Shown here: positions 1 through 64,000 of the stretch, in pieces
Layout: each line of letters begins with the position of its first letter
How positions within the stretch are numbered: the stretch's first letter is position 1
Source: Candidatus Thorarchaeota archaeon SMTZ1-45
GTDB taxonomy: Archaea; Asgardarchaeota; Thorarchaeia; Thorarchaeales; Thorarchaeaceae
DNA length: 64,000 bases
Assembly: GCA_001563335.1 (NCBI GenBank)
Contig: LRSL01000076.1
Location: 23,225 to 87,224 of the forward strand
Direction: 5' to 3'
The notes under the pieces: generated by a model
The model's input: the letters and a program-made list of their open reading frames with translations, nothing else
What the model was told of the DNA's origin: nothing
The model's database searches: none
Made by a program: the position numbers and the translations under genes

Positions 1-644
1 TCATTCGATGTTAGTGGTATACGTTTCTCAGTGATCCCAATTTTTGAGTCCAATTTATTACCTTTGCAGATAATATCTTCACGACGTAGAATTTCTATTC
101 GAAGTCCCTTTATTCGAGACCTCTCCATCACTAGATATCGGATTTCAAATCCCCTTTTGGGTCTGAGAATATTTGTAGGAATTTCAACCTGGAGATTGTC
201 AGTTTCTTTTCCAATTGGTAATGGCTCTGGAACAGGTTCAGGGATGTACTGTGGTAATTTTGATTTTACATTAAGCTGAATCTTTGATTTTGGATCCAAT
301 GCTCGGTCAATCTCGATGACTGCTTCAATAGTATAGTCAATCTTACCACGAAAGCCTATGTGGACCGGAGGTATGTTTTCGGGAAGCTTGAACTCAAACT
401 CGAATCGTGTATTCCCTGAGTAAAATTCCCCTCCCTCACAGATTGAAATGTCTTTATGTAGAAACTCATGAGTTTCACTAATATGGACCTTTCCTGCTTG
501 ATAGTGTGTATATTCCTTTCCTCGAACCTTCAGAATAATTCTATTACATGAAAAATCCTTGTCAGTGGCTATCATGACATGTCCACTGACTAGGTCGCCT
601 GGAACAAAATTGTCTTTCTCAGTATGGATTGTTACTTCTCTCAT
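1..644 (-). CDS. Arrestin-fold (arrestin_N/SpoOM/Vps26-like) protein, paralog 2, 3' end runs off window edge
   Basis: Not in ORF track. Manual translation from ATG at 644 gives MREVTIHTEKDNFVPGDLVSGHVMIATDKDFSCNRIILKVRGKE...FEFEFKLPENIPPVHIGFRGKIDYTIEAVIEIDRALDPK, open to position 1 and colinear with the 710..1570 protein. Confidence 0.8.
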   Translation of the reverse strand, partial: MREVTIHTEKDNFVPGDLVSGHVMIATDKDFSCNRIILKVRGKEYTHYQAGKVHISETHEFLHKDISICEGGEFYSGNTRFEFEFKLPENIPPVHIGFRGKIDYTIEAVIEIDRALDPKSKIQLNVKSKLPQYIPEPVPEPLPIGKETDNLQVEIPTNILRPKRGFEIRYLVMERSRIKGLRIEILRREDIICKGNKLDSKIGITEKRIPLTSN

Positions 645-709
645 GTCTGACTCAGCCAACCAATTATCTCTAATTCTACTCGAGACCAAATAGGGTTTTC
701 TTCCAGTAT

Positions 710-1570
710 CTAGATAAAACCAAGATCGAGTTCTATTGACTCAAGAATATCATTAACTGTTTCTTCTGGCTTCTCACCTGAAATTCTAATTTTGAAAGAT
801 ACATTCGGGTCAAGTTCCCACTTCATCTCAAGAACAACTTTGAGAAAATACGATGTTCTCACGAGCTTTGATTCGAAAGGAACACGCTGCCATCCCTTTC
901 CCATTATTTCCTCTCTCCAACGATGAAAGTCTCCAGTGGTAAGAGGGATGAACTTCTTTGTTATGACAACGTCATGAGTACCATTTCTACTCCGACACTT
1001 GATGTGTTCTTTTCTCCTTATCTCTAAACGTACTCCATTCACACGTGAATGTTCATCTACCATAAACCGAACTGGAAGACCCTGCTTCATTCTTAGAATA
1101 TCACTTAGTAGCTCAACATGAAGAACATCTAAATCTTTGTTCATTGGATTGTAGCCATCTGCTTCAGGGATATATGCAGGTTGGATTGGCAATACTCTGA
1201 ATCGTCTTGTCATCTTTGGATCAATTGCCCAATCCATCTCCACAACAGCTTCCGCACTATACTCAATGAAACCACCATACCCAGAATAAGTCGGCGGAAG
1301 CTCGTTGTCTAATTTGAACTTGAACGGGAACTCACTCTTACCAATAGGAATCTCAGTTGCTTCACATAGCTCAATCTTCCCTTGAAGATGTATAACATCA
1401 TCAGTTATCCTTGAGTCGCCTGACCCCATCTCGGTTCTTTCCTTACCTTTGAGCTTCAAAATGACTCGGTTACACTCAAACGCTTTGTCAGTTTCCACAA
1501 CAACCACACCGCTTATACAATCCCCTGGTTTGGCATTCCGTTGCGAGAACTTGATGTCGATAAACCTCAT
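710..1570 (-). CDS. Arrestin-fold (arrestin_N/SpoOM-like) protein, paralog 1
   Basis: PGDCISGVVVV...LKGKE...GKSEFPFKFKLDNELPPTYSGYGGFIEYSAEA matches the alpha-arrestin N-domain pattern (G.V.G.V; G..EFPF.F.LP..LP.SF.G..G.I.Y). Start moved to ATG 1570 (MRFIDIK) by alignment to its paralog. Confidence 0.8.
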   Translation of the reverse strand: MRFIDIKFSQRNAKPGDCISGVVVVETDKAFECNRVILKLKGKERTEMGSGDSRITDDVIHLQGKIELCEATEIPIGKSEFPFKFKLDNELPPTYSGYGGFIEYSAEAVVEMDWAIDPKMTRRFRVLPIQPAYIPEADGYNPMNKDLDVLHVELLSDILRMKQGLPVRFMVDEHSRVNGVRLEIRRKEHIKCRSRNGTHDVVITKKFIPLTTGDFHRWREEIMGKGWQRVPFESKLVRTSYFLKVVLEMKWELDPNVSFKIRISGEKPEETVNDILESIELDLGFI

Positions 1571-1679
1571 TTGATGTTCCAACCACTTTGCAAATCTTCT
1601 CGTGGAAGTAAATATTCTTTTGCAGCGAAAAACGAACAAAGCAGAAAATTAATATTAACAATTGTTAATATCCTTCAAC

Positions 1680-2714
1680 ATGAGCCGACTAATTTTTGGA
1701 CTTACGATATTTCTCACATTGTTCCTTGTGATACCTCCAATTGCAGCCCATGTACCAATTTCTACGCAAGATGGTGAAACATTGGAAACTGCGTTCTTCA
1801 TCGAAGACCCTACAAAGAGCTGGGTGATCTATTCTGATTTACATAAAGGTGCAGAGCCTCGATATTTTGGATTTGAGATGGATGTCGGAGAAAGAATCAG
1901 AATATTGCTCTCAATTCCTATCATTACAGATCCAAATGCGTTTCAACCCTCTATCGCATTAATGGGTCCTGGTTTCACAAATTCAAGTTCAATTCCTGCA
2001 TTTCTAGAAGTTCCAGAATCTGCTGGTGTAATGATTTTCGAAAGTGAACCAGCAACTCCTGAGTACGAAGGATTCACACCTACGAGTTTCTATGCACTTA
2101 TTGATATCGACATGGAAGTCGTAGTATCTGGTGACTATTATTTTGCTGTCTTTGAAGAAGATGAAAGCGGTCCATTTTCTGTTGCTCTCGGTTATGTGGA
2201 ATCCTTTACCTTCGATGAATGGCTACTTGTGCCATTTGATGTGATGATAATCCATCAGTGGAATGGTCAGAGCTTGGTATTGATACTTGCTCCAATGATC
2301 ATAAGTGTCCTGCTAGGTATAGGCTATCTCTTAAGCAGAAGGCGTGATTTATTGGAATTAGAAAGCACGGTTTCATGGCTAGGTGTCCTTGGAGGATTGC
2401 TATTCTTTGGTAGTGGAATAACCATTTTCTATCAGATGATAGTTGCCTCGTTAACAGCGATAAATGCCCAACTCATAATCACTGCAATCTTCGGTATTAT
2501 TCCAATTCTATTGGGATTCTACACATTGAGAATTGTTTTAACTGATGGTTGGAAAAAGCAACGTGGTAAACGAATCCGCCTCTTAATTTTGGGTATAGTT
2601 GCCCCATTCCTATGGTCAGGTCTATTGATTGGACCTGCTTTAGTTATTCTTAGTGGAATTGTAGCATCAGTTGGAGCTTCAGAGACCTATGAGAGAAGGT
2701 ATGCTCCTCATTAG
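1680..2714 (+). CDS. Membrane protein with signal peptide, extracellular beta domain and about 5 C-terminal TM helices
   Basis: Hydrophobic N-terminus ending IAAHVP, an acidic beta-rich region, then multiple hydrophobic helices. Start at ATG 1680. Confidence 0.7.
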   Translation: MSRLIFGLTIFLTLFLVIPPIAAHVPISTQDGETLETAFFIEDPTKSWVIYSDLHKGAEPRYFGFEMDVGERIRILLSIPIITDPNAFQPSIALMGPGFTNSSSIPAFLEVPESAGVMIFESEPATPEYEGFTPTSFYALIDIDMEVVVSGDYYFAVFEEDESGPFSVALGYVESFTFDEWLLVPFDVMIIHQWNGQSLVLILAPMIISVLLGIGYLLSRRRDLLELESTVSWLGVLGGLLFFGSGITIFYQMIVASLTAINAQLIITAIFGIIPILLGFYTLRIVLTDGWKKQRGKRIRLLILGIVAPFLWSGLLIGPALVILSGIVASVGASETYERRYAPH

Positions 2715-2732
2715 CTATGTTATATCGATTAC

Positions 2733-3434
2733 TCATTCAATTGAAATGGGTAATTCTTCTCCACTAACGAAAATGATAGCCCCTGGACTTGCTAGTGTTA
2801 TACCTAGCCCTCCCAGAAATGGCTCTCGATCTCTTTCTGATAGAGTTCTCTTTAGTAGAATCCTCTTTGCGCACATCATAGCTAGGTCATGTGTGACATG
2901 AACATAGGTGCTGGCTTCTCTGTTGCTGAACAATCTCTTGACTGTATCCGTCAGCAATCTATCTTGGTATTCAATAAAAGGTTCCATTCTTTCACCAAAA
3001 TCCCCATCCACCCATTTGTTTACAAAATCAGTGACATTCCCTCCATCTGGATGAAGATTTGTCCAGACTTCCATTTCAATGATATGAGGACCCACAAGCG
3101 ATGGAAGTAAATCAATATCAATTACTTCTCCGCCTTGCTCCTTGAATCCTGCAGCAATAGCTTCTGCAGTTTCGAAACATCTAGGAACGAAACTCGTGAA
3201 GATGTGCATCTTTCCCTTTCGATCTATTCTCTTCCCAAGTTCAAAAGACATCCTCTTACCTAGCTCAGTCAGACCCCCACTCATCATCTCATCATGGTTC
3301 TGGAGAGTATCTCTGTGAGAGTGTCTAACAAGAAGCATAAGTGGTTGATTCTGATCTATTGTTGAAACCCATTCAAGAACTCGCTTGGCATTGGTGAGCC
3401 AGTCTTCTGTGTTCCATTTCTGTTCATCATTCAT
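2733..3434 (-). CDS. Histidine phosphatase superfamily protein
   Basis: LLVRHS (RHx) motif, LTELG, S..PRCFETA, and C-terminal VTHD. Confidence 0.85.
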   Translation of the reverse strand: MNDEQKWNTEDWLTNAKRVLEWVSTIDQNQPLMLLVRHSHRDTLQNHDEMMSGGLTELGKRMSFELGKRIDRKGKMHIFTSFVPRCFETAEAIAAGFKEQGGEVIDIDLLPSLVGPHIIEMEVWTNLHPDGGNVTDFVNKWVDGDFGERMEPFIEYQDRLLTDTVKRLFSNREASTYVHVTHDLAMMCAKRILLKRTLSERDREPFLGGLGITLASPGAIIFVSGEELPISIE

Positions 3435-3454
3435 TTGTGTCTAATCTCCTCCAA

Positions 3455-3910
3455 TCAAAAATTCTCTCGCACACCAATCTGGATAACGCGATAGCAACTC
3501 GGACATGTAAGTTCGTTTGAACCTATCCATTTGGCTTTGCCAAGCTCAAGCTTGTCCATGCAATGAGGACAATACAACGGTATAACATAGACAGCTCCAG
3601 TTATTACACTATCATGGGTCGGATACTCAGTTGATGTAGTGTCATATCCAGAATATGGTGGATAAAAGGCGTGCTGGACCATTTCTTGATCACTTGGTAC
3701 ATTACATCCTTTACTCAATACAAGTCCAACTATACAAAACGTAAACAACATTAATCCAAATGTGCCTCCTAGAATTGGGAATAGGATTGGCCAAACATAT
3801 TCTGAAAGGTCCAATGTTTCAAACAAGATGAATAAAAAGAGGAATGTGACGCTAAATCCAATGATTATTGGGAGGAAGACGCGGGTCCAGACATAGCTAC
3901 TCAAGTGCAA
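3455..3910 (-). CDS. Two-TM membrane protein with C-terminal zinc ribbon
   Basis: Two hydrophobic segments followed by CPHC...CPSC. Confidence 0.65.
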   Translation of the reverse strand: MHLSSYVWTRVFLPIIIGFSVTFLFLFILFETLDLSEYVWPILFPILGGTFGLMLFTFCIVGLVLSKGCNVPSDQEMVQHAFYPPYSGYDTTSTEYPTHDSVITGAVYVIPLYCPHCMDKLELGKAKWIGSNELTCPSCYRVIQIGVRENF

Positions 3911-4216
3911 TCACTGTTTGCCCTCAAGATTCTTGTCCTATAAAGAAGTCGCCTAAGTTGAGAAACATAGTGTATCTCGGAAGAACCGAGCTTCAAAGAT
4001 TAATAGAAGTGCCAGTCGAGTACTCGAGTTGACAGTGCTCCTCCTGTTAGTTTCGACTATCTCTCTCGGTCTGGCTAGTACATTGGAAAGTATCTCTAGG
4101 TCTAAGAAAACCCTTGTACAAGCGTTTTCCACGGAGCGATATCGAGGCGTGGCAGGTACCGTAAAGGTTACTTACAGTCAGGTGTGTGCAGACCTGAATG
4201 GTCGAGGTCAAAACAG

Positions 4217-6199
4217 ATGAGTGATTTCAAACTGGAGGCTCCGTTCAAACCCACTGGCGATCAACCTCAAGCTATACAAAAACTAGTGGAGGGTCTCGAG
4301 AGCGGACTCCAACATCAAACTCTTCTCGGAGTCACTGGATCTGGCAAGACATTCACCATGGCAAACGTCATTGAAGCATATAATATGCCCACACTCGTCA
4401 TTTCCCACAACAAGACCCTAGCTGCTCAATTGACCTCAGAATACAAACAATTCTTTCCTGATGCAGGAGTAGAGTACTTCGTCAGTTACTATGATTACTA
4501 CCAGCCTGAGGCCTATGTTCCCAGTAAGGACATGTACATAGAGAAGGAAACAGACATCAATCAGGAGATTGAGAGACTTCGCCATTCAGCAACTCATTCT
4601 TTGAGGTCTCGAAAAGATACTATTGTCGTGGCCTCAGTTTCCTGTATCTATGGTGTAGGAAACCCGAGTGAGTATGATTATTTCAGGATGTTTCTAGAGC
4701 GAGGAAACCAGATAGACCGGCGAGAGATCCTAGAACGCTTAGTGGCTATGCAATATGAGCGAAATGATATGGAGATCAAACCTGGTATTTTTCGGGTTCG
4801 TGGTGATGTGATTGATGTCTACCCTGCAGGCTCAGAGAATAGCATTAGAATTGAATTAGATGGAGATCGAGTTGATCGGCTCACTGTTTTGGAAGGACTG
4901 TCAGCTAAAAGACTGTATGAACCTAATTGGATTGAGTTGTTCCCAGCTAAACATCACATCGCGCAACATGAAACTATCATAAAAGCCCTTGAGCCAATTG
5001 AACAGGAGATGCAAGAACGTGTTGAGTGGTTCAAGAAACAGGGTAAGCTTGTGGAGGCTGACCGACTCAAGAGACGAACCATGTACGACATTGAGATGCT
5101 CAGAGAGATAGGGATGTGTTCGGGAATCGAGAACTATTCCCGATATATTGATGGACGTGTTGAGGGTGAGAAACCATACACCCTTCTTGATTACTTTCCT
5201 GATGACTTTCTGATGATTATTGATGAGAGCCATATGACGATCCCTCAGATTCGAGGTATGTTCAATGGTGACTTATCTCGAAAACAGAACTTGGTCGATT
5301 ATGGCTTCAGACTACCTTCTGCAATTGATAACAGACCACTGAAATTCCATGAATTCGAGAAGTACATGAAACATGTCATATACACAAGTGCAACTCCTGG
5401 TCCATATGAGAGTAGGAAGAGTCAACAGATTGTGGAACAGCTTCTCCGGCCTACAGGACTTCTTGATCCTGCAATCACAGTAAGACCAGTTGTGGGACAA
5501 GTGGACCACCTGCTAGGTGAGATCAACAAGACTGTTGATATGGGTGACCGTGTCCTTGTCACAACACTCACAAAGAAGACCTCTGAGATGTTGAGTGAGT
5601 ACCTTGTCGAGGCAGGAGTTAAGGCAAGATATCTACACTCAGATATCGGAACAGTCGAACGAATCGAGATAATACGTCAATTACGTCAAGGTAAGTTTGA
5701 TGTTCTCGTGGGAATCAATCTCCTACGGGAGGGATTGGATCTTCCTGAAGTGGGTCTTGTAGCAATTTTAGATGCAGACAAGGAAGGATTCCTTAGGACT
5801 GACTGGGCTCTCATTCAAACAATGGGCCGTGCTGCTCGGAATGTGAATGGCCGGGTCATCTTGTATGGGGACCATGTTTCAACAGCGATGCAGACAGCTA
5901 TTGACGAAACCAATCGTAGACGGGTATATCAGCTTCAGTATAATGAGGAGCATGGCATCGAACCTGAGTCGATAGTCAAGTCGATTCGGGATATAGCTGA
6001 AGGAATTAAGACGCCAGAGAAGACCACCCAGACGAGGCTTGATGACTTTGATCCATTCGAGGTCGATGAGTTAGCTGATTACATCATTGATCTTGAAGAG
6101 CAGATGAAGGAGGCTGCAAGAAATCTGGAGTTTGAAAAAGCCGCAAAACTTCGGGATCAGATTGCAGGTCTCCGAAAGAGAATCGAGGGAATGGAATAG
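4217..6199 (+). CDS. uvrB: Excinuclease ABC subunit B
   Basis: PTGDQP, GVTGSGKT, YFVSYYDYYQPEAY beta-hairpin, DESH, GINLLREGLDLPEV, GRAARN, C-terminal UVR domain (LEFEKAAKLRD). Start at ATG 4217. Confidence 0.98.
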   Translation: MSDFKLEAPFKPTGDQPQAIQKLVEGLESGLQHQTLLGVTGSGKTFTMANVIEAYNMPTLVISHNKTLAAQLTSEYKQFFPDAGVEYFVSYYDYYQPEAYVPSKDMYIEKETDINQEIERLRHSATHSLRSRKDTIVVASVSCIYGVGNPSEYDYFRMFLERGNQIDRREILERLVAMQYERNDMEIKPGIFRVRGDVIDVYPAGSENSIRIELDGDRVDRLTVLEGLSAKRLYEPNWIELFPAKHHIAQHETIIKALEPIEQEMQERVEWFKKQGKLVEADRLKRRTMYDIEMLREIGMCSGIENYSRYIDGRVEGEKPYTLLDYFPDDFLMIIDESHMTIPQIRGMFNGDLSRKQNLVDYGFRLPSAIDNRPLKFHEFEKYMKHVIYTSATPGPYESRKSQQIVEQLLRPTGLLDPAITVRPVVGQVDHLLGEINKTVDMGDRVLVTTLTKKTSEMLSEYLVEAGVKARYLHSDIGTVERIEIIRQLRQGKFDVLVGINLLREGLDLPEVGLVAILDADKEGFLRTDWALIQTMGRAARNVNGRVILYGDHVSTAMQTAIDETNRRRVYQLQYNEEHGIEPESIVKSIRDIAEGIKTPEKTTQTRLDDFDPFEVDELADYIIDLEEQMKEAARNLEFEKAAKLRDQIAGLRKRIEGME

Positions 6200-9144
6200 T
6201 GAATTCAGCAGCAGATAAGAACAATGGAGCCATTGATACTGAGGTAGATGGCCCTAGGTCTATCATTGTTATGGGTGCTGCTGAGCATAATCTGAAGCAT
6301 ATTGATGTCACAATTCCAAAGAACACACTCACTGTTGTCACCGGATTATCGGGATCTGGAAAGAGTTCACTTGTCTTTGATACGATCTACAGTGAGGGGC
6401 AGAGAAGGTTCGTGGAGTCTCTCTCTCCTTACGCACGTCAATTTCTGGGGATGCTTGAGAAACCCAAAGTTGATCTTATGACAGGTCTTTCACCGTCAAT
6501 CTCTATTGACCAGAAGAGCGTGAGTAGGAATCCTAGATCGAGTGTTGGAACAATCACAGAAATCTATGATTATCTTCGGCTCCTATATGCCAGGGTGGGA
6601 GAACCCCATTGTCCTCAGTGTAAGAAGAAAATAGAACCCCAGACATCTCAACAGATAGTTGACCGTATTCTAAATCTCAAGGAAGGTTCGCGTATCATAA
6701 TTCTAGCCCCCATCGTGAGAGGTAGAAAGGGAGAATATAGGAAAGAGTTTCGAGACCTCATCAAGAAGGGTTTTGTACGAGCTCGTGTCGATGGAAAGCT
6801 TACCGAACTTGAAGAGGGAATGTCACTCGACAGATACTTTGAGCACACCATTGAGGTCGTCATCGATAGAATCGCAGTGAAGGAGTCTGAACGAGGTCGC
6901 ATCTCAGAGGCTGTAGAGACCGCCCTTAACATGGCTGACAGGGTTGTCACGATTATAACACCTGAAGGAGATATCACACTTTCAGAGCAATTCGCTTGTG
7001 TAGAATGCGGCATTAGCCTTCCTGAGATGGAACCGCGTATTTTCAGTTGGAATACTCCCCAGGGCGCCTGCCCTCACTGTACTGGAATTGGTGTCATTCG
7101 TGAGTTCGATCCTGACTTATTCATCACAAACTCGGACCGTTCACTAAACAACGGTCTTTTCGAGCTGGATCAGTGGAAGATAAGACGTGTCTTTACCAAT
7201 AAGGTCGTGCAAAAGTATGGGTTTACCATGGACACCCCCTGGAAAGACATGACAAAGAAGCAGAAAGACCTCCTTCTCCATGGGTCTGGTAGCAGAAAGT
7301 TTGAGGCTACATGGGAGGGTGACAATCCAGAATTTGAGGTCCAATATAAGGGAACCTTCCAGAGACCCTTTGAGGGATGGATAGAACGCGCAAAGCGGCT
7401 CTACAAGACAACTAAATCGGACTATGGAAGACGTATCCTAGAGAAGTATATGTCGACGCAAACATGCCCTGTTTGCTTGGGTGGACGATTGAGACCTGAA
7501 TCAAAAGCTGTCACTTTTAATGATAAATCCATCACAGAGATTAACAATCTCTCAATCAAGGCTCTACGTGAGTTCTTCGAGAATGCTAAGATTGATCCGA
7601 GGCTCAAACCAGTAGCAGAACCCATTCTTCGCGAGATTATGGGACGTATTGGGTTCCTAGAGGACGTAGGGCTTGAGTACCTCACTCTCGATAGGTCTGC
7701 TCCCAGCTTGGCTGGTGGTGAAGCACAGAGAATTCGATTGGCTAGTCAAATTGGGTCGAATCTTGTTGGTGTGACCTATGTGTGTGACGAACCATCAATT
7801 GGTTTACACAGTCGCGACAATATACGACTCCTGAAGTCTTTGCTACGACTTAGAAACCTCGGAAACAATGTCCTCGTTGTGGAACATGATGAAGAAACTA
7901 TACGCACAGCAGACTATATCATCGATTTAGGACCAGGCGCAGGCTCAGAGGGGGGTGAGGTTGTAGTCACTGGAACTCTTGATGATGTTCTGAAATCGAA
8001 GAAGTCTATCACTGCGAGATACCTTAGAGGTGAAGAGAAGATACCCGTGCCTGAGCATCGAAGGCAACTGAATGGGCGGTTCATTGAGTTAAGAGGCTGC
8101 AAGCATAACAACCTCAAGAATCTGAATATTCGAATACCACTCGGGATGTTTATCGCAACAACTGGAGTTTCAGGGTCCGGCAAATCTTCCTTGATTGTGG
8201 AAACATTGCAGCGAGAACTTGCTCGACGATTCCACAATGCTGAAGCTAAGCCTGGCAAGTTTGATGAGATTCTAGGCATTGAACAATTGGACAAAGTCAT
8301 TGTCATTGATCAGAGTCCCATTGGAAGAACCCCGCGCTCTAACCCTGCCACCTACGTAGGTCTATGGTCTCCGTTAAGAGACCTATTTTCAAATCTTCCT
8401 GAATCTCTAATACGCGGATACAAACCAGGTCGATTCAGTTTCAATGTAAAAGGTGGCCGCTGTGAAACCTGCAAAGGTGCAGGTGTAGAAGTCATTGAGA
8501 TGCAGTTCTTGCCGCCAGTTCAGGTAACGTGCAGTGAGTGCAAAGGACGGCGTTACAACAGAGAAACTCTTCAAGTGCGATTCAAGGGAAAGAACATTGC
8601 TGATATTCTCGATATGCGAATCGATGAGGCTGTAAAGTTCTTCGAGGGTATTCCCTCAGTACATCGCAGGCTTGAGACCCTATGCGAGGTAGGCATGGGT
8701 TATGTAAAATTGGGACAACCCGCAACTACTCTATCAGGTGGTGAAGCCCAGCGTATCAAACTGAGCAAGTTCCTCTCAAGACCTGCAACAGGGCAGACAC
8801 TAATTCTGCTGGACGAACCCACAACAGGTTTGCACTTTGCAGACATCAAGAAGCTGTTAGAGGTTCTGCACCGGCTTGTGGATCTTGGAAACACAGTTCT
8901 CGTTATTGAACATCAATTGGATGTTGTAAAAACCGCGGATTGGATCATTGATCTTGGACCAGAGGGCGGAGATGATGGTGGTTATCTCGTTGCAGAAGGG
9001 ACTCCTGAAGATATTGTTTCATGTGATAGGTCCTATACTGGTCAATACCTCCGAGGATTACTAAAACCTGTGATTCCAAACAAAGTGTCCTCTATTAAAC
9101 AACCAGCGCCTCCAATTACTAACGAGGGGAGGTCTAAGAAATGA
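6199..9144 (+). CDS. uvrA: Excinuclease ABC subunit A, copy 1
   Basis: EHNLK, GLSGSGKS, EGQRRFVESLS, Zn-finger CxxC pairs, LAGGEAQRIRLA, DEPSIGLH, GVSGSGKS, PIGRTPRSNPATY, LSGGEAQR, DEPTTGLH. Start overlaps the uvrB stop. Confidence 0.97.
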   Translation: MNSAADKNNGAIDTEVDGPRSIIVMGAAEHNLKHIDVTIPKNTLTVVTGLSGSGKSSLVFDTIYSEGQRRFVESLSPYARQFLGMLEKPKVDLMTGLSPSISIDQKSVSRNPRSSVGTITEIYDYLRLLYARVGEPHCPQCKKKIEPQTSQQIVDRILNLKEGSRIIILAPIVRGRKGEYRKEFRDLIKKGFVRARVDGKLTELEEGMSLDRYFEHTIEVVIDRIAVKESERGRISEAVETALNMADRVVTIITPEGDITLSEQFACVECGISLPEMEPRIFSWNTPQGACPHCTGIGVIREFDPDLFITNSDRSLNNGLFELDQWKIRRVFTNKVVQKYGFTMDTPWKDMTKKQKDLLLHGSGSRKFEATWEGDNPEFEVQYKGTFQRPFEGWIERAKRLYKTTKSDYGRRILEKYMSTQTCPVCLGGRLRPESKAVTFNDKSITEINNLSIKALREFFENAKIDPRLKPVAEPILREIMGRIGFLEDVGLEYLTLDRSAPSLAGGEAQRIRLASQIGSNLVGVTYVCDEPSIGLHSRDNIRLLKSLLRLRNLGNNVLVVEHDEETIRTADYIIDLGPGAGSEGGEVVVTGTLDDVLKSKKSITARYLRGEEKIPVPEHRRQLNGRFIELRGCKHNNLKNLNIRIPLGMFIATTGVSGSGKSSLIVETLQRELARRFHNAEAKPGKFDEILGIEQLDKVIVIDQSPIGRTPRSNPATYVGLWSPLRDLFSNLPESLIRGYKPGRFSFNVKGGRCETCKGAGVEVIEMQFLPPVQVTCSECKGRRYNRETLQVRFKGKNIADILDMRIDEAVKFFEGIPSVHRRLETLCEVGMGYVKLGQPATTLSGGEAQRIKLSKFLSRPATGQTLILLDEPTTGLHFADIKKLLEVLHRLVDLGNTVLVIEHQLDVVKTADWIIDLGPEGGDDGGYLVAEGTPEDIVSCDRSYTGQYLRGLLKPVIPNKVSSIKQPAPPITNEGRSKK

Positions 9145-11999
9145 CAGGCTATATCAGTGTTCGTAAAGCTGAAGAACACAACCTCAAGTCAATTGATGTA
9201 GACATCCCGAGAGACCGCCTTGTAGTTGTAACCGGCCCAAGTGGGTCTGGGAAGTCCACCCTCGTCCTGGATACAATCTTTGCAGAGGGGCAGAGGAGGT
9301 ATGTTGAGAGTCTTAGCTCCTATGCTAGAAGATTTCTAGGTCGGCTCGATAAACCGAAGGTTGAGAAGATTACAGGTCTTCCTCCAGCTATTTCAATTGA
9401 ACAGAAGGGCAGAACAAAGAACCCCCGGTCAACAGTTTCAACAAGCACAGAGATTCATGACTATCTCAGGCTGCTCTATGCGAACATAGGAATTGCTCAT
9501 TGCGTGGAATGCGGTCTTCCTATGGAACAACTCACTGCTGAGTCTGCAGCACGACTTCTCCTTGATGAAAATGGTGGGCAACGAATTCACATCCTCGCAC
9601 CTGTCGTCTGCGGCGAGGTTGGAAAACATGAGGAATGCCTAGAAGGGCTTCACAAGAACGGATTTGTGCGTGTCCGTGTTGATGGAGAGATTATGGACAT
9701 CGACCAGGTCGATCTTGATGCCAGGAAGAAGCATGATATTGATGTTGTTGTTGACAGGCTTGAGTTGAATCAAAAGAATCGAGAGCGCTTGATTGGCTCA
9801 CTAGAAACCGCTCTCGAAACAGGTGATGGTAGAGCGATTATTTCACGAGAAGGCACAGATGACTTGACCTTTGCTGAGCAGTTGATGTGTCCAAAGTGCG
9901 GTATACAATATGAGAAGTTGGGTCCAAAGGCGTTCTCTTTCAACAGACCTGATGGCGCATGCCCTGTCTGCAATGGCCTTGGAGTGACAATGTCTATCGA
10001 TCCTGACCTCATAATTCCCGACAACGATATGACAATCCATGAGATTAGTCGACGTATCAATGCCGGAGAACGTTCTTGGTGGACTGAACGAATTGATGCA
10101 CTAGGCGAGCTTCTCGGATTCTCTATAGAACACCGATTTAGTGAGCTCGATGCAGCTCAAGCCGAAGCTCTTATCTGGGGGCGTCCTGAGTACACTCTCC
10201 ATTATATCCATCAGGGTGATGAGTCGACCTGGGAGATTACAAGAAGATGGTATGGTATTGTTCCATGGCTTGAACGAATGTTTGACCGAGGTAAGAGTAG
10301 TGAAAAAGCATACCAACGCTGGTGGGCGAATCGTATTGCGAACGAATTTTCTCGAAAGACTAACTGCGAGGCTTGCAATGGCAGAAAGCTCAAGCCTGAG
10401 AGTCTTGCTGTGACTGTTGCTGGTAAGTCAATTGACGAAATCGCATCCATGACCATTGAAGGAGCGGCTGAGTTCTTCAGGAACATCTCACTGACTGAAC
10501 GAGAGTTCAAGATAGCTGAACTTGTACTAAAGGAGATACGAGCACGTCTCAATTTTCTCCTTGCTGTTGGCCTTGACTACCTTAGTCTTGACAGAGCATC
10601 CATGACACTATCAGGTGGAGAGAGCCAAAGGATCCGACTGGCTACACAGATTGGCTCTGCTCTTACAGGAGTTCTATACTGTCTCGATGAACCTTCAATT
10701 GGGCTCCACCCCCGTGATATTGGCAAGCTCATTGAAACCTTCTATCACTTGAGGTCTCTTGGCAACACTGTGGTGGTCATTGAGCACGACAGAGACACAA
10801 TCACAGCAGCGGATCACCTCATCGACCTAGGTCCTCTTGCAGGAGTGAATGGCGGGCAACTTGTTGCTGAAGGCTCCCCGACGAAGGTCCTTGCTGATCC
10901 GAAATCCTTGACAGCTCAATATCTTGCTGGAACTAAGCAGATTCCAATACCTGAGAAAAGGCGTCAAGGGAATGGTCAGAAAATCATAGTTCATGGAGCA
11001 CGTGTTAATAATCTCAAGAATATCGATGTAGACTTCCCTCTTGGCACAATGATTTGTGTATCTGGAGTGTCAGGTGCAGGCAAGAGTTCCTTAACCTATG
11101 AAACCCTCTACAAAGCTTTAGCCCAGAAAATCAATAAGGCAAGCATGGTCCCCGGCGATCACGATACAATCGATGGTATTGATTACATTGATAGAATAAT
11201 CCTCGTAGACCAGTCACCCATAGGACGAACACCTCGTAGTAATCCTGCGACTTATACTAGGACCTTTGGTGAAATCCGAGAGCTTTTTGCAAAGATGCCT
11301 GAAGCGAAGAAACGAGGTTTCGGTCCTGGACGTTTCAGCTTCAACACAAGAGATGGTCGATGCGAAAAGTGCAAGGGCAGTGGAGTCCTCCAAGTAGAGA
11401 TGCACTTTATGTCAGATGTTTTCATGACCTGTGATGTCTGCAAGGGTGACCGCTTTGACAGAGAAACCCTGGAGGTGACATATAAAGGAAAGAACATCAC
11501 TCAGGTACTTGAACTGACAATTGATGAAGCTCTGGAGTTCTTTGGTGACATACCAAAGATTGCAGATCGACTCCAGACCTTGGTTGATGTTGGGCTCGGA
11601 TATCTCCAGCTTGGGCAACCCGCAACCACACTGTCAGGGGGAGAAGCACAACGAATGAAACTGGCTGCAGAACTCGCACGAAAAGCCACTGGAAACACAC
11701 TCTACATTATGGATGAGCCTTCCACTGGACTCTCAGCTTCAGATGTGCATGTTCTGTTGGGAGTTGTTAACCGTTTAGTCGATGCTGGCAATACGATTGT
11801 GATAGTCGAACACAACCTCGAGATTGTCAAGACTGCAGACTGGGTCATTGATCTGGGTCCTGATGGTGGCGATGGTGGAGGTGAAGTTGTAGCTCAAGGT
11901 CCTCCCGAAGCGATTAGTGAGGTTTGGAAATCATACACAGGTAACCATTTGCGAGCCGCACTTTTTGGTCCAAATGTTCGATATGGTTCTTTGAGCTAA
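9141..11999 (+). CDS. uvrA: Excinuclease ABC subunit A, copy 2
   Basis: Same full two-NBD architecture: GPSGSGKS, EGQRRYVESLS, LSGGESQR, DEPSIGLH, GVSGAGKS, PIGRTPRSNPATY, LSGGEAQR. ATGA overlap with copy 1. Confidence 0.97.
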   Translation: MTGYISVRKAEEHNLKSIDVDIPRDRLVVVTGPSGSGKSTLVLDTIFAEGQRRYVESLSSYARRFLGRLDKPKVEKITGLPPAISIEQKGRTKNPRSTVSTSTEIHDYLRLLYANIGIAHCVECGLPMEQLTAESAARLLLDENGGQRIHILAPVVCGEVGKHEECLEGLHKNGFVRVRVDGEIMDIDQVDLDARKKHDIDVVVDRLELNQKNRERLIGSLETALETGDGRAIISREGTDDLTFAEQLMCPKCGIQYEKLGPKAFSFNRPDGACPVCNGLGVTMSIDPDLIIPDNDMTIHEISRRINAGERSWWTERIDALGELLGFSIEHRFSELDAAQAEALIWGRPEYTLHYIHQGDESTWEITRRWYGIVPWLERMFDRGKSSEKAYQRWWANRIANEFSRKTNCEACNGRKLKPESLAVTVAGKSIDEIASMTIEGAAEFFRNISLTEREFKIAELVLKEIRARLNFLLAVGLDYLSLDRASMTLSGGESQRIRLATQIGSALTGVLYCLDEPSIGLHPRDIGKLIETFYHLRSLGNTVVVIEHDRDTITAADHLIDLGPLAGVNGGQLVAEGSPTKVLADPKSLTAQYLAGTKQIPIPEKRRQGNGQKIIVHGARVNNLKNIDVDFPLGTMICVSGVSGAGKSSLTYETLYKALAQKINKASMVPGDHDTIDGIDYIDRIILVDQSPIGRTPRSNPATYTRTFGEIRELFAKMPEAKKRGFGPGRFSFNTRDGRCEKCKGSGVLQVEMHFMSDVFMTCDVCKGDRFDRETLEVTYKGKNITQVLELTIDEALEFFGDIPKIADRLQTLVDVGLGYLQLGQPATTLSGGEAQRMKLAAELARKATGNTLYIMDEPSTGLSASDVHVLLGVVNRLVDAGNTIVIVEHNLEIVKTADWVIDLGPDGGDGGGEVVAQGPPEAISEVWKSYTGNHLRAALFGPNVRYGSLS

Positions 12000-13855
12000 T
12001 CTTGCTCTCTAATTTTGAAACGAATCATCTCTGCTACCATCACAAAAATCACTGCAGATGAAAATCCTACCACTAGTGTTGTTATCGGAGCGATAAGATT
12101 CATTTGTTCACCATTTGATGTAGTATTTTGGGTTATGACTGGATGGTCTGTTGTAAGCGGTTCAAAGTATGCAAACTCCGTGTTGGTTGTGAGCTGGTAA
12201 AACTCTCCAACCTCAAAGTCATGAAGTTCAAACGGACCTGATGTCACATGAGGTTCTAGTTCATTAAACACAGGGTTCCAAGTATTCCATTCATCATATC
12301 TAATGTTAGCTATAAAGATGTGCTTTGGTATGATATACTGGTAGGCAAAATGTGAGAAATGCCAGTACGACTCGGTGAAGAACTCTATTACAAACCTGTA
12401 TGGATTTGGCGCAAGGGCTGTTACGATGTTCCCCAATTTGTCAGCTGCAGGATTTCCATAAGCACCAGACTCAATGATGTAGGTCATAGTATAAGCCACA
12501 TCTTCTGCTGTCAAAGGCACCCCATCACTCCAGGTGGCATTCCTAATGATGTCGATGGTGAATCGAGTATGCCCTTCTCGTACTTGGGGATTATCTGAAT
12601 GAGTTTCTTTGAGCATCTTTTCAGCAATATAGGGATAGGGTGTCAAGTCCGGAGCATACGAGTATAGTGAAGGCCAGAGCTCGCAAAGTATGGAAGTTGA
12701 TGTCGGATTCGAAGTGACCCAGAAGTTGCTCTCTGCCCAATAAGAGGTGCCTATTTGAACAATACCTCCTCGGGTGCCATCAAGCTTGTGGATTTTCCTC
12801 AAAGTCCAGGGACCAGAGATTTGTCTCAAGAGGTCTGGAACATGACCTGTGAATCTATCGTTTCTATAAGCTTGCATGTATATGTTCTCATATACAACAA
12901 GTCGAGGTACATTGTAGTGCAATATTTTCTGCATCTCTAGTGCGGCTTCGTATACTTCTTCGTAGGTTGCACTGTATAGAAGCCTGTCCCGCAAGTTGTC
13001 GTAGGTTGTATTCCTGAAGTTACATTGATTCTTGCCACGAACACCAACTGACTCCCCCCAGAATTCATCCATCAGCCATTCAATATCATCATCATAAAAG
13101 CTATGTCCAAAAAAGACCATGTCGTAGGAGTAGCGGTATGAACCCCATGCGTCAATCCAACTGAAATCAACTTCATGTGCCCTCGAATCAATATGTAGTG
13201 ATTGAAGAGCTTCCACGCCTAACTGTGCTATTGGTCCTCCAAACCGAGACCCCCAATGGTAGTCTATTGAGATGTCGAATGCTGATCCTTCTGGAGTCAG
13301 TCTATATCCGGTTCCGGGGTCAATAGTGAAATTCAAGCTATCAAGAATCTGATTGCCAAGATCTGATTGATTCGTGTAGTAGTGCCATGCGAATTCATTC
13401 TCTGCACACCAAGTATTAACCTGCGGAACAAGAGAATCATGCTCAATTGAATAACCTTCAAACAAATCGGTGACTGCGGTCTTGTCAAAGGCATATGCAA
13501 ATGCACGTCTAAAACCACTAATATTCAATGGATACTTGGCGCAGTTTATAGTTATAGAACCATAACCATTTCTCAAATAGCTGTAAATGTCTATATCAGG
13601 ATCGTTATCTAATGAGGAATAGTAGTAGATTGGATCTATGTATCCAAGATTCATATCAATCGATCCAGTCAGGAGCTCAGACACAATCCTCTCTTGACCA
13701 AGTATTTTATAGATTATATTGTTCACATATGGTCCATTGTTCAAGTTACTAAATTGTTCAGACAAAGCGACTGAGAGATTAGGATATAGCGTCGATGATG
13801 ACACAAGCACAATGAGCGACAATGGGATGACCCACTGCTTTCTCAACTTTCTCAC
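11996..13855 (-). CDS. Family 5 (peptide/nickel) ABC substrate-binding protein, circularly permuted, C-terminal TM anchor
   Basis: FRRAFAYAFDK, WSDGVPLTAEDVAYT and TSGPFEL motifs. N-terminal signal peptide and C-terminal hydrophobic helix. Confidence 0.88.
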   Translation of the reverse strand: MRKLRKQWVIPLSLIVLVSSSTLYPNLSVALSEQFSNLNNGPYVNNIIYKILGQERIVSELLTGSIDMNLGYIDPIYYYSSLDNDPDIDIYSYLRNGYGSITINCAKYPLNISGFRRAFAYAFDKTAVTDLFEGYSIEHDSLVPQVNTWCAENEFAWHYYTNQSDLGNQILDSLNFTIDPGTGYRLTPEGSAFDISIDYHWGSRFGGPIAQLGVEALQSLHIDSRAHEVDFSWIDAWGSYRYSYDMVFFGHSFYDDDIEWLMDEFWGESVGVRGKNQCNFRNTTYDNLRDRLLYSATYEEVYEAALEMQKILHYNVPRLVVYENIYMQAYRNDRFTGHVPDLLRQISGPWTLRKIHKLDGTRGGIVQIGTSYWAESNFWVTSNPTSTSILCELWPSLYSYAPDLTPYPYIAEKMLKETHSDNPQVREGHTRFTIDIIRNATWSDGVPLTAEDVAYTMTYIIESGAYGNPAADKLGNIVTALAPNPYRFVIEFFTESYWHFSHFAYQYIIPKHIFIANIRYDEWNTWNPVFNELEPHVTSGPFELHDFEVGEFYQLTTNTEFAYFEPLTTDHPVITQNTTSNGEQMNLIAPITTLVVGFSSAVIFVMVAEMIRFKIREQD

Positions 13856-13971
13856 CCTCGTCCACTCTTATTATGTATTCATTCTCCTAAAACTTCTTTG
13901 AATCAATCAAAAATGGTTTTCAAATGCCCTTTTTTTGGGGGGATCATGTATAGCCTTATGCTCTGGTGAAT

Positions 13972-14616
13972 TCATAATTTTACAGCAATAGTGCAACCTT
14001 CACCAATTGGAAGAATCGTGCTGATTGTATTTAGTTTCAGTAAGTTTCTGTTGAACTTGTCAATTGCTCTATCAGATTCATTCCACCTATCCGGATGTCT
14101 TATGACAGGAAACAGCGTATCATCTATGAGAAAGAGTCCTCCCTTTTTCAATACCCTAATACAGTCTTCAAGCATGACAGGGTAGAGGCGCTTTGAAGAA
14201 TCTTGGAAGACAACATCGAATGTTTCAGAGTCCATCTTGGAGATGATTTCTCTTGCATCACCAAGGACAATCTCAATGATATCCGACACACCCTCTCTCT
14301 CAAAGCCCCTTCGGGCTGTTTCAACTATTGACTCATCAATCTCAATCGTAGTCACAGTTCCACCAAATCTCTCCGCTGCAAGTGCCAAGACTGTTGTCGA
14401 AAAACCAATGCTCATCCCAATTTCTAAGATCTTCTTTGGTTTAGTGAGATTCAGAAGTAATTTGAAGAGTCGAGATATCTCATCTTCAATCACTGGTTCG
14501 AAGCTTTCAAGACCTGTGGCTTCTGCATAATCTTGCATCCTTGGTCTGTCTGTTTCTTTGTAAATTTCATCAACATAATCCAAGGCCTTTTGACAATCAA
14601 AGGGTACTTCGCTCAT
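13972..14616 (-). CDS. O-methyltransferase (class I SAM-dependent, YrrM/CCoAOMT-like)
   Basis: ILEIGMSIGFS, TIEID, GDA, FDVVFQDS, LKKGGLFLIDD. Confidence 0.9.
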   Translation of the reverse strand: MSEVPFDCQKALDYVDEIYKETDRPRMQDYAEATGLESFEPVIEDEISRLFKLLLNLTKPKKILEIGMSIGFSTTVLALAAERFGGTVTTIEIDESIVETARRGFEREGVSDIIEIVLGDAREIISKMDSETFDVVFQDSSKRLYPVMLEDCIRVLKKGGLFLIDDTLFPVIRHPDRWNESDRAIDKFNRNLLKLNTISTILPIGEGCTIAVKL

Positions 14617-15004
14617 GCAAGAATGTCACGAGTGCTCCCTTAAGTGAATTAGGAAAGGTCTGTCTTGAAATTCAAAAAAGGAAAATTGTATAGAAACGCG
14701 CCATCCACTTTCGATTTGTCGAACGATTTGTCGGATTATCTACAGGCTTTTTCAAGATGTACAATGATTAAGTGATACCATATTTCCAATTTATTAAAAA
14801 TAAGAAATAAAACCATCAAAAATGACTATATGGGACATAATAAATAATTAAATTATATAAAAGGGATTATTGCCGTTCTTTTTGGGCGATATTAATATGC
14901 GAATACAATACGCACACGGTATATAACGGCTTCTCGAACAATCGTTTATGGTTGTGTCTCTCTGACAACCAGTTCGCACTGTCCGCCGGGAGGACACTGG
15001 ACTA

Positions 15005-15520
15005 ATGATACAACGAAAGGAGTCTTCTGACTCAACGCCTACAATGGCTTCAACGACAAAGACATCGAGTGCGATATACGAAGCAGACCTCAGAACGAGA
15101 TTAGCTACTTTTCCACGGGATGTGCTCGCTTGGTTTGCTTTGGGACGATACCTACGTTCCGTAGGTCGACTCAGGGAAGCAGAAGATGCACTTCGAAAAG
15201 CGGTTGCTATCAATCCCAAGCCTATGCCATTTTGGGAAGAGCTTGCCTTGACCCTAGTGGATCTAGGACGGATTGATGAGGCTTATGCCATATGCGACAA
15301 GAACTTACGTAGGAACGATGACTCGATTCAGAAGAGAGTTGCTGAATTAAGAAGATTAGAGAGGTCCGCTGATACACAATATCCAGCTGAGACCTCCCCC
15401 TGCGTCGCATGTCCAGAGTACACCTATTATGGATGCTCAAGAGGAGCAGAATGCGATGCAATTGTTCGTTGGCGGTCTGCCATGGCAAACATTATGCCAA
15501 GTACAAAAGATCGTACTTGA
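15005..15520 (+). CDS. TPR protein with C-terminal four-Cys motif
   Basis: AWFALGRYL...EAEDALRKAVAINP and FWEELALTLVDLGRIDEA repeats, then PCVACPEYTYYGCSRGAEC. Confidence 0.75.
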   Translation: MIQRKESSDSTPTMASTTKTSSAIYEADLRTRLATFPRDVLAWFALGRYLRSVGRLREAEDALRKAVAINPKPMPFWEELALTLVDLGRIDEAYAICDKNLRRNDDSIQKRVAELRRLERSADTQYPAETSPCVACPEYTYYGCSRGAECDAIVRWRSAMANIMPSTKDRT

Positions 15521-15610
15521 GAAATCGACTTCTATCTCATGAGTACCTTCCGAATGACTGATTTATGGTAACCTTATCTGGGAGTTGAAAGCATAGACAG
15601 TTGATGGCTG

Positions 15611-17422
15611 ATGTCTGATCTCAAGTCCTTGGTCGAAGACCTTCCAGATTCTCCCGGAGTCTACCTCTGGAAGAACGAGAAAGGCAAGATTCTATACATT
15701 GGAAAGGCCAAGTTCCTGAGAAAGCGTGTTGGGTCATATATGAGAAAGACAGGTCTTTATCGTCGGATATGGGATATGATGCAAGAAGCACGAGACCTTG
15801 AAACTATTCTCACAAACACTGAACGAGAAGCACTAGTCCTTGAACAGACCCTCATCAAGAAGCACCAACCAAAGTACAACATTGCTTTGAAAGATGATAG
15901 ACGACATGCATGGGTTAGAGTTGATCTCTCTAGACCAATTCCAACATTTGAGATAACTCGCGAAGCACAGAAAGACGGTGCGAATTATTACGGGCCTTAT
16001 GGTAGTACGAAACGACTTGAGCGATTCTTGGACACTATTAGAAAATCCATACCCATCGCCATGTGTAAAGAGCCTGCGAAGGTAAAACGCGAATGCATGG
16101 ATTATCATCTGGACCGGTGCTCTGGACCATGCAAGGAACATGTACCGTTAGCTGAATATCGCTCCCTAGTTGAACAGATGTGTTACTATCTCGAAGGCCG
16201 CCCTGCGGACCTTATCAAGATCCTTAGGACTGAGATGAGTAGCGCATCCGAAGAAATGAACTTTGAGAAGGCTGCTGAACTCCGTGACAGATTGGCAGAC
16301 CTTGAGATTCTCATGAGTAGGCAAAAAGTCGTTGAATTTGAAGGTGCAAATAGAGATGTCCTTGGAATCTCTCGGACAGAACAGGCAGCTCTTATTGAGA
16401 TGTTGATTGTTCGAAATGGAAGATTGATTGGGCATGATAATTTCTATTTCGAAGTGGATCTTGATACGAAAGATACAGAGGTGCTAACAGCTTTTGTTGA
16501 ACAATTCTACTTTACAATTCCACGATTGCCAGAGGAAATAGTTCTTCCATGTGAAATTCCAGAGGCAAAGCAACTCAGTCTTTGGTTAAGTGAAGCAAAT
16601 GGACATCCTGTTAGAATTACTGTTGCTGAAGATGACAGAGGACAAGATCTCGTTGATATGGCCAATAAGAATGCGCATAGAGCTCTCCGAAAAATGTTAA
16701 TTATTGGAGATAGTGAGGATGAGATAGTCCATGAAGGAGTCAAGGAGCTGAAAGAGGCTCTAGGCTTGACTCAAGCTCCTATGCGAATTGAAGGATTTGA
16801 CATAGCCAACATTCAAGGAACCGATCCAACTGGTTCATGCGTCGTCTTTAAGAATGGTGAGCCCTACAATAAACGATATCGTATGTTTAAGGTTCGAGTG
16901 AAAGAAACTCCTGATGATTATACAATGATGCGTGAGGTTGTATACCGTCGCTATTATGGTGTACTTGAGCGACGTGATGTACTTCCGGATTTGATACTAA
17001 TTGATGGAGGAAAAGGACAGCTCAAAATGGCTTTGGAAGCTCTCGAAGAACTTGGTCTTGATTATCTACCAGTAGTAGCGCTTGCGAAGAGGGAGGAGAT
17101 ATTATACACTCGTGATAATACAGAAGGAATTCATCTCGATGATGGTTCTGAAGGACTACATCTTGTCCAGCGAATTCGGGACGAAGCACATCGCTTTGCA
17201 CAGAAATATCATCACAAACTAAGAGAGAAAAGATTCACTGGATCTATCCTTGAAGAAGCTCCTGGAATTGGACCGAAAAGAAGATCTGCACTACTTCAAG
17301 AGTTTGGAAGTTTTGAAAAGGTAAAGGAAGCCACTGTCGAACAGCTTGCCCAAGTAGATGGGATGTCAGAAAAGGCGGCTCGTACCCTTAGAGAATGGCT
17401 CGATAATGATGAGGGAAATTGA
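15611..17422 (+). CDS. uvrC: Excinuclease ABC subunit C
   Basis: GIY-YIG (PGVYLW...LYIGKAK), Cys-rich CMDYHLDRCSGPC, UVR (MNFEKAAELRD), RNase H-like RIEGFDIA / LIDGGKGQL, RIRDEAHRFA, HhH (PGIGPKRR). Confidence 0.97.
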   Translation: MSDLKSLVEDLPDSPGVYLWKNEKGKILYIGKAKFLRKRVGSYMRKTGLYRRIWDMMQEARDLETILTNTEREALVLEQTLIKKHQPKYNIALKDDRRHAWVRVDLSRPIPTFEITREAQKDGANYYGPYGSTKRLERFLDTIRKSIPIAMCKEPAKVKRECMDYHLDRCSGPCKEHVPLAEYRSLVEQMCYYLEGRPADLIKILRTEMSSASEEMNFEKAAELRDRLADLEILMSRQKVVEFEGANRDVLGISRTEQAALIEMLIVRNGRLIGHDNFYFEVDLDTKDTEVLTAFVEQFYFTIPRLPEEIVLPCEIPEAKQLSLWLSEANGHPVRITVAEDDRGQDLVDMANKNAHRALRKMLIIGDSEDEIVHEGVKELKEALGLTQAPMRIEGFDIANIQGTDPTGSCVVFKNGEPYNKRYRMFKVRVKETPDDYTMMREVVYRRYYGVLERRDVLPDLILIDGGKGQLKMALEALEELGLDYLPVVALAKREEILYTRDNTEGIHLDDGSEGLHLVQRIRDEAHRFAQKYHHKLREKRFTGSILEEAPGIGPKRRSALLQEFGSFEKVKEATVEQLAQVDGMSEKAARTLREWLDNDEGN

Positions 17423-17517
17423 TGCATTATTCGCTGTCCGACAGAATGATATACAGGCATGACATCATATTCTCCATATTTAATCTATGAAACTATAATC
17501 ACTGGAGAACACTTCAA

Positions 17518-17757
17518 ATGCCCATCAAAGTATTCCTAGCTGTTGTAACAAAATCTGGCAAGGAAAAAGAAGTTCAAAAGAATCTAAGGGCGATTGATGA
17601 AGTTACGCTTGCATGCACTGTTTCTGACGGGATGTTTGATGTAGTAGCTATGATTGAAGTCCCAACACTTGATGAATATCGAACTTTTTCTATTGACAAA
17701 GTGAGTGCAGTGCCCAACATAGTCGATTATACATCATTCATTATTATGGATCAGTAG
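17518..17757 (+). CDS. Stand-alone Lrp/AsnC ligand-binding (RAM) domain protein
   Basis: 79 aa, V...GKEKEV...L..I.EV....VSDGMFDVVAMIEV..LDE pattern, no HTH. Confidence 0.8.
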   Translation: MPIKVFLAVVTKSGKEKEVQKNLRAIDEVTLACTVSDGMFDVVAMIEVPTLDEYRTFSIDKVSAVPNIVDYTSFIIMDQ

Positions 17758-19099
17758 TTCCAATCTCACCATTTAGCCAATCAACATACGCTTTGTTCCG
17801 CTTTCTTCCATAGACAAGGAACACCAAAAAACCAATTGCTGTCAGAATCCCACCCAACTGTAAAACAAAATAATCCAATGATGGAATAAGAAGCAGACAA
17901 ATGATACAACCAATCAATGGAATTGTTGGAAAGAAAGGTGCCTTGAATGTTCCGGGAACGCTGAGTCCTTTTCTGCGAAGTATAATGACAGCAAAATTCA
18001 CCATGGCTTGCGCAATAAGGTATCCAAAGACAGCGAGCTGAGCCACTAACACAACATCAGCAGTCAATGCAAAAAGTGATACTAGAATTAGAACTAGAAC
18101 CAAGGCAGGAATTGGAGTTTTCAATCGCTTATTTACTCGATTGAAAGACTTTGGAAGGAAACGGTCTCTTCCCATCGAATAGACAATTCTTGCGCCCGCT
18201 AGAAATGTTGCATTCAAAGCAGCATAGTTCGATGCTGCCATACCCGCCAAACCTAGCACAAGCGCATTGGGTCCTAACATGACAGCAAAGACATCAGCTA
18301 TGGGTGTGAATGTTTCTGCAACTGCGGTAAATGGAACAACACCGACAATTACCAATGATGCAGCCATGTAGACTCCTGTGCCTATTGCTACAGTGAGGAA
18401 TATGGCCCTGGGGACATTCTTTGCAGGCTTCTTAATCTCCTCAGAAGCAGAAGTAACAAGCTCAAACCCTACAAATGAAATGTAGATGAATGCCACTGTA
18501 GACATGAACTCCAGAAATCCTGCACTCTCAGCAAAGATTGGTATCAGATTCGATGAATCTATGAACAACAAGCCTACAGCTACAAAGGTGAAGAGGATTA
18601 TTGCTTGCACAATGTTCAGAATGCTTAGAACACCTGACACACTCTTCACACTGATTAGATTTGTCACAAATGTGACTCCAATTATTACTAACGCAATCAG
18701 TGCGATATGCTGAACGCCATTTGGAACGAATACAACAAGCGTATGTGCAACAGCTAATGCATATAATCCACAAGCAACTATATTCCCAATCATCAGAAAC
18801 CAACCCGTGAGGAAAGCCGGTAAGCCACCCACTGTATCATGTGCAAATGTATAACCTCCACCCTGTTTTGGAATAGAACTAGCAATCTCTGCATAGTTAA
18901 CAGCGGTAAACATTGCTAGAACTCCAGTGAAGAAATACGCAAAGACTAGCGCAGGACCGATGATTCCTGCAGCTGCTCCAGAGATGACGTAGATACCTCC
19001 GCCAAGCATCGCGCCTAGTCCAATGTTTGTTGCACCAATAAGACCAAGATGTCGACCAAACTTGCCACTCGCTCGTTTGTCACTGCTGGTCTCTGTCAA
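17744..19099 (-). CDS. APC family amino acid permease
   Basis: GAMLGGGIY, NYAEIASSIPKQGGGYTF, FVGFE, EEIKKPAKNVPRAI, about 12 TM. Confidence 0.93.
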   Translation of the reverse strand: MTETSSDKRASGKFGRHLGLIGATNIGLGAMLGGGIYVISGAAAGIIGPALVFAYFFTGVLAMFTAVNYAEIASSIPKQGGGYTFAHDTVGGLPAFLTGWFLMIGNIVACGLYALAVAHTLVVFVPNGVQHIALIALVIIGVTFVTNLISVKSVSGVLSILNIVQAIILFTFVAVGLLFIDSSNLIPIFAESAGFLEFMSTVAFIYISFVGFELVTSASEEIKKPAKNVPRAIFLTVAIGTGVYMAASLVIVGVVPFTAVAETFTPIADVFAVMLGPNALVLGLAGMAASNYAALNATFLAGARIVYSMGRDRFLPKSFNRVNKRLKTPIPALVLVLILVSLFALTADVVLVAQLAVFGYLIAQAMVNFAVIILRRKGLSVPGTFKAPFFPTIPLIGCIICLLLIPSLDYFVLQLGGILTAIGFLVFLVYGRKRNKAYVDWLNGEIGTTDP

Positions 19100-19304
19100 T
19101 TAATGCACCGTCATAGTGTATCGCTCATAACTCCCTTGGGATCTCTGAACCGTTCTAGGCTCCCTTTTTGAAACTCTTTTGAAGGTTTTGAATAGGCTCT
19201 TCTCGAATCTTAAGGTGAACCCACACACCCCGAAGTTTAAATGGGACTGCACTCCGACAAAACGTCGGCGGACTTGCATAAAGTCCAAGGACAGAGTGGT
19301 CAAA

Positions 19305-19484
19305 ATGATCTGGAAAGTCAACGATAACTGTACTGCATGTGGAACCTGCGCTGATGTTTGCCCTGTTGATCCTACTCTATACGTGGTCAACGACAAAGCT
19401 GTATACCAGGTAGACCGTGCAGACGAGTGCACTGAGTGCTATGCCTGTGTTGATAGTTGTCCTGAAGGCGCTATTGAGGAGTAG
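19305..19484 (+). CDS. 2x[4Fe-4S] ferredoxin
   Basis: CTACGTCADVCP and CTECYACVDSCP. Real start ATG 19305 (MIWKVND); the ORF-track N-terminal extension looks non-coding. Confidence 0.93.
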   Translation: MIWKVNDNCTACGTCADVCPVDPTLYVVNDKAVYQVDRADECTECYACVDSCPEGAIEE

Positions 19485-19532
19485 TACTCAATAACAGCGA
19501 CCCGATCTTACAATGTAAGTGAGGGGTGGTCC

Positions 19533-19564
19533 GACAGGAGCATCTATTATAGGGTGCTCCTGTC
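19533..19564. terminator. Strong hairpin between convergent genes
   Basis: GACAGGAGCA...TGCTCCTGTC 10-bp inverted repeat downstream of the ferredoxin gene. Confidence 0.6.
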
Positions 19565-19589
19565 AGCGACATTCATTCATCTTTCTAGT

Positions 19590-19847
19590 TCATCTCACAT
19601 TATATGGTTCTCCAAGTACAGAATCGAAGAACTCCTTAAGCGACTCATCATTGATGTTGACTCTTACATGAGCAAAATCATCATGGCTTGGATCAAATGT
19701 CCCCATGACCCTTTCAATCTGTGAATCATCATCAAGCATAAGGATTGTTCTGGCTTCGTCAACCTCTTCATGCATCTCGAATTTCTCACGAATCTTGTTC
19801 ATGCATTCTCGAAATTTATCCGGACTCACTTTGTAGAAGAGTTTCAT
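19590..19847 (-). CDS. Small hypothetical protein
   Basis: 85 aa from MKLFYKV, protein-like acidic alpha/beta composition, fills the gap between genes. Confidence 0.65.
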   Translation of the reverse strand: MKLFYKVSPDKFRECMNKIREKFEMHEEVDEARTILMLDDDSQIERVMGTFDPSHDDFAHVRVNINDESLKEFFDSVLGEPYNVR

Positions 19848-19945
19848 GATGCTGAACAGACCATTTCTAACATTTGAATATAGAGGAAGGTATAAGTTAT
19901 TACATCTGTTAGAAATTTGACCAGACAAGTCGGGAGGACTTTTAC

Positions 19946-21595
19946 TTGATAAATAACCACCACAGAATAATCAGTATATTTATGGTCACACTTCTGTTAT
20001 CTGGGTTCATACCTCTCCTGGTATCCTCAGACTCTTTCATGGTTGAACCACCGAGGGTGTTTACACCCTCTGAATTCACCTGGCAGACCTTAAACAGGAA
20101 CATGAATGTGACCACATTTGTATCACCTGATGGAAGTCATGATGCACTTTGGCACTTCTTGAACAGTGCGCAAGAGAGCATCTATGTCGAGATTTTCGGA
20201 ATAAACAACCCGTACCTGTTAGATTTGATACACGAGCTGCACTCAACTAAACCCACACTTGAAATGAAATTCCTCATTGGATGGAACAGTATTGGCTACT
20301 TCAACCCCAACGATTATGTGGCTAACAACCTAACTCTTCTAGGATACCCAGTCAGGTGGACTAGTGATACAGAGTTTGATTACGCGCATCAGAAATTCGT
20401 GATAATTGACAATAAGACGACGATAGTGCATTCGGGTAACTGGGCAAAGACAAGCTTTCCAGAGGATGGCATGAAAGCCAACAGAGAGTGGAGTATTGCA
20501 ATGACTGATACTGAGGTCACTCAGTATTACAGAAATGTCTTTGATTATGACTGGAGTAATGGTATTGAATATGATGCTGGTACTCATGGAACAGGCGACC
20601 CACTTAGTTACTCAGAAACCAGTAGTACCTATCTCAGACCTTTCGCAACACCAGGTAAGTTCTCTGGTCCTATGAATGTCACACCGATATTTAGTCCAGA
20701 TACAAGTCTTGAGGGCATTCTGTATTGCATCAATGCTGCACAGGTAACTCTGGATATTCAAATACCCTACTTTACCAATTGGAATGCGTCAGGAAGTGTT
20801 GAACAGATTCTCGATGCCATAATCGCCGCCAAGAACCGCGGTGTTACTGTTCGAGTCATCTCTGAGGAGGACTATGATTATGAAGAAGTTGCAGCACTAT
20901 TTCATGTTAATAAAATCCCCATAGTTTGGCAAGACACTCGTTGGTTCTCTGCAAATCACAATAAGGGAATAATAGTTGATGGTAGAATAGTACTAATAAG
21001 TAGTATTAACTACAGTGACAACAGCATTGAGGATAATCGTGAGGCTGGAGTCATTATAGAAAATGAAGAAGTTGCTCAATGGTATCAAGAAGTCTTCGAT
21101 TTTGATTGGAGTATTGCTGACTTTGATCATATAGGCGATGTAAACCTATACTGGACTCCTAATATCCCAACCAGCACATCTGAGATCAATGTGACAGTCT
21201 ATGCTCATGAGTTGTTTTCTACTGGAGTAACTGATGTAAGTTTAGGTATCAAGATTGGAGCTGGAAGTTGGAATAATTACTCAATCACATCAAATGTGTT
21301 TGAATCTGCAGAAGGTGATCTTGAGAATTACTTCTACGTGATCTCTCCGCAAGCTGATGGAACTAATATTACTGTTCAGGCTTCTGTCACAGCAGGGGGA
21401 GTTATGCATGTAGGTATGGAAATGGTCATTCGAGTTCGCGATTCGATTGGATCTGTTATCACAACTCCAACATCCCCTACAACTCCACCAACCACCGCTG
21501 ATCCTTTAATGGAATTAATTATGGAATTGCTCCCATACATCGTGATGGGCCTTGTAGCAATTATTGCAGCTGTCTTCGTCAAAAGACGTAGATAG
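19946..21595 (+). CDS. Secreted phospholipase D-family protein (two HKD motifs), C-terminally membrane anchored
   Basis: HQKFVIID...SGN, HNKGIIVD...SIN, NRE motifs, signal peptide, T/P-rich linker, TM helix plus KRRR. Confidence 0.9.
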   Translation: MINNHHRIISIFMVTLLLSGFIPLLVSSDSFMVEPPRVFTPSEFTWQTLNRNMNVTTFVSPDGSHDALWHFLNSAQESIYVEIFGINNPYLLDLIHELHSTKPTLEMKFLIGWNSIGYFNPNDYVANNLTLLGYPVRWTSDTEFDYAHQKFVIIDNKTTIVHSGNWAKTSFPEDGMKANREWSIAMTDTEVTQYYRNVFDYDWSNGIEYDAGTHGTGDPLSYSETSSTYLRPFATPGKFSGPMNVTPIFSPDTSLEGILYCINAAQVTLDIQIPYFTNWNASGSVEQILDAIIAAKNRGVTVRVISEEDYDYEEVAALFHVNKIPIVWQDTRWFSANHNKGIIVDGRIVLISSINYSDNSIEDNREAGVIIENEEVAQWYQEVFDFDWSIADFDHIGDVNLYWTPNIPTSTSEINVTVYAHELFSTGVTDVSLGIKIGAGSWNNYSITSNVFESAEGDLENYFYVISPQADGTNITVQASVTAGGVMHVGMEMVIRVRDSIGSVITTPTSPTTPPTTADPLMELIMELLPYIVMGLVAIIAAVFVKRRR

Positions 21596-21610
21596 ACTAA
21601 GGAGTTCATA

Positions 21611-21633
21611 AAGGCCCCTCATACTGGGGCCTT
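21611..21633. terminator. Hairpin between convergent genes
   Basis: AAGGCCCC-TCATACT-GGGGCCTT followed by a T-rich tract. Confidence 0.6.
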
Positions 21634-21665
21634 CTCATTTTATTTTTAAAATCAAATGTGATTCA

Positions 21666-22259
21666 CTATTCAGATTTTTCAGCCATTTCTGCAAATTTGA
21701 AACAGCTCTCAGCTTCCTGAGTTTCACCACGTTTCTGATGAAGTCCACCAGCAATACGATAGGCTCTTGCAACAGCAGCCCAGTTTTGTTGAGCATCAAG
21801 GCATAGAGCCAGAGCTTTCCATGTTTCAGGGTCATTTGAATCATACTTGATTGCTTCATTATATGCATGAATTGCTTCATCTATTTTCAACAAACTCTCT
21901 AGAGCTCTTGCTTTCTTTGCCCAAAGTTCTGCACTCTCCGGAGCATACTTGAGACCCTCATCTGCAACACTATTTGCATCTTCAAATGAACCAAGAGTGA
22001 GATATGCTTCTGCTTTGTTTGAATGAGCTCTGAAGTCTTCTTCTGATATACTGATTGCCAAGTCAAAGGTGATGATCGCTTCCCTCTGTTCACCAATGTG
22101 GATGTGAATCAACCCCATCTCATTGAGCGCATCAAGGCTATCAGGTTCGAGCTGGAGTGCACTGCGGTATGTCTCAATCGCTTTCTTGTTCTGACCTTGT
22201 GATCTTAGAGTCCTAGCTCTCTCTACTAGTTCATCGAAGGTCTGCTCAGCTTGAGACAT
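21666..22259 (-). CDS. Tetratricopeptide repeat protein
   Basis: About 5 TPR units (AIETYRSALQLEPD, ALNEMG, AHSNKA, LWAKKA, YNEAIKYDSNDPETW). Confidence 0.88.
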   Translation of the reverse strand: MSQAEQTFDELVERARTLRSQGQNKKAIETYRSALQLEPDSLDALNEMGLIHIHIGEQREAIITFDLAISISEEDFRAHSNKAEAYLTLGSFEDANSVADEGLKYAPESAELWAKKARALESLLKIDEAIHAYNEAIKYDSNDPETWKALALCLDAQQNWAAVARAYRIAGGLHQKRGETQEAESCFKFAEMAEKSE

Positions 22260-22395
22260 GATTAGCTCTCAGCGACTTCTTGTTTTAATCATATTTCGGT
22301 CAGATGTATTGAATTTCCATCAATCCGCAGCAGACGTAAGGATTTTAACAGAGCCACTCTCTCTCCAGTCCATCCTTAATCTAGAGGAAACGCGA

Positions 22396-22959
22396 ATGAA
22401 CACCGATGAAGATACATTCTTCGAAGATGATGACTACGAGGAAGAAGATGAAGAAGACTTCCCTGATGAGGAATTCGATGAAGACGAGGACTACGAAGAA
22501 GACGATTTTGAACCAACAGACACTCTATATGAACCACGTACTGTACGACTCGCTAAGTTTGCTGAAGATCCTTGGCCACCAACAACTTTCATCCTTGTAA
22601 TAATTGGTCTTGTGATGGTTATATTTACGCCACCCGATCTTTGGGCTCTTTGGAATTACTTCCTTATAGCTAATTATTTCATGATTATCGTTGGTGGTGC
22701 AGCATTAGCATTCTCAATTGTTACTTGGAGTCGTGCTGGAAAGCACAGATTGCGATGGGCAGCCGTCACGAATGTATTCGTTGTTATTGCATTAATAATC
22801 TTGGCCACACTAGATACCTTCAGTTGGATGATCTTTCTACAATCTATAATTCCTGGTGTTCAAACACCCATCATCAGCTTAGCTATGGTGTTGGCAGTGT
22901 TTTCGATATACTCACTGTGGGTCATTCAAAGAAACTTTGCAGCTCCCAAGCGAAAGTAA
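22396..22959 (+). CDS. Four-TM membrane protein with highly acidic N-terminal tail
   Basis: ATG 22396 after GAGG, D/E-rich first ~45 aa, four hydrophobic helices. Confidence 0.7.
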   Translation: MNTDEDTFFEDDDYEEEDEEDFPDEEFDEDEDYEEDDFEPTDTLYEPRTVRLAKFAEDPWPPTTFILVIIGLVMVIFTPPDLWALWNYFLIANYFMIIVGGAALAFSIVTWSRAGKHRLRWAAVTNVFVVIALIILATLDTFSWMIFLQSIIPGVQTPIISLAMVLAVFSIYSLWVIQRNFAAPKRK

Positions 22960-22969
22960 GGTGATTGAA

Positions 22970-23338
22970 ATGAGTGATAGCGTGGCAACGCTAGATGAGC
23001 TCATCTCTCTCATTCGTGAATTTATACAAGAGAGAAATTGGGAGCAATACAATAAACCATCTGCTTTAGCTGTTTCAGCAGCTATTGAAGTAGGTGAACT
23101 TCTCGAGCTATTTCAATGGAAGTCCGATAACGAGATATTAGAAGCTATAGAAACTGAGGAGTTCAGCACAGCACTTGCGAGTGAGATTGCTGATGTGATG
23201 GTCTATCTACTTCGAATCTGTGATAAAGCAGGTATTGACCCGACAAAGGCAATAATTGAGAAAATGAGAGAAAACTCAAAAAAGTACCCTGTCGAAGATT
23301 GGAAGGGAAAGGCTCCTAGTAAGCTCAATAGGACCTAA
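22970..23338 (+). CDS. MazG-like nucleotide pyrophosphohydrolase (dCTPase type)
   Basis: FIQERNWEQY, IEVGELLELFQW, EIADVMVYL, KKYP. Confidence 0.9.
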   Translation: MSDSVATLDELISLIREFIQERNWEQYNKPSALAVSAAIEVGELLELFQWKSDNEILEAIETEEFSTALASEIADVMVYLLRICDKAGIDPTKAIIEKMRENSKKYPVEDWKGKAPSKLNRT

Positions 23339-24122
23339 CGAGTCGACTATATAGTTCTGGTTTCCTATCAGATATCACATGATTACGCTTTGTCATCATT
23401 TTATCATCAGCTACATGAGGGTCAATATCAACAAAAGCAAGTTCCACTTCATCTTCAGATAGGCTTGCTAACCTTGTCCCAATTGTATTAGTAATCTGCG
23501 ACTTACCTGAGAATTCTATCCCTCTCTCGATTCCAACCCTATTTGCTGTGGCTGTAAATACAGAATTTTCAATAGACCTAGTAATCATTGCATCTTGACA
23601 ATAGGGAAGGACAAGATTCGCTGGATGTAGTATCACTTGTGCCCCTTTGAGCATTAGTACTCTTGATATTTCTGGAAACGCCCAGTCAAAACAAATCATT
23701 ACACCAAATTTGGCATTCTTGAAGTCAACCACAGGAGGCTCCTCATCTCCTGAAATAAACCAATCCTTCTCGTTCATGAAAAGATGGATCTTTCGATATG
23801 TTGTAATATGAGTCCCATTGGCGAAGACAGCAGCAGAATTGAATAGTCCTCTTCGAGTTCGTTCACAAATACCCGCTACAACAAGTCGGTCTGCCTTTGA
23901 CCAAGAGCGAAGCTCCCTTGAGAAACTACCCTGAGATATTTCCTCCGCTGCGAATTTTGCCTCATCCATATTCTCAAAGGCATAGCCAGAATTACAAAGT
24001 TCTGGAAGAACAAGTACATCAACCTGATTATCTTCCGCCTTCTTGAGAATCGATTTCACTCTCAAGAGGTTCTCATAGGCATCAATGAGTAATGGTTCCA
24101 TTTGTCCAACTGCAAGTCTCAT
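23325..24122 (-). CDS. Nitrilase/carbon-nitrogen hydrolase
   Basis: Catalytic triad context LPEL, YRKIHL, ICFDWAFPE, RSIEN. Confidence 0.92.
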   Translation of the reverse strand: MRLAVGQMEPLLIDAYENLLRVKSILKKAEDNQVDVLVLPELCNSGYAFENMDEAKFAAEEISQGSFSRELRSWSKADRLVVAGICERTRRGLFNSAAVFANGTHITTYRKIHLFMNEKDWFISGDEEPPVVDFKNAKFGVMICFDWAFPEISRVLMLKGAQVILHPANLVLPYCQDAMITRSIENSVFTATANRVGIERGIEFSGKSQITNTIGTRLASLSEDEVELAFVDIDPHVADDKMMTKRNHVISDRKPELYSRLVRSY

Positions 24123-24225
24123 CCTAGTTTCGCCTTATTTCCACATAATTTAGTACGCTTTGTTTCCTTCGGTTGAAACAGAGAATATGCTGCGCCTACA
24201 AGGTGTAGGCGCATATCAAGGCGAA

Positions 24226-25086
24226 CTAGAAAAGACCGTTCTTCATTGCAGTTTGACAGTCACAACTTGCATCCTTGGGAATGTTCGAAATCATCTCGAA
24301 TGTGAGCTTCCTAACTCTCTCAACATTCTCCGACATTGTCTTCAAGACCATCGCGTGTGTGACATGTTCCTCTCCATGAACATCATAGTCAGTTGGCATA
24401 GAGATGTTCACGAAACAAATACCAGCCTCACGAGCTAATGCTGCTTCGGGATAAGCGGTCATTCCAATCACTTCCCATCCCTGGTTATGATAGAACATTG
24501 ATTCTGCAGCAGTTGAGAATCTTGGTCCGTTGATGCACACATATGTACCTTTCTCATGGACCTTGTATCCTACCTGTGCTGCTGTGTCGATTGCAACTTT
24601 TCTAAGTTCAGGACAGAATGGTTCTGCAAAAGGAAGATGGGCAATTGTTCCCTCTTCAAAGAAGGTGTCTTTTCGAACTCCAAAGGTTCTATCAAAGAGT
24701 TGATCAGCTATCACAAACTCACCAAGCTTGATTCTCTTTGGCTGAAGACTTCCACAAGCTGCAGGACTGATAATTCGTCTTACACCAAGGGCTTTCATTC
24801 CCCAAATGTTCGCTCGATAATTGATCATATGCGGCGCAATTGTATGTCCTCTCGCATGTCTTGCAAGAAATGCAAATGATCTGCCCTTTACTATTCCAAG
24901 AATGAAACTATCAGATGGTGCTCCAAATGGTGTGAACACCTTGACCTCAATCGGATTCTCAATAACGTCCGAATCATAATTTCCAGAACCGCCAAACATA
25001 CCAATCTCAATGGGCAGTATTTTGTTGATCTCATCTGACTTAGTCTTATCTATTGGAACCACAGATAGTTTTGCTTCAAACGCCAT
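24226..25086 (-). CDS. mtnP: S-methyl-5'-thioadenosine (purine nucleoside) phosphorylase
   Basis: GGSG, TPFGAPS, LARHARGH, NYRANIW, GPRFSTAAE, GMTAYPEAALARE, TDYD. Confidence 0.9.
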   Translation of the reverse strand: MAFEAKLSVVPIDKTKSDEINKILPIEIGMFGGSGNYDSDVIENPIEVKVFTPFGAPSDSFILGIVKGRSFAFLARHARGHTIAPHMINYRANIWGMKALGVRRIISPAACGSLQPKRIKLGEFVIADQLFDRTFGVRKDTFFEEGTIAHLPFAEPFCPELRKVAIDTAAQVGYKVHEKGTYVCINGPRFSTAAESMFYHNQGWEVIGMTAYPEAALAREAGICFVNISMPTDYDVHGEEHVTHAMVLKTMSENVERVRKLTFEMISNIPKDASCDCQTAMKNGLF

Positions 25087-25100
25087 ACTACATTTCCACC

Positions 25101-25766
25101 CTATTTCTTCATTCTCCACGCTTTGTCGAGAGGGTACTCGATGACGCCTAGAAAACCCATGTGTGCTTTAATTTTAGATAGCTGGTCATCGGAAACTACG
25201 ACATTGTTATACTCACGTAGATGTTTCTTCAATTCCTGGGTGCTTAGTTCCTTCACTTTCTCTCCTTCAAAGATCTTAGTAATGAGCGCAGTCATGTCTT
25301 CGTAGAAATTCCATGGCCAAATCTCCCATGCCCATGCTACCTCTACACCAAAATAGTCTGGAACGAATTTAGACCCAGCAATATGCATCAATGTTGCACT
25401 TCTAACATCAGATGGTCCGCACTCTTTCACATGGTTGACTGCCATGGTGAGGCTCTCTCCAGTATCTGTGATGTCATCAACAACGAGCACACTCTTACCA
25501 ACAACATCACCTGTGAGAGGGCAGGTAAGCTTAGCTCTACCATCCTTTGTTGCTGTAACTCCCCAGTGATCAATCTTCACAGAGAAGAGATCCTTGACGC
25601 CAAGAAGATCACATTGAATTCTTGCATGGACCCACCCACCTCGTGCAATACCAACGATTGCATCAGGCTTCCATCCTGACTCTTTGATTCTTGCAGCAGT
25701 TTGGTATGCATAGTTATAGATGTCATCAAAATCAAGCACATAACATAATGAACCTTTCAGTTCCAT
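25101..25766 (-). CDS. Type I phosphoribosyltransferase (purine HGPRT/XGPRT-like)
   Basis: IVGIARGG, VLVVDDITDTGESL PRPP-binding loop, PDY, WPW. Confidence 0.9.
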   Translation of the reverse strand: MELKGSLCYVLDFDDIYNYAYQTAARIKESGWKPDAIVGIARGGWVHARIQCDLLGVKDLFSVKIDHWGVTATKDGRAKLTCPLTGDVVGKSVLVVDDITDTGESLTMAVNHVKECGPSDVRSATLMHIAGSKFVPDYFGVEVAWAWEIWPWNFYEDMTALITKIFEGEKVKELSTQELKKHLREYNNVVVSDDQLSKIKAHMGFLGVIEYPLDKAWRMKK

Positions 25767-25881
25767 AATAGTCAGCCACCGAGGTAACGATGTCTTTCAG
25801 ACTATGATAAAAAGATGTTCATACCAATATGACCAGTAACAATAATAGGGTACCCCGCACTTGTTGACACTTTGAATCATC

Positions 25882-26196
25882 ATGTCGAATGAAGAGAAAT
25901 GTGTGGGCAAAGAACCTAGAAAGGTTATTGCGCGAGTGATAAGTCAGGAAGGGTACTGTGCAATCGGTCATAAAGTGGGCGACATTGTTGAGTTTGACCA
26001 TTTTGGTGTGAAGGGTGATATCTGTGTGAATGCATTGTTCACCATGTTGCCAGTTGTCTATGCAATGATGCACAATGCCTATTTCCCCTGGGCTGAGGAC
26101 CAATGCAAAGAACTCCATGCATGCCCAGATCCTAAGAATCCTGTTGTCTTTGAATTAGACAGGACTCAACCCATGGAGCGCAAAGCATCGGGCTGA
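25882..26196 (+). CDS. TIGR04076-like Cys-containing protein
   Basis: GYCAIGHKVGD...ICVNA...ACPDPKNPVVFEL signature. Confidence 0.75.
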   Translation: MSNEEKCVGKEPRKVIARVISQEGYCAIGHKVGDIVEFDHFGVKGDICVNALFTMLPVVYAMMHNAYFPWAEDQCKELHACPDPKNPVVFELDRTQPMERKASG

Positions 26197-26198
26197 TT

Positions 26199-27056
26199 CT
26201 ACAATAGTTCAACTGATAAAGAGTCAAACTTCCCTGGTTGATAGGATACTTGTATTGAAAAAGCCTCTCCTTCTTCGACTTCAATTGGATTGACTAATGG
26301 TATGAAGAGCTGTTTCCATCCATCTTCCATCTGAAGGTGTATATTATTCCATAGCTTTGATTCAAACACTCCTACAAGTCCATGGACAGTCCCACTATCT
26401 ACAGCTTTGAAATGCAAAGTCCTATCAACCACAGTTTTTTCTTTCAGATTCATTAAATCAAAGGTTTCCAGAATTTCCATATCCGCCAGGTCTCTTATAG
26501 CACTGGGAGTTACTGTTTGAACAACTCGTGGAAACTGTAGGTTCCCATAGTAGAATCTCTCCCATATTTCAGAACTTTCAACTGGTACGATAAACACTGT
26601 AATCTCTTGAGGTAGAATCACTCCATCGATTTTCAGTACATACTCTACAGCATGGTGGCATGCAGGTATCTGCTGTTCAACGAGCATTATGGATGAAAGC
26701 ATCTCGCAAATCACAACATCTGCCTTTTCGATAGGAATGAAGTCTGAAAAGCTCCCCTCAAAGAAATCAATGATGTTTTCCACAGAGTTCATCATCACAG
26801 CTTTTCTTGCATAATCCAAAGACTCCGGGTTTACGTCTATTGCTGTAACTCTATTTGCTCCCGCCTTTGCAGCAAGTATCGCTAAGACTCCCGATCCAGT
26901 TCCAATATCGACAACATAATCCCCTTTCTTTACGACGTTCCTGATAGCCTGATGGAACTTGTCCAAACGAGATCTCTGACCAAGGAGACTAGCTGCATGT
27001 AACACACTGAATGGAGTTGCATACTCTCGGTCGGTCATCGTTTTTTGCCATATCAC
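26199..27056 (-). CDS. Protein arginine methyltransferase-like SAM-dependent methyltransferase
   Basis: VVDIGTGSGVLAILAAKAGA, ADVVICEMLSSIMLVE (double-E loop), beta-barrel C-domain with HGLVGVF and GWKQLFIPL. Confidence 0.8.
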   Translation of the reverse strand: MIWQKTMTDREYATPFSVLHAASLLGQRSRLDKFHQAIRNVVKKGDYVVDIGTGSGVLAILAAKAGANRVTAIDVNPESLDYARKAVMMNSVENIIDFFEGSFSDFIPIEKADVVICEMLSSIMLVEQQIPACHHAVEYVLKIDGVILPQEITVFIVPVESSEIWERFYYGNLQFPRVVQTVTPSAIRDLADMEILETFDLMNLKEKTVVDRTLHFKAVDSGTVHGLVGVFESKLWNNIHLQMEDGWKQLFIPLVNPIEVEEGEAFSIQVSYQPGKFDSLSVELL

Positions 27057-27152
27057 ATCTTACTTATAATACAGATGTGAGCCAACAACTGTCACACAAG
27101 AAGACAAGTTCTTGATGGACAACCGACACTGAGTGAGAAGGTTAGTACTGAC

Positions 27153-28313
27153 GTGTCTGAAGAAATCATCAACTCAGCAATGAAGGCTCTCGAGGAAGGA
27201 CGTCCTCAAGATGCAATAGATGCACTTAAGCCACTTGTTGAAGAGGATGATGAGAATGTGGATGCACTTGTCTGTCTTGGAATGGCATATGTTCAAGCAG
27301 AAATGCCAAAAGAAGCTGTCAACGTTCTTGAACAGGCAGAGGAGCTTGTTGAACAACATTGCATTGTTGAACTATTCCTAGGCAGGGCTCTCTGGGCACT
27401 TGGCAAGATTGACCATGCAGAAGATAGGATTCGAGAAGCTCATAGACTCGATTCTTCAGAACCAGAGGTCTGGCTTGACTTGGCACGAATTCTATACAGA
27501 AAAAATGAGTATAGAGAAGCATTAGGATATCTCCAACAAGCTACTGAGAGATTTCCTGATGAAGTTGAATTGGTAGGTCTCTTTGCACTTACACTATACC
27601 GGTTAGGCGATTTTACAGCTGCTACTGAGGAGTGGGCTAAGGTCCACAGACTGAACACGGATCTAATGTCTGCAGTATCAAACTACGCTTACCTTTTACT
27701 TATTCAAAATAGGATTTTTGAAGCTGCACCATTCGTTGGGCATGCGAATATTGTTGATCCTGATGACTATCGTGCCCAAATTCTTCTCGGTGAGCTTAGA
27801 TTTCTAGCTGGTGAGCACGATGGTGCAAAGGAATGTTTCCAGCGTGTGGTTGATGAAGATCCCACGAATATTGAGGCTCTTTCCAGACTCGCTGTTCTTG
27901 CTCACTTGGCATGTGATGATCGTACATGCCAACATTTCTTGATGCGTGCAGAAGCTGAGCTTGGAAGAGATCCTGAATCTTGGAGAGGTCTATGCGGAGT
28001 CTACCCTCTTTTAGGAATGAACGAAAAGTACATCGAATGTTTGGTTCGATGGACGAAATCAGATCTTGGAGCAGCTTCTCCTTGGGTGGCATTAGCTATT
28101 GAATATGATAAGCAAGGAAAACTAGAATATGCTCGAAATGCTTGGAGAGTTGTTTTCGAGCTAAGAGGGTACGTTAAGATACACTGCAAAAGTTGTAACA
28201 CCGAGTCTAGATTTCCATACGATGAAACAAATGGATTTGATATTTACCAGTCTAAAGTATGTCATACCTGTGGTGCAAAGATTAACATGCCAGCTGGCCT
28301 CGCAGCTACATAA
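27153..28313 (+). CDS. TPR protein with C-terminal zinc ribbon
   Basis: Numerous TPR-like helical pairs, then CKSC...CHTC. Confidence 0.85.
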   Translation: MSEEIINSAMKALEEGRPQDAIDALKPLVEEDDENVDALVCLGMAYVQAEMPKEAVNVLEQAEELVEQHCIVELFLGRALWALGKIDHAEDRIREAHRLDSSEPEVWLDLARILYRKNEYREALGYLQQATERFPDEVELVGLFALTLYRLGDFTAATEEWAKVHRLNTDLMSAVSNYAYLLLIQNRIFEAAPFVGHANIVDPDDYRAQILLGELRFLAGEHDGAKECFQRVVDEDPTNIEALSRLAVLAHLACDDRTCQHFLMRAEAELGRDPESWRGLCGVYPLLGMNEKYIECLVRWTKSDLGAASPWVALAIEYDKQGKLEYARNAWRVVFELRGYVKIHCKSCNTESRFPYDETNGFDIYQSKVCHTCGAKINMPAGLAAT

Positions 28314-28326
28314 TGAGATGCTATAG

Positions 28327-28776
28327 ATGAACGAGAGAAGATATCCTTCTATTCCTATTCCTGGAGTAGGGGCAATTGTTGTAGGACAAAAAGGTGTTCT
28401 TTTAGCCAGGCGTGATAAAGATCCAGGAAAGGGTCTCTGGAGCATCCCGGGAGGGGGTGTCGAGCTTGGCGAAACACAGGAGGCTTCTGTAATTCGAGAA
28501 GTGGAAGAAGAAACTGGAGTGGAGTGTGAGGTAGTGGATTTTGTGAGTACTGCTGATTTAATAACTAGGGACTCATCCGGAGCGGTTGAATTCCATTTTC
28601 TTCTAAACCATTTTCTCGCACGCGCAATTACTGAGAAGATACGTTCTGAAACTGAGGAGGGTGAGGTTAACTGGTTTCATCCTGATAGTCTTCCTGATGA
28701 CATGGCTAGTCAAAGAATTGTAGATCTTATTCAATCAGTACATGATAGAATTCTCGTAATTATGAACGAAACATAA
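28327..28776 (+). CDS. NUDIX hydrolase (MutT/ADP-ribose pyrophosphatase-like)
   Basis: Nudix box GGGVELGETQEASVIREVEEETG. Confidence 0.95.
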   Translation: MNERRYPSIPIPGVGAIVVGQKGVLLARRDKDPGKGLWSIPGGGVELGETQEASVIREVEEETGVECEVVDFVSTADLITRDSSGAVEFHFLLNHFLARAITEKIRSETEEGEVNWFHPDSLPDDMASQRIVDLIQSVHDRILVIMNET

Positions 28777-28890
28777 GACACCAGTATTATACTACTATAT
28801 ATCAATAATTGATATTGCCACGAAATATAAAAGCCAACAGATAATCAGAGAGTACGAGTCTTTCCAGACATAAGGACGTGTAGAAATACT

Positions 28891-29358
28891 ATGTTCAGAA
28901 CAATAATGGCGTTACTAATTTGTTTAGTGACCGCAATCATAATCGGGGCTTTCCAAATACTTGGCCTCGACCTTGCAGGAATTCAAGCTATAATTGGTAG
29001 CTCAAATATCACTAATGAATTGATGGCAAGAGGCGCACTACTCTTTGGAACAATGTTGTTCCCATATACCGCAGCGACCTCCGCAACACCCATTTACTCG
29101 CCACTTGTGGCACTTGGTGTTGCTGGTTTCATAGCTGGTCTTATTTCTAAGAGTGGAGTTAGGATGCTCTTTGTTTCAATCATTGCAATGGTTCTTTTCT
29201 TCCTTGGATTTTATGTCCTAAGCTACGCTGGAGATCCAACCAATGTTTCTGAAATGCTGAACATAGCTCGAACTTTTGCTATAGATTTCGGTGTTTCATT
29301 TGCGCTACTCTTTATACCTGGAATAATTGGTGCATCACTTACATCTGAGGACTACTAG
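28891..29358 (+). CDS. Hypothetical multi-pass membrane protein
   Basis: 4-5 hydrophobic helices. Confidence 0.7.
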   Translation: MFRTIMALLICLVTAIIIGAFQILGLDLAGIQAIIGSSNITNELMARGALLFGTMLFPYTAATSATPIYSPLVALGVAGFIAGLISKSGVRMLFVSIIAMVLFFLGFYVLSYAGDPTNVSEMLNIARTFAIDFGVSFALLFIPGIIGASLTSEDY

Positions 29359-29373
29359 TTCTCTTGAGTGAAA

Positions 29374-29392
29374 TGGGGGCCTGTTGCCCCCA
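29374..29392. terminator. Hairpin between convergent genes
   Basis: TGGGGGC-CTGTT-GCCCCCA with a T-run shortly after. Confidence 0.55.
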
Positions 29393-29402
29393 ATGACCTT
29401 TT

Positions 29403-30902
29403 TTAATCTGATTTACTAAGTTGATTTGCTAATCTATCTGAAGTCAGCTGTAAAAATTCATTCAAGTGAGTCTTCTGAATGAACGCTCCTGCAGCCATGG
29501 GATGTCCTCCAGCTTCGGCAACCAATGCACCAATTCTCTCATTAAGCATGTCTGCAACTTCTACAAATACTTCTTTGAGATTCACACCAATTTCTACAAG
29601 TTGTTTGTGAGCTCGACCAGATAACTTAGCCAAGGGACTATCATCAGTTGTGTTTGTACTGATCCCGATAACTGGTTTATTTATTGGGATAATCATAGAT
29701 CCTTGCGCCATACCGATTACAATACCAATTATAGTATCAGGAGTATCTGGATCATCAACAACATACATACCCTGCATCTCAATGTAACCATCCTCCTCGA
29801 GGCGTCGGAGTGCACTTGCTAGGTTCACTCTATGTTGTTGAAGTAGCGTTGTTCCTTCAGCAAAAGCCTCAGAGTCTTGCATACATACTCTTACTCCTAC
29901 TTCTGGACGTCTGTTTCTTCCACACGCATTCAATAGCGTTGAGAATTCCTTTGCGCTTCGCATCTCCGTCTTTGGGGGTCTATGAGTGAGTACAATGGTA
30001 TCACCAATTATTCCCTGAGCGATACTTGGATCATCATAATGCTCAAGAACTACTTGGATGACGCCTTGAATTGCTATTTGTTTCTCCTCTGATTCAAGGT
30101 CCACCCATGTCCTCCACTCATCCCCAGCCTTAAGGTCAATGCTGAGGTTCTGAAAGAATGCATAACATGCCTCCTCAGATCCAGTTAATCCAGGAAGGTA
30201 CGGGTCTGTCGCATATTGAAGAAGATATGGTAAAGGTCGAGTGTGAATACCAAAGAAAGTGAGGTCTCTAACAACTTGGAGGTATCCATATGTTTCTCCT
30301 AATTCTACTATTTTTCTATTGAGTCCAACAAAACCTCTTCCATAGTAATCTTGCAGGTCTCCAGTAGCTCCCACAATAGCCAACTCTGTTAGGTCTATAT
30401 TCTTATTCGAAACAAAGAGAGCAAGAAGAAAAGCTGTTCCCGCTCCTGAAAGGTCATAACTTCCACTTATGCCATGCTGCCAAGGATTGATTTCTATTAT
30501 TTTAGATGATACAGCTTGTTGAGTTGACTCCACGGAATCATCAGACGGTAAATGATGGTCAAGAATGATCACAGAGTTGACACTATCAATATCGTGTACG
30601 TGATTCATTACCAACTCCATTTGACCAGTTCCAAAGTCGCTGAAAATCACCAAATCTGGTCCATAATTTCGAATATTCTCCTCAATTTGAATAATAGATT
30701 CAGAATTGATTTGGTGAACATTCTTCCACTCAAAGTCTTTTTTTTCTCGCTCCAACATAATTGAGATTATAGCAAGAGCAGAGATACCATCCGCATCTAT
30801 GTGTGAGAAAGCAAAGACCCTTCTTGCCCTCTTAACTTCTTTAGCAGCTTTAAGAAGTAACTTCCCCATTGACTCTGGTATAGACTCGTATAGGCTCTCC
30901 AT
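29403..30902 (-). CDS. Archaeal RecJ-like DHH phosphoesterase (GAN/Cdc45-related)
   Basis: HIDADG, SDFG, DHH, GATGD, EFSTLLNACGR, DHHA1 GGHPMAAG. Confidence 0.9.
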   Translation of the reverse strand: MESLYESIPESMGKLLLKAAKEVKRARRVFAFSHIDADGISALAIISIMLEREKKDFEWKNVHQINSESIIQIEENIRNYGPDLVIFSDFGTGQMELVMNHVHDIDSVNSVIILDHHLPSDDSVESTQQAVSSKIIEINPWQHGISGSYDLSGAGTAFLLALFVSNKNIDLTELAIVGATGDLQDYYGRGFVGLNRKIVELGETYGYLQVVRDLTFFGIHTRPLPYLLQYATDPYLPGLTGSEEACYAFFQNLSIDLKAGDEWRTWVDLESEEKQIAIQGVIQVVLEHYDDPSIAQGIIGDTIVLTHRPPKTEMRSAKEFSTLLNACGRNRRPEVGVRVCMQDSEAFAEGTTLLQQHRVNLASALRRLEEDGYIEMQGMYVVDDPDTPDTIIGIVIGMAQGSMIIPINKPVIGISTNTTDDSPLAKLSGRAHKQLVEIGVNLKEVFVEVADMLNERIGALVAEAGGHPMAAGAFIQKTHLNEFLQLTSDRLANQLSKSD

Positions 30903-30977
30903 TTTTCCCAGTAGAGTGTCTATACATGCAGAATATAAGTTGGGTGCTCTTTTATAGCGAGTAAGAAAAGGTCGAAG

Positions 30978-31319
30978 TTATTCAGTCACTCTCATTGCTC
31001 TTGATAGTGCAAGAAATATTACTAGAAACACACTCGCAACAGCAGCCAGTGTCTTTGCCACTTTTTGCCACATTTTCAGAGGAATCTCCATTTCTCTTAG
31101 TTCATTTTTGATCTTCCTTAGATAAACTCGTGTTTCTGTGTATAGCGCGTCTTGATCATCCATCTTAGAAGAATATTGAGCCCAACTTTCATACAGTGGT
31201 GATTCTGGTTTTTGCTTGAGCCATTCATCCCAAAGCTGAAGAATTTCATCGCGATGTGGTGAAGGGAATCCCTTGATTGTTTCCCGGATTCGATTCTCCC
31301 AATCATCTGGCATTCTCAT
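30978..31319 (-). CDS. Hypothetical protein with C-terminal TM helix
   Basis: 113 aa helical protein with tail anchor, GAGGTG ribosome-binding site upstream on the minus strand. Confidence 0.7.
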   Translation of the reverse strand: MRMPDDWENRIRETIKGFPSPHRDEILQLWDEWLKQKPESPLYESWAQYSSKMDDQDALYTETRVYLRKIKNELREMEIPLKMWQKVAKTLAAVASVFLVIFLALSRAMRVTE

Positions 31320-31488
31320 ATATGTGCACCTCTTTTATTCCCGGCAGAGGGTTACTAGAGTGTTACTTTGTTTATTATTAAGTTTTGACTGGTTTTTGTT
31401 TAATTTGTCATTTCGCGCGCGGAATTCCTTTTTATTTAAATATGGCTATTTTTTGTCTTCAAATCAGACCAAACAGGCAACTATTGTT

Positions 31489-32013
31489 CTATCTCATTTT
31501 TGAGATATCTTTGCTCCATTCCTTAATATCAGTTCGAAGTTTTGACAAATCTGCTGGACTTATTGTGTCCACTCTTCCGTAGGTTCGGAGGATTCGTGTC
31601 CATCTTTGCATCTTTACAATGATGGCGCTTGCGGCTCCTTTACCTTCGAGGATTTCAGCTGATTCATTGATCTTCTGAGCTAAATCACTGGCAATCACAC
31701 CTTCTCTTACTTGCGTTTCAAGTGTGTCAAGTACTGATTGAAGATTGGACACAGCACTTTTGTCAGCTAAGCTCGGTCCTCCAGCTCCGGCAGCTACAGG
31801 AGCAGCTAGCTCTAGCTCCTTGACAAGTCGTATAATCTCATCAAGTCTCTCTGTGTTTGCATTGACTGCAAGAGTGAGCTCTGATGTGTTCTCTTGAACC
31901 TCAGTGATAGCTGAGATGACCTCAATCATTCTATTTAACATCTGAGTGAGTCTCTCGATAGCTCCATTAATGTCTGTGAGTTTTGCTCTGATGTATGTGT
32001 CTTCTTCGCTCAT
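31489..32013 (-). CDS. Coiled-coil hypothetical protein
   Basis: N-terminal heptad-rich helix, A/G/P linker, helical C-domain. Confidence 0.7.
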   Translation of the reverse strand: MSEEDTYIRAKLTDINGAIERLTQMLNRMIEVISAITEVQENTSELTLAVNANTERLDEIIRLVKELELAAPVAAGAGGPSLADKSAVSNLQSVLDTLETQVREGVIASDLAQKINESAEILEGKGAASAIIVKMQRWTRILRTYGRVDTISPADLSKLRTDIKEWSKDISKMR

Positions 32014-32206
32014 TGTATTATCCCCGAATAAGAGAGCGCCTTTCCTGGCATGTAATGTCAGGTCTTTCCAATGTTTGAAGATTAAGCTTTCTGTGTTGTT
32101 TAATACGGAAGTCTATTTTCTTTCAAGTCCATAACCGAATACTAATATCTACTTTGTTGATTTTTGGGTTCTAATATGGAGATTAAATTGGGAGGTCTAC
32201 AGCATC

Positions 32207-32557
32207 GTGTATGTCATTAATTATAAAGAACGAGAAGAAACTTATGTTGAATTAGCTGGTTCAAAGAATGTTATGATGCGCTGGCTTGTTGGTAGAAGGA
32301 CTGGGGCAAAGACATACGCTATGCGTCATTTTGAGGTAAAACCTGGTGGAATAATCCCTCTACATTCACATCATGAAGAACATGAAATCTTTGTCCTGGA
32401 AGGAGAGGCTAAAGTCCTTGGTGATGTTGAAGGCTTAATTGCAAAAAAAGATGATGTCGTTTATGTTCCATCAGATTTGCCGCATGGTTATGACAATACA
32501 AAAGGTACGAAACCTTTTCGTTTCATTTGTGTAATTCCACTTCTCGAAAAAGAGTAG
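32207..32557 (+). CDS. Cupin domain protein
   Basis: PGG.IPLHSHHEEHEIFVLEG and VPSDLPHGY. Confidence 0.92.
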   Translation: MYVINYKEREETYVELAGSKNVMMRWLVGRRTGAKTYAMRHFEVKPGGIIPLHSHHEEHEIFVLEGEAKVLGDVEGLIAKKDDVVYVPSDLPHGYDNTKGTKPFRFICVIPLLEKE

Positions 32558-32605
32558 GTACTTTTTTCTTTGTGACTACACATTCGTGAAGGTGGAGCTG
32601 ATATC

Positions 32606-33412
32606 ATGAATCTGCGTGATAAAAAACTCTGGGTCTTTGATGTTGATAATACGTTAATTCATGATGTTGAGCATCCCACTCCCTTCGATGATGCTTTGAA
32701 GTTGTGGAATGCACTGATCGAAAAAGGATACAATGTCGCGATTCTTACGAATGTTGGTCGACTTTCATCTCGACAAGTCTACCAGGCAATTTCAAAAGCT
32801 GGTTTCAAGATACCTGTAGAACAAGTTTTCACTGCTGGTGCAGCAGCCGCTGCTTATGTACACAACAGAGCACCAGGAGCAAGATGTTTCGTAATTGGCG
32901 AAGGTGGGGCTCAGGAAGACTTTATCGCAAGGGGCTTAGACGTTACTAATAATCCGCCAATTGATTTTGTCGCAGTTGCTGCTGACCGAGGGATGACATT
33001 TCAGGAGCTTAATTTTGCCACTAGAATGGTCAAAGAAGGAGCCCAACTAATCTGTATTAGTGGAAGTAAGGACTATCCTGGAATCTATCTAGGGACTGAA
33101 GATACTTTCATAGGTGAGCGGTCTATTGTAGCTGCGATAGAACATGCTACTGGTGTGGATTCTGTCGTTGTTGGAAAACCACTTCCAGAGATTCTCATTG
33201 AAACTGTAAAGGTTCTTGGATACAAAACCTCGGACTCTGTAATGGTTGGTGATAATCCAAAATCTGATATTGCTGGTGGGAATGCGGCAGGGATGACTAC
33301 AATCTTGGTTAAGCGAGACCCTAATAACATTGTGGCTTTTGAATCAGAGGATTATGATAGCACACCAACAATCACTGTAGAATCTCTTGAAGAGTTAATA
33401 TCACAAATATAG
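32606..33412 (+). CDS. HAD-IIA hydrolase (NagD-like)
   Basis: FDVDNTL, LTN, GKP, MVGDNPKSDIAGG. Confidence 0.92.
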   Translation: MNLRDKKLWVFDVDNTLIHDVEHPTPFDDALKLWNALIEKGYNVAILTNVGRLSSRQVYQAISKAGFKIPVEQVFTAGAAAAAYVHNRAPGARCFVIGEGGAQEDFIARGLDVTNNPPIDFVAVAADRGMTFQELNFATRMVKEGAQLICISGSKDYPGIYLGTEDTFIGERSIVAAIEHATGVDSVVVGKPLPEILIETVKVLGYKTSDSVMVGDNPKSDIAGGNAAGMTTILVKRDPNNIVAFESEDYDSTPTITVESLEELISQI

Positions 33413-33456
33413 GCAACTCGCAATACTCAAAGGGACGGTAGCGAAATACCTCATTC

Positions 33457-34149
33457 ATGACGCATTTGGAAAGACCGAATATTCGTTTCGAAGTAGACAG
33501 ACCTGGACTCAGTGTTGGAATGGTCATACTTAAGGACATTAAGGTTGGTCAATCTACTTCATCATTCGAAATGTATGAGATGGAAACATTCAAAGAAATT
33601 CGGTCTAGCATGACACTCGAGGAAGCGAAGGACGATCCAATTTTCCGGTCGTATCGAGACCTCTACTGGACTTTTGGTATGGATCCAACAAAGCTTCGTG
33701 TGTCCAGTGAGGCAGTTCTACGTAGAATTCTCAAGGGCTTGAATCTATGGCGAATATCTGACATTGTAGATATTATCAACCTTGCATCAGCTTATCACAA
33801 GATACCAATCGGTCTTATCGACGCATCAAAGTTGAAAGGGAACCTTGTTATTCGAACAGCGAGCAAGGGGGAAGTATTCCAAAGGATTGGAGGAAAGACA
33901 ATCGTCTGTCGAGGACGAGAAATTGTCGTAGCAGATGACGAGAAGATAGTATGTTTTGGCTATGCTACTCATGACTCAGAGCGTACGATGATCACTAAGA
34001 CGAGTAAAAGAGTTCTTGTCCTTCTTTATGGAGCCAAGGGAGTTTCAAAACCAATGATGAATGAAGCATTGAGAATAACACTTGATATGATTGACCAATG
34101 GTTGGACTGCAAAGTTTCTGAACCATTGATTTTCGATTCAGAATCTTAA
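33457..34149 (+). CDS. Stand-alone B3/B4 (PheRS editing-like) domain protein
   Basis: YRDLYWTFGMDPTKLRVSSEAVLRR, IVDIINLAS, PIGLID. Confidence 0.85.
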   Translation: MTHLERPNIRFEVDRPGLSVGMVILKDIKVGQSTSSFEMYEMETFKEIRSSMTLEEAKDDPIFRSYRDLYWTFGMDPTKLRVSSEAVLRRILKGLNLWRISDIVDIINLASAYHKIPIGLIDASKLKGNLVIRTASKGEVFQRIGGKTIVCRGREIVVADDEKIVCFGYATHDSERTMITKTSKRVLVLLYGAKGVSKPMMNEALRITLDMIDQWLDCKVSEPLIFDSES

Positions 34150-36113
34150 AACTCTAGAAATGGCTGCCCAAGGATTATTCTCTCGAGTAGGCTATTCTTA
34201 CTCGCTTTATTCACCATCTGTTCGAATTCTTTCTTTAATCGATTTTCATCAACATATTCTGGTTCCTTGATACCCATACTATTGACAACCATCTTGAGCA
34301 TATACTCAAACTCATAGATGAGGTAGTCTTCCTTTCGAGTTTTGCCCTTTCTTGTCACTTCTTTCTTGACCTTCTTGGCCAATCCTTGTTTGATTGCCTC
34401 CCTTGTTTCAGTCAAATAGAATGACATCGATTTCTCATAATGCAGCTCCCCTCTTGTGACGAGTTCCTTCAAGAATGGCAAGCCAAAAGTCCTTCTAGCA
34501 ATTGCTTCAATCCTAGCGACAAATCCATTGATGATATCTTCATAGGAGAGCAGTCCTGCTTGCCCTCGTGTTTCAAAGACCTTGTCTGTAACCTTTGCAG
34601 ACTTGAACTTCTCCTTCTTCTCAGCTAGAAGTTTCTCTCTCTCTAGGCGGGCTGCTTCATCTGCTTTTCTTTTCTCCTCCTCCAGACGTTTTCTTTCAGC
34701 CTCTTTCTTTGCCTCCTCAATCTTCTTCAGTTTCTCTTGTCTGGCTTTCTCCCTCTCAGCAGCCTCTTGTTTTTCTCGTGCTATGCGTTCCTCCTCGAGC
34801 TTCTTGAGGATTTTCTCTTGCTCTGTCCTCAATTTTTGCATATGAGTCTGAACATCCTTCTCAGTAAGTGTGATGTGTTTTGTGAGAAGCCAACGAACAC
34901 CTATGTGATTCACTTTGGGTTTAAGGTCCGCGGAGGAGAAGATGAAGCTGGCAGTTTGCTGGCCTGGAAGTTGAGTTATGATTTCTTCTGATTCTTTTTC
35001 ACCAGCAATTGGCTCTAATATTCGTTCGAGAACCTTTAGTGATTGCTCGCTACTAATTCTGCCTGCTGAAATTGTGTTGAATTGTTCGAATGCTTTGTAA
35101 TCAATATCTTTTGGGCTTTGAGTGGCAATAAGACACTCGACACCATATTTCCGTGCTTGTCGGAAAAGTAGTAGAAATGTTTCCTTGGGCCCTGGAGCTC
35201 TCATTCCTGCGGGAATGAATGGAGCCGCTTCATCTTGGAAAATCATCATACGTGGCTTCTCAGTAAAGCCTTGTCTTAGCATCCATGAGTATAACTGATT
35301 TAGAACAATTGCAATGAAGAAATGTTTCTCTTCTTCGCTCCTTAGTGTTTTGAGAAAAATAACATTGATTGGGGTCTTACCATTAACCGGTTGAGTTAGA
35401 TAATCAAAATCTATCTCACCTTCTTCTTTGAAGAGGAGTTGCGAAGAACCGACTGTAAGACTTCTTATTCGAGTCGCTAAAGTTTGTCTCTCAGAGAACT
35501 TCATAAAAGGTTCAAGATCGACTCCTACCGTTTCTTTATCTGCAACTAACATATCCGCTAATTCTGATAATTCATCAATCTCAGTCTTCTCGTCTTCCCA
35601 TATTGTTCTAAGAAGTTCATATATTGCTGCAAATGACTTTCCTTCCCAAGACCTTGACAGGCCTGAAACTTTCATCAGTACCTTGACTAGAGTCCTTGCT
35701 GAGTTATCTAGGAGTCGAATAATGTCATCTTGATCTGCATTTCTATCAGGAAGCTTCAATGGATTGATAGAGATGGCTAGTCCTTTGCTACTTGCGGGTG
35801 TATAGACTCTGACCAGAACTTTATCCATATACTCTTTGAGTCTTTCAGGTGGAACACCTTTCTCCGAAAGTTCCTTGGGATCGCCTGGTATCATTAGGGA
35901 TGCAATGTCACCTTGTGGATCGAATGCAAGAATTGGAATTCCTTGCATAGCTGCTTCTTCTAAGATACACTTTGAGAGAACAGTCTTGCCCGATCCAGTC
36001 GAACCGAAAACTCCTCCATGTCGTCTAAGGAGATCAACACTCACTTCAAATTTTTCATCGGTTCGTTTTCCTTGCTCATCAAGCTTGTATCCTAACCAGA
36101 GTTTGTCACCCAT
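34146..36113 (-). CDS. HerA/FtsK-superfamily ATPase (DUF87/DUF853-like) with long charged helix
   Basis: RHGGVFGSTGSGKT, DPQGD, IFQDEA, RQARKYG, ATQSP. Start ATG 36113 (MGDKLWLG). Confidence 0.85.
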   Translation of the reverse strand: MGDKLWLGYKLDEQGKRTDEKFEVSVDLLRRHGGVFGSTGSGKTVLSKCILEEAAMQGIPILAFDPQGDIASLMIPGDPKELSEKGVPPERLKEYMDKVLVRVYTPASSKGLAISINPLKLPDRNADQDDIIRLLDNSARTLVKVLMKVSGLSRSWEGKSFAAIYELLRTIWEDEKTEIDELSELADMLVADKETVGVDLEPFMKFSERQTLATRIRSLTVGSSQLLFKEEGEIDFDYLTQPVNGKTPINVIFLKTLRSEEEKHFFIAIVLNQLYSWMLRQGFTEKPRMMIFQDEAAPFIPAGMRAPGPKETFLLLFRQARKYGVECLIATQSPKDIDYKAFEQFNTISAGRISSEQSLKVLERILEPIAGEKESEEIITQLPGQQTASFIFSSADLKPKVNHIGVRWLLTKHITLTEKDVQTHMQKLRTEQEKILKKLEEERIAREKQEAAEREKARQEKLKKIEEAKKEAERKRLEEEKRKADEAARLEREKLLAEKKEKFKSAKVTDKVFETRGQAGLLSYEDIINGFVARIEAIARRTFGLPFLKELVTRGELHYEKSMSFYLTETREAIKQGLAKKVKKEVTRKGKTRKEDYLIYEFEYMLKMVVNSMGIKEPEYVDENRLKKEFEQMVNKASKNSLLERIILGQPFLEF

Positions 36114-36184
36114 GTCAAACACCAAACATCCTGCTATCGATTTTTTAGTTTTAAGAGCCTTTCCACGATAAAAAAGAGATGAAG

Positions 36185-36206
36185 TGGATGGGGAAAACCC
36201 CATCCA
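36185..36206 (-). terminator. Hairpin after the 36217..36846 gene
   Basis: TGGATGGGG-AAAA-CCCCATCCA, with a T-run following on the minus strand. Confidence 0.6.
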
Positions 36207-36216
36207 ACTTGGGTTT

Positions 36217-36846
36217 TTATTCTCCAACTGGTTCGTATCTTCTACCTAAGAAGAATACAATTACAACAACTAGTACTACAGCTAATAGAAACAGAGCTCC
36301 TGACGCCCATCCATATGACCAGGTGTTTTTGATTATACTCATTAGAAGGTAGACGCCTGCCATGATTACACCTAAAACAAGTGAAACCAGCATGAACCGT
36401 GAGGTCATTTCCTTCACTTGTCCTGTTTCAGCACCCTCTGCAATCTTACTTCCAAAGAATACAAACACAAAGAGGAAGATGTATGCGATCACAATCATGG
36501 TCCCCATGTCAAACAGGTAACCTTGAGTGACTTCATCCGCATCAATACCTTCAAGCATTCCAAAGGTGAGTAAAGTTCCTAGGGCATGAATGTAAACAAG
36601 CATATTAGATAACAGCTTATCATCGGGATGCACAAATCCTGTCATTTCAGTGAATGTGTTGATTATACTGATAATCAAAACAACTCCTAGAATACCAAGT
36701 GCTCCAATCCATATGTAGAACGGATACTGCATTTGCTCAGGAGTTGCAGATAGTGATTCAAGCAGATATTTCACACCAATAGTAACACCAAGCAGTGTTA
36801 GTCCAATTCCAGAAAGGAAGTTGCCAATAGTCGTAAGCCTAACCAT
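36217..36846 (-). CDS. Six-TM hypothetical membrane protein
   Basis: Six hydrophobic helices, with an RBS-like GGGGAG upstream. Confidence 0.75.
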   Translation of the reverse strand: MVRLTTIGNFLSGIGLTLLGVTIGVKYLLESLSATPEQMQYPFYIWIGALGILGVVLIISIINTFTEMTGFVHPDDKLLSNMLVYIHALGTLLTFGMLEGIDADEVTQGYLFDMGTMIVIAYIFLFVFVFFGSKIAEGAETGQVKEMTSRFMLVSLVLGVIMAGVYLLMSIIKNTWSYGWASGALFLLAVVLVVVIVFFLGRRYEPVGE

Positions 36847-36936
36847 ATTTGACTCTCCCCTGTCGGAGTATCTGAAGGCTCACTGTGCCTAGTTTCTATT
36901 AACTCTTTGCAATATCTCAGAAAGCATGTAATCTCT

Positions 36937-38145
36937 TTAATCATACGTGTGAATGACTGGTGCTGCTTCCTTGAGGAAATAGGTACCAATGCATGCAACT
37001 GCAATTAGAGCTGCTACTAAGATAGCTAAGCCAAGGAGACTTCCCATTTCATATGCAATTTGGCCTGCTAATGGTCCAATGATCATCCCTGAGCCAAAGA
37101 AGATACTATACACACCCATAGTGCTTCCCCGAGCCTCTTCACTTGAAATATCAGTGAGATAAGCCATAGCCGCAGGAGGGAAAGATCCCGCAACGAATCC
37201 TAGAATTGGTAATAAAGGCCAAATCGACCAGACAGCTGAGAAATTTTCTGAATTTGCGACGAGAATATATGAAAGGGCACCAAATCCAATAAGACCCACA
37301 ACAATGAATGGTCTTCTTTTCATTAGGTGATCTGAGAGATGTCCCATCGTAATGATTCCCAGAATTAGCGAAATCCCAAGCATAGCAAAGATGACTAGCA
37401 TATCAAACTCTGTGAGTGAGAAGTGTTCCTCAATTATTTGTTTCAGTTTTGAAATCATGAGACCATATAGAGAGATTATTGGTACGTAGACTGGTAGCAT
37501 AAGTTGGATTCTTCGATCACCTGCAACCTCCTTCAAAAGAGCAGTCATGCTTACCTCAGTTTTTGAAACCACTCGAGTTTCCTTAATTAGAAAGAGTGCA
37601 AGAAAACCACTAATTGTGCATGCTCCTGCGGCGGCAAATAGAAGTATGTGAGGCTCCCACCCGAATTCCAATAATAGAATTCCCAGACCAAAACCACCAG
37701 CAAGTCCTACTAGGGTCGACAGGTCATAATATCCCATTAATCGTGCTCGATTGAATTCTGAAGAAGCATCGGCAATCATTGAGAGAGTAGTGGTGACCTT
37801 TGATGCTGCACCTATACCAAAGAGAACAGCTAGAATGTACGCAAGAAACTCAAAAGAAGCAATCCCAAACAGAAAGGCTGCTAGTCCTGTAAGGAATAGA
37901 CTTGCAACAAAAATGGGTTTTCTTCCAATCTTATCGCTATATGTGCCAAAGAATGAAACTGTGCTCAACTCTGATATTGGATAGATGATGAGAATAAGAG
38001 TAACACTCCATCCTTGCAAGATGCCACCCATGTATGCGTTACTCGAGATTACAGCTATTGTCACGTAGAACGATGCTCGCATTATCAATGTCACAATATA
38101 TAGCATCATTAAGGTCAGGAAATGACCAGATTTTCTAAGTCCCAT
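36937..38145 (-). CDS. MFS transporter
   Basis: Motif A GTYSDKIGRK, repeated GHLSDHLMKRR, about 12 TM. Confidence 0.92.
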   Translation of the reverse strand: MGLRKSGHFLTLMMLYIVTLIMRASFYVTIAVISSNAYMGGILQGWSVTLILIIYPISELSTVSFFGTYSDKIGRKPIFVASLFLTGLAAFLFGIASFEFLAYILAVLFGIGAASKVTTTLSMIADASSEFNRARLMGYYDLSTLVGLAGGFGLGILLLEFGWEPHILLFAAAGACTISGFLALFLIKETRVVSKTEVSMTALLKEVAGDRRIQLMLPVYVPIISLYGLMISKLKQIIEEHFSLTEFDMLVIFAMLGISLILGIITMGHLSDHLMKRRPFIVVGLIGFGALSYILVANSENFSAVWSIWPLLPILGFVAGSFPPAAMAYLTDISSEEARGSTMGVYSIFFGSGMIIGPLAGQIAYEMGSLLGLAILVAALIAVACIGTYFLKEAAPVIHTYD

Positions 38146-38221
38146 TCTTTTGGTCTCCGCGTAATGTAGGTCTGGCCGATGCGTTAGCGTTTATAAGCTT
38201 GGTAGGTGCAACAATTGAACT

Positions 38222-38584
38222 ATGGCTGGCAGTAGGATTTCAGGGGACATTGGTTCAACAGAGTATGTATACCTCTCACTCTATAGGCTAAGAATCATGG
38301 ATGATGAAGACAAGAAGAAGTGGTTCAAATCTTGGAGAGAGATAAGAGGTCAATTACCAAAAGGTATGAAGATTGTTACTGAAGCGACAAGTGCATTTGG
38401 AACAGAATACACTGGGTTTACAGTTTATGAAGGACCTCTTGAGAAATTCCAAGAGCTTGTTGATAAAATCGAAGAATATTCAGCAGGGTTTGTTGAAAAG
38501 TCCCTGACTATTATTGGAACGAAGGGACTCTCTCTTCCAACTGCCGAGTTTCAAAAGATACTCGATGGGCGACCAGTAGATTAA
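38222..38584 (+). CDS. Hypothetical protein
   Basis: 120 aa ORF with alpha/beta pattern, no family recognised. Confidence 0.6.
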   Translation: MAGSRISGDIGSTEYVYLSLYRLRIMDDEDKKKWFKSWREIRGQLPKGMKIVTEATSAFGTEYTGFTVYEGPLEKFQELVDKIEEYSAGFVEKSLTIIGTKGLSLPTAEFQKILDGRPVD

Positions 38585-38597
38585 GAGGGTCATAGGA

Positions 38598-40361
38598 GTG
38601 AAGCACAAGTTTTCGCGCAGGACTGCGGTCATTCTTGTCTTTGCTATCTTTGTAGGCTTTGTGATGTACAATATTGCACCAACTGAGATTGAACCTGGTC
38701 AGTATAGTCTGGCGTTAGAGATTCACTCCCCAGGCATTGATGTTTCTCAAATCTATAATATTTCATTTGTCAGTGAGATCTCTGATGGCAGCTCCAACTA
38801 TCTTCTCACTGGATCTTTGACGAATGTCACTGTGACAATCCCTCGATCTATTGTTATTTCTCCCAACAATCCTTTCAGAATCATTCTTAGTGCAAGCGGT
38901 GAGAGTTTGTCTGCAAGTGATATTGTTGCGACACTCACAAATGATGATGAGTTTAATCTAACACTTCGTCCCAATAGACAATCCGGTCAAATCTTCATTA
39001 TCGAATATCAACCATTGGTCAACTCCAATTCTGCAGTGATGATTCTAGCAGTCGTTGCCATTCTTTGGTTCTCAGAAGGAATCAGTCTAGTAGCAACCTC
39101 TCTTCTCATTCCTATCTTGATCGTCCTCTCAAATATACGCACACCCGATGCTGCTCTAGCACCCTTCTTTGACCCTGCTGTGGCGCTAATACTTGGAGGA
39201 TTTCTAATAGGTCGAGCATTGGACAAATATGAACTTGATAAACGACTCGCTCTTCTGATACTATCAAGGAGTGCTGGATCTGGTTCTAGCCTAATTCTCA
39301 GTGTGATGAGTATCACAGCATTCCTATCGATGTGGATAAGTAACACAGCATCTGCAGCAATTATGATTCCAATCGCTCTTGCGGTAATTAGTCGTATTCG
39401 AAGCTTAGAAACAAGAGACAAATATGGGAAAGCACTTGTGTTGGGTGTAGCTTATTCAGCGACACTTGGTGGAGTTGCAAGCCTTGTTGGTTCTCCCCCC
39501 AATCCTTTGGCTGCTACATACATCAACTCATTCCTTGGGATTCAATTCTCATTCATGAGTTGGTTGCCCTTTGGACTTCCTGTCGTTTTGATTATGTTGC
39601 CGCTGATCTGGCGATGGATAATGTTTCGATTCAAACTACCAAAGAACATCGAGGAAATGAACGAGTTGAGAGAGATCTCATTCAAGGAGTATCTGAAACT
39701 TGGTCCAATGCCTATGGAACAAAAGTTAGTCGTAGTAGTTTTCATTTCAACTGTAGCACTCTGGTTCACAGAGAAACTGCCAGATTTCATAGCTAGTGCA
39801 ATTGGTTGGTCTGGACATGGAATCTCAAGTTCAATAGTTGCATTGATGGGTGGTCTCTCATTAATGGTGCTTCGTCTCATTGATGAAAAAGATGTGTCTT
39901 CTGGCATAAACTGGTCATCACTGATGATTCTTGGTGGTGGAATCGCATTAGGTGGTGCAATGATTGATACTGGTCTGTCAGCTTTCATCGCACACCAGAT
40001 GATCGGACTTGGTATACTTCCCTCATTCCTTGTGATAATCATAATCGGTACCTTAGCAGTACTTGTGACAATGGTAGCTTCGAATACTGGTGCGGCAGTT
40101 ATTTTGATACCAATTGCGATACCATTAGCCACAGGTCTTGGTATTGACCCTCTCCTCATAGTGATGGTGATAGCTATAGCTGTTTCCATGGACTTCGCAT
40201 TACCAACTGGGACTCCACCATCAACTATAGCTTATAGCACTGGCAAGGTTCAGATTCGCGAGATGATAACGACCGGTCTAATTGTAGATTTAATTGCAAT
40301 TCTAGTTGTTACAATTCTTGCAGTATGGTTGTGGGGTATCCTAGGGTTAGTCGTGCTCTGA
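38598..40361 (+). CDS. DASS/SLC13 sodium:anion symporter with N-terminal extracellular insertion
   Basis: LSMWISNTAS, GSPPN, ASNTG, ALPTGTPP motifs. Confidence 0.92.
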   Translation: MKHKFSRRTAVILVFAIFVGFVMYNIAPTEIEPGQYSLALEIHSPGIDVSQIYNISFVSEISDGSSNYLLTGSLTNVTVTIPRSIVISPNNPFRIILSASGESLSASDIVATLTNDDEFNLTLRPNRQSGQIFIIEYQPLVNSNSAVMILAVVAILWFSEGISLVATSLLIPILIVLSNIRTPDAALAPFFDPAVALILGGFLIGRALDKYELDKRLALLILSRSAGSGSSLILSVMSITAFLSMWISNTASAAIMIPIALAVISRIRSLETRDKYGKALVLGVAYSATLGGVASLVGSPPNPLAATYINSFLGIQFSFMSWLPFGLPVVLIMLPLIWRWIMFRFKLPKNIEEMNELREISFKEYLKLGPMPMEQKLVVVVFISTVALWFTEKLPDFIASAIGWSGHGISSSIVALMGGLSLMVLRLIDEKDVSSGINWSSLMILGGGIALGGAMIDTGLSAFIAHQMIGLGILPSFLVIIIIGTLAVLVTMVASNTGAAVILIPIAIPLATGLGIDPLLIVMVIAIAVSMDFALPTGTPPSTIAYSTGKVQIREMITTGLIVDLIAILVVTILAVWLWGILGLVVL

Positions 40362-40437
40362 AATTACTAGTGCATCTTTGGAATTCACGAAGGGTTTAAA
40401 TCGCTCAAAGGACCGCTCCTCACAAAGGTGCCTAAAC

Positions 40438-41208
40438 ATGAGTTGGGTAATGAAGATAATCAAAGGAAGTCCAGATGAACATACCCACGCTAAGCTGGTG
40501 AAATATGGTATTGGTTCTCATCCTGGTCCCCGAACAAAACTGACCTTGAGTAAAGCCAGTATCAAATTCAAGGCTGATCTTGATCAAGAAAAAGATATTC
40601 TTCGGGGATATCTCTTGGGTGCACCTGCTGGGACTCATAAGGTTAAGGGTACAATAATCACCTATAGTGATCGCACTAACGAATTTAGTCAGCTGAATAT
40701 GCCTATTTCATGGTCGAAATCAAAAGGTAAGGGAACTCCTGTCTTCAAAGCGAAAGTGGATGAAGTTGCTCCAATCGAAGATATCCGCGCATTATTTGAA
40801 GTAGATGATCCAACCACATTCTATCTTCTCTCAATCAATCCTCGTGACGGAACCAAACCATGGAAAGTAACAACCAAGACTTCTTTCCCAAAAGGTGGCT
40901 CATCGGAAGAGGATGAGGAATCTGACGAAAAGGATCCTGTCTTCACAAAAGGTGCCTTAGGCAACACACCTAAAGTTCTTGATTATTTACTAAACACATA
41001 TCTTCCGGACTTGAAGGACAAAGTGGAGCCCAAGACCAAAAACATCATGATTAGGAACAATATTGAGATTCTGGATATTGAAATACCGGATGATCCCTCT
41101 CTAAGTTTCGCTGAGAAACGGCGTCTTGCCAAAAAACATGGTAAACTGATTCGTGCTGTAACAATCGATGGGAAAGACCATACTCTTGAGTACGATTTCT
41201 TAGTATGA
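40438..41208 (+). CDS. Hypothetical protein
   Basis: Long ORF from MSWVMKII with a basic alpha/beta pattern. No function assignable. Confidence 0.7.
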   Translation: MSWVMKIIKGSPDEHTHAKLVKYGIGSHPGPRTKLTLSKASIKFKADLDQEKDILRGYLLGAPAGTHKVKGTIITYSDRTNEFSQLNMPISWSKSKGKGTPVFKAKVDEVAPIEDIRALFEVDDPTTFYLLSINPRDGTKPWKVTTKTSFPKGGSSEEDEESDEKDPVFTKGALGNTPKVLDYLLNTYLPDLKDKVEPKTKNIMIRNNIEILDIEIPDDPSLSFAEKRRLAKKHGKLIRAVTIDGKDHTLEYDFLV

Positions 41209-41276
41209 TTTCAGTACCGTGACGTTTAAATTCGAAACAAAAGGGGTGCCCTATACTAAAAGAAGAGGCGAAATAC

Positions 41277-41477
41277 ATGCTCCAAGGATTTGAAGGATAC
41301 TACTTCCCAATATCACTTTTGTTCATTTTCCTAGGTTTATTTGCAGCAGCTTGGTTGATAATCCATATTGAGCATGGACGTCACTTCTCAAAATTTAAAG
41401 TAGGATCTGCTCTATTTCTTGCATCAATCTTAATCGGCTTTGGTATTCATTTTCTACTGCTCTCAGCAGGAATTTAG
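41277..41477 (+). CDS. Small two-TM membrane protein
   Basis: 66 aa, two hydrophobic helices flanking HIEHGRH, GAGG upstream. Confidence 0.6.
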   Translation: MLQGFEGYYFPISLLFIFLGLFAAAWLIIHIEHGRHFSKFKVGSALFLASILIGFGIHFLLLSAGI

Positions 41478-41578
41478 AAAAATATATGACACCATCTCAA
41501 CACATCAACTCTTGTTCAATCTGCACGAAATACCATTATTTAGCCACTTACAGACTTACTTTTGCTATCTTCTACTGG

Positions 41579-42799
41579 ATGGCAAATTTTGAGTCTAAGA
41601 GGAATCCCGACGTGTTACTCGAACCCGATATTGAGAAACTAGCTATTGAAAGCCGCCAAAAGCTAGTTCAAGAATTCGCTGATAAATACGCTAACCTTCG
41701 TGAGCGTGTAAAACGGGTTCCTGAAGCAGATGCACAAAGAATTTCTGAACAATTATGTTGTCCTTCAGAAATTGCTATGATAGCGTATCTGATCAACATG
41801 GATGGCATAATGGGGGTAAAGCAGGCAGTTCGACTTCTCAGTGAAGAACTGCAGCGAAGGGCTATAGTGGGTGACAGTATTCCGAATCTTCCTGGGAATA
41901 TAATGGAATTCGCTCTCACTGAAGGTAGGTGGGTTTCCCATATTTATGGAAGCTTTGTTAGGCAACTTGAAATTCATGTTCGGGGACTTGCGAATCTTGA
42001 GGAGGGAATTGAAGGTCCCGCTGTTGAAGTTGAGAAGGCTCTCTCAATCATAGCTGCAAGGACAAAGATGTCTGAAACAATTATTGCTCCTGTCGCAGAT
42101 GAATGGCAAAAAGAACATCCAAAAGCAACCAGCAAAGACGCACTCATGTTTTTTGGACAAGCAATTACCAAGTGGAACATAAGTACTCTGAATGGAAAGT
42201 TCTTACAAATTCAGCGTAGGACTCAAGCACTATTTCGAGTTCTAAGAGAAAGTCTGCTAACAGCATCCGACTCCTTTACAATGGATGCGGCAATTAATCG
42301 CATCGATATGTTAATCGAAGAACTCGGACGCTCATTTGAGGAAATGACATTAAGAGCTGTTTCCCATCTATTACTCCATATAGCTCCACGACAGGCTACT
42401 GGAAGGGGGGATAGGTCCCCGTATGTTTCTGTGGGTGTGACATCAACAAGAGGGAACAAAGCAGAGCCTGATCTTGCGTCTCCATTTGATTTCCTTGAGC
42501 GAGATGTCAAGTTAGCAAAACGACGTCTGGGCATTGAGCGGGAGGAATATCTGAAACACAAGATTGCACGTGTATTACGTGTTTTGAAGTATCAGGAGCA
42601 CACACATGTAGAGAGTGTCGAAAAATGTTTGACAGAAATTGTTGATAGACTTGAGATTGATGGCTCTCAACTGGAAAAGATTATCGAGGATTTCAAGGTC
42701 ACCATTGCTAATGCACAAGAAGCTGAGAGAGACAATCTCTCTGTGGTTACAATTCTTAGTTTTGTGACCTCAAATGTCTATGGAGCGGATTCAGTTTGA
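41579..42799 (+). CDS. Helical hypothetical protein
   Basis: About 400 aa all-alpha ORF whose stop overlaps the next start. Start uncertain. Confidence 0.7.
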   Translation: MANFESKRNPDVLLEPDIEKLAIESRQKLVQEFADKYANLRERVKRVPEADAQRISEQLCCPSEIAMIAYLINMDGIMGVKQAVRLLSEELQRRAIVGDSIPNLPGNIMEFALTEGRWVSHIYGSFVRQLEIHVRGLANLEEGIEGPAVEVEKALSIIAARTKMSETIIAPVADEWQKEHPKATSKDALMFFGQAITKWNISTLNGKFLQIQRRTQALFRVLRESLLTASDSFTMDAAINRIDMLIEELGRSFEEMTLRAVSHLLLHIAPRQATGRGDRSPYVSVGVTSTRGNKAEPDLASPFDFLERDVKLAKRRLGIEREEYLKHKIARVLRVLKYQEHTHVESVEKCLTEIVDRLEIDGSQLEKIIEDFKVTIANAQEAERDNLSVVTILSFVTSNVYGADSV

Positions 42800-43572
42800 G
42801 CAATGTCCGAACTCCCCTCTACTGGTTGATTGATATTGAGAGTTATGATTTCCAGGTAGGCGCTTTCAAAGATGCTGACTTAAAGGGTAAAGCACTAATT
42901 CTATCAAATCAGCTTTGGTCAATCATCCGTGGGACTCTTGTCTATTCTGTCCTAATAGGTCCTGGAATCTTCAAGGGTTTAGCCACAAGAGGGAAGATTC
43001 AGATTGATGTGCTGGAATACCTTTCAGCTCTGATTTTTGATCCAACAATGCTTCGTCTAGACGAGCCATTACCGCAGGTAGACATTGTTAACCCAGAAGT
43101 AATTGATCCTCTTGGTGCAAGGAAACAGGAGGAGATTGTCACAGTCATCCGTAACTTGGTTGTGGAAAAAGGGAATATTCTTGCAGCTGACACTTTAGCT
43201 ACAGTACAAATGAAAGCTAATGTACCACAAATTGCTCATTATGAGGAGATTTACAAGCGAATCAATGTTTCACATGTTTCAGGTCTTCAACGAGCAAAGT
43301 TCATTCTAGCTGGTACAAATGGACCAATGTACAAACCTTTTGTCGAGTATTATAATAACCGCAAGTTTTGGCAACGAGAGCGAACATTGGTCATGGCTAC
43401 TCCCTTTAACAAGTTTAGTAGTTTTGTTGATATTGATGTGATGTCCGATTGGATGATTGTAGAAAAGGCGGGATCGGACTCAAAGACTGGGATGGAAGCA
43501 ATTGGGGACGAGTTTGAGCGAACGCTATCCATAATTGATAAAGAAAGTGAGTCCTATATTTTCGAGATATGA
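42796..43572 (+). CDS. Hypothetical protein
   Basis: 258 aa ORF, TTGA overlap with the upstream gene. Confidence 0.7.
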   Translation: MSNVRTPLYWLIDIESYDFQVGAFKDADLKGKALILSNQLWSIIRGTLVYSVLIGPGIFKGLATRGKIQIDVLEYLSALIFDPTMLRLDEPLPQVDIVNPEVIDPLGARKQEEIVTVIRNLVVEKGNILAADTLATVQMKANVPQIAHYEEIYKRINVSHVSGLQRAKFILAGTNGPMYKPFVEYYNNRKFWQRERTLVMATPFNKFSSFVDIDVMSDWMIVEKAGSDSKTGMEAIGDEFERTLSIIDKESESYIFEI

Positions 43573-43626
43573 TGCAACCACAAGAGTCTTTGGTATAATA
43601 TTTTGCTCCATGGATGAGGACTCTAA

Positions 43627-46248
43627 TTGGAAATTGCTGATGCAGATATTCAAAAGCGGCTCAAGAAGCCTTATACACTTGTTTTTAGGGCTGGTAAACA
43701 AGAGCTGACAACTAGAGTCGATGTTTTTTCAGATGTATTAAGAGACCGTCAAAGATCAGTTCTTGGTGGAATGGTGGAATATGGTTACCGTGAGTCCGGC
43801 CTTTTAGAAATCAAGCGTTTCTGGTTTATTAAATACAATAAGCCAATCTATTATCAACCAAAGGAAACTCACGATATAATAAGAAAAGCGAAGACCATTA
43901 TTATTCCCATGGAACAAAAGCCTGATTTTTTGAAGGACCTTAAAAATATGTTATCTCGTTTAGATGCCCAGAAACAAAGAGTTGTACCTACATGTCAACA
44001 TTGTCTTCGCGATGATAGACTTACCATTTTGACAAGACGAAATGCTGTGAAAATTACTGAGAAACAGGTTGCTTGCACGCATTGCGCTCAAGGTGACCTA
44101 AGGTTGGAATTGAAGAACATGGGTATTCATCTCTCAAAAGCTATGTTGAATCAGCTTGAGAAACAAGTGTCAAAGGTAAAATCAATTCCAAGAATGATTG
44201 AGATGATGACTCCAGGATTTGATCCAACAAACGAGCCTGATTTGACCCTGATTGACACAGTGGTCGCTGAGGAAACTAGAATTTCTCGTATGATATCTGA
44301 ATTGCCAATCCCCTCTCAATTCAAAGACAAGCTTGTGTCAGAAGGATATGAACAACTACTGCCTATTCAATCTCAAGTTGTTGATGCTGGGCTCTTCAAA
44401 GATGTAAATCTGCTGATTGTTTCCTCCACCTCATCAGGAAAGACCTTGTTAGGAGAACTAGCTGGGGTACCAAAAGCCATGCAGGGATTGAAAATGATAT
44501 ACATGTCCCCTTTGGTGGCTTTGACAAATGAGAAATATGAACAGTTTCGAAAACGGTACAAATCTATCGGATTGCGAGTGGGTATCAAAGTTGGAATGTC
44601 CCGCCTTGATGTTGGTGACGAAGGAAAACCAATTGTTGATACGGACATTACAAAATCTGACATCATTTGCGCAACATATGAAGCTCTAGATCTCATTTTC
44701 AGATCAGGCTGCATATCTGATCTTGGAGAAGTGGGAACTGTTGTTATCGACGAGATTCAGAATCTGGCTGACCCTGAGAGAGGTCCTGAACTTGATGGAA
44801 TTTTAACCCGGATGCGTATGCACTATCCAAAAGCGCAGTATCTCGCACTTTCAGCTACTGTCGGCTCACCAGAGGTTTTAGCAAAAGAATTACAAATGAA
44901 GCTGGTGAACTTTGAAGGCCGCCCTGTACCTCTTGAACGACATCTTGTTTTCGCTCGTTCTGATGAGGAAAAAAGGTCTTTAATACGTAGACTTGTTAAT
45001 CAGGAGTTTCGCCATGTTAGCAGCTATGGTAATAAGGGTCAATCAATCATTTTTACCTACTCGAGACGTCGAGCTCATGCTCTGAGCGATTGGTTAAGAG
45101 AGCATAACGTTTCAACATCAGTATACCATGGTGGTCTATCATACTCTCGTCGTCGCAGAATAGAGTATTCATTTTCAAAACAACGATTTGCTTGTATTGT
45201 TACAACCGCAGCTCTTGGTGCTGGAGTGGATTTAGCAGCATCTCAGGTCATCTTTGAATCACTAGCGATGGGTGCAGATTGGTTATCTACTGCAGAGTTT
45301 GAACAAATGCTAGGCAGAGCAGGGCGCCTTGGTAAGCATGACCGAGGTAAAGTCTACATAATTGTTCAACCTGAAAAGAAATACCATGGTGGTCAAGATA
45401 AATCTGAAGATGAGATTGCAGTAGAATTGCTAAATGGCATTATCGAAGATGTTGAGCCTTTTGCAGACAAAGAAGCCAGTGCTGAACAAATACTCGCTAC
45501 GATTTGTTCAACTGGTCTTGTAGACCTAAAAGCAGTTGCTCGAGCATACAAAAGGATGCTCTCAATGTCTGTCCCTCCTTCCGAAGCTCTAAAACATCTT
45601 GTTCGTACACACATGGTTCGTGTGAAGGAGGGTGGTGTCCATCCAACAGATCTAGGAAAGGCTACATCACTATCTTTCCTACCCCCAAGTATGGGTCTTG
45701 AAGTCATGAAGCTCGCCTCTACTTATGACGTTACAGATATTGCTATCATGCTTGAACCATTTGAGAATGTCTACCTTACATCCAAGCTTCAGGAGGAGGT
45801 GAATTCAGCTTTTAGAACTCATATGCCAACTCGGCTCTTCTCAGGGGTCTTTATCGAGATAGGCGATGCAAGTCATCCAAAGAGTGGGGCTGGAAGACTG
45901 CCTCAATGGGTGTTTGAGGTGTTTGGCAAGTGGACTACCACATTCTTCAATTGTGGGTGTCGCGAGTATCCAGAATGTGACCATGGTAAGATCAGTCTGG
46001 GCAGATGGCTTGTTGAGAAACGAAAAGAGGGCTTGAATCCCTCAGGACTTGCACAGAAGCTTCATGATGATTTTGAACTGTGGGCATATCCTGGAGATAT
46101 CTTTTCATGGCTTGATTCATTAATCCATAATCTTAAAGCTGTTCAAAGAATTGCTGATGTTGCCGGAAAGACTGACCTTCATGTACAAATAGAAGATCAG
46201 ATTGCACGGATTGAACGGCCATTAGAGAATATCGAAACAATCGAGTAG
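43627..46248 (+). CDS. Archaea-specific Ski2-like SF2 helicase (ASH-Ski2/COG1202-like)
   Basis: N-terminal CQHC/CTHC, LLPIQ, SSGKT, DEIQ, LSAT, YHGG, QMLGRAGR, C-terminal CGCREYPECDH. Confidence 0.88.
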   Translation: MEIADADIQKRLKKPYTLVFRAGKQELTTRVDVFSDVLRDRQRSVLGGMVEYGYRESGLLEIKRFWFIKYNKPIYYQPKETHDIIRKAKTIIIPMEQKPDFLKDLKNMLSRLDAQKQRVVPTCQHCLRDDRLTILTRRNAVKITEKQVACTHCAQGDLRLELKNMGIHLSKAMLNQLEKQVSKVKSIPRMIEMMTPGFDPTNEPDLTLIDTVVAEETRISRMISELPIPSQFKDKLVSEGYEQLLPIQSQVVDAGLFKDVNLLIVSSTSSGKTLLGELAGVPKAMQGLKMIYMSPLVALTNEKYEQFRKRYKSIGLRVGIKVGMSRLDVGDEGKPIVDTDITKSDIICATYEALDLIFRSGCISDLGEVGTVVIDEIQNLADPERGPELDGILTRMRMHYPKAQYLALSATVGSPEVLAKELQMKLVNFEGRPVPLERHLVFARSDEEKRSLIRRLVNQEFRHVSSYGNKGQSIIFTYSRRRAHALSDWLREHNVSTSVYHGGLSYSRRRRIEYSFSKQRFACIVTTAALGAGVDLAASQVIFESLAMGADWLSTAEFEQMLGRAGRLGKHDRGKVYIIVQPEKKYHGGQDKSEDEIAVELLNGIIEDVEPFADKEASAEQILATICSTGLVDLKAVARAYKRMLSMSVPPSEALKHLVRTHMVRVKEGGVHPTDLGKATSLSFLPPSMGLEVMKLASTYDVTDIAIMLEPFENVYLTSKLQEEVNSAFRTHMPTRLFSGVFIEIGDASHPKSGAGRLPQWVFEVFGKWTTTFFNCGCREYPECDHGKISLGRWLVEKRKEGLNPSGLAQKLHDDFELWAYPGDIFSWLDSLIHNLKAVQRIADVAGKTDLHVQIEDQIARIERPLENIETIE

Positions 46249-46254
46249 ATTCTC

Positions 46255-46515
46255 TCACTGTGTAGCATTGTCCTTCTCAATCTCAAAGAGAACTCGAATG
46301 TTACCAATAAGACCTGGCGGCATTGAGTCAAGATTCAGGTCTAGCCATTTGTGCAGGTCTCTCCTGATAGTTTCCTTATGGTCCAATTCTGATGGTAATT
46401 CTGAGCGATCTTCAGATACCAATTGAAAGTGGGTGCATCCACAGCTGCATGCACCTTCTAGGACCATATCAATGTCAACAGAGGTTTTTCCACACATTCT
46501 ACAGACAAATATCAT
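46255..46515 (-). CDS. Small Zn-ribbon protein (OapC/DUF2072-like)
   Basis: CRMCG...VLEGACSCGCTHFQ resembles the archaeal C..CG...GCP.CG..KFQ pattern. Confidence 0.55.
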   Translation of the reverse strand: MIFVCRMCGKTSVDIDMVLEGACSCGCTHFQLVSEDRSELPSELDHKETIRRDLHKWLDLNLDSMPPGLIGNIRVLFEIEKDNATQ

Positions 46516-46642
46516 ATTGTCATCGCTCCAAAATAATGCATCATCAAATATCTATGAGGATTGGTATGGCTTAGGTAATACTTCCAATTTTAGGACTAGA
46601 CTTATTTGGTGCTTGTTTGCGCATGTTTCTAGGGCAATTGAG

Positions 46643-46900
46643 ATGGCACGAACTTGTATGTTTTGTCGCGAAAAATCAAAGATTCGCTGCGACAGGTGTC
46701 GAAACGAATTCTGTCAAGATCATGCCATAAAATGTCCCAAGTGTGGCACCATTACATGTATACGTGATTTGAACCGCAGGGCTATCTGTCCTTCATGTCA
46801 CAAGATACTAGACATCTGTCCTGAATGTCTTCTTAATGGTAAGATTGTTCGAACAATAGCTGGTCTCAAACAATGTCCTGAATGTGGATGGAATGGTTAG
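46643..46900 (+). CDS. Cys-rich multi-zinc-finger protein
   Basis: 85 aa with CMFC, CDRC, CQDH, CPKC, C, CPSC, CPEC, CPEC. Start ATG 46643. Confidence 0.7.
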   Translation: MARTCMFCREKSKIRCDRCRNEFCQDHAIKCPKCGTITCIRDLNRRAICPSCHKILDICPECLLNGKIVRTIAGLKQCPECGWNG

Positions 46901-47157
46901 GGAAACCAGAAGAATGCGAGAAGAAAGATAGTAATCGCAATAATAGCAGCGATTATCCAAATTCTCCTCCCATATCCCCAAACAATAGGTATTGGGCCAA
47001 TCAGAATGATCCCCTTACTCTCCCTTCTCTGCTCACCCATTTCAAAATCTGTACGCATTAACATAGATGCAATTCCAGAGATGATGATGAGAGCTCCTAT
47101 GATTATCAGTGCCCAAGCAAGAAGGTTGACGGGGTTTCCAATCTGCATCTGTTTCAC
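46897..47157 (-). CDS. DUF131/TIGR00304 family membrane protein
   Basis: GIILIGPIPIVWG signature between two TM helices. Confidence 0.85.
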   Translation of the reverse strand: MKQMQIGNPVNLLAWALIIIGALIIISGIASMLMRTDFEMGEQRRESKGIILIGPIPIVWGYGRRIWIIAAIIAITIFLLAFFWFP

Positions 47158-47708
47158 CTTGAATCAAATATTGTGCTAACCAGATCAAATTCCATTTTTT
47201 CATAACCGCCAACTTCATCTCCCTCAAAAGCCCAGAGAGTTACAAGGTCTCCATAAATTTCGAATTCCAATGTCGTTTCTATCTCTTTGATATGGGTTCC
47301 TATGGGATATCTCCAGATAATCTCAAAGTCATAAGGTGCTTCTTCTTCCTCAAGCCAAGTTTCAATTATGTTGGCTCCTTTTTGAAATCTGCCAGAAAAA
47401 TCAATCAAATAAACAACGGATACAACTTCTGTTGCGCCTTTGAGAAAGATATCGCAATAATCTACTTGAGATCTCACTTGTTCGCTATTGATCTCTACTC
47501 TCTCCTGATTAAGGAAATGCTGCATATTGTCTGCAAGTTTCTCAATCTCTTTTTTGAAAAGTTTCTCATTTCGTAAGACTTTGCGATAGTATCCATCCGG
47601 GTCAAGATACTCATAGCAGAGTCGTTCATGAACCTCTCCACTCCTCGACACCGAAAAGAATGAATCTGCATGAATTGGTTCTACCAGCTCGGATAGAGCA
47701 TTTTCCAC
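47154..47708 (-). CDS. Hypothetical protein
   Basis: 184 aa acidic beta-rich ORF in a tightly packed minus-strand run. Confidence 0.7.
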   Translation of the reverse strand: MENALSELVEPIHADSFFSVSRSGEVHERLCYEYLDPDGYYRKVLRNEKLFKKEIEKLADNMQHFLNQERVEINSEQVRSQVDYCDIFLKGATEVVSVVYLIDFSGRFQKGANIIETWLEEEEAPYDFEIIWRYPIGTHIKEIETTLEFEIYGDLVTLWAFEGDEVGGYEKMEFDLVSTIFDSR

Positions 47709-47718
47709 AACACATCAC

Positions 47719-48723
47719 CTACTCAAGTGGTACTGCATGGATATCATTATCTGAAAGATGTTTTGAGAGGGTTCTCCCATTCTCAGTGAAACAATATGCC
47801 ACCCTTGGTTTTACTTCTTTTGCGAAATTTAGCAGTCCATTGAAATCAGAATGGGCACTCAACGGAAATCCTCTCTCTCTGAATTTTCCTATGGTCCACC
47901 CAGAGAGATTGAAATATTCAAACTTAGCTTCATATTGTCCAAAAGCTGGTTTTCCTAAGGTTCTTCGTAGATTATCTATTGTGTGTCTAGAAGATGAGCT
48001 CACTATGACTGCTCCTTCATCAAGGGTTTCGCTTAGATTATGACTTCGAACTGTTTGGTGTCGAAGCTCTATGCCATATTGCTTGTAAACTGAACAGACT
48101 TTGTCAATACTTGTGTTTCCAGAAATGACTCTGACCCCTCCGCTTTGGAGTAATGCAATTGCCTCCTGAGACTTACCAAGAGAATAGGCATGAAATATAG
48201 GAATTCTCCCTTCGTCTGTGACTCTCTTTGCTGTTTCCATTATGTTATCATAGACAGTCTTCCTTGTTGGAAAAACCCATTGTGGAGTTCCATAGGTTGC
48301 CTCAGTTATTAACACGTCTGCCTCGACTGGTTTTGCTGCTTTGTGAACAAGACTATCAACATTATTGAAATCCCCTGTGTACAAAACCTTGAGACCATCA
48401 TTGAACTCAAGAAGATACATCGTAGAACCAAGCACATGTCCCGCATTCAAAGCAGTGATGTTTACGCCAATCTGCCCGAACATGTCCCCATGTTTAATAA
48501 TTGTCTGACTCTGGAACTTGTTAGACCTTCTTGCTTGCCATGTATCAAAGGTCCCTTTCGTTGCTATGATGTGCCTAGCATTCTTTAGACCACCGATATG
48601 GTCGGAATGAGAATGTGAGAGAAGTGTTGTTTCACCCTTTATACCTGTATCTAAAGCGAGTTTGACATCGCCATACTTCAATAGGAATCCAGTGCCACTT
48701 TTTCTCAGGCTCACAGTAGGCAT
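47719..48723 (-). CDS. Metallo-beta-lactamase fold beta-CASP nuclease
   Basis: HSHSDH, AGHVLGS, YTGDF, ITEATYG, YSLGKSQE, LSAHSD. Confidence 0.88.
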   Translation of the reverse strand: MPTVSLRKSGTGFLLKYGDVKLALDTGIKGETTLLSHSHSDHIGGLKNARHIIATKGTFDTWQARRSNKFQSQTIIKHGDMFGQIGVNITALNAGHVLGSTMYLLEFNDGLKVLYTGDFNNVDSLVHKAAKPVEADVLITEATYGTPQWVFPTRKTVYDNIMETAKRVTDEGRIPIFHAYSLGKSQEAIALLQSGGVRVISGNTSIDKVCSVYKQYGIELRHQTVRSHNLSETLDEGAVIVSSSSRHTIDNLRRTLGKPAFGQYEAKFEYFNLSGWTIGKFRERGFPLSAHSDFNGLLNFAKEVKPRVAYCFTENGRTLSKHLSDNDIHAVPLE

Positions 48724-48782
48724 GCAATAACCATCCAATAACAAACCAATATAGAACAAAAGGATTTCCCAGTATCCATATT

Positions 48783-49670
48783 CTAAAGTGATTTTCTCAA
48801 GAGTAATAACTTCCTACATGAAGAGATATCACATCTTCTTTCAAGTTCTTGAATGAGCTCAAGTTGCCCTTTTCCGATCAGTGGAAGTTCAATTTGATTG
48901 ACATCTCTCCCACTAGCTTGGACAATAAGACTGTCTGCTATTTCCCTCCAGCTTATTGAATCTGGATCTATCAAAAGCGGTGTGACACATAGTGAATTTG
49001 ACAAATTCCAAAAACCTGCAACAGCCTTAATCCTTTCTTCATCGAATATATTCACTAAGCAATTCCTATATGCAGCAAAATCACGAGTAAGCCATACTAT
49101 CGAATTGACCAATCCCATTTGTCTACTCTGGTTCCAAATCAGTTCTCTTACCTGTTCTTCATTTTCTACATTGACCCATTGGACTGATTTCTCCCTCACT
49201 CCTTCTCTTATTGTGAATGAATAATGTTCAAGGTGTTCATTCTCTGAAAATCCTATGCGTCTGATAATATCAGTGACCCATGAATCTAATTCAAGACTCA
49301 GTGGAAAACCAAGTGTGTTCTTTTTGGTTTCTAGCGACACCAGTGCATCTACATCACGTATGGCGACTGTTTTAAAGAATGGCAGGGATGACTTGACAAT
49401 CTGATAGCCTGATGACTCTCTGAATTCCTTGAATACAGCAACTGATGCTAACACCATAGCTAGTCTAGTTCTATCTCTGTATATTGATGTTCCACCAATG
49501 ATTTTGTTTTCAATGGATGATGCAAATGAAATACTCTCAGGGAGTTGTAAGAACGCATTTGCCAAAGATCGGTCCACATAGCCTGAAGGACTTGTTTCAT
49601 TCAGAAGGTTCAACCAAGTGTCTAATTCATTCTTGGCTAATCTTCCGTTGAACATAACTGGTCTAGCCAT
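48783..49670 (-). CDS. Hypothetical protein, possible tandem GNAT-like fold
   Basis: IIGG..LASVAVFKEFR pattern resembles GNAT motif A, but weakly. Confidence 0.5.
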   Translation of the reverse strand: MARPVMFNGRLAKNELDTWLNLLNETSPSGYVDRSLANAFLQLPESISFASSIENKIIGGTSIYRDRTRLAMVLASVAVFKEFRESSGYQIVKSSLPFFKTVAIRDVDALVSLETKKNTLGFPLSLELDSWVTDIIRRIGFSENEHLEHYSFTIREGVREKSVQWVNVENEEQVRELIWNQSRQMGLVNSIVWLTRDFAAYRNCLVNIFDEERIKAVAGFWNLSNSLCVTPLLIDPDSISWREIADSLIVQASGRDVNQIELPLIGKGQLELIQELERRCDISSCRKLLLLRKSL

Positions 49671-49793
49671 CCACTTCCCTCATAGATATCGATTGCATCT
49701 TTCCAAGATTGTGTTCAATGTGAAGCTCATAAGTAGTATGTATCAGACATCGAAGGGTTTATTCACACTCAAGAGTTTAGCTCGAAGTCGAAA

Positions 49794-50783
49794 ATGCAGT
49801 CTCTAGTACTTACTGCAGATGGTCTCCAAATTGCAGACACGCCAATTCCTCCTCTCATGCCAGGTGATGTTCGAATAGAGGTCCGTTCAGTAGGCATCTG
49901 TGGAACAGATCTCGCAATCTGGAAGGGTGATTATGATGTACCTCTCCCAATAATTCTTGGACACGAGATAGCTGGCGCTGTTCATGAGAGTTCGGTGCCA
50001 GAGCTAAGTCCTGGAACTACTGTAACAACTGAGATAGATGTCTCATGTGGAAGATGTTGGTATTGCAGGAGTGGAAATCGTCAACATTGTGCAGAGAAGG
50101 AGGTACTTGGGATTACAAGAGATGGAGGTCTTTCAGAGTATCTCAGTGTTCCTGCTGATCTTGTTCATCCTCTTCCTGCAGGTGTTGATGTAGCGTCTGG
50201 TACTTTTGTTGAGCCACTTGCATCTGCTATAAAGACTGTTTCAGATAGTCCCGCTGATGTAAGCGAGCCTGTAGTCATCTTCGGAAGTGGAAAGATAGCT
50301 CTTCTCCTTGCACAGGTATATGATGCAAGCGGAGCGGATGTATTAATTGTTGGAAGAAATCGTTGGCAATTGGGACTCGCACGTCAATTGGGATTAATGA
50401 ACACAATGGATGTCAATAGCGAAGATTGGAAGAAGAAGATAATGGGAGCTACTCATGGTGTAGGTCCCAGAATTGTGGTTGAAGCCACCGGAAATACAGA
50501 TGGCATTCGAATGGCATTTGAGGTTGTTCGAAATGGTGGTATTGTTAATTTGAAGAGCATGCATGGTATTGATTTTCCATTTGATCCAACCGCAATTGTG
50601 AACAAGGAACTCACTATTTACGGAGCAAGTAGAGGCCCCTATGATAAAGCTCTTGAGATGCTTCAGAAAGGTCGAATTGAGGTGAAACGTCTGGTTTCAA
50701 AGACTTTTCGATTGGAAGAAGGCTCTAAGGCTTTTGAATATGCTAATCAACCGTCAGTGACTAAAGTTATAATAAATATCTGA
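49794..50783 (+). CDS. Zinc-dependent medium-chain alcohol dehydrogenase (TDH/SDH-like)
   Basis: GICGTD, GHE, CGRCWYC...HC structural Zn, VEPLA, GSGKIA. Confidence 0.93.
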   Translation: MQSLVLTADGLQIADTPIPPLMPGDVRIEVRSVGICGTDLAIWKGDYDVPLPIILGHEIAGAVHESSVPELSPGTTVTTEIDVSCGRCWYCRSGNRQHCAEKEVLGITRDGGLSEYLSVPADLVHPLPAGVDVASGTFVEPLASAIKTVSDSPADVSEPVVIFGSGKIALLLAQVYDASGADVLIVGRNRWQLGLARQLGLMNTMDVNSEDWKKKIMGATHGVGPRIVVEATGNTDGIRMAFEVVRNGGIVNLKSMHGIDFPFDPTAIVNKELTIYGASRGPYDKALEMLQKGRIEVKRLVSKTFRLEEGSKAFEYANQPSVTKVIINI

Positions 50784-50794
50784 GGGTTCCGTGA

Positions 50795-52072
50795 ATGCTT
50801 CAATTTGATACGGATCTGCATATTCATTCGAGGCATTCCATTGGCGTAAGCAAAGACATGACAATTCCAATGCTTGCTCGAGGTGCCAGACAAAAAGGTC
50901 TTCACATAATAGGAACTGGTGATGTAACACAACCCGACTGGTTGCGTCATCTTAGAAAGAGTCTCACTCTGAAAGACAACACCCTAATATTCGACTCAGT
51001 TTCATTCATTCCCACTACAGAGATTGAAGATAATGATTCAATTCATCATGTAGTTCTTTTACCTAATTTTGAATCAGTAGAAGAGCTAAGAAAATGTTTG
51101 AAACCGTATTCACCTAATATAGATGATAAATGGGGTGGACGTCCACGTGTAAACATCAATGGGGAACTACTTGCAGGGCTGGTTCGAGACGTGGGTGGGA
51201 TGATTGGACCCGCCCATGCTTTTACTCCATTCAAATCCATTTTTCGAGAGAATAAATATTCAAGCATGAATTTATGCTATGGTAAGGAAACTCCCCATAT
51301 ACATTTCTTGGAGCTAGGACTATCCGCTGATTCGGAAACTGCAGACTTCATCCCTGATCTTAGACGACTCACATTCATAACCTCCAGCGATGCACATTCA
51401 CCCTCTCCCGACAAACTTGGAAGAGAGTTTGTACGTTTTAAGATGGATTTTCCAACATTTGAAGAACTCAAACTAGCGATTACACGTAAAAAAGGAAGAA
51501 CGCCTATACTCAATGTAGGTCTTGATCCAAGACTTGGAAAATACTTCCTCTCGTTCTGTTCAAATTGCAGAAGGACTTTGGTTCTTCAAACTGGAAATGA
51601 GCCCCCAAGTTATGATAATTTGAACATCTACATGAATTGTAGGAATATATTGGAAAAGAAACGCCTCATAGATGACATACATAAGCGAAAGGTAAAGTGT
51701 CCTGCTGATGGCAAAAACCTCAGGCTTGGTGTTAGAGATCGTGCTGCTGCAATTGGTGATGGGGAGGTCAAGACACCAACTCATCGACCACCATACTTGC
51801 ATATTGCTCCACTCCTAGATATCATTGCTCTCTCACTCGAAGTAAAATCATCCAAATCGAAACAGGTTATGTCGCTATACAATAGAATGTGTGAGAAATT
51901 TGGACCTGAAACACTCATCCTAACTAATTCACCAATTGATGAAATTAAAGCCCTAAATGAACGAGCTGCTCAAATGATACATGCATATCGGAATAGAACT
52001 ATTGGTTATGTAGCTGGGGGTGGTGGTAGATATGGGAAACTCATTCCTCCATGGGAGAGTGATATGAAATAA
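50795..52072 (+). CDS. Endonuclease Q (TIGR00375, PHP domain)
   Basis: DLHIHS, GTGD, PAHAFTP, ELGLSAD, SDAHS, LGRE, GKY, Zn site CSNC...CPAD, GGGGRYG. Confidence 0.88.
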   Translation: MLQFDTDLHIHSRHSIGVSKDMTIPMLARGARQKGLHIIGTGDVTQPDWLRHLRKSLTLKDNTLIFDSVSFIPTTEIEDNDSIHHVVLLPNFESVEELRKCLKPYSPNIDDKWGGRPRVNINGELLAGLVRDVGGMIGPAHAFTPFKSIFRENKYSSMNLCYGKETPHIHFLELGLSADSETADFIPDLRRLTFITSSDAHSPSPDKLGREFVRFKMDFPTFEELKLAITRKKGRTPILNVGLDPRLGKYFLSFCSNCRRTLVLQTGNEPPSYDNLNIYMNCRNILEKKRLIDDIHKRKVKCPADGKNLRLGVRDRAAAIGDGEVKTPTHRPPYLHIAPLLDIIALSLEVKSSKSKQVMSLYNRMCEKFGPETLILTNSPIDEIKALNERAAQMIHAYRNRTIGYVAGGGGRYGKLIPPWESDMK

Positions 52073-52374
52073 CAGTTGTAAAGGGTATCATTCGCGAGAT
52101 TGGAAAGAGTCGGACAACCCAAGTGTCAGCTCGTCGCTGGTATGGAACAACAGACATCGTTGTTCAAGATGAGGAAACTGGCAAGACGTATAGTATTCGC
52201 CTCTCTGCAAATATAATGGATAGATGTAGATTTCTTCCCCGTGTAGGAATGAAGGTCATTCTTCATGGGTATGTCGAAGAAGCAGATTACGGTCTCTCTG
52301 ATTTTGTAGTATCGAGAGTCACTGATATTAAACACGAAGGTGCAGGTTTGAAAAGAGTTCACAAGCTAGATTAA
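52069..52374 (+). CDS. Small OB-fold protein (start uncertain; ORF track start 52123)
   Basis: In-frame upstream extension ITVVKGIIREIG supplies the OB beta-1 strand; later VGMKVILHGYV matches OB beta-4. Confidence 0.6.
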   Translation: MTVVKGIIREIGKSRTTQVSARRWYGTTDIVVQDEETGKTYSIRLSANIMDRCRFLPRVGMKVILHGYVEEADYGLSDFVVSRVTDIKHEGAGLKRVHKLD

Positions 52375-52376
52375 CC

Positions 52377-52676
52377 TCACTTTCTAGGTCTAATGATAAA
52401 TGCTGGTGCGAGAATCCATTGAGACTTGCATTTGGGACATTTGCCGGGAGCTTTTGCAGACTTTCTAACCTTGAAAATAAACTGACATCTTCCACAACTT
52501 GCGGGACGAACTAAAAGTTCCTTCGCTTCTCTTTTCACGGATTTTGAGATGTGGTCGATATCATCGTACACAATCGATCTCTTTTCTATATCAAGTAGTT
52601 GACATATCTCCTCTGCTGTTAATGGATATTCAGTTCTTTCTAGGAGCTCTGCAATTCTCTCTCTTCTCGTCAGCAT
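52377..52676 (-). CDS. Archaeal HTH plus Zn-ribbon transcriptional regulator (COG3357-like)
   Basis: TRRERIAELL...VYDDIDHISKS...PASCGRCQF...PGKCPKCKSQWI. Confidence 0.88.
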   Translation of the reverse strand: MLTRRERIAELLERTEYPLTAEEICQLLDIEKRSIVYDDIDHISKSVKREAKELLVRPASCGRCQFIFKVRKSAKAPGKCPKCKSQWILAPAFIIRPRK

Positions 52677-52796
52677 ATTAACTCACTATGATTGTGTTTG
52701 AGAAAAATATTCTGTACTGTACAGTATTTTGAACACTCTGTACAAAACGTAGAGTCTTATTCAAATTCTCATAGTCATTTCTTGCAGGTATTAAGA

Positions 52797-53057
52797 ATGA
52801 GAAACTACGATACTGGTTTATCAGGTAAGGTACTTGCTTCAGTACTAGCAGCTGTTGTCATAACTGCTGGAGTTCTGGCTGTAGCATTGTATTTTCCTGA
52901 TGACGGAGGCTCCACTCCCCTAGGTCCTTCGACTCTTGGTGCAAGAACTGCAGCTTTCCTCAACTCGATGCGAGATAATGTGGAGTTTTATTTCATGTGC
53001 AATTCAACACTGTTCAGTGCAATGCTAATTGTCTACCTTATTGTTTTTGCTTCTTGA
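52797..53057 (+). pseudogene. Probable truncated exported protein
   Basis: N-terminal TM/signal (LASVLAAVVITAGVLAVAL), short linker and start of a domain, then an abrupt switch to an atypical tail and stop. Confidence 0.35.
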
Positions 53058-53235
53058 CCATTATCCGGTGGTGATATCATGTTCATATCAATGAGTGTTA
53101 TTGTGATTCTATTATCTTTAAATGAAACAAGGCGGATTTGGCAATTGAAACCATTCTAATATCTCGGCAATAATGAGAGGAAAGTATAGGTCTAAATGAG
53201 CTGTAGTATAACATACTGATAAGAAGAAACCAGAA

Positions 53236-54513
53236 TTGGATGCCATAGACTTGGAACAGATGAAACTAGAATCCCAGCCAAAATCGACACAGACATTGTC
53301 ATATAATGATAGAGTCTGCTCCAAATGCATGGGTCATAGAGCTCTCTGTGGCATCAAACCTTGTCCAATTCTGATGAGAGCAAAAGCCCAAGCACAAATT
53401 GATGAAGCTTTCATAGGAATGGATTTGACAGGATCATCTCCCCCATCTGTCTTTGTGGGAGAGAGTGGTTATCCAAAAGTACTGGCTGGTCCATTTGTTC
53501 CACCTCTCAGGTCTGCGGAAGCAATGTATATGGAACGCCCTGACCACTGGTTGACAAAATCGATTGATGAGATTCTAGCACTCAGGTTTAGTCTAGTTCG
53601 AACAAAGAAGTATATACCAGTAACTGCAGCTCAAGATCCCACAAGAGAATTGGCTGAAACTCAAACATTAGCACTTTCTGAATCACCAATATTATCAGAA
53701 GCAACTCTGCTCAAGAGGCCTCAATTCACATCTGTCTTTTCGGATGTTACCCTACCAATAGGACCTTCAGCTCCTCTTCGAACCTTCAAAATTGAAGAGA
53801 ATCCAAAAGTCCCTAAAGTGATTGATAGAGTTGCATCTGATACTGATCTCAAAGCTGAGATTGGTATAAGGGATCTTTTTGATGGTGGAATCAGGCTAGA
53901 ACATATCACACGGCTTCTTTCAGTAGGAACAATAGGCCAGAAGAAGAAACGAAGGCTAGTCCCAACTAAATGGAGCATTACTGCAACAGATGATATCATT
54001 GGTAAACAGCTCCATAAGGAAGTCTTTAGATATCCTTGGATCAATGATTTTAGGGTGAGCGTGGACCATGCACTCGGGAACACTGTTGCACTTCTCTTTC
54101 TACCATGTGGTTGGCAGTTTGAAGCCATGGAATCTTGGTTAGGAGGTTTCAACCCTCCAATAATCACCGATTATGAATGGTTCAAAGGTCGAAAAGACTA
54201 CGCAAAGGATGTCGTTGGAGCATACTATGCAACTAGACTTCCTGCACTCGAGTACTTAGCCAATATTCGAAGGCAAGCTGGTGTCATTGTATTCATGGAG
54301 ATTGATCCCCAACAGTGGGTGCCACTAGGTGTATGGAGATTCAGAGAAATTGCCAAAAGAGCGTTGGAAACGAGTGTTAAAAGTTTCAGCACCTTGGATG
54401 AAGCATTGACTAAGATAGCTCCCCATTTCAGAATACCAATGCATCGATGGCTAGAAACAAGCAAGATATATCCTGTATTCATGAATCAAACAAAAGTCAC
54501 AGATTTCTGGTAA
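53236..54513 (+). CDS. nreA: Nre family DNA repair protein
   Basis: N-terminal CSKC...LCG..PCP, GSSPPSVFVG..GYPKV, RRLVPTKWSITA, GAYYA, PLGVW, C-terminal PIP box QTKVTDFW. Confidence 0.92.
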   Translation: MDAIDLEQMKLESQPKSTQTLSYNDRVCSKCMGHRALCGIKPCPILMRAKAQAQIDEAFIGMDLTGSSPPSVFVGESGYPKVLAGPFVPPLRSAEAMYMERPDHWLTKSIDEILALRFSLVRTKKYIPVTAAQDPTRELAETQTLALSESPILSEATLLKRPQFTSVFSDVTLPIGPSAPLRTFKIEENPKVPKVIDRVASDTDLKAEIGIRDLFDGGIRLEHITRLLSVGTIGQKKKRRLVPTKWSITATDDIIGKQLHKEVFRYPWINDFRVSVDHALGNTVALLFLPCGWQFEAMESWLGGFNPPIITDYEWFKGRKDYAKDVVGAYYATRLPALEYLANIRRQAGVIVFMEIDPQQWVPLGVWRFREIAKRALETSVKSFSTLDEALTKIAPHFRIPMHRWLETSKIYPVFMNQTKVTDFW

Positions 54514-54571
54514 ATTCATCCAATGAATCTATCATACATTTCTCTTTTAATACAAACTTCAAAGGTATCTT

Positions 54572-55954
54572 ATGGAGAGTTTCTACAAAATGCGCGCTAT
54601 GAAAATTAAAATCATGACCCTTTGGGTTGTGATACTTCTAGCAATGCCATTCGTTCTAATTCCCAACGCCAGTGCTTGGACTGCAGGTGATGAAGCTGCA
54701 GTGTTTGGCCACACCTTTGAGGAAGAGTACTGGACAAATGACTCAATTAGAGTCGAAGGTGAAAGTGGAACGAATGCTAGTCTAACAGCTTCTTTTGTTC
54801 ATGTTGGTGAGTTCTCATCATTCTTGATTGCTTTCAACAATATGAACACGACAGATGGGGAAAATGTCACTGAGATGATTTTGCCCTATCAATTGTTTGG
54901 AATGTATTTCAAGACGCCACAAAATAGGGAGGTCTTCATTGGTGCAATTTTTGCATTTCTACTTGCGCACAATGAAACCTATGGTAGTAATAACCTTCCA
55001 GATGTTGGGAACGAACCAGCTTGGTATGTTATCCCTCTAGCATCAGATAATACTTGGCCTGAATATACACCAGCTGTTGAACCAATACCCGCTACCAAAA
55101 TCAGCGACACTCAATACCGATTTGGTATGAGATACCACAATCTGACATGCAGAGTAGTTGATGCAAATAACCCACTTGGATTCTGGTTATCATTGGCTAT
55201 ACCAATACTGCAAGTAGTGATCAGTGAACTAGTGATTCAATATGATATAACGATTGATGAAACTGGTCAAGTACATGCTGAAACCTTGTACACGATTGGT
55301 CAAGTCAAAGAACTCAGACTTTGGGGTGTTGATCATGCCCCTGCAGACATAATCGTTGATTCCATGGAGATATCAGCAGTTCATTATCTTTCTGTGTTCA
55401 CATCACAATATACCGTAGCTACAGAAGCAGGAGTGGAACTGACTCCACCAACTGCTACTACTCCGTTAGATGAAGACATCAGTATCCGGGTAGGTAATAA
55501 TAACGAACGTGCCTTTGACATCGGTTTAGGACGCGAATATTCCCTCATCAACGAAACAACTGATCCATGGACGACTGTTTCAACTGATGAAACAGCACTC
55601 AACACACTACTTGGAGTTCGATTGAGTGACCTTATCCTGGTAGCTTGGCAAGCTCCATTCTCTGCTTGGCTATTCGCACACATGGCGTATGGTCTATCTG
55701 CACAGCTCAGATCAGTCTATGCGACAGTAGGTAGTATGGTGGCGAATGTTGCAGCAGGGTCGGTGTTTCACAATAGCAACTGGTGGTATGGAGTCACCTT
55801 CCCAGAATGGGGCTCTCTTCGAATTGAGCAGGACCCAGTATATACTGCTTACACTAACTTGTTCGCTGAATCCCCAAGCGGTGCTGGTGTTCTCGTTATC
55901 ATCCTTGTTGTTGGTGTAATTGCTGTAGTATGGTTGCTCCGGCGCCGTCGTTAA
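54572..55954 (+). CDS. Secreted cell-surface protein with C-terminal TM anchor
   Basis: Signal peptide ending ASA, several N-x-S/T sequons, QDP near the end, TM helix plus RRRR. Confidence 0.75.
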   Translation: MESFYKMRAMKIKIMTLWVVILLAMPFVLIPNASAWTAGDEAAVFGHTFEEEYWTNDSIRVEGESGTNASLTASFVHVGEFSSFLIAFNNMNTTDGENVTEMILPYQLFGMYFKTPQNREVFIGAIFAFLLAHNETYGSNNLPDVGNEPAWYVIPLASDNTWPEYTPAVEPIPATKISDTQYRFGMRYHNLTCRVVDANNPLGFWLSLAIPILQVVISELVIQYDITIDETGQVHAETLYTIGQVKELRLWGVDHAPADIIVDSMEISAVHYLSVFTSQYTVATEAGVELTPPTATTPLDEDISIRVGNNNERAFDIGLGREYSLINETTDPWTTVSTDETALNTLLGVRLSDLILVAWQAPFSAWLFAHMAYGLSAQLRSVYATVGSMVANVAAGSVFHNSNWWYGVTFPEWGSLRIEQDPVYTAYTNLFAESPSGAGVLVIILVVGVIAVVWLLRRRR

Positions 55955-55969
55955 TTACCAAAAACAAAT

Positions 55970-55998
55970 CCCTGGATTCCAGGAATGGAACTCCAGGG
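55970..55998 (+). terminator. Hairpin followed by pyrimidine tract
   Basis: CCCTGGA-TTCCA-GGAA-TGGAA-C-TCCAGGG then CTTCTCTTTCTT. Confidence 0.5.
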
Positions 55999-56067
55999 CT
56001 TCTCTTTCTTCCAAACATCGGGTAATTTAAGAGAAGCATCGAAGAAATTGCTCTTGAGGACCTGACG

Positions 56068-57582
56068 TTGTTGTATGAAAAACTCTGTAGGTTCAGTGAA
56101 AGAATTGCAGGGCACACAAGTCGAACTACGAATAATAGAGAGCTTCAACGAGCAGTAAAGTTTCTTACCCCTATAATGGATGTTTCAGTCAGGGGCGTGA
56201 AAGCGGCTGCAAATCTCTTATCAGTCCTCATTCTTGTTTTCGTGGTCTTTCTACTCACTTTTCTTGAACTAGACCTCGTCATTATTGCACCTCTCGCAGG
56301 AATGGCTGGCGTAGTCACCTATTACATAATTGCTTCCTATCCCATATCTATGATGAATAGTTACAAACTTGGCCTCTCTGAAGAAGCTGATCTTGTTTTT
56401 GAACAGTTCATTCTCGTGTTCCAATCGGGAGGAACAATCTTTGATGCTATTGAGATGGTTGCTCAATCTGACCATCCCTACCTTTCAATGGCATTCAAAC
56501 AAATCATTGGTCGAATCAATGATGGAACTCCTCCTGAAACTTGTCTGATGGAATTTGCAAAGGATCAGCCCTCTGATGATCTCAGAAGATACTTTACTGC
56601 AATTGTATCCTCTCTGGAGAAAAAGACTGATCTGATTGATCACCTCTCTGGAGAGTCCTTTGAGGCTGATTTAGCTCTTCGTCAAAAGAACCTCGAGTTA
56701 GAAAGTAGGTTACTTATTGTTGCTGCACTCGTGACTTATGTCCCAATCATGTTCACGCTTACTGTTTCACTTACAGGATTTGCTACGAGCATGCTGATTT
56801 TACTCATGGCTCCGGTCTTCATTATCATGAATGCACTTCTAAAGAGTCGTTTCTCAAGGCAATTCTCTGCTTATTTTGACCGTCCACGCGAAACAGCAAT
56901 AATGGTTCCATCACAAAAAGAGATAATCTCAGAATATGATTCGTTTCTTAATTTCCTTATTTTGCTTGGGGAACGCTTGAGATCTGGTGATACGTTAGAA
57001 GTTTCATTGGATTCAATTCGTGCTGAATTGGATTACCCAGTACAGAAACTAGTTGATATAGCATTGGACTCTATATACCGTGAAGATGCAAGTATTGTGG
57101 ACGCAATGGCTCGTGCATCAGATGCAGCTTTGGGTCAAAGAGTTTCTCATATGCTGAACATGATAGCCATAATGTGTGAAACCTCAGCTCAAGCTGCTGG
57201 GGACAGAATATCCAGAATTGCTACGCGTCTCGTTAAAAGATCCGCTGTGGCTAAAGAAAGAGATTCAATCATCGCAGCTCAAAGGATGAAAGTATATTTG
57301 CTTACAATCACAAGTGCTGCTGTTTTGGGAATGCTTGCATCGCTATCCCCATTCCTCTCTATTAGTTCCCTTCTATCTGAGGGTCCAATTTGGACTCCAG
57401 GAAGTATAACTACTCTGGATATTCTTCCTTTACTAATCACTTTGGGTGTTACAACTCTCTCGACTGGTTATCAAAACACTCGAATGGTTAGCGGATCACG
57501 TCCAGTTGTCATAGGCATAGTTTGCGGGCTCCTTTTTTGGATATCTTTTGCTTTATCATCAACAATGATGGGTCTATTATGA
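56068..57582 (+). CDS. Type II secretion/type IV pilus platform (GspF/TadC/ArlJ-like) membrane protein
   Basis: Two T2SSF-like cytoplasmic helical units (QSGGTIFDAIEMVAQSDHPYLS..F..I; RSGDTLEVSL), each flanked by TM helices. Confidence 0.7.
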   Translation: MLYEKLCRFSERIAGHTSRTTNNRELQRAVKFLTPIMDVSVRGVKAAANLLSVLILVFVVFLLTFLELDLVIIAPLAGMAGVVTYYIIASYPISMMNSYKLGLSEEADLVFEQFILVFQSGGTIFDAIEMVAQSDHPYLSMAFKQIIGRINDGTPPETCLMEFAKDQPSDDLRRYFTAIVSSLEKKTDLIDHLSGESFEADLALRQKNLELESRLLIVAALVTYVPIMFTLTVSLTGFATSMLILLMAPVFIIMNALLKSRFSRQFSAYFDRPRETAIMVPSQKEIISEYDSFLNFLILLGERLRSGDTLEVSLDSIRAELDYPVQKLVDIALDSIYREDASIVDAMARASDAALGQRVSHMLNMIAIMCETSAQAAGDRISRIATRLVKRSAVAKERDSIIAAQRMKVYLLTITSAAVLGMLASLSPFLSISSLLSEGPIWTPGSITTLDILPLLITLGVTTLSTGYQNTRMVSGSRPVVIGIVCGLLFWISFALSSTMMGLL

Positions 57583-57643
57583 TGTAAGAATCATTTATTT
57601 GCCCAGATGCTTATTGCCGATATAGTTAGGATGAGGTGAAAAA

Positions 57644-58288
57644 ATGCTTCAAATCCCATTTTTAGATTGGACCCTTGCCGACATCATGTTGTTCTTCCAA
57701 GATGATTGGATTCTTGCCTGGACCCTCATTCTATCAGGAGGGCTCCTGGCTATCTGGCTCTTGGAAAACATAACAGACCCAATTCCGTTGTTGGGTACCA
57801 TCTTTGATGGACTTGTCGCCATAGGTACCTACATTGGTTTCTTTGTTGGAATCCTAGACATATTTGTAGGATATGTCGTGTGGACAGTGCAACCAGACGC
57901 AATCATTGTTGCTGGTATTCTTGTCCTCATGGGATTCTCACTAGTAATGAGAATACTATCGAAATTTCCGCTTGCCTTGGTCTTTGCCTTGGCAGTGGCT
58001 GTCTTTGGAACTGCAGTGATCTACGGATTCTTGGAACCATTGACAACAGTACCTGTCATTCAGGATGCTGCGATTTGGTTGACATCAGGCAAAGGTCTGA
58101 TAGTAATAGGATTCATCATCTTCTGCGTTGCATACGTTATTGGTGGGCTACTCATCAAACTAATCCAATTGATTGGGAAGATCTTTGCTTCAACCCCGGT
58201 AAGTGTACTTGTTGGACTTGCCGCAATTGCAGTTGGAGTGATAGTAATCCTCAATCCAGCACTAGTTGGACTAGTGGCTTGGCCATGA
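57644..58288 (+). CDS. Hypothetical multi-pass membrane protein
   Basis: About 6 TM helices, GAGGTGA ribosome-binding site upstream. Confidence 0.75.
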   Translation: MLQIPFLDWTLADIMLFFQDDWILAWTLILSGGLLAIWLLENITDPIPLLGTIFDGLVAIGTYIGFFVGILDIFVGYVVWTVQPDAIIVAGILVLMGFSLVMRILSKFPLALVFALAVAVFGTAVIYGFLEPLTTVPVIQDAAIWLTSGKGLIVIGFIIFCVAYVIGGLLIKLIQLIGKIFASTPVSVLVGLAAIAVGVIVILNPALVGLVAWP

Positions 58289-58292
58289 GTTC

Positions 58293-58337
58293 AGAGGGGT
58301 GTTTCACCCCTCTTCTCCTGTTTTTTTTGGGGGGAGA
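58293..58337. terminator. Double hairpin/T-tract between convergent genes
   Basis: AGAGGGGTG-TTT-CACCCCTCT, followed by TCTCCTG-T8-GGGGGAGA. Confidence 0.6.
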
Positions 58338-58604
58338 TCATTTTGGTTTTCTTATCTCTCGGAAATACAGGAACTTGAGGTCCCTGTCTGAGTAAAACTT
58401 CGCCGCGGCATCAATCGCTTTTTTGGCTTTGGCAATTCCATCGTACCATTCTGAAACGTAGAATTTCTTGTCAGTGTCATGCTGAGTATCAGTGAGAGTG
58501 AAACCTTCAGGCTGCTCAAATTCCTTCGGAACAAGTAATGCGACTCGAAACTGTGCTAGACCACCTTTGGATTCCAACCAGAGTTCACAGTATGTCATAT
58601 CCAA
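58338..58604 (-). CDS. Small hypothetical protein
   Basis: 88 aa ORF, protein-like composition. Confidence 0.6.
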   Translation of the reverse strand: MDMTYCELWLESKGGLAQFRVALLVPKEFEQPEGFTLTDTQHDTDKKFYVSEWYDGIAKAKKAIDAAAKFYSDRDLKFLYFREIRKPK

Positions 58605-58762
58605 TCCATTGAGAGCTGTATCTTATACCGATTAAGGTTTGCCTGTGGTAACATTCTTGTTCATGCTCGCCCAAAGTATTCAAATAGTAGGTTTGCATTA
58701 CTTCTAGTAGCGTATATTTGTTCATAGCAGAGAGAATCGGGACATGATGGGAGGCAACATGT

Positions 58763-59305
58763 GTGTCGTCTGATGATTTGGATAAGAAGAAGATAATCAG
58801 CGTTACAATGAGTCAATCATTAGTTAATCGAATTGATGATCTTGTTCAAGAAAGAGTAGGGCGATCTCGAGCACAGCTCATAGAGGACGCAGTAAGATGG
58901 TTTCTTGATTTCACTGCTCACAAGTGGACTGAGCGGGGTATTTATGTGAGCTCTTTCAGAGCTGTATTCGAGTCTGAAACACTTTCCTCCCTATTCTTCT
59001 CTAAATTCACACCAACAGATCAATATGAGCTTGGAGAAACAGCTGGTAGTCAATCACCTATAGCTGATGTTGTAAGATTATTTTATGGGGAAGATCCAAC
59101 AGATGCAGAAAGTCGAGATTTGGTTTTAAGACTCCTTCAAGAAAATGGTTGGGGCTTAATTACATTCAATGATGATCTTATTGTCATAAGCAGTCCCTTC
59201 TATCCAGCTCCATTTATTCGAGGCTATTTAGAATCCTTACTCAAAGTGAAATTGGAGGTAGTAGAAACAACCTCAAAGGAGAATGTAGCACTTCGAATCA
59301 AATGA
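58763..59305 (+). CDS. Ribbon-helix-helix (CopG/NikR-like) regulator fused to a V4R-like domain
   Basis: ISVTMSQSLVNRIDDLV...SRAQLIEDAVR, and C-terminal GWG...FIRGYLE. Confidence 0.75.
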   Translation: MSSDDLDKKKIISVTMSQSLVNRIDDLVQERVGRSRAQLIEDAVRWFLDFTAHKWTERGIYVSSFRAVFESETLSSLFFSKFTPTDQYELGETAGSQSPIADVVRLFYGEDPTDAESRDLVLRLLQENGWGLITFNDDLIVISSPFYPAPFIRGYLESLLKVKLEVVETTSKENVALRIK

Positions 59306-59353
59306 AGTAATAGCTACAATTTTCTATCAGTCTAAGAGTGAAGCGCAGCTAGC

Positions 59354-59779
59354 TTACCATTCTTGTCCAATCTCAAGGATCTCAAATTCGCTCTCATAGA
59401 GACCTGGAATACTCTCAATTGTATTTCTGATAGTGTTCTGTTTCCCTTTGATATCGTCAGCGGAAAAATAGACCTCATAGATGCAACGATTCTGCTCAAA
59501 ACAAAAACCTGTAGTAAATAAGACTTTGAGGTCATGTTGTTTGAAGAGTTGAGTCATCGTTTGCATTAATGCAGGATTGACTTTCTCAACCTCTAGCCTA
59601 ACACGTGCTCCGCCCTCTTTCATCATGGGGATGAGACGAATTTCCCCTGACCTCTCGAAATAAATCACCATTGCAGCTTTCATATCTTTCAATTCTGGAT
59701 TATTGAAGAAATTATCTGGAAGGCGAATCTCTCTCTTCTTATGTACGTCAGCAATCATTCCCTTTGTGATACCGGCCAA
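59354..59779 (-). CDS. Putative regulator: AbrB/SpoVT-like N-domain plus ACT-like domain
   Basis: IADVHKKREIRLP (cf. VD.KGRI.IP) and an ACT-like beta-alpha-beta-beta-alpha-beta pattern ending IESIPGL. Confidence 0.55.
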   Translation of the reverse strand: MAGITKGMIADVHKKREIRLPDNFFNNPELKDMKAAMVIYFERSGEIRLIPMMKEGGARVRLEVEKVNPALMQTMTQLFKQHDLKVLFTTGFCFEQNRCIYEVYFSADDIKGKQNTIRNTIESIPGLYESEFEILEIGQEW

Positions 59780-59970
59780 GCAAATCGCCTCTTACCTGTG
59801 GTATTGCCAGAAGGTTATAACAGTATTTGAGTCTTTAGCGACTGGAGCTAAAGTACAATCTCGTAAAAGTGTGCGCTTGTGGAACCTTCTTATTCGATAA
59901 ATTTGTCTTTAGAAAGTCATAAATCACGGTAATCTGCGGAATTTTTCAACATATTGGAGGAACTCATCAA

Positions 59971-60093
59971 ATGGCAAAAGAAGGCGGCATATATGTTTGC
60001 GATATCTGTCAGCAGGTTGTTGAAGTCAAGAAGTCTGGAGTAGGGACACTAGTTTGTTGTAACCAGCCTATGCGTCTTTATGAAGGCGATTAA
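59971..60093 (+). CDS. Desulforedoxin-like FeS4 iron-binding protein
   Basis: Not in ORF track. MAKEGGIYVCDICQQVVEVKKSGVGTLVCCNQPMRLYEGD has the Y.C..C...VEV...G.G.LVCC..PM signature, with GGAGG upstream. Confidence 0.88.
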   Translation: MAKEGGIYVCDICQQVVEVKKSGVGTLVCCNQPMRLYEGD

Positions 60094-60181
60094 CAAAGAC
60101 TGCTAATAGACTGATTCAAACTAATCATCAGGAATTGATTGATTCAAACATTTCACAAAATGTTCAGAATTATTTTCACGC

Positions 60182-60197
60182 TTGACAATGTTTATAT
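60182..60197 (+). promoter_or_regulatory. Putative BRE/TATA promoter of RPB5 paralog 1
   Basis: TTGACAATGTTTATAT, 15/16 identical to 60828..60843, about 45 nt before the likely start. Confidence 0.55.
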
Positions 60198-60241
60198 TGA
60201 CTCTAGAGGGGCGATGCCAACGCTTCTTGAGGTGCATTGAA

Positions 60242-60799
60242 GTGATAGAACTACCAAGTAATGTAATCAAGACTAGGGGACTCCTCAACCTTCGATCTTT
60301 TTCGGTTAACGAGGTCTTAGAATACGATGACAAATATGTCATGTACCCATCGAGAGAAGCGCAGGGTGATATCCATAAGTATGTTGTCTGGATCCTAAAA
60401 GAACCTAAGGTCATTGGTGTCGCCTTTGTAAAGGATCTTGCTCGCGAGATGGAAGAAACAAATTCTCAACGAGGAATGCTTGTTGGTGGTCTTAGGTTTA
60501 CGCCAGCTGCTAAGAAGATGGCTAAGATATCTCGAGTTGAGCTGGTTGATGGCGGGTATGCTTCATTCGAACTTTTTGAACATGAACTAGTCCCCACACA
60601 TGTAGTTGCATCAAATGATGAAATCAAACTTGTCCTGGACCATTATGGGATTGAGAGAAATCAACTCCCTCGAATCTATCGTGATGATCCTGCAGTGAAA
60701 GTACTAGGTGCTCGACCTGGTCAGGTAATTCGAATTGAGCGTGTAAGTCCCACTGCTGGTCAGAGTTATTACTACCGGTTAGTGGTTGACTCAAGCTAG
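60242..60799 (+). CDS. rpo5: RNA polymerase subunit Rpo5/RPB5, eukaryote-type with N-terminal jaw domain, paralog 1
   Basis: C-domain HELVPTH...QLPRI..DDP...GQVIRIER.S.TAG..YYRLVV plus N-domain EPKVIGV...MEETNSQRGMLV....TPAAK. GTG 60242 follows GAGGTG. Confidence 0.9.
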   Translation: MIELPSNVIKTRGLLNLRSFSVNEVLEYDDKYVMYPSREAQGDIHKYVVWILKEPKVIGVAFVKDLAREMEETNSQRGMLVGGLRFTPAAKKMAKISRVELVDGGYASFELFEHELVPTHVVASNDEIKLVLDHYGIERNQLPRIYRDDPAVKVLGARPGQVIRIERVSPTAGQSYYYRLVVDSS

Positions 60800-60827
60800 A
60801 ACATAAAGCATGCTCAAATTCGTTAGT

Positions 60828-60843
60828 TTGATAATGTTTATAT
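60828..60843 (+). promoter_or_regulatory. Putative BRE/TATA promoter of RPB5 paralog 2
   Basis: TTGATAATGTTTATAT, near-identical to the element upstream of paralog 1. Confidence 0.55.
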
Positions 60844-60873
60844 CAAACGCTTTGAATCGGGTCATCATCACGG

Positions 60874-61449
60874 GTGTTTCCTACATTGTCAGACCTACTC
60901 GAAATACCAGCTATCGTAATTAAAACCAGAGCATTGCTTGCACTTCGGGGATTTACTCTCAAAGAACTATTGGAGTATGATGATAGATACGTTCTTCACC
61001 CAAAAAGAGACACAAAAGATGGGTTGCGTAAATACGTTGTTTGGATTTTAAAGGAAACGAAAGTTGTTGGCGTTGCGTTAGTGAGAGAGGTCGTGAAAGA
61101 AATGGAAGAAACTGAGGCGCAACGAGGAATGCTCGTTGGAGGGTCTCGTTTCACTCCTGCCTCTAAGAAATATGCAAAAGCTTCCAAAGTTGAACTTGTA
61201 GAGGGTAATTATGCTTCATTTGATCTCTTTGGACATGAGATGGTCCCAACTCATATTATAGCTGAGGAAGCTGAGATTAAATTGGTCCTAGAACATTATG
61301 GAATTAGTAAGACTCACTTACCTCGAATTCAGAGTAGAGATCCCGCTGCTCGTGTACTTGGGGCTAGACCTGGTCAGGTGATTCGAGTGGAACGACCAAG
61401 TCACACCGCAGGATTATCCTACTACTATCGGTTAGTTGTTGATTCCTAG
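60874..61449 (+). CDS. rpo5: RNA polymerase subunit Rpo5/RPB5, eukaryote-type, paralog 2
   Basis: HEMVPTH, LPRIQSRDP, GQVIRVERPSHTAG, YYYRLVV. Colinear with paralog 1 over its full length. Confidence 0.9.
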   Translation: MFPTLSDLLEIPAIVIKTRALLALRGFTLKELLEYDDRYVLHPKRDTKDGLRKYVVWILKETKVVGVALVREVVKEMEETEAQRGMLVGGSRFTPASKKYAKASKVELVEGNYASFDLFGHEMVPTHIIAEEAEIKLVLEHYGISKTHLPRIQSRDPAARVLGARPGQVIRVERPSHTAGLSYYYRLVVDS

Positions 61450-61451
61450 CT

Positions 61452-62228
61452 CTAGATTACAATGAGCTCAAGCTGCAGTGCAAAGAGAAACATTACCAAG
61501 CAAGTAATCAAAGGTAGAGTAATGTTATCAGTACCCTTTGGACTAACAAGTTCCACTAGTGTAGCTGTGCTCGCACCAATCAAAGCTAAGGTTAGCATTT
61601 CAAACCAAAGTATATTTCCACTTATGATAAAGACAGGGTCTGATAGGCTAAATATTCCAAACCACCAAAAGGCTAGTAATGTGCCTAGGAAACCGAATAC
61701 GAAAACAGCAAGCGTACCTGGTAAACTTCGATTCGATCCAAAAATGACTCTAGTTGAGTTCTTTCCATATTTCATTCCAATAGGTGCGCTCATTCCATCT
61801 CCAAACATCATGATATGAATAGCCGCTGCTGGAATAAAATAGAACTCGTGATATCCGGTGAATGTGAATATCGCAGTAAGGACCGTGATGGATACAGCAT
61901 ACCAGAATGGGCCTCGAACACTGTTATGTTCAAGATCTTCAGGTCTTGCCATAGCTGCGAAGTAACTACCAAAACGGTCCGTATTTGCGAGACCGAGCAT
62001 GATAACAAAGGTCAAAGCTACAAGAGTTGCAACCCATGGATGTGGAAAGAATGGAACAGTCCAAATTGCTGCTCCAGCAAACAAATGGATTATCCGCCTT
62101 GTTACTTCTGTTCCTAAATTTAGTTTCTTACGGGTAATATCTGCGATTGTCAGGATAATCACTGCATAGAATAATGCGATGAAGTAGACAATAATATCTC
62201 CAAGAACAATCGAGAAATCTACCTGCAT
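61452..62228 (-). CDS. CTP-dependent polyprenol/dolichol/phytol kinase family membrane protein
   Basis: TRRIIHL, GDGMSAPIG, RSLPG, DNITLP motifs, multi-TM. Confidence 0.88.
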   Translation of the reverse strand: MQVDFSIVLGDIIVYFIALFYAVIILTIADITRKKLNLGTEVTRRIIHLFAGAAIWTVPFFPHPWVATLVALTFVIMLGLANTDRFGSYFAAMARPEDLEHNSVRGPFWYAVSITVLTAIFTFTGYHEFYFIPAAAIHIMMFGDGMSAPIGMKYGKNSTRVIFGSNRSLPGTLAVFVFGFLGTLLAFWWFGIFSLSDPVFIISGNILWFEMLTLALIGASTATLVELVSPKGTDNITLPLITCLVMFLFALQLELIVI

Positions 62229-62288
62229 GTCAGTTACACACTCAAAAAACTCCCAACTACACTAGTGAATATATCTATCGGCTGAGAA

Positions 62289-63110
62289 CTATGATCTTTC
62301 TGCAGGTTTAGAAGGAGTCTTTGCTTCCTCTTCTAGTCTTGATATCGCTTTCTTGACTAGTTTTTTCAACTCATTCTCATCTTCCCCCCTCGCGGAAATC
62401 CAAACCCGCATTCCCTTTGATGTTCCATATGGTTTTGGTAATGACTTGATGTAAACGCTAGGAATCATCTTCATTACAGAGTCGATTGCGGGAGCAAACA
62501 TTGATTCATCTCTCATTTCAAATTCAACTATCTCCTCATAGAATCTTTGGGAAACATTTTGTTTGATCCAAGGTATTACTGAATCTTCGAAGATGAATTT
62601 CAATTCAGCTGGAACTCCTGGAAGACAAAATATGGTAGTGTTTCCATCATGAATCCTGATTCCAGGGGCGCCCCCAATACGATTGTCAAGTGCGATAGCC
62701 CCCTCAGGAAATTGAGCCATCTTTCTTCTAGCCCTCGTAAAATCTGGTGTCGCAACAATTCCTTTGTCATGGAGTATTCTATATTGTCGTTTAATCATCT
62801 CCATGGCTTCCTTATTCTCCACTATCTCTCTCCCAAGAGCTTCAGCGATGGCCCTTAATGTCATGTCGTCATGAGTCGGGCCAAGACCTCCGCTAGTGAT
62901 TATGATGTCACATACCTCCCGAGTAAATTGCAGCGCTTTTTCAATTTCATCAATCTCATCTCTTACAGAAACAAGCCTACGAATATTCACTCCAAGGGCA
63001 ACCAGTCTGACTTCCATCCAATGACAGTTCGTTTCAAGTACTATCCCATCTAGGAGCTCATTACCAATTGCTAGTAACCCTGCAGTCATAATCTCATTTT
63101 TGAAAGTCAA
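62289..63110 (-). CDS. CinA-like molybdopterin-binding domain protein (COG1058)
   Basis: IGNELLDG...TN, VRDE, SGGLGPTHDDMT, LPGVPAEL. Confidence 0.9.
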   Translation of the reverse strand: MTFKNEIMTAGLLAIGNELLDGIVLETNCHWMEVRLVALGVNIRRLVSVRDEIDEIEKALQFTREVCDIIITSGGLGPTHDDMTLRAIAEALGREIVENKEAMEMIKRQYRILHDKGIVATPDFTRARRKMAQFPEGAIALDNRIGGAPGIRIHDGNTTIFCLPGVPAELKFIFEDSVIPWIKQNVSQRFYEEIVEFEMRDESMFAPAIDSVMKMIPSVYIKSLPKPYGTSKGMRVWISARGEDENELKKLVKKAISRLEEEAKTPSKPAERS

Positions 63111-63113
63111 ATT

Positions 63114-63779
63114 CTACTCACCTTGTTTCCCCAGATTTATTTCATTTTGAAGGCTCTTCGTAAGTTCTTTGAATGTGTTCAAGCGCTCTTCTGCAACCTC
63201 TCTTCCTCTTTCAGTCACTATGCACTTGACAATATCTGAAGCGAGAGGAAGAAACTCAAGAAGATTATTTCCCATCTCGAAAAGACTTCTACCTGGAAAC
63301 AATCTCACACCATTCAAAATCCCTTGGATTAGACCAACCATTCCAAGTTTTAGTATCTTGTCAGCCTCCCAGAGTACTTGCGCTTCAATTGGCTTGAGAG
63401 GTTCTGAGATGGTCAAACCAACATGCTTTCGAATAACATCTGTAACCTGGTTGATTATCTCTGGACTAACCTTCTCTTCTGTCAGAATCTCTTCTGCAAG
63501 CTCAGCACTGGCTATTCCATGATGTTGCGCAGATATTCCACCAATTCCTGGTTTCGCAAGGTCATGTAGCCAAGCAGCTAGAACAACGACCTCCATATTT
63601 GCCTCGGTTCCAGACGCAATTTCTTTTGCTAGATCCACTACTTCCTCTATATGATCTAATCTGTAGTTGTAAAGTGGGACTCTTTGTTTTTCAGCTGCAG
63701 TTCTCCATTCCTCAATGGCTGTTTTTTTAGTTGAGGTTTCAACAATCTGTTTCAACTTCTTCTCAATATTTGGATTCAT
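63114..63779 (-). CDS. HD-domain phosphohydrolase
   Basis: DHIEEV, AAWLHDLAK, HHG..SA, IRKH, EADKI. Confidence 0.9.
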   Translation of the reverse strand: MNPNIEKKLKQIVETSTKKTAIEEWRTAAEKQRVPLYNYRLDHIEEVVDLAKEIASGTEANMEVVVLAAWLHDLAKPGIGGISAQHHGIASAELAEEILTEEKVSPEIINQVTDVIRKHVGLTISEPLKPIEAQVLWEADKILKLGMVGLIQGILNGVRLFPGRSLFEMGNNLLEFLPLASDIVKCIVTERGREVAEERLNTFKELTKSLQNEINLGKQGE

Positions 63780-63851
63780 GTTGGATCAGCACGAGTCTAC
63801 ATTTTTGTTGCACTTAAGAATTGTATCAATCTCAGGTATCAAATCCTCAAG

Positions 63852-64000
63852 TTATTGGTTCTCTAAAAGTCTTCTAATGTATTCAACGGCTAAGTTGTCA
63901 TCAGTCACAAACTTGGAGAATATTGCTCCACGTGCTTCTTCTATTGCTGCTGCAATTTTCTCAAGATCTTTGCACCAAATAAGATGACCTCTTTTTTCCA
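63852..64000 (-). CDS. 3' end of a gene entering from the right edge, possibly ALG13/glycosyltransferase 28 C-terminal-like
   Basis: Manual translation ...EKRGHLIWCKDLEKIAAAIEEARGAIFSKFVTDDNLAVEYIRRLLENQ*. GHLIWC recalls the ALG13 'GHLFYC' segment, but the fragment is too short to be sure. Confidence 0.4.
   Translation of the reverse strand, partial: EKRGHLIWCKDLEKIAAAIEEARGAIFSKFVTDDNLAVEYIRRLLENQ

Follow-up and report, generated by a model that had tools for sequence, protein, structure and literature searches.

Work on UvrA treats the protein as a symmetric homodimer, and mutants probing the separate roles of the four ATPase sites and of the two wedge elements have had to be symmetric as well (PMC6486640, PMC12796330). 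Structures of such canonical class I homodimers are represented by the proteins of G. stearothermophilus (2r6f/3uwx), T. maritima (3pih) and M. tuberculosis (3zqj) and by Ct-UvrA (9gxk). As described for Ct-UvrA, dimer interface and DNA wedge are one element, with Tyr62, Gln65 and Phe66 forming the wedge, a Tyr55-Tyr55' contact sits on the dimer axis, and Ser82 touches Tyr55 of the opposite subunit in the ATP-bound form; the same report names Ser490 as the catalytic serine of the distal ATPase site (PMC12796330). A second UvrA-family gene per genome is known from the class II paralogs (D. radiodurans UvrA2, 2vf7; DrrC; Ecm16, 7sh1). Class IIa proteins are described as having neither the UvrB-binding domain nor the first zinc finger, and Ecm16 as functioning independently of UvrB/C/D (PMC9328131). 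In the fused double UvrAs (NF001885/PRK00635, 1809 positions), for example a 1916-aa protein of Heimdallarchaeota and a 1915-aa protein of Chloroflexota, two different class I units are held in a fixed 1:1 ratio. To our knowledge no UvrA heterodimer has been demonstrated, and a literature search brought up nothing on class I UvrAs in tandem, on heterodimeric UvrA or on the UvrA of Thorarchaeota.

The locus described here lies in a stretch of 64,000 nucleotides (the window) from Candidatus Thorarchaeota archaeon SMTZ1-45, and all features given below are on its plus strand. Three intact open reading frames, uvrB, uvrA1 and uvrA2, are joined by stop/start overlaps that can be read directly. uvrB (4217..6199; ORF 4184/4217-6199) encodes 660 aa and begins with an ATG at 4217, preceded by GAGGT at 4204-4208. 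Its stop codon TAG (6197-6199) has the G at 6199 in common with the GTG start codon of uvrA1 (TAGTG, 6197..6201). The latter gene (6199..9144) encodes 981 aa and is the more canonical copy; its stop codon TGA (9142-9144) overlaps the ATG of uvrA2 at 9141 (ATGA, 9141..9144). uvrA2 (9141..11999) encodes the divergent copy of 952 aa. The stop/start coupling of the three genes, which the original prediction had claimed, is borne out by these overlaps of 1 and 4 nt, and purine-rich runs resembling Shine-Dalgarno sequences are found 8-10 nt 5' of all three starts. UvrB reaches 1021.7 bits with NCBIfam NF003673 (cut-off 743) and matches the Pfam families UvrB_inter, UvrB, Helicase_C and UVR. In addition, uvrC (15611..17422, 603 aa) follows 3.6 kb downstream of uvrA2; its product scores 536.2 bits with TIGR00194 (cut-off 285) and contains GIY-YIG, UVR, two UvrC RNase H and HhH domains. 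As to membership in a UvrABC system, the genome encodes both UvrB and UvrC above the model cut-offs.

The two UvrA proteins, A1 and A2, pass the curated cut-off of the NCBIfam UvrA model NF001503 (1389.4 and 1316.1 bits; cut-off 1147) as well as that of TIGR00630 (1324.7 and 1264.1 bits; cut-off 729.8). The UvrB-binding domain (Pfam PF17760, UvrA_inter) is located at residues 148-254 of A1 (6640..6960, E 2.5e-37) and 135-236 of A2 (9543..9848, E 1.8e-29), and the insertion or DNA-binding domain (PF17755, UvrA_DNA-bind) at residues 304-416 of A1 (7108..7446, E 2.8e-18) and 287-387 of A2 (9999..10301, E 1.5e-13). Both translations contain six CxxC motifs, corresponding to three zinc modules, and each of the twelve cysteines is conserved in all or at least 90 % of the rows of a 53-row alignment. 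The Walker A lysine, Walker B glutamate and H-loop histidine of the two ABC modules are kept in A1, A2 and their orthologs. The copies had been predicted to be intact, with both nucleotide-binding domains, zinc motifs and the UvrB-binding domain, and the Pfam matches and translations confirm this. Since the UvrB-binding and insertion domains are kept and the curated cut-off is passed, both proteins are, judged by their sequences, full class I UvrAs, and binding of UvrB is predicted for both. They align end to end with the canonical homodimers (residues 3-940 of A2 with 9gxk, no domain lost) and have the same architecture of two ABC modules, three zinc modules, a UvrB-binding domain and an insertion domain, with most interface residues in common. 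Bacterial UvrAs of the compared loci are closer to A1 than to A2. Further UvrA paralogs are present elsewhere in the genome.

In contrast to canonical class I systems with their one gene, two non-identical genes are found here. A1 and A2 are 49 % identical across 947 residues, and the strong divergence noted by the original prediction in the insertion domain was recovered, this domain being the least similar with 25 % identity vs 50-68 % in the ATPase parts. They are also distinct from the fused double UvrAs, in which one polypeptide carries four nucleotide-binding domains, because the stop codon at 9142-9144 separates two polypeptides; against NF001885 these score 684 and 672 bits (cut-off 3054). 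Bacterial second UvrA paralogs often act apart from UvrB (PMC9328131), and by analogy A2 might stand outside excision repair, with a class II-like role such as displacing DNA-bound drugs. However, both features that class IIa proteins lack are present in A2 as in A1, the UvrB-binding domain (PF17760, as given above) being as conserved as in A1, and A2 sits in a uvrB operon and passes the UvrA equivalog cut-off, whereas 2vf7 and 7sh1 match residues 263-941 and 382-938 of A2 only. A role of this kind is therefore very improbable.

The A1-A2 pair is an old and conserved arrangement. A1 is found directly upstream of A2 in 53/61 A2-holding genomes of the family, covering 16/16 genera (hand count), and also in one genome of the sister family (G019). 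Among 42 Thor-type loci the two genes adjoin in 37, the remaining five being interrupted by contig ends. The distance from uvrB to A1 is -4 in 21/37 and -1 in 10/37 related loci, that from A1 to A2 is -4 (the ATGA overlap) in 27/37, and uvrC lies between 7 nt and 5.3 kb beyond uvrA2. More than 100 clusters of A2 orthologs have 66-94 % identity; those with a name are nearly all assigned to Thorarchaeota, and single clusters are labelled Sifarchaeia, Hermodarchaeota, Lokiarchaeota or Promethearchaeota. The pair occurs on two records titled chromosome as well as on numerous long contigs (L054, L064), so that a binning artefact was rejected. Purifying selection acts on A1 and A2 with equal strength, the dN/dS values vs the nearest relative being 0.034 and 0.036 (uvrB 0.024), and within-paralog identity is similar for A1 and A2 in every domain, the mean for the UvrB-binding domain being 0.75 and 0.73, respectively. 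Three outcomes had been named as speaking against a dedicated pair, and two of them, absence from relatives and relaxed selection on one copy, are contradicted by the conservation of the pair and the equal constraint of its members. A recent duplication, or a dosage effect, was also rejected because the 49 % identity between A1 and A2 is no higher than that between A1 and bacterial UvrAs (50-53 %) and because the sister family has both copies as well.

The best reading of this arrangement is that A1 and A2 form an asymmetric heterodimer as their most likely working form, to which we assign a probability of roughly 0.45 from the sequence comparisons. The long-kept tight linkage and the equal constraint of both copies suggest such a pairing. 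The original prediction had further relied on one motif deviation in each copy, LAGGE in A1 and DEPSTGLS in A2. Both are present and fixed in the lineage; as evidence for a heterodimer they fail. In signature I, Ala505 of A1 (7711..7713) takes the place of Ser490, and the residue is Ala in 35/37 A1, Ser in 33/33 A2 and Ser in 32/33 bacterial UvrAs. The A1 protein of G019 is without this alanine; stand-alone UvrAs from two other Asgard genomes (G029, G020) have it, as does one of the 33 bacterial UvrAs. Following Walker B-II, in D-loop II, Ser865 of A2 (11733..11735) replaces a histidine found in 37/37 A1 and 33/33 bacterial UvrAs; among 33 A2 proteins the residue is Ser in 31 and Ala in 2. This serine recurs in 11/24 other Asgard single-length UvrAs (10/19 + 1/5), the one among five being that of G026, a genome with one UvrA only. 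As both deviations are found in stand-alone Asgard UvrAs, neither indicates a heterodimer.

More telling, as far as sequence can tell, may be the residues of the wedge and the dimer axis (Ct-UvrA numbering). Ten of 13 interface positions are the same in A1 and A2 (R54, S58, Y62, F66, G80, L81, P83, I85, L507 and V510), and positions 55, 82 and 508 differ. A1 has an intact wedge with Phe71 (6409..6411) in place of Tyr55; position 55 is Phe in 37/37 A1 and Tyr in 33/33 A2 and 33/33 bacterial UvrAs, and Phe is also found in 14/24 other Asgard single-length UvrAs. A2 carries Arg64 (9330..9332) at the position of the wedge residue Gln65 and Pro81 (9381..9383) at that of Ser82. Arg65 is present in 33/33 A2, and Gln in 37/37 A1 and 32/33 bacterial UvrAs. 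Pro82 is likewise present in 33/33 A2, and the residue is Ser in 37/37 A1 and Ser (31) or Thr (2) in bacterial UvrAs. Neither Arg65 nor Pro82 was encountered in 57 single UvrAs. When Bacillota genomes were scanned at the DNA level, a pattern for the Arg65 form, which does match the codon of uvrA2 itself, had no match in 401 genomes; the Gln form matches 54/61. The 57 singles and this one phylum make up a limited sample that was not drawn at random. In neither copy, then, is the canonical set of wedge and axis residues complete. Together with Ser after Walker B-II in A2 and Ala in signature I of A1, these residues set the pair apart from canonical class I proteins. The departure bears on the notion of a typical homodimer and not on family membership.

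Since the remaining interface residues are the same in A1 and A2, nothing in the sequences blocks mixed dimers. The same conserved interface would equally permit homodimers, which counts against the heterodimer. It could moreover yield an unsorted mixture of A1-A1, A1-A2 and A2-A2 formed at random, in which the second gene is kept for a wider substrate range. The shared interface positions and the equal constraint of both copies agree with a mixture, but it leaves unexplained why two wedge and interface changes are fixed in A2 only and absent from the sampled singles, as well as why relatives of A1 are found as N halves in fusions with a set 1:1 ratio (see below); we regard it as quite unlikely.

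A stronger competitor, though still rather unlikely, would be a set of two separate homodimers, A1-A1 and A2-A2, which draw on the same UvrB and UvrC and are directed to different kinds of lesion or DNA context; co-transcription would do no more than secure the presence of both. Each protein has every domain, together with the Walker A lysine, Walker B glutamate, H-loop histidine and zinc motifs, and it is the DNA-touching parts that differ most (the insertion domain, and Gln vs Arg in the wedge). Paralogs with separate roles have been described for the class II proteins, DrrC and Ecm16 (PMC9328131). Furthermore, most of the paralog-specific motif changes are shared with stand-alone Asgard UvrAs: Phe55, the signature-I Ala and the D-loop Ser all occur there, and so they require no partner. 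Because further UvrA paralogs exist in the genome, proliferation of paralogs need not mean pairing. On the other hand, separate homodimers do not account for the absence of Arg65 and Pro82 from the sampled single UvrAs and of the Arg65 pattern from the Bacillota genomes, and fused double UvrAs do show changes at these two positions, for the most part in a single half. With a shared interface and coupled synthesis the two homodimers would also need a sorting mechanism, and none is visible in the sequences. If they exist nonetheless, the locus would represent a neat but unexceptional example of specialised paralogs.

A cross-subunit compensation, with Tyr55Phe of A1 facing Ser82Pro of A2, was considered and rejected. 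In G019 the A2 protein has Pro82 and yet its A1 has Tyr55, and Phe55 exists in single UvrAs. Among 45 alignable fused double UvrAs, 19 have Tyr in the N half and Phe in the C half at position 55, which is the opposite of the Thorarchaeal pair, so that no consistent compensation emerges.

In each of five trees, with supports of 97, 88, none computed, 95 and 70, A1 falls together with the N halves of a particular set of fused double UvrAs (Chloroflexota, Heimdallarchaeota), which implies that the upstream A1 corresponds to the N half. The position of A2 appears unstable and weighs against the proposal: it grouped with the C halves in one tree (91) and fell on the same side of a split in another (94), that is in 2/5 trees, and elsewhere it was sister to a single UvrA (f9) in one tree and to two single UvrAs (f22) in another. 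Counts of shared derived residues (five between A2 and the C halves, four between A1 and A2, three between A1 and the N halves) carry no signal and were discarded for placing A2. A clade of A1 and A2, as expected from a duplication within the lineage as opposed to two transfers, seems disfavoured; in an AU test on a reduced set of 39 rows it had a p value of 0.065, and no hypothesis was separated at 0.05.

One-sided Arg65 and non-Ser82 are common to the Thorarchaeal pair and the fusions. Of 45 alignable fusions, 15 carry Arg65 in a single half, two have a basic residue in both halves, and position 82 is Ser/Ser in just six. By analogy, the recurrence of one-sided Arg65 where two UvrA units certainly share one molecule suggests a heterodimer. 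The best indirect support for it comes from the affinity of A1 to the fusion N halves and from the wedge and axis changes of A2 (Q65R and S82P), which among the proteins compared recur in fused double UvrAs only and are more telling than the LAGGE and DEPSTGLS deviations.

The locus is thus a nucleotide excision repair operon whose sensor is encoded by two non-identical class I uvrA genes, translated successively directly behind uvrB, and the A1-A2 heterodimer would be the unfused counterpart of the natural double UvrA proteins of 1,900 residues. A1 would bring in the canonical Tyr-Gln-Phe wedge and A2 its Tyr-Arg-Phe variant, next to a proline at the adjoining cross-subunit contact, and the arginine may alter the probing of lesions. 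Because each subunit has its own UvrB-binding domain, the complex would presumably load two UvrB, as the homodimer does. A transition from homodimer to heterodimer is seen in another repair ATPase, bacterial MutS being a homodimer and eukaryotic MSH2-MSH6 a heterodimer. The proposed logic would be alike, a symmetric ABC-type damage sensor giving rise to two diverged paralogs with unequal DNA-contact elements, although the protein family is another one.

More tentatively still, an obligately heteromeric UvrA might be in use in Thorarchaeia and, as a fusion, in Heimdallarchaeia, Chloroflexota and others, composed of an alpha subunit (A1 or N half, canonical wedge) and a beta subunit (A2 or C half, Arg wedge, altered axis contact). 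Its four ATPase sites and two DNA probes would be non-equivalent, and the tandem with its ATGA overlap would represent the same innovation before fusion. Such a pair, with one subunit naturally different at the wedge, at an axis contact and close to an ATPase motif, would allow experiments on a single subunit without engineering, and fused double UvrAs, a large family that has gone unstudied, would gain a testable model. Asgard archaea would then have elaborated the bacterial-type excision system and not merely borrowed it. No uvrB adjoins the Heimdallarchaeal fusion within the 16.5 kb examined. In 76/106 fused double UvrAs one half is missing a domain, whereas both Thorarchaeal proteins are complete.

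Three open reading frames (ORFs) are arranged head to tail on the plus strand: uvrB (4217-6199), uvrA1 (6199-9144; 981 aa, GTG start) and uvrA2 (9141-11999; 952 aa). Their scores are 1021.7 bits (cut-off 743) for uvrB against NCBIfam NF003673 and 1389.4 and 1316.1 bits (cut-off 1147) for uvrA1 and uvrA2, respectively, against NF001503 (UvrA equivalog). The last base of the uvrB stop codon TAG (6197-6199) is the first base of the GTG start of uvrA1, the TGA stop of uvrA1 overlaps the ATG of uvrA2 (ATGA), and a GAGG-type run is located 8-10 nt 5' of each of the three starts. The original prediction had described these ORFs, overlaps and family assignments correctly in each detail checked; in public annotation both uvrA genes are plain 'excinuclease ABC subunit UvrA'. 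The G+C content is 0.45-0.48 across the operon (4001-12000) versus 0.39-0.41 in both flanks, which could reflect either strong constraint on the coding sequence or a foreign origin. The interval between uvrA2 and uvrC (15611-17422, +) holds a solute-binding-protein fragment (-), an O-methyltransferase (-) and a TPR protein (+). A 619-aa ORF at 11996-13855 (-) is convergent with uvrA2, the stop codons overlapping by 4 nt, and matches SBP_bac_5 only over the end of the profile (145-363 of 368).

Judged by their domains, the products A1 and A2 both belong to the class I UvrA proteins. Each contains the Pfam domains UvrA_inter (UvrB-binding domain) and UvrA_DNA-bind (insertion domain), two ABC modules with Walker A Lys, Walker B Glu and H-loop His, and six CxxC pairs. 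Residues 3-940 of A2 align with the solved UvrA 9gxk, whereas the class II structures 2vf7 and 7sh1 cover the C-terminal two thirds of A2 or less. The two copies are 49% identical; identity is highest, at 0.54-0.68, in the ATP-binding parts and drops to a minimum of 0.25 in the insertion domain. A role of A2 outside repair seems very improbable.

The window is part of contig C76 of a 3.5-Mb assembly (completeness 87.7%, contamination 5.8%), and its closest loci come from Thorarchaeota MAGs, two of them 'chromosome' records. Among 76 loci fetched with A2 as query, 42 carry Thor-type genes; 37 of these show the order uvrB, A1, A2 on one contig, and contig ends interrupt the other five. The gap between A1 and A2 in the 37 loci is -4 in 27, -1 in two and +14 in two, the larger negative values in the remaining six being a product of the longest-ORF start rule; between uvrB and A1 it is -4 in 21 and -1 in ten. 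The sole insertion, of 2.1 kb (gap 2109 nt), separates uvrB from uvrA1 in L096 (255-7241). In a survey of the family, 66 of 86 genomes searched gave a match, and a count by hand assigned an A2-type gene (identity of at least 64%) to 61, covering 16/16 genera. In 53 of the 61 this gene directly follows an A1-type gene on its contig; in the other eight the genes are found at the end of a contig or on separate contigs. The order uvrB-A1-A2 exists also in G019, a genome of a sister family in the same order, where A2 is broken across two contig ends. The pair, for which a synteny survey had been proposed, is thus kept within the family and in this sister family. Every named A2-type cluster has an Asgard label, mainly Thorarchaeota, and A2 matches drop from 66% identity directly to about 50%, where fused or bacterial proteins follow. 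No second UvrA adjoining the first was found in the bacterial loci fetched. In G004, uvrB is present as two ORFs (266 and 321 aa) that overlap (L025 10912-12674, identical to L047 1352-3114), owing either to a frameshift or to an assembly error. One in-frame TGA each occurs in the A1 and A2 matches of G150 (C4:344153-349437) and one in-frame TAG in A2 of G229 (C14:41557-44406); pseudogenes, errors and recoding are possible explanations.

Neither copy shows decay. Compared with the nearest relative (L043), dN/dS is 0.024 for uvrB, 0.034 for A1 and 0.036 for A2, at a dS of 0.9-1.4, which is near saturation. At greater distances dN is 0.084 (A1) versus 0.083 (A2) and 0.109 versus 0.093, with a higher value of 0.20 for uvrC. 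Mean ortholog identity is similar for both copies in 8/8 regions, for example 0.75 (A1) and 0.73 (A2) in the UvrB-binding domain. Relaxed selection on one copy, named by the original prediction as an argument against it, was therefore not seen.

[quoted passage not shown] The corresponding residues were placed by their distance from the Walker A Lys in a gap-free stretch, and the 9gxk alignment confirms the placement. R54, S58, Y62, F66, G80, L81, P83, I85, L507 and V510 are the same in A1 and A2. Three positions show fixed differences. All A2 and all bacterial UvrAs have Tyr at position 55, where 37/37 A1 have Phe. At position 65, 33/33 A2 have Arg in place of the Gln that all A1 and 32/33 bacterial UvrAs carry. 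At position 82, 33/33 A2 have Pro, whereas Ser is found in all A1 and in 31 bacterial UvrAs and Thr in two bacterial UvrAs. Since Phe55 is present in 14/24 other Asgard single-length UvrAs, it requires no partner. None of 57 single UvrAs (33 bacterial, 5 + 19 Asgard) has Arg65 or Pro82. A degenerate DNA pattern for the Arg65 form matched A2 of G000 (the genome of the window), G090 and G019, and none of 401 Bacillota genomes; the Gln65 form was found in 54/61 Bacillota genomes. In G019, A2 has Arg65 and Pro82 already and A1 is still canonical, therefore the changes in A2 are older.

The original prediction had pointed out two motif deviations. Both are real and fixed in the lineage: Ser of signature I is Ala (LAGGE) in 35/37 A1, 0/33 A2 and 1/33 bacterial UvrAs, and His after Walker B-II is Ser or Ala in 33/33 A2, 0/37 A1 and 0/33 bacterial UvrAs. 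[quoted passage not shown] However, three N halves of fusions and the single UvrAs of two Asgard genomes (G029, G020) also have LAGGE. GLS is present in 11/24 other Asgard single-length UvrAs: 10/19 in one set (L119-L128 of family f9, L130, L133, L134) and 1/5 in another; the latter comes from G026, which is 99% complete and gave only one UvrA match. A1 of G019 is without LAGGE. Neither deviation is thus usable as evidence for a heterodimer, and the dimer-axis and wedge element would be the better marker. In many f9 UvrAs the LSGGE regular expression matches just once.

The 150 best representatives retrieved with A2 are nearly all 1,300-2,300 residues long; exactly four Walker A motifs are present in 106 and two full-length halves in 30. 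One fused cluster is labelled Chloroflexota, another is a 1916-aa Heimdallarchaeota protein also found in G022, and the Asgard family f26 has a fused form of 1957 aa. In the 45 fusions with both N-terminal segments readable, both halves have Gln at position 65 in 26, one half alone has Arg there in 15, and both are basic in two; Ser/Ser at position 82 occurs in only six, and Tyr/Phe or Phe/Tyr at position 55 in 23. The features by which A2 differs from single UvrAs are thus characteristic of UvrA units that are known to adjoin a second, different one.

A1, together with that of G019, groups with the N halves of one fusion group in 5/5 trees: FastTree with 85 rows (support 97) and 57 rows (95), IQ-TREE LG+C20 PMSF quick with 62 rows (88), PMSF quick with 57 rows (70), and LG+F+G4 ML with 39 rows, computed without support values. 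The upstream copy therefore corresponds to the N half of the fusions. The placement of A2 is unstable: it is sister to the C halves (PMSF, 62 rows; support 91), on one side of a split with them (FastTree, 57 rows; 94), sister to an f9 single (ML, 39 rows) or to two f22 singles (PMSF, 57 rows). As A2 joins the C halves in only two of five trees, its descent from their lineage is a hypothesis. Some rows were dropped for speed, and in each tree the program raised warnings for long rows of odd composition. In the AU test (39 rows) the free tree has p 0.70, A2 with C halves 0.44, N with C halves 0.37 and A1+A2 as one clade 0.065 (delta lnL 25.1); a duplication within the lineage in recent times is therefore unlikely, though the test does not formally reject it.

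A sensor of one A1 and one A2, as originally proposed, is the preferred reading, with a probability in our estimate of about 0.45. It would fit the coupled synthesis, the long-lasting linkage and the equal constraint on both copies, an interface alike except at positions on or beside the two-fold axis, and a wedge change in A2 otherwise found only in proteins that necessarily contain a second, different unit. In the structural picture proposed here, the contacts F66-F66' and Y55-Y55' bring the two wedges together at the axis; an A2 homodimer would then place two Arg65 side by side, and the Gln/Arg pair of an A1-A2 dimer would form an asymmetric probe. Two homodimers (A1-A1 and A2-A2) with different lesion ranges are the main rival, which is less probable but conflicts with none of the data. 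An unsorted mixture of A1/A2 dimers, for which the shared interface residues leave room, appears unlikely. Among the titles and selected passages covered by a literature search, none dealt with tandem class I UvrAs, with heterodimeric UvrA or with UvrA of Thorarchaeota, and the consulted part of a review says of Asgards only that the bacterial UvrABC system is carried (PMC12993045). The pair is of value because it makes UvrA subunit asymmetry directly testable.

Further UvrA paralogs exist. Outside the window, G000 encodes a 1643-residue ORF with two UvrA units (contig C8:9902-14725, -; loci L003-L006); unit 1 is without model positions 284-403 (insertion domain) and unit 2 without 127-248 (UvrB-binding domain). 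Similar ORFs of 1633-1652 aa occur in G002, G004, G005, G013 and G018. A third full-length UvrA-like gene, not found in G000, is present in relatives (L034 5015-7849 in G018, L035 4849-7683 in G004, L036 15892-18816 in G013, L037 4803-7727 in G002). Its product of 944-974 aa is 42-44% identical to A1/A2 and has a replaced wedge (Thr62, Thr/Ser65, Met66), one recognisable LSGGE only and a very long tree branch; G002 and G018 carry it without a complete A1-A2 pair.

What the first reader, a model, noticed from the sequence alone, without database searches (positions are those of the whole stretch)
60182..61449. Tandem duplicated eukaryote-type RPB5 subunits: possible alternative RNA polymerase forms in an archaeon
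Seen: two intact ~186-191-aa paralogs, colinear and roughly 60% identical by eye. Each has the Rpo5 C-domain plus an N-terminal domain matching the eukaryotic RPB5 jaw (IKT..LL.LRG/SF; EPKV.GV..VK....MEE....RG.LV....TP.AK). They lie outside the usual rpoH-rpoB-rpoA operon. Known: typical archaeal Rpo5 is about 75-85 aa and lacks the jaw; eukaryotic RPB5 is shared by Pol I/II/III, and plants use an RPB5 paralog for Pol V. Inference: retained paralogs may give two RNAP isoforms with different downstream-DNA or factor contacts, foreshadowing polymerase specialisation.
Basis: partly seen in the sequence, partly recalled or inferred. Interest (0 to 1): 0.85.

Follow-up and report, generated by a model that had tools for sequence, protein, structure and literature searches.

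The report
Two tandem full-length RPB5-like polymerase subunits
A Thorarchaeote carries two neighbouring, separately promoted genes for an RNA polymerase subunit that has the "jaw" domain long thought to be eukaryote-only, and both copies have been kept intact over a long time, so its single polymerase may exist in two versions.

Summary
Two intact + strand genes, 60242-60799 (185 aa) and 60874-61449 (191 aa), are 65% identical. Each has an Rpb5_C domain and a ~105-aa N-terminal domain.

The N-domain is the jaw of eukaryotic RPB5:
- N-domain-only profile against PDB: the top 7 hits are all eukaryotic RPB5.
- hhalign against eukaryotic RPB5: 97.3% probability.
- AF2 models have pLDDT 90.9 and 92.6; copy 2's model superposes on whole RPB5 at TM 0.78.

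Pfam files the same domain under Mrr_cat, but no catalytic D...(D/E)xK pattern is conserved.

These two genes are the only Rpo5 genes found in the genome, and no rpoH precedes rpoB.

Tandem pairs occur in 20 of 28 genomes of the genus and in four other genera of the family. The two copies form separate clades, and dN/dS is about 0.06 in each. Each gene has its own copy of a 16-nt TATA-like motif.

Long-form Rpo5 is common in Asgard: 18 of 25 families sampled. So the jaw is not special to this genome. The retained pair is the unusual part.

Two polymerase isoforms are the most likely reading, but this is untested.

The parts
60182..60197 (+). Promoter-like BRE/TATA motif TTGACAATGTTTATAT of copy 1
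   Evidence: Exact match to TTGAYAATGTTTATAT. The window has 3 matches at up to 2 mismatches, against 0.16 expected by chance. The motif is kept at the same distance from the start in 9 of 9 upstream copies and 2 of 2 single-copy relatives. Promoter function is inferred.
60198..60241 (+). Conserved leader of copy 1 with a Shine-Dalgarno-like GAGGTG at 60229-60234
   Evidence: The stretch 'ctctagaggggcgatgccaacgcttcttgaggtg' is conserved in 9 species of the genus. The transcription start is inferred from the usual archaeal TATA-to-start spacing, which is recalled, not tested.
60242..60799 (+). Rpo5 copy 1 (upstream copy), 185 aa plus stop, GTG start. N-domain 60242-60556, Rpb5_C domain from 60557
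   Evidence: Pfam Rpb5_C E 1.2e-26 and Mrr_cat E 3.1e-5. AF2 model pLDDT 92.6, pTM 0.78. Start position fixed by orthologues and by the 185-aa database call P0090.
60828..60843 (+). Promoter-like BRE/TATA motif TTGATAATGTTTATAT of copy 2
   Evidence: Exact match. Conserved in 9 of 9 downstream copies with 0-2 changes, 30 nt before the GTG start.
60874..61449 (+). Rpo5 copy 2 (downstream copy), 191 aa plus stop, GTG start. N-domain 60874-61209, Rpb5_C domain from 61210
   Evidence: Pfam Rpb5_C E 1.2e-24 and Mrr_cat E 1.9e-9. AF2 model pLDDT 90.9. Foldseek best hit is RPB5 chain 8uhd_E, E 3e-15, TM 0.78 over 200 columns. Docking on Rpo1'' is supported by prediction: 0.78 against best control 0.00.

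Best explanation
Both genes encode working, full-length RPB5-type Rpo5 subunits. Each has an N-terminal jaw domain, which is a catalytically dead PD-(D/E)XK (Mrr-like) fold homologous to the eukaryotic RPB5 N-domain. Each also has the universal C-terminal domain that binds Rpo1''.

The genome has one set of large subunits and no other Rpo5 gene. The two paralogues are therefore most likely alternative, mutually exclusive occupants of the single Rpo5 site. That would give two versions of one RNA polymerase, differing at the lower jaw (downstream DNA or factor surface) and at a few residues of the Rpo1'' contact.

Each gene has its own copy of the same TATA-like promoter but a different 5' end. 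Copy 1 has a leader of about 20 nt with GAGGTG. Copy 2 has a near-leaderless GTG. Their ratio could therefore be set at the level of translation or read-through.

Shown: gene integrity, domain homology, fold, conservation, purifying selection, and absence of another rpoH. Predicted only: docking of copy 2. Inferred: mutual exclusivity, distinct function, promoter and leader roles.
For: Identity of the proteins:
- Rpb5_C matches at E 1e-24 to 1e-26.
- The full profile aligns to human RPABC1 residues 63-209, E 1.2e-34.
- The N-domain-only profile hits only RPB5 at the top of PDB: 7 chains with E at most 7e-4, and no nuclease up to E 10.
- hhalign of the N-domain against 15 eukaryote-type RPB5 sequences: 97.3% probability, E 2.5e-11, 81 columns.
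- The top 34 Foldseek hits are full-length RPB5 from eukaryotes or ASFV, TM up to 0.78.
- Both models are confident, with the same order of secondary-structure elements.

Not a nuclease: no column in residues 30-66 reaches 60% D/E or K. The conserved N-domain positions (RGY, G66, T94-P-x-A97, E107) are shared with eukaryotic RPB5.

Only Rpo5 genes: 2 of 2 Rpb5_C hits in the assembly are these genes. There is one rpoB and one split rpoA.

Retention:
- 20 of 28 genomes of the genus have two or more matches in tandem; so do genomes in genera g16, g24, g25 and g29.
- The copy-2 clade has support 100/99. Copy 1 plus the single-copy genomes has 89/94.
- Synonymous sites are saturated (pS about 0.75). 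Median dN is 0.139 and 0.124, and dN/dS is about 0.06 for both copies and for both domains.
- 25 columns are diagnostic between the copies. Three of them (112, 120, 153) lie in the predicted Rpo1'' interface, and 154 and 155 sit between interface residues.

Docking of copy 2 on Rpo1'' residues 55-443:
- Score 0.78, best of 3 controls 0.00. This mark was reached by 58 of 80 solved complexes and 2 of 110 mismatched pairs.
- Runs agree in at least 59% of contacts, and partner pLDDT is at least 82.
- Like complexes are solved, so the pass may be from memory.

Separate promoters: an exact 16-nt motif precedes each gene and is conserved in relatives.

Precedent: distinct RPB5 paralogues sit in plant Pol II/IV and Pol V structures (7eu0_E, 8hyj_E).
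Against: - No expression or protein data exist for either copy.
- Only copy 2 was put through the docking prediction. Copy 1 was not.
- The two copies keep the same conserved motifs and the same N-domain charge (median +2 in both). No obvious functional switch is visible.
- 8 of 28 genomes of the genus show one copy. In two of these (G001 at 97% and G012 at 92% completeness) an unrelated ORF of about 150 aa fills the copy-2 slot.
- 11 of 16 genera of the family have only one copy, so the second copy is dispensable.
- There is a single set of catalytic subunits, so this is not a multi-polymerase system.
- The age of the duplication is unresolved. Monophyly of all copies of the genus is not rejected (AU p 0.407).
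- The AF2 alignment included eukaryotic RPB5 sequences, which may pull the model towards the eukaryotic arrangement.
Confidence: 0.5

Rival explanations
1. Redundant duplicates. Both copies do the same job in the same polymerase, and the pair is kept for dosage or by drift, without any division of labour.
For: Both have the same domain order, conserved motifs, promoter core and charge. The second copy is absent from 11 of 16 genera of the family and from at least two good genomes of the genus. 81 of 194 columns are identical in all 18 sequences of the genus.
Against: The copies differ at about 35% of residues, yet each is held at dN/dS of about 0.06 across species whose synonymous sites are saturated. 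25 columns are fixed or disjoint between the copies. The 5' leaders differ consistently. Pure redundancy rarely lasts that long; this last point is general knowledge, not tested here.
Confidence: 0.27
2. One copy has left the polymerase. It acts as a free factor, for example a competitor or decoy at the Rpo1'' site or a DNA or factor-binding regulator. This would resemble a TFS paralogue in Sulfolobus that became an RNAP inhibitor.
For: Diagnostic substitutions cluster next to the predicted Rpo1'' contact: residues 153-155 are Y-R-D in copy 1 and Q-S-R in copy 2. The TFS4 precedent is mentioned in a passage of PMC13545438.
Against: All invariant C-domain residues (H121, V124, P125, H127, D156, P157, G163, R174, S176, G180, Y185, R186) are present in both copies. 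Copy 2, the copy unlike the single-copy type, is predicted to dock on Rpo1''. That pass may be from memory of solved complexes.
Confidence: 0.15
3. The N-domain is an active Mrr-type nuclease fused to RpoH, unrelated in function to the eukaryotic jaw.
For: Pfam Mrr_cat matches above the cut-off (38.1 and 24.5 bits against 21), in 16 of 16 N-domains. The nearest Atlas structures are bacterial Mrr_cat domains, TM 0.75-0.81.
Against: No conserved acidic or lysine column lies where D...(D/E)xK should be. NA-iREase1, an inactive-endonuclease family, also matches 16 of 16. The N-domain-only searches find RPB5, not nucleases. At least 15 of 120 family members match both Mrr_cat and Rpb5_N.
Confidence: 0.04
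4. Assembly artefact: two strains collapsed into an apparent tandem pair.
For: The source is a draft assembly with 5.8% contamination.
Against: The same tandem order and spacing lie on single contigs in 37 genomes, including a one-contig genome (G073). The flanking genes are conserved. The two copies form separate clades.
Confidence: 0.01

Closest known systems
Eukaryotic RPB5 (RPABC1), shared by Pol I, II and III
   Same: Two-domain architecture, jaw plus Rpb5_C. The whole chain superposes at TM 0.78. The sequences are colinear. They share the conserved RGY, G, TPxA(K) and E positions.
   Different: The archaeal jaw lacks an insertion of about 16 columns that eukaryotes have after the first helix. 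It is about 20 aa shorter. It scores for Pfam Mrr_cat and not for Rpb5_N. It serves a single polymerase.
Classical archaeal subunit H / Rpo5 (Pyrococcus, Sulfolobus, Methanocaldococcus; 77-84 aa)
   Same: The C-terminal domain is 36-50% identical, with rmsd 1.5 A. It is expected to bind Rpo1''. Passages of PMC2847245 state that H is strongly associated with A''.
   Different: The classical subunit has no N-terminal domain and its gene sits directly upstream of rpoB. Here the gene is long, duplicated, and on a different contig from rpoB, the only one found.
Plant RPB5 paralogues (NRPB5/NRPD5 in Pol II/IV; NRPE5 in Pol V)
   Same: There is more than one RPB5-type gene in one genome. Distinct paralogues are seen in distinct polymerase structures (7eu0_E, 8hyj_E).
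   Different: Plants have separate catalytic subunits for each polymerase. This genome has one rpoB and one rpoA. The duplication is independent and confined to one Thorarchaeal family.
Mrr_cat / PD-(D/E)XK restriction endonuclease domains
   Same: The fold is the same (helix, four strands, helix, strand, helix, strand), and Pfam matches above the cut-off.
   Different: The catalytic residues are not conserved. The domain is fused to an RNAP subunit domain.

Membership tests
Rpo5/RPB5 (RNA_pol_Rpb5_C, PF01191) | C-terminal domain scores above Pfam's gathering cut-off | tested here: met
   92.8 and 86.3 bits against a cut-off of 23.5.
Rpo5/RPB5 (RNA_pol_Rpb5_C, PF01191) | Invariant core residues (HxLVPxH, DP, G, R-S, G, YR) | tested here: met
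   All invariant columns of A1 and A3 are present in both copies.
Rpo5/RPB5 (RNA_pol_Rpb5_C, PF01191) | Binds the C-terminal part of the largest subunit (Rpo1''/Rpb1) | tested here: inconclusive
   Prediction only, and only for copy 2. Score 0.78 against best control 0.00; the mark was reached by 58 of 80 solved and 2 of 110 mismatched pairs; contacts agree in at least 59%; partner pLDDT at least 82. The pass may be from memory of solved RNAPs. Copy 1 was not run.
Rpo5/RPB5 (RNA_pol_Rpb5_C, PF01191) | Present in the purified RNA polymerase | not testable with these tools
   Needs biochemistry on a Thorarchaeote or a reconstituted enzyme.
Full-length (eukaryote-type) RPB5 with jaw domain | Matches the Pfam RNA_pol_Rpb5_N model (PF03871) | tested here: not met
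   0 of 16 N-domains match at E up to 10. 66 of 120 members of the wider family do match.
Full-length (eukaryote-type) RPB5 with jaw domain | N-domain homologous to the RPB5 jaw by profile methods | tested here: met
   hhalign 97.3%, E 2.5e-11. N-only HMM against PDB finds human RPB5 at 2.9e-5 and Arabidopsis NRPB5A at 7e-4.
Full-length (eukaryote-type) RPB5 with jaw domain | Two-domain fold with the same mutual arrangement | tested here: met
   Foldseek TM 0.78 over 200 columns to 8uhd_E. The top 34 hits are full-length RPB5. Caveat: eukaryotic sequences were in the AF2 alignment.
Full-length (eukaryote-type) RPB5 with jaw domain | Helical insertion after the first helix of the jaw | tested here: not met
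   There is a 16-column gap in the archaeal profile against the eukaryotic one.
Mrr_cat / PD-(D/E)XK nucleases | Pfam Mrr_cat above the cut-off, and the core fold | tested here: met
   38.1 and 24.5 bits against 21. Atlas structures TM 0.75-0.81.
Mrr_cat / PD-(D/E)XK nucleases | Conserved catalytic D...(D/E)xK residues | tested here: not met
   No column of residues 30-66 has D/E or K in 60% or more of 120 sequences. The only invariant N-domain columns of A1 are R25, G66 and T94.
Polymerase-specific RPB5 paralogues (plant type) | Two or more RPB5 genes in one genome | tested here: met
Polymerase-specific RPB5 paralogues (plant type) | Separate sets of catalytic subunits for the paralogues to join | tested here: not met
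   One PF00562 hit (rpoB) and one rpoA'/A'' pair in the 87.7%-complete assembly.

The most novel reading that the evidence does not exclude
Thorarchaeota of this family run one catalytic core with two interchangeable jaw subunits, which gives two polymerase forms with different promoter, factor or condition preferences. This would be an archaeal, independent case of polymerase diversification by subunit paralogy.

In addition, the 'eukaryote-specific' RPB5 jaw would be an archaeal invention: a dead Mrr-like nuclease fused to subunit H. It is already present across most Asgard families, so eukaryotes inherited it rather than invented it.
Probability: 0.35. Interest if true: 0.8.

Novelty: new variant of a known kind. 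Interest (0 to 1): 0.62.

Why it matters
Papers on archaeal transcription describe the RPB5 N-terminal domain as unique to eukaryotic polymerases. Passages of PMC2847245 say so, and the 2012 PD-(D/E)XK survey lists Rpb5_N as Eukaryota only.

Here the domain is an ordinary part of Rpo5 in most Asgard families sampled. That moves its origin before eukaryogenesis and ties it to an inactivated Mrr-like nuclease.

The retained tandem pair offers a simple, testable case of subunit paralogy in an archaeal RNA polymerase. I found no report of either point in eight full-text searches. Subscription papers and supplementary tables of eukaryotic signature proteins could not be checked.

Tried and rejected
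- Expression: the look-up of sequencing runs (kind rna) listed no RNA holder.
The Atlas labels (Bathyarchaeota, Nucleocytoviricota) are leads only.
- Charge or pI difference between the copies: none. N-domain median net charge is +2 in both.
- Remnant of copy 2 in the single-copy genomes of the genus: none found by tblastn at E up to 10 or by an HMM on six frames. An unrelated ORF lies there.
- Single or multiple origin of the duplication is not resolved. The deep nodes of the 53-row tree are weak (82/70 for the cluster that holds all 17 downstream copies, 3 upstream copies and 1 single). The AU test does not reject monophyly of all 20 rows of the genus (p 0.407).
- Rows left out of the 53-row tree: L005 and L007 (long, oddly composed outgroups), and the short forms L006, L011 and L016.
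- dN/dS used Nei-Gojobori on 36 pairs per copy. Only 16 and 18 pairs gave a finite dS because synonymous sites are saturated.
- 'TPSA motif' of RPB5 as a downstream-DNA contact is recalled from memory. The search for it found 0 papers, so no claim is built on it.
- Rfam scan of the window: no match.
Full report
**What is there.** Two + strand ORFs lie at the reported place. Copy 2 runs 60874-61449 (191 aa, GTG start). Copy 1 was listed from a TTG at 60182 (205 aa). In nine related species the protein begins M-I-E-L-P at the position of the window's GTG at 60242. The public gene call for the window's own protein is 185 aa (P0090). The TTG at 60182 is also the first base of a conserved promoter-like motif. 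I therefore take copy 1 as 60242-60799 (185 aa). The two proteins are 65% identical over 190 residues without gaps, E 1e-94. Source names of close homologues read 'DNA-directed RNA polymerase subunit H', Candidatus Thorarchaeota or Promethearchaeota.

**Domains.** Both copies match Pfam Rpb5_C (92.8 and 86.3 bits, cut-off 23.5). In their first ~110 residues both match Mrr_cat (24.5 and 38.1 bits, cut-off 21). Neither matches Rpb5_N at E up to 1.

**Is the N-domain the RPB5 jaw?** Several independent tests say yes.
- A profile of 16 full-length relatives aligns to human RPABC1 from residue 63 to 209, that is through the second half of the jaw and the C-domain (E 1.2e-34).
- A profile of the N-domains alone finds eukaryotic RPB5 as its best seven PDB hits (human 2.9e-5, Drosophila 1e-4, Arabidopsis NRPB5A 7e-4). 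It finds no nuclease up to E 10.
- hhalign of the N-domain profile against 15 eukaryote-type RPB5 sequences gives 97.3% probability and E 2.5e-11 over 81 columns. Eukaryotes carry a 16-column insertion after the first helix.
- AlphaFold2 with a 120-row alignment gives pLDDT 90.9 for copy 2 and 92.6 for copy 1, with the same order of elements.
- The top 34 Foldseek hits in PDB are full-length RPB5 of eukaryotes or ASFV, with TM up to 0.78 over 200 columns. Short archaeal subunit H follows, and the first nuclease (EndoMS) is at rank 50. The alignment given to AlphaFold2 held eukaryotic sequences, which may favour this arrangement.

**Is it also Mrr-like?** It is.
- Mrr_cat matches 16 of 16 N-domains. 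So does NA-iREase1, a family of inactive endonuclease domains.
- Of 120 family members, 69 match Mrr_cat and 66 match Rpb5_N, so at least 15 match both.
- The nearest Atlas structures are bacterial Mrr_cat domains (TM 0.75-0.81). The nearest clusters by sequence features are eukaryotic Rpb5_N (0.86; below 0.9, so a lead only).

**Is it a nuclease?** No column where the D...(D/E)xK residues should lie is conserved. In residues 30-66 the highest D/E share is 56% and the highest K share is 42%. The conserved positions are R25-G26-Y/F27, G66, T94, A97 and E107, and eukaryotic RPB5 shares them. The domain is thus an inactivated PD-(D/E)XK fold and the homologue of the jaw. The 2012 survey of that superfamily already lists Rpb5_N as a member, with Eukaryota as its range (passages of PMC3424549).

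**Genomic setting.** A six-frame search of the whole assembly (3.54 Mb, 119 contigs, 87.7% complete) finds Rpb5_C only in these two genes. The one rpoB lies on another contig and is followed by rpoA'. The 1.16 kb upstream of rpoB holds no frame of 70 aa or more on that strand, and the next gene is divergent. rpoA is split; rpoA'' encodes 443 aa. Neighbours of the pair are unrelated to transcription: a T2SSF-type membrane protein, an RHH protein, a MoCF_biosynth protein and an HD-domain protein. The order 141-aa gene, Rpo5 (one or two copies), 258-aa gene is kept across the family.

**Promoters.** Each gene is preceded by an exact copy of TTGAYAATGTTTATAT, at 60182-60197 and 60828-60843. The window has only one further match, with two mismatches, and 0.16 matches are expected by chance. 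The motif and its distance to the start are kept in 9 of 9 upstream copies, 2 of 2 single copies and 9 of 9 downstream copies. Copy 1 has a conserved 44-nt spacer with GAGGTG seven bases before the start. Copy 2 has 30 nt between the motif and its GTG. With the usual archaeal TATA-to-start distance (recalled, not tested), copy 1 would have a leader of about 20 nt and copy 2 almost none. No run of T separates the genes, so read-through from copy 1 into copy 2 is possible. This is inference.

**Spread of the duplication.** In the order, 72 of 87 genomes have a match and 37 have two or more, always about 650 bp apart on one strand.
- In the window's genus, 20 of 28 genomes have two or more matches and 8 have one.
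- Of those 8, three hits touch a contig end (G011, G016, G023).
- Two (G001 at 97% and G012 at 92% completeness) carry an unrelated ORF of about 150 aa in the copy-2 slot, with no remnant of copy 2.
- The other three (G006, G017, G067) were not examined.
- Pairs also occur in genera g16 (1 of 1), g24 (2 of 2), g25 (10 of 17) and g29 (4 of 7).
- Eleven other genera of the family and the one genome of the sister family have single genes.
- Outside this family, two matches per genome appear only in family f14, where the frames are 465-475 aa.

**Age and selection.**
- In a tree of the genus with outgroups, copy 2 is a clade (91/88), and copy 1 groups with the single-copy genomes (81/79).
- In the 53-row family tree the genus's copy-2 clade has support 100/99, and copy 1 plus singles has 89/94.
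- In g1, g24 and g29 the two copies lie in separate, supported groups. In g16 the upstream copy sits unresolved at the base, apart from the downstream copy. In g25 both copies lie in the same weak cluster.
- All 17 downstream copies fall in one weak cluster (82/70) that also holds the g25 upstream copies and one single.
- A tree that forces all 20 rows of the genus together is not rejected (AU p 0.407). One old duplication with losses and several independent tandem duplications both remain open.
- Within the genus, synonymous sites are saturated (median pS 0.75 and 0.74). Median dN is 0.139 (copy 1) and 0.124 (copy 2).
- Where dS is finite (16 and 18 of 36 pairs), dN/dS is about 0.06. It is 0.03-0.07 for each domain taken alone.
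- Both copies, jaw included, are therefore under strong constraint.

**Differences between the copies.** Among nine pairs of the genus, 81 of 194 columns are identical in all 18 sequences, 8 are fixed differences, and 25 have disjoint residue sets. Sixteen of the 25 are in the jaw and 9 in the C-domain. Copy 2 has a 7-residue N-terminal extension and keeps R-G-F. Copy 1 has R-S-F. Before the invariant D-P, copy 1 reads Y-R-D and copy 2 reads Q-S-R. The single-copy genomes share the copy-1 state at most diagnostic sites. Charge does not differ.

**Docking.** One prediction was allowed. I ran Rpo1'' (residues 55-443, no alignment) with copy 2 (120-row alignment).
- The score is 0.78 and the best of 3 controls is 0.00. 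This mark was reached by 58 of 80 solved complexes and 2 of 110 mismatched pairs.
- Runs agree in at least 59% of contacts, and the partner's pLDDT is at least 82.
- The interface uses residues 112-127, 150-158, 172, 177 and 184-189 of copy 2. That is the C-domain, as in solved archaeal polymerases, so the pass may be from memory.
- Three diagnostic columns (112, 120, 153) lie in this interface, and 154 and 155 sit inside it in sequence.
- Copy 1 was not run.

**How common is the long form?** In 201 Asgard genomes of at least 85% completeness, 195 have a match.
- Matches covering about positions 3-184 of the profile occur in 17 of the 25 families sampled: f1, f2, f4, f5, f6, f7, f12, f14, f15, f18, f19, f20, f21, f23, f25, f26, f27.
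- Family f24 has a partial N-domain in 321-457-aa frames. That gives the count of 18 of 25.
- Seven families have only weak matches (E 1e-19 to 1e-33): f3, f8, f9 (49 of 51 genomes), f13, f16, f17, f22.
- For f3, f8, f9 and f13, one search showed open frames of 81-125 aa, which are short forms. For f16, f17 and f22 the short form is inferred from the E-values alone, because their rows were not listed.
- add f10 (long) and f11 (C-domain match only).
- The library of 1.84 billion representatives holds 7365 hits at E up to 1e-3. Many are archaeal-type long forms of 176-196 aa, and eukaryotic RPB5 aligns from profile position about 30 onwards.
- Atlas clusters with Rpb5_C plus Mrr_cat are labelled Bathyarchaeota and Nucleocytoviricota (leads only).

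**Reading.** The jaw is an archaeal feature that is widespread in Asgard. What is particular to this locus is the retained tandem pair. The genome shows one catalytic core and no other Rpo5. Both proteins keep every invariant residue, are constrained in both domains, and have their own promoter copies. The best reading is two alternative occupants of the one Rpo5 site (confidence 0.5). Redundancy (0.27) and a non-polymerase role for one copy (0.15) remain open. An active nuclease (0.04) and an assembly artefact (0.01) are unlikely.

**Literature.**
- I read passages of PMC13257274, PMC7289017, PMC10833476, PMC3424549, PMC13556214, PMC13545438 and PMC2847245. Other papers I saw only in search listings.
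- None of the passages reports a jaw-bearing Rpo5 in archaea or a duplicated rpoH in Thorarchaeota.
- PMC2847245 states that the Rpb5 N-terminal domain is unique to eukaryotic polymerases and that subunit H is needed for open-complex formation.
- PMC10833476 notes that the conserved core of the cluster in Asgard genomes is rpoA1-rpoA2-L30e-nusA-S12, which has no rpoH.
- Eight searches found nothing more. Subscription papers and all supplements were out of reach.

Noticed in passing
window 4184-11999 (+): uvrB is followed by two tandem uvrA paralogues of 981 and 952 aa, each with UvrA_inter and UvrA_DNA-bind domains. They lie in the only stretch of the window with raised G+C (0.45-0.47 against about 0.41). 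This may be a bacterial-type excision-repair island, and it is a second tandem duplication in the window.
   Followed up: partly
P0155 (481 aa), P0156 (436 aa), P0163 (293 aa), P0167 (378 aa); genomes G039, G120, G176 (family f14; 465-475-aa frames in G039 and G120): Some Asgard Rpo5 proteins carry two or three Mrr-like or jaw-like repeats before a single Rpb5_C domain. These are multi-jaw fusions rather than separate paralogues.
   Followed up: partly
P0159 (561 aa): This is a long-form Rpo5 whose Rpb5_C domain is interrupted. Rpb5_C matches in two stretches, and a Cpn60_TCP1-like segment lies at residues 401-516. It could be an insertion, a fusion or an assembly or gene-call artefact.
   Followed up: no
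L019:1735-2508 and L021:712-1488: In the two single-copy genomes examined of the genus (G012, G001), the slot of Rpo5 copy 2 holds an unrelated, conserved ORF of about 150 aa with a hydrophobic N-terminal part. In single-copy genera the Rpo5 gene abuts the 258-aa neighbour directly.
   Followed up: partly
L024:5654-6814 (own genome, contig C69): A 1.16-kb stretch without a convincing ORF lies between a divergent 1192-aa acidic, low-complexity protein gene and rpoB. This is where other archaea have rpoH.
   Followed up: no
L045:1315-2643 (-), own genome contig C24: Rpo1'' starts with a lysine/serine/threonine-rich low-complexity extension of about 50 residues.
   Followed up: no
L003:1195-1848 and L004:1399-2025 (family f7): The long-form Rpo5 of this family carries an extra acidic C-terminal tail of about 25-35 residues ending in W-E-E-L.
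   Followed up: no
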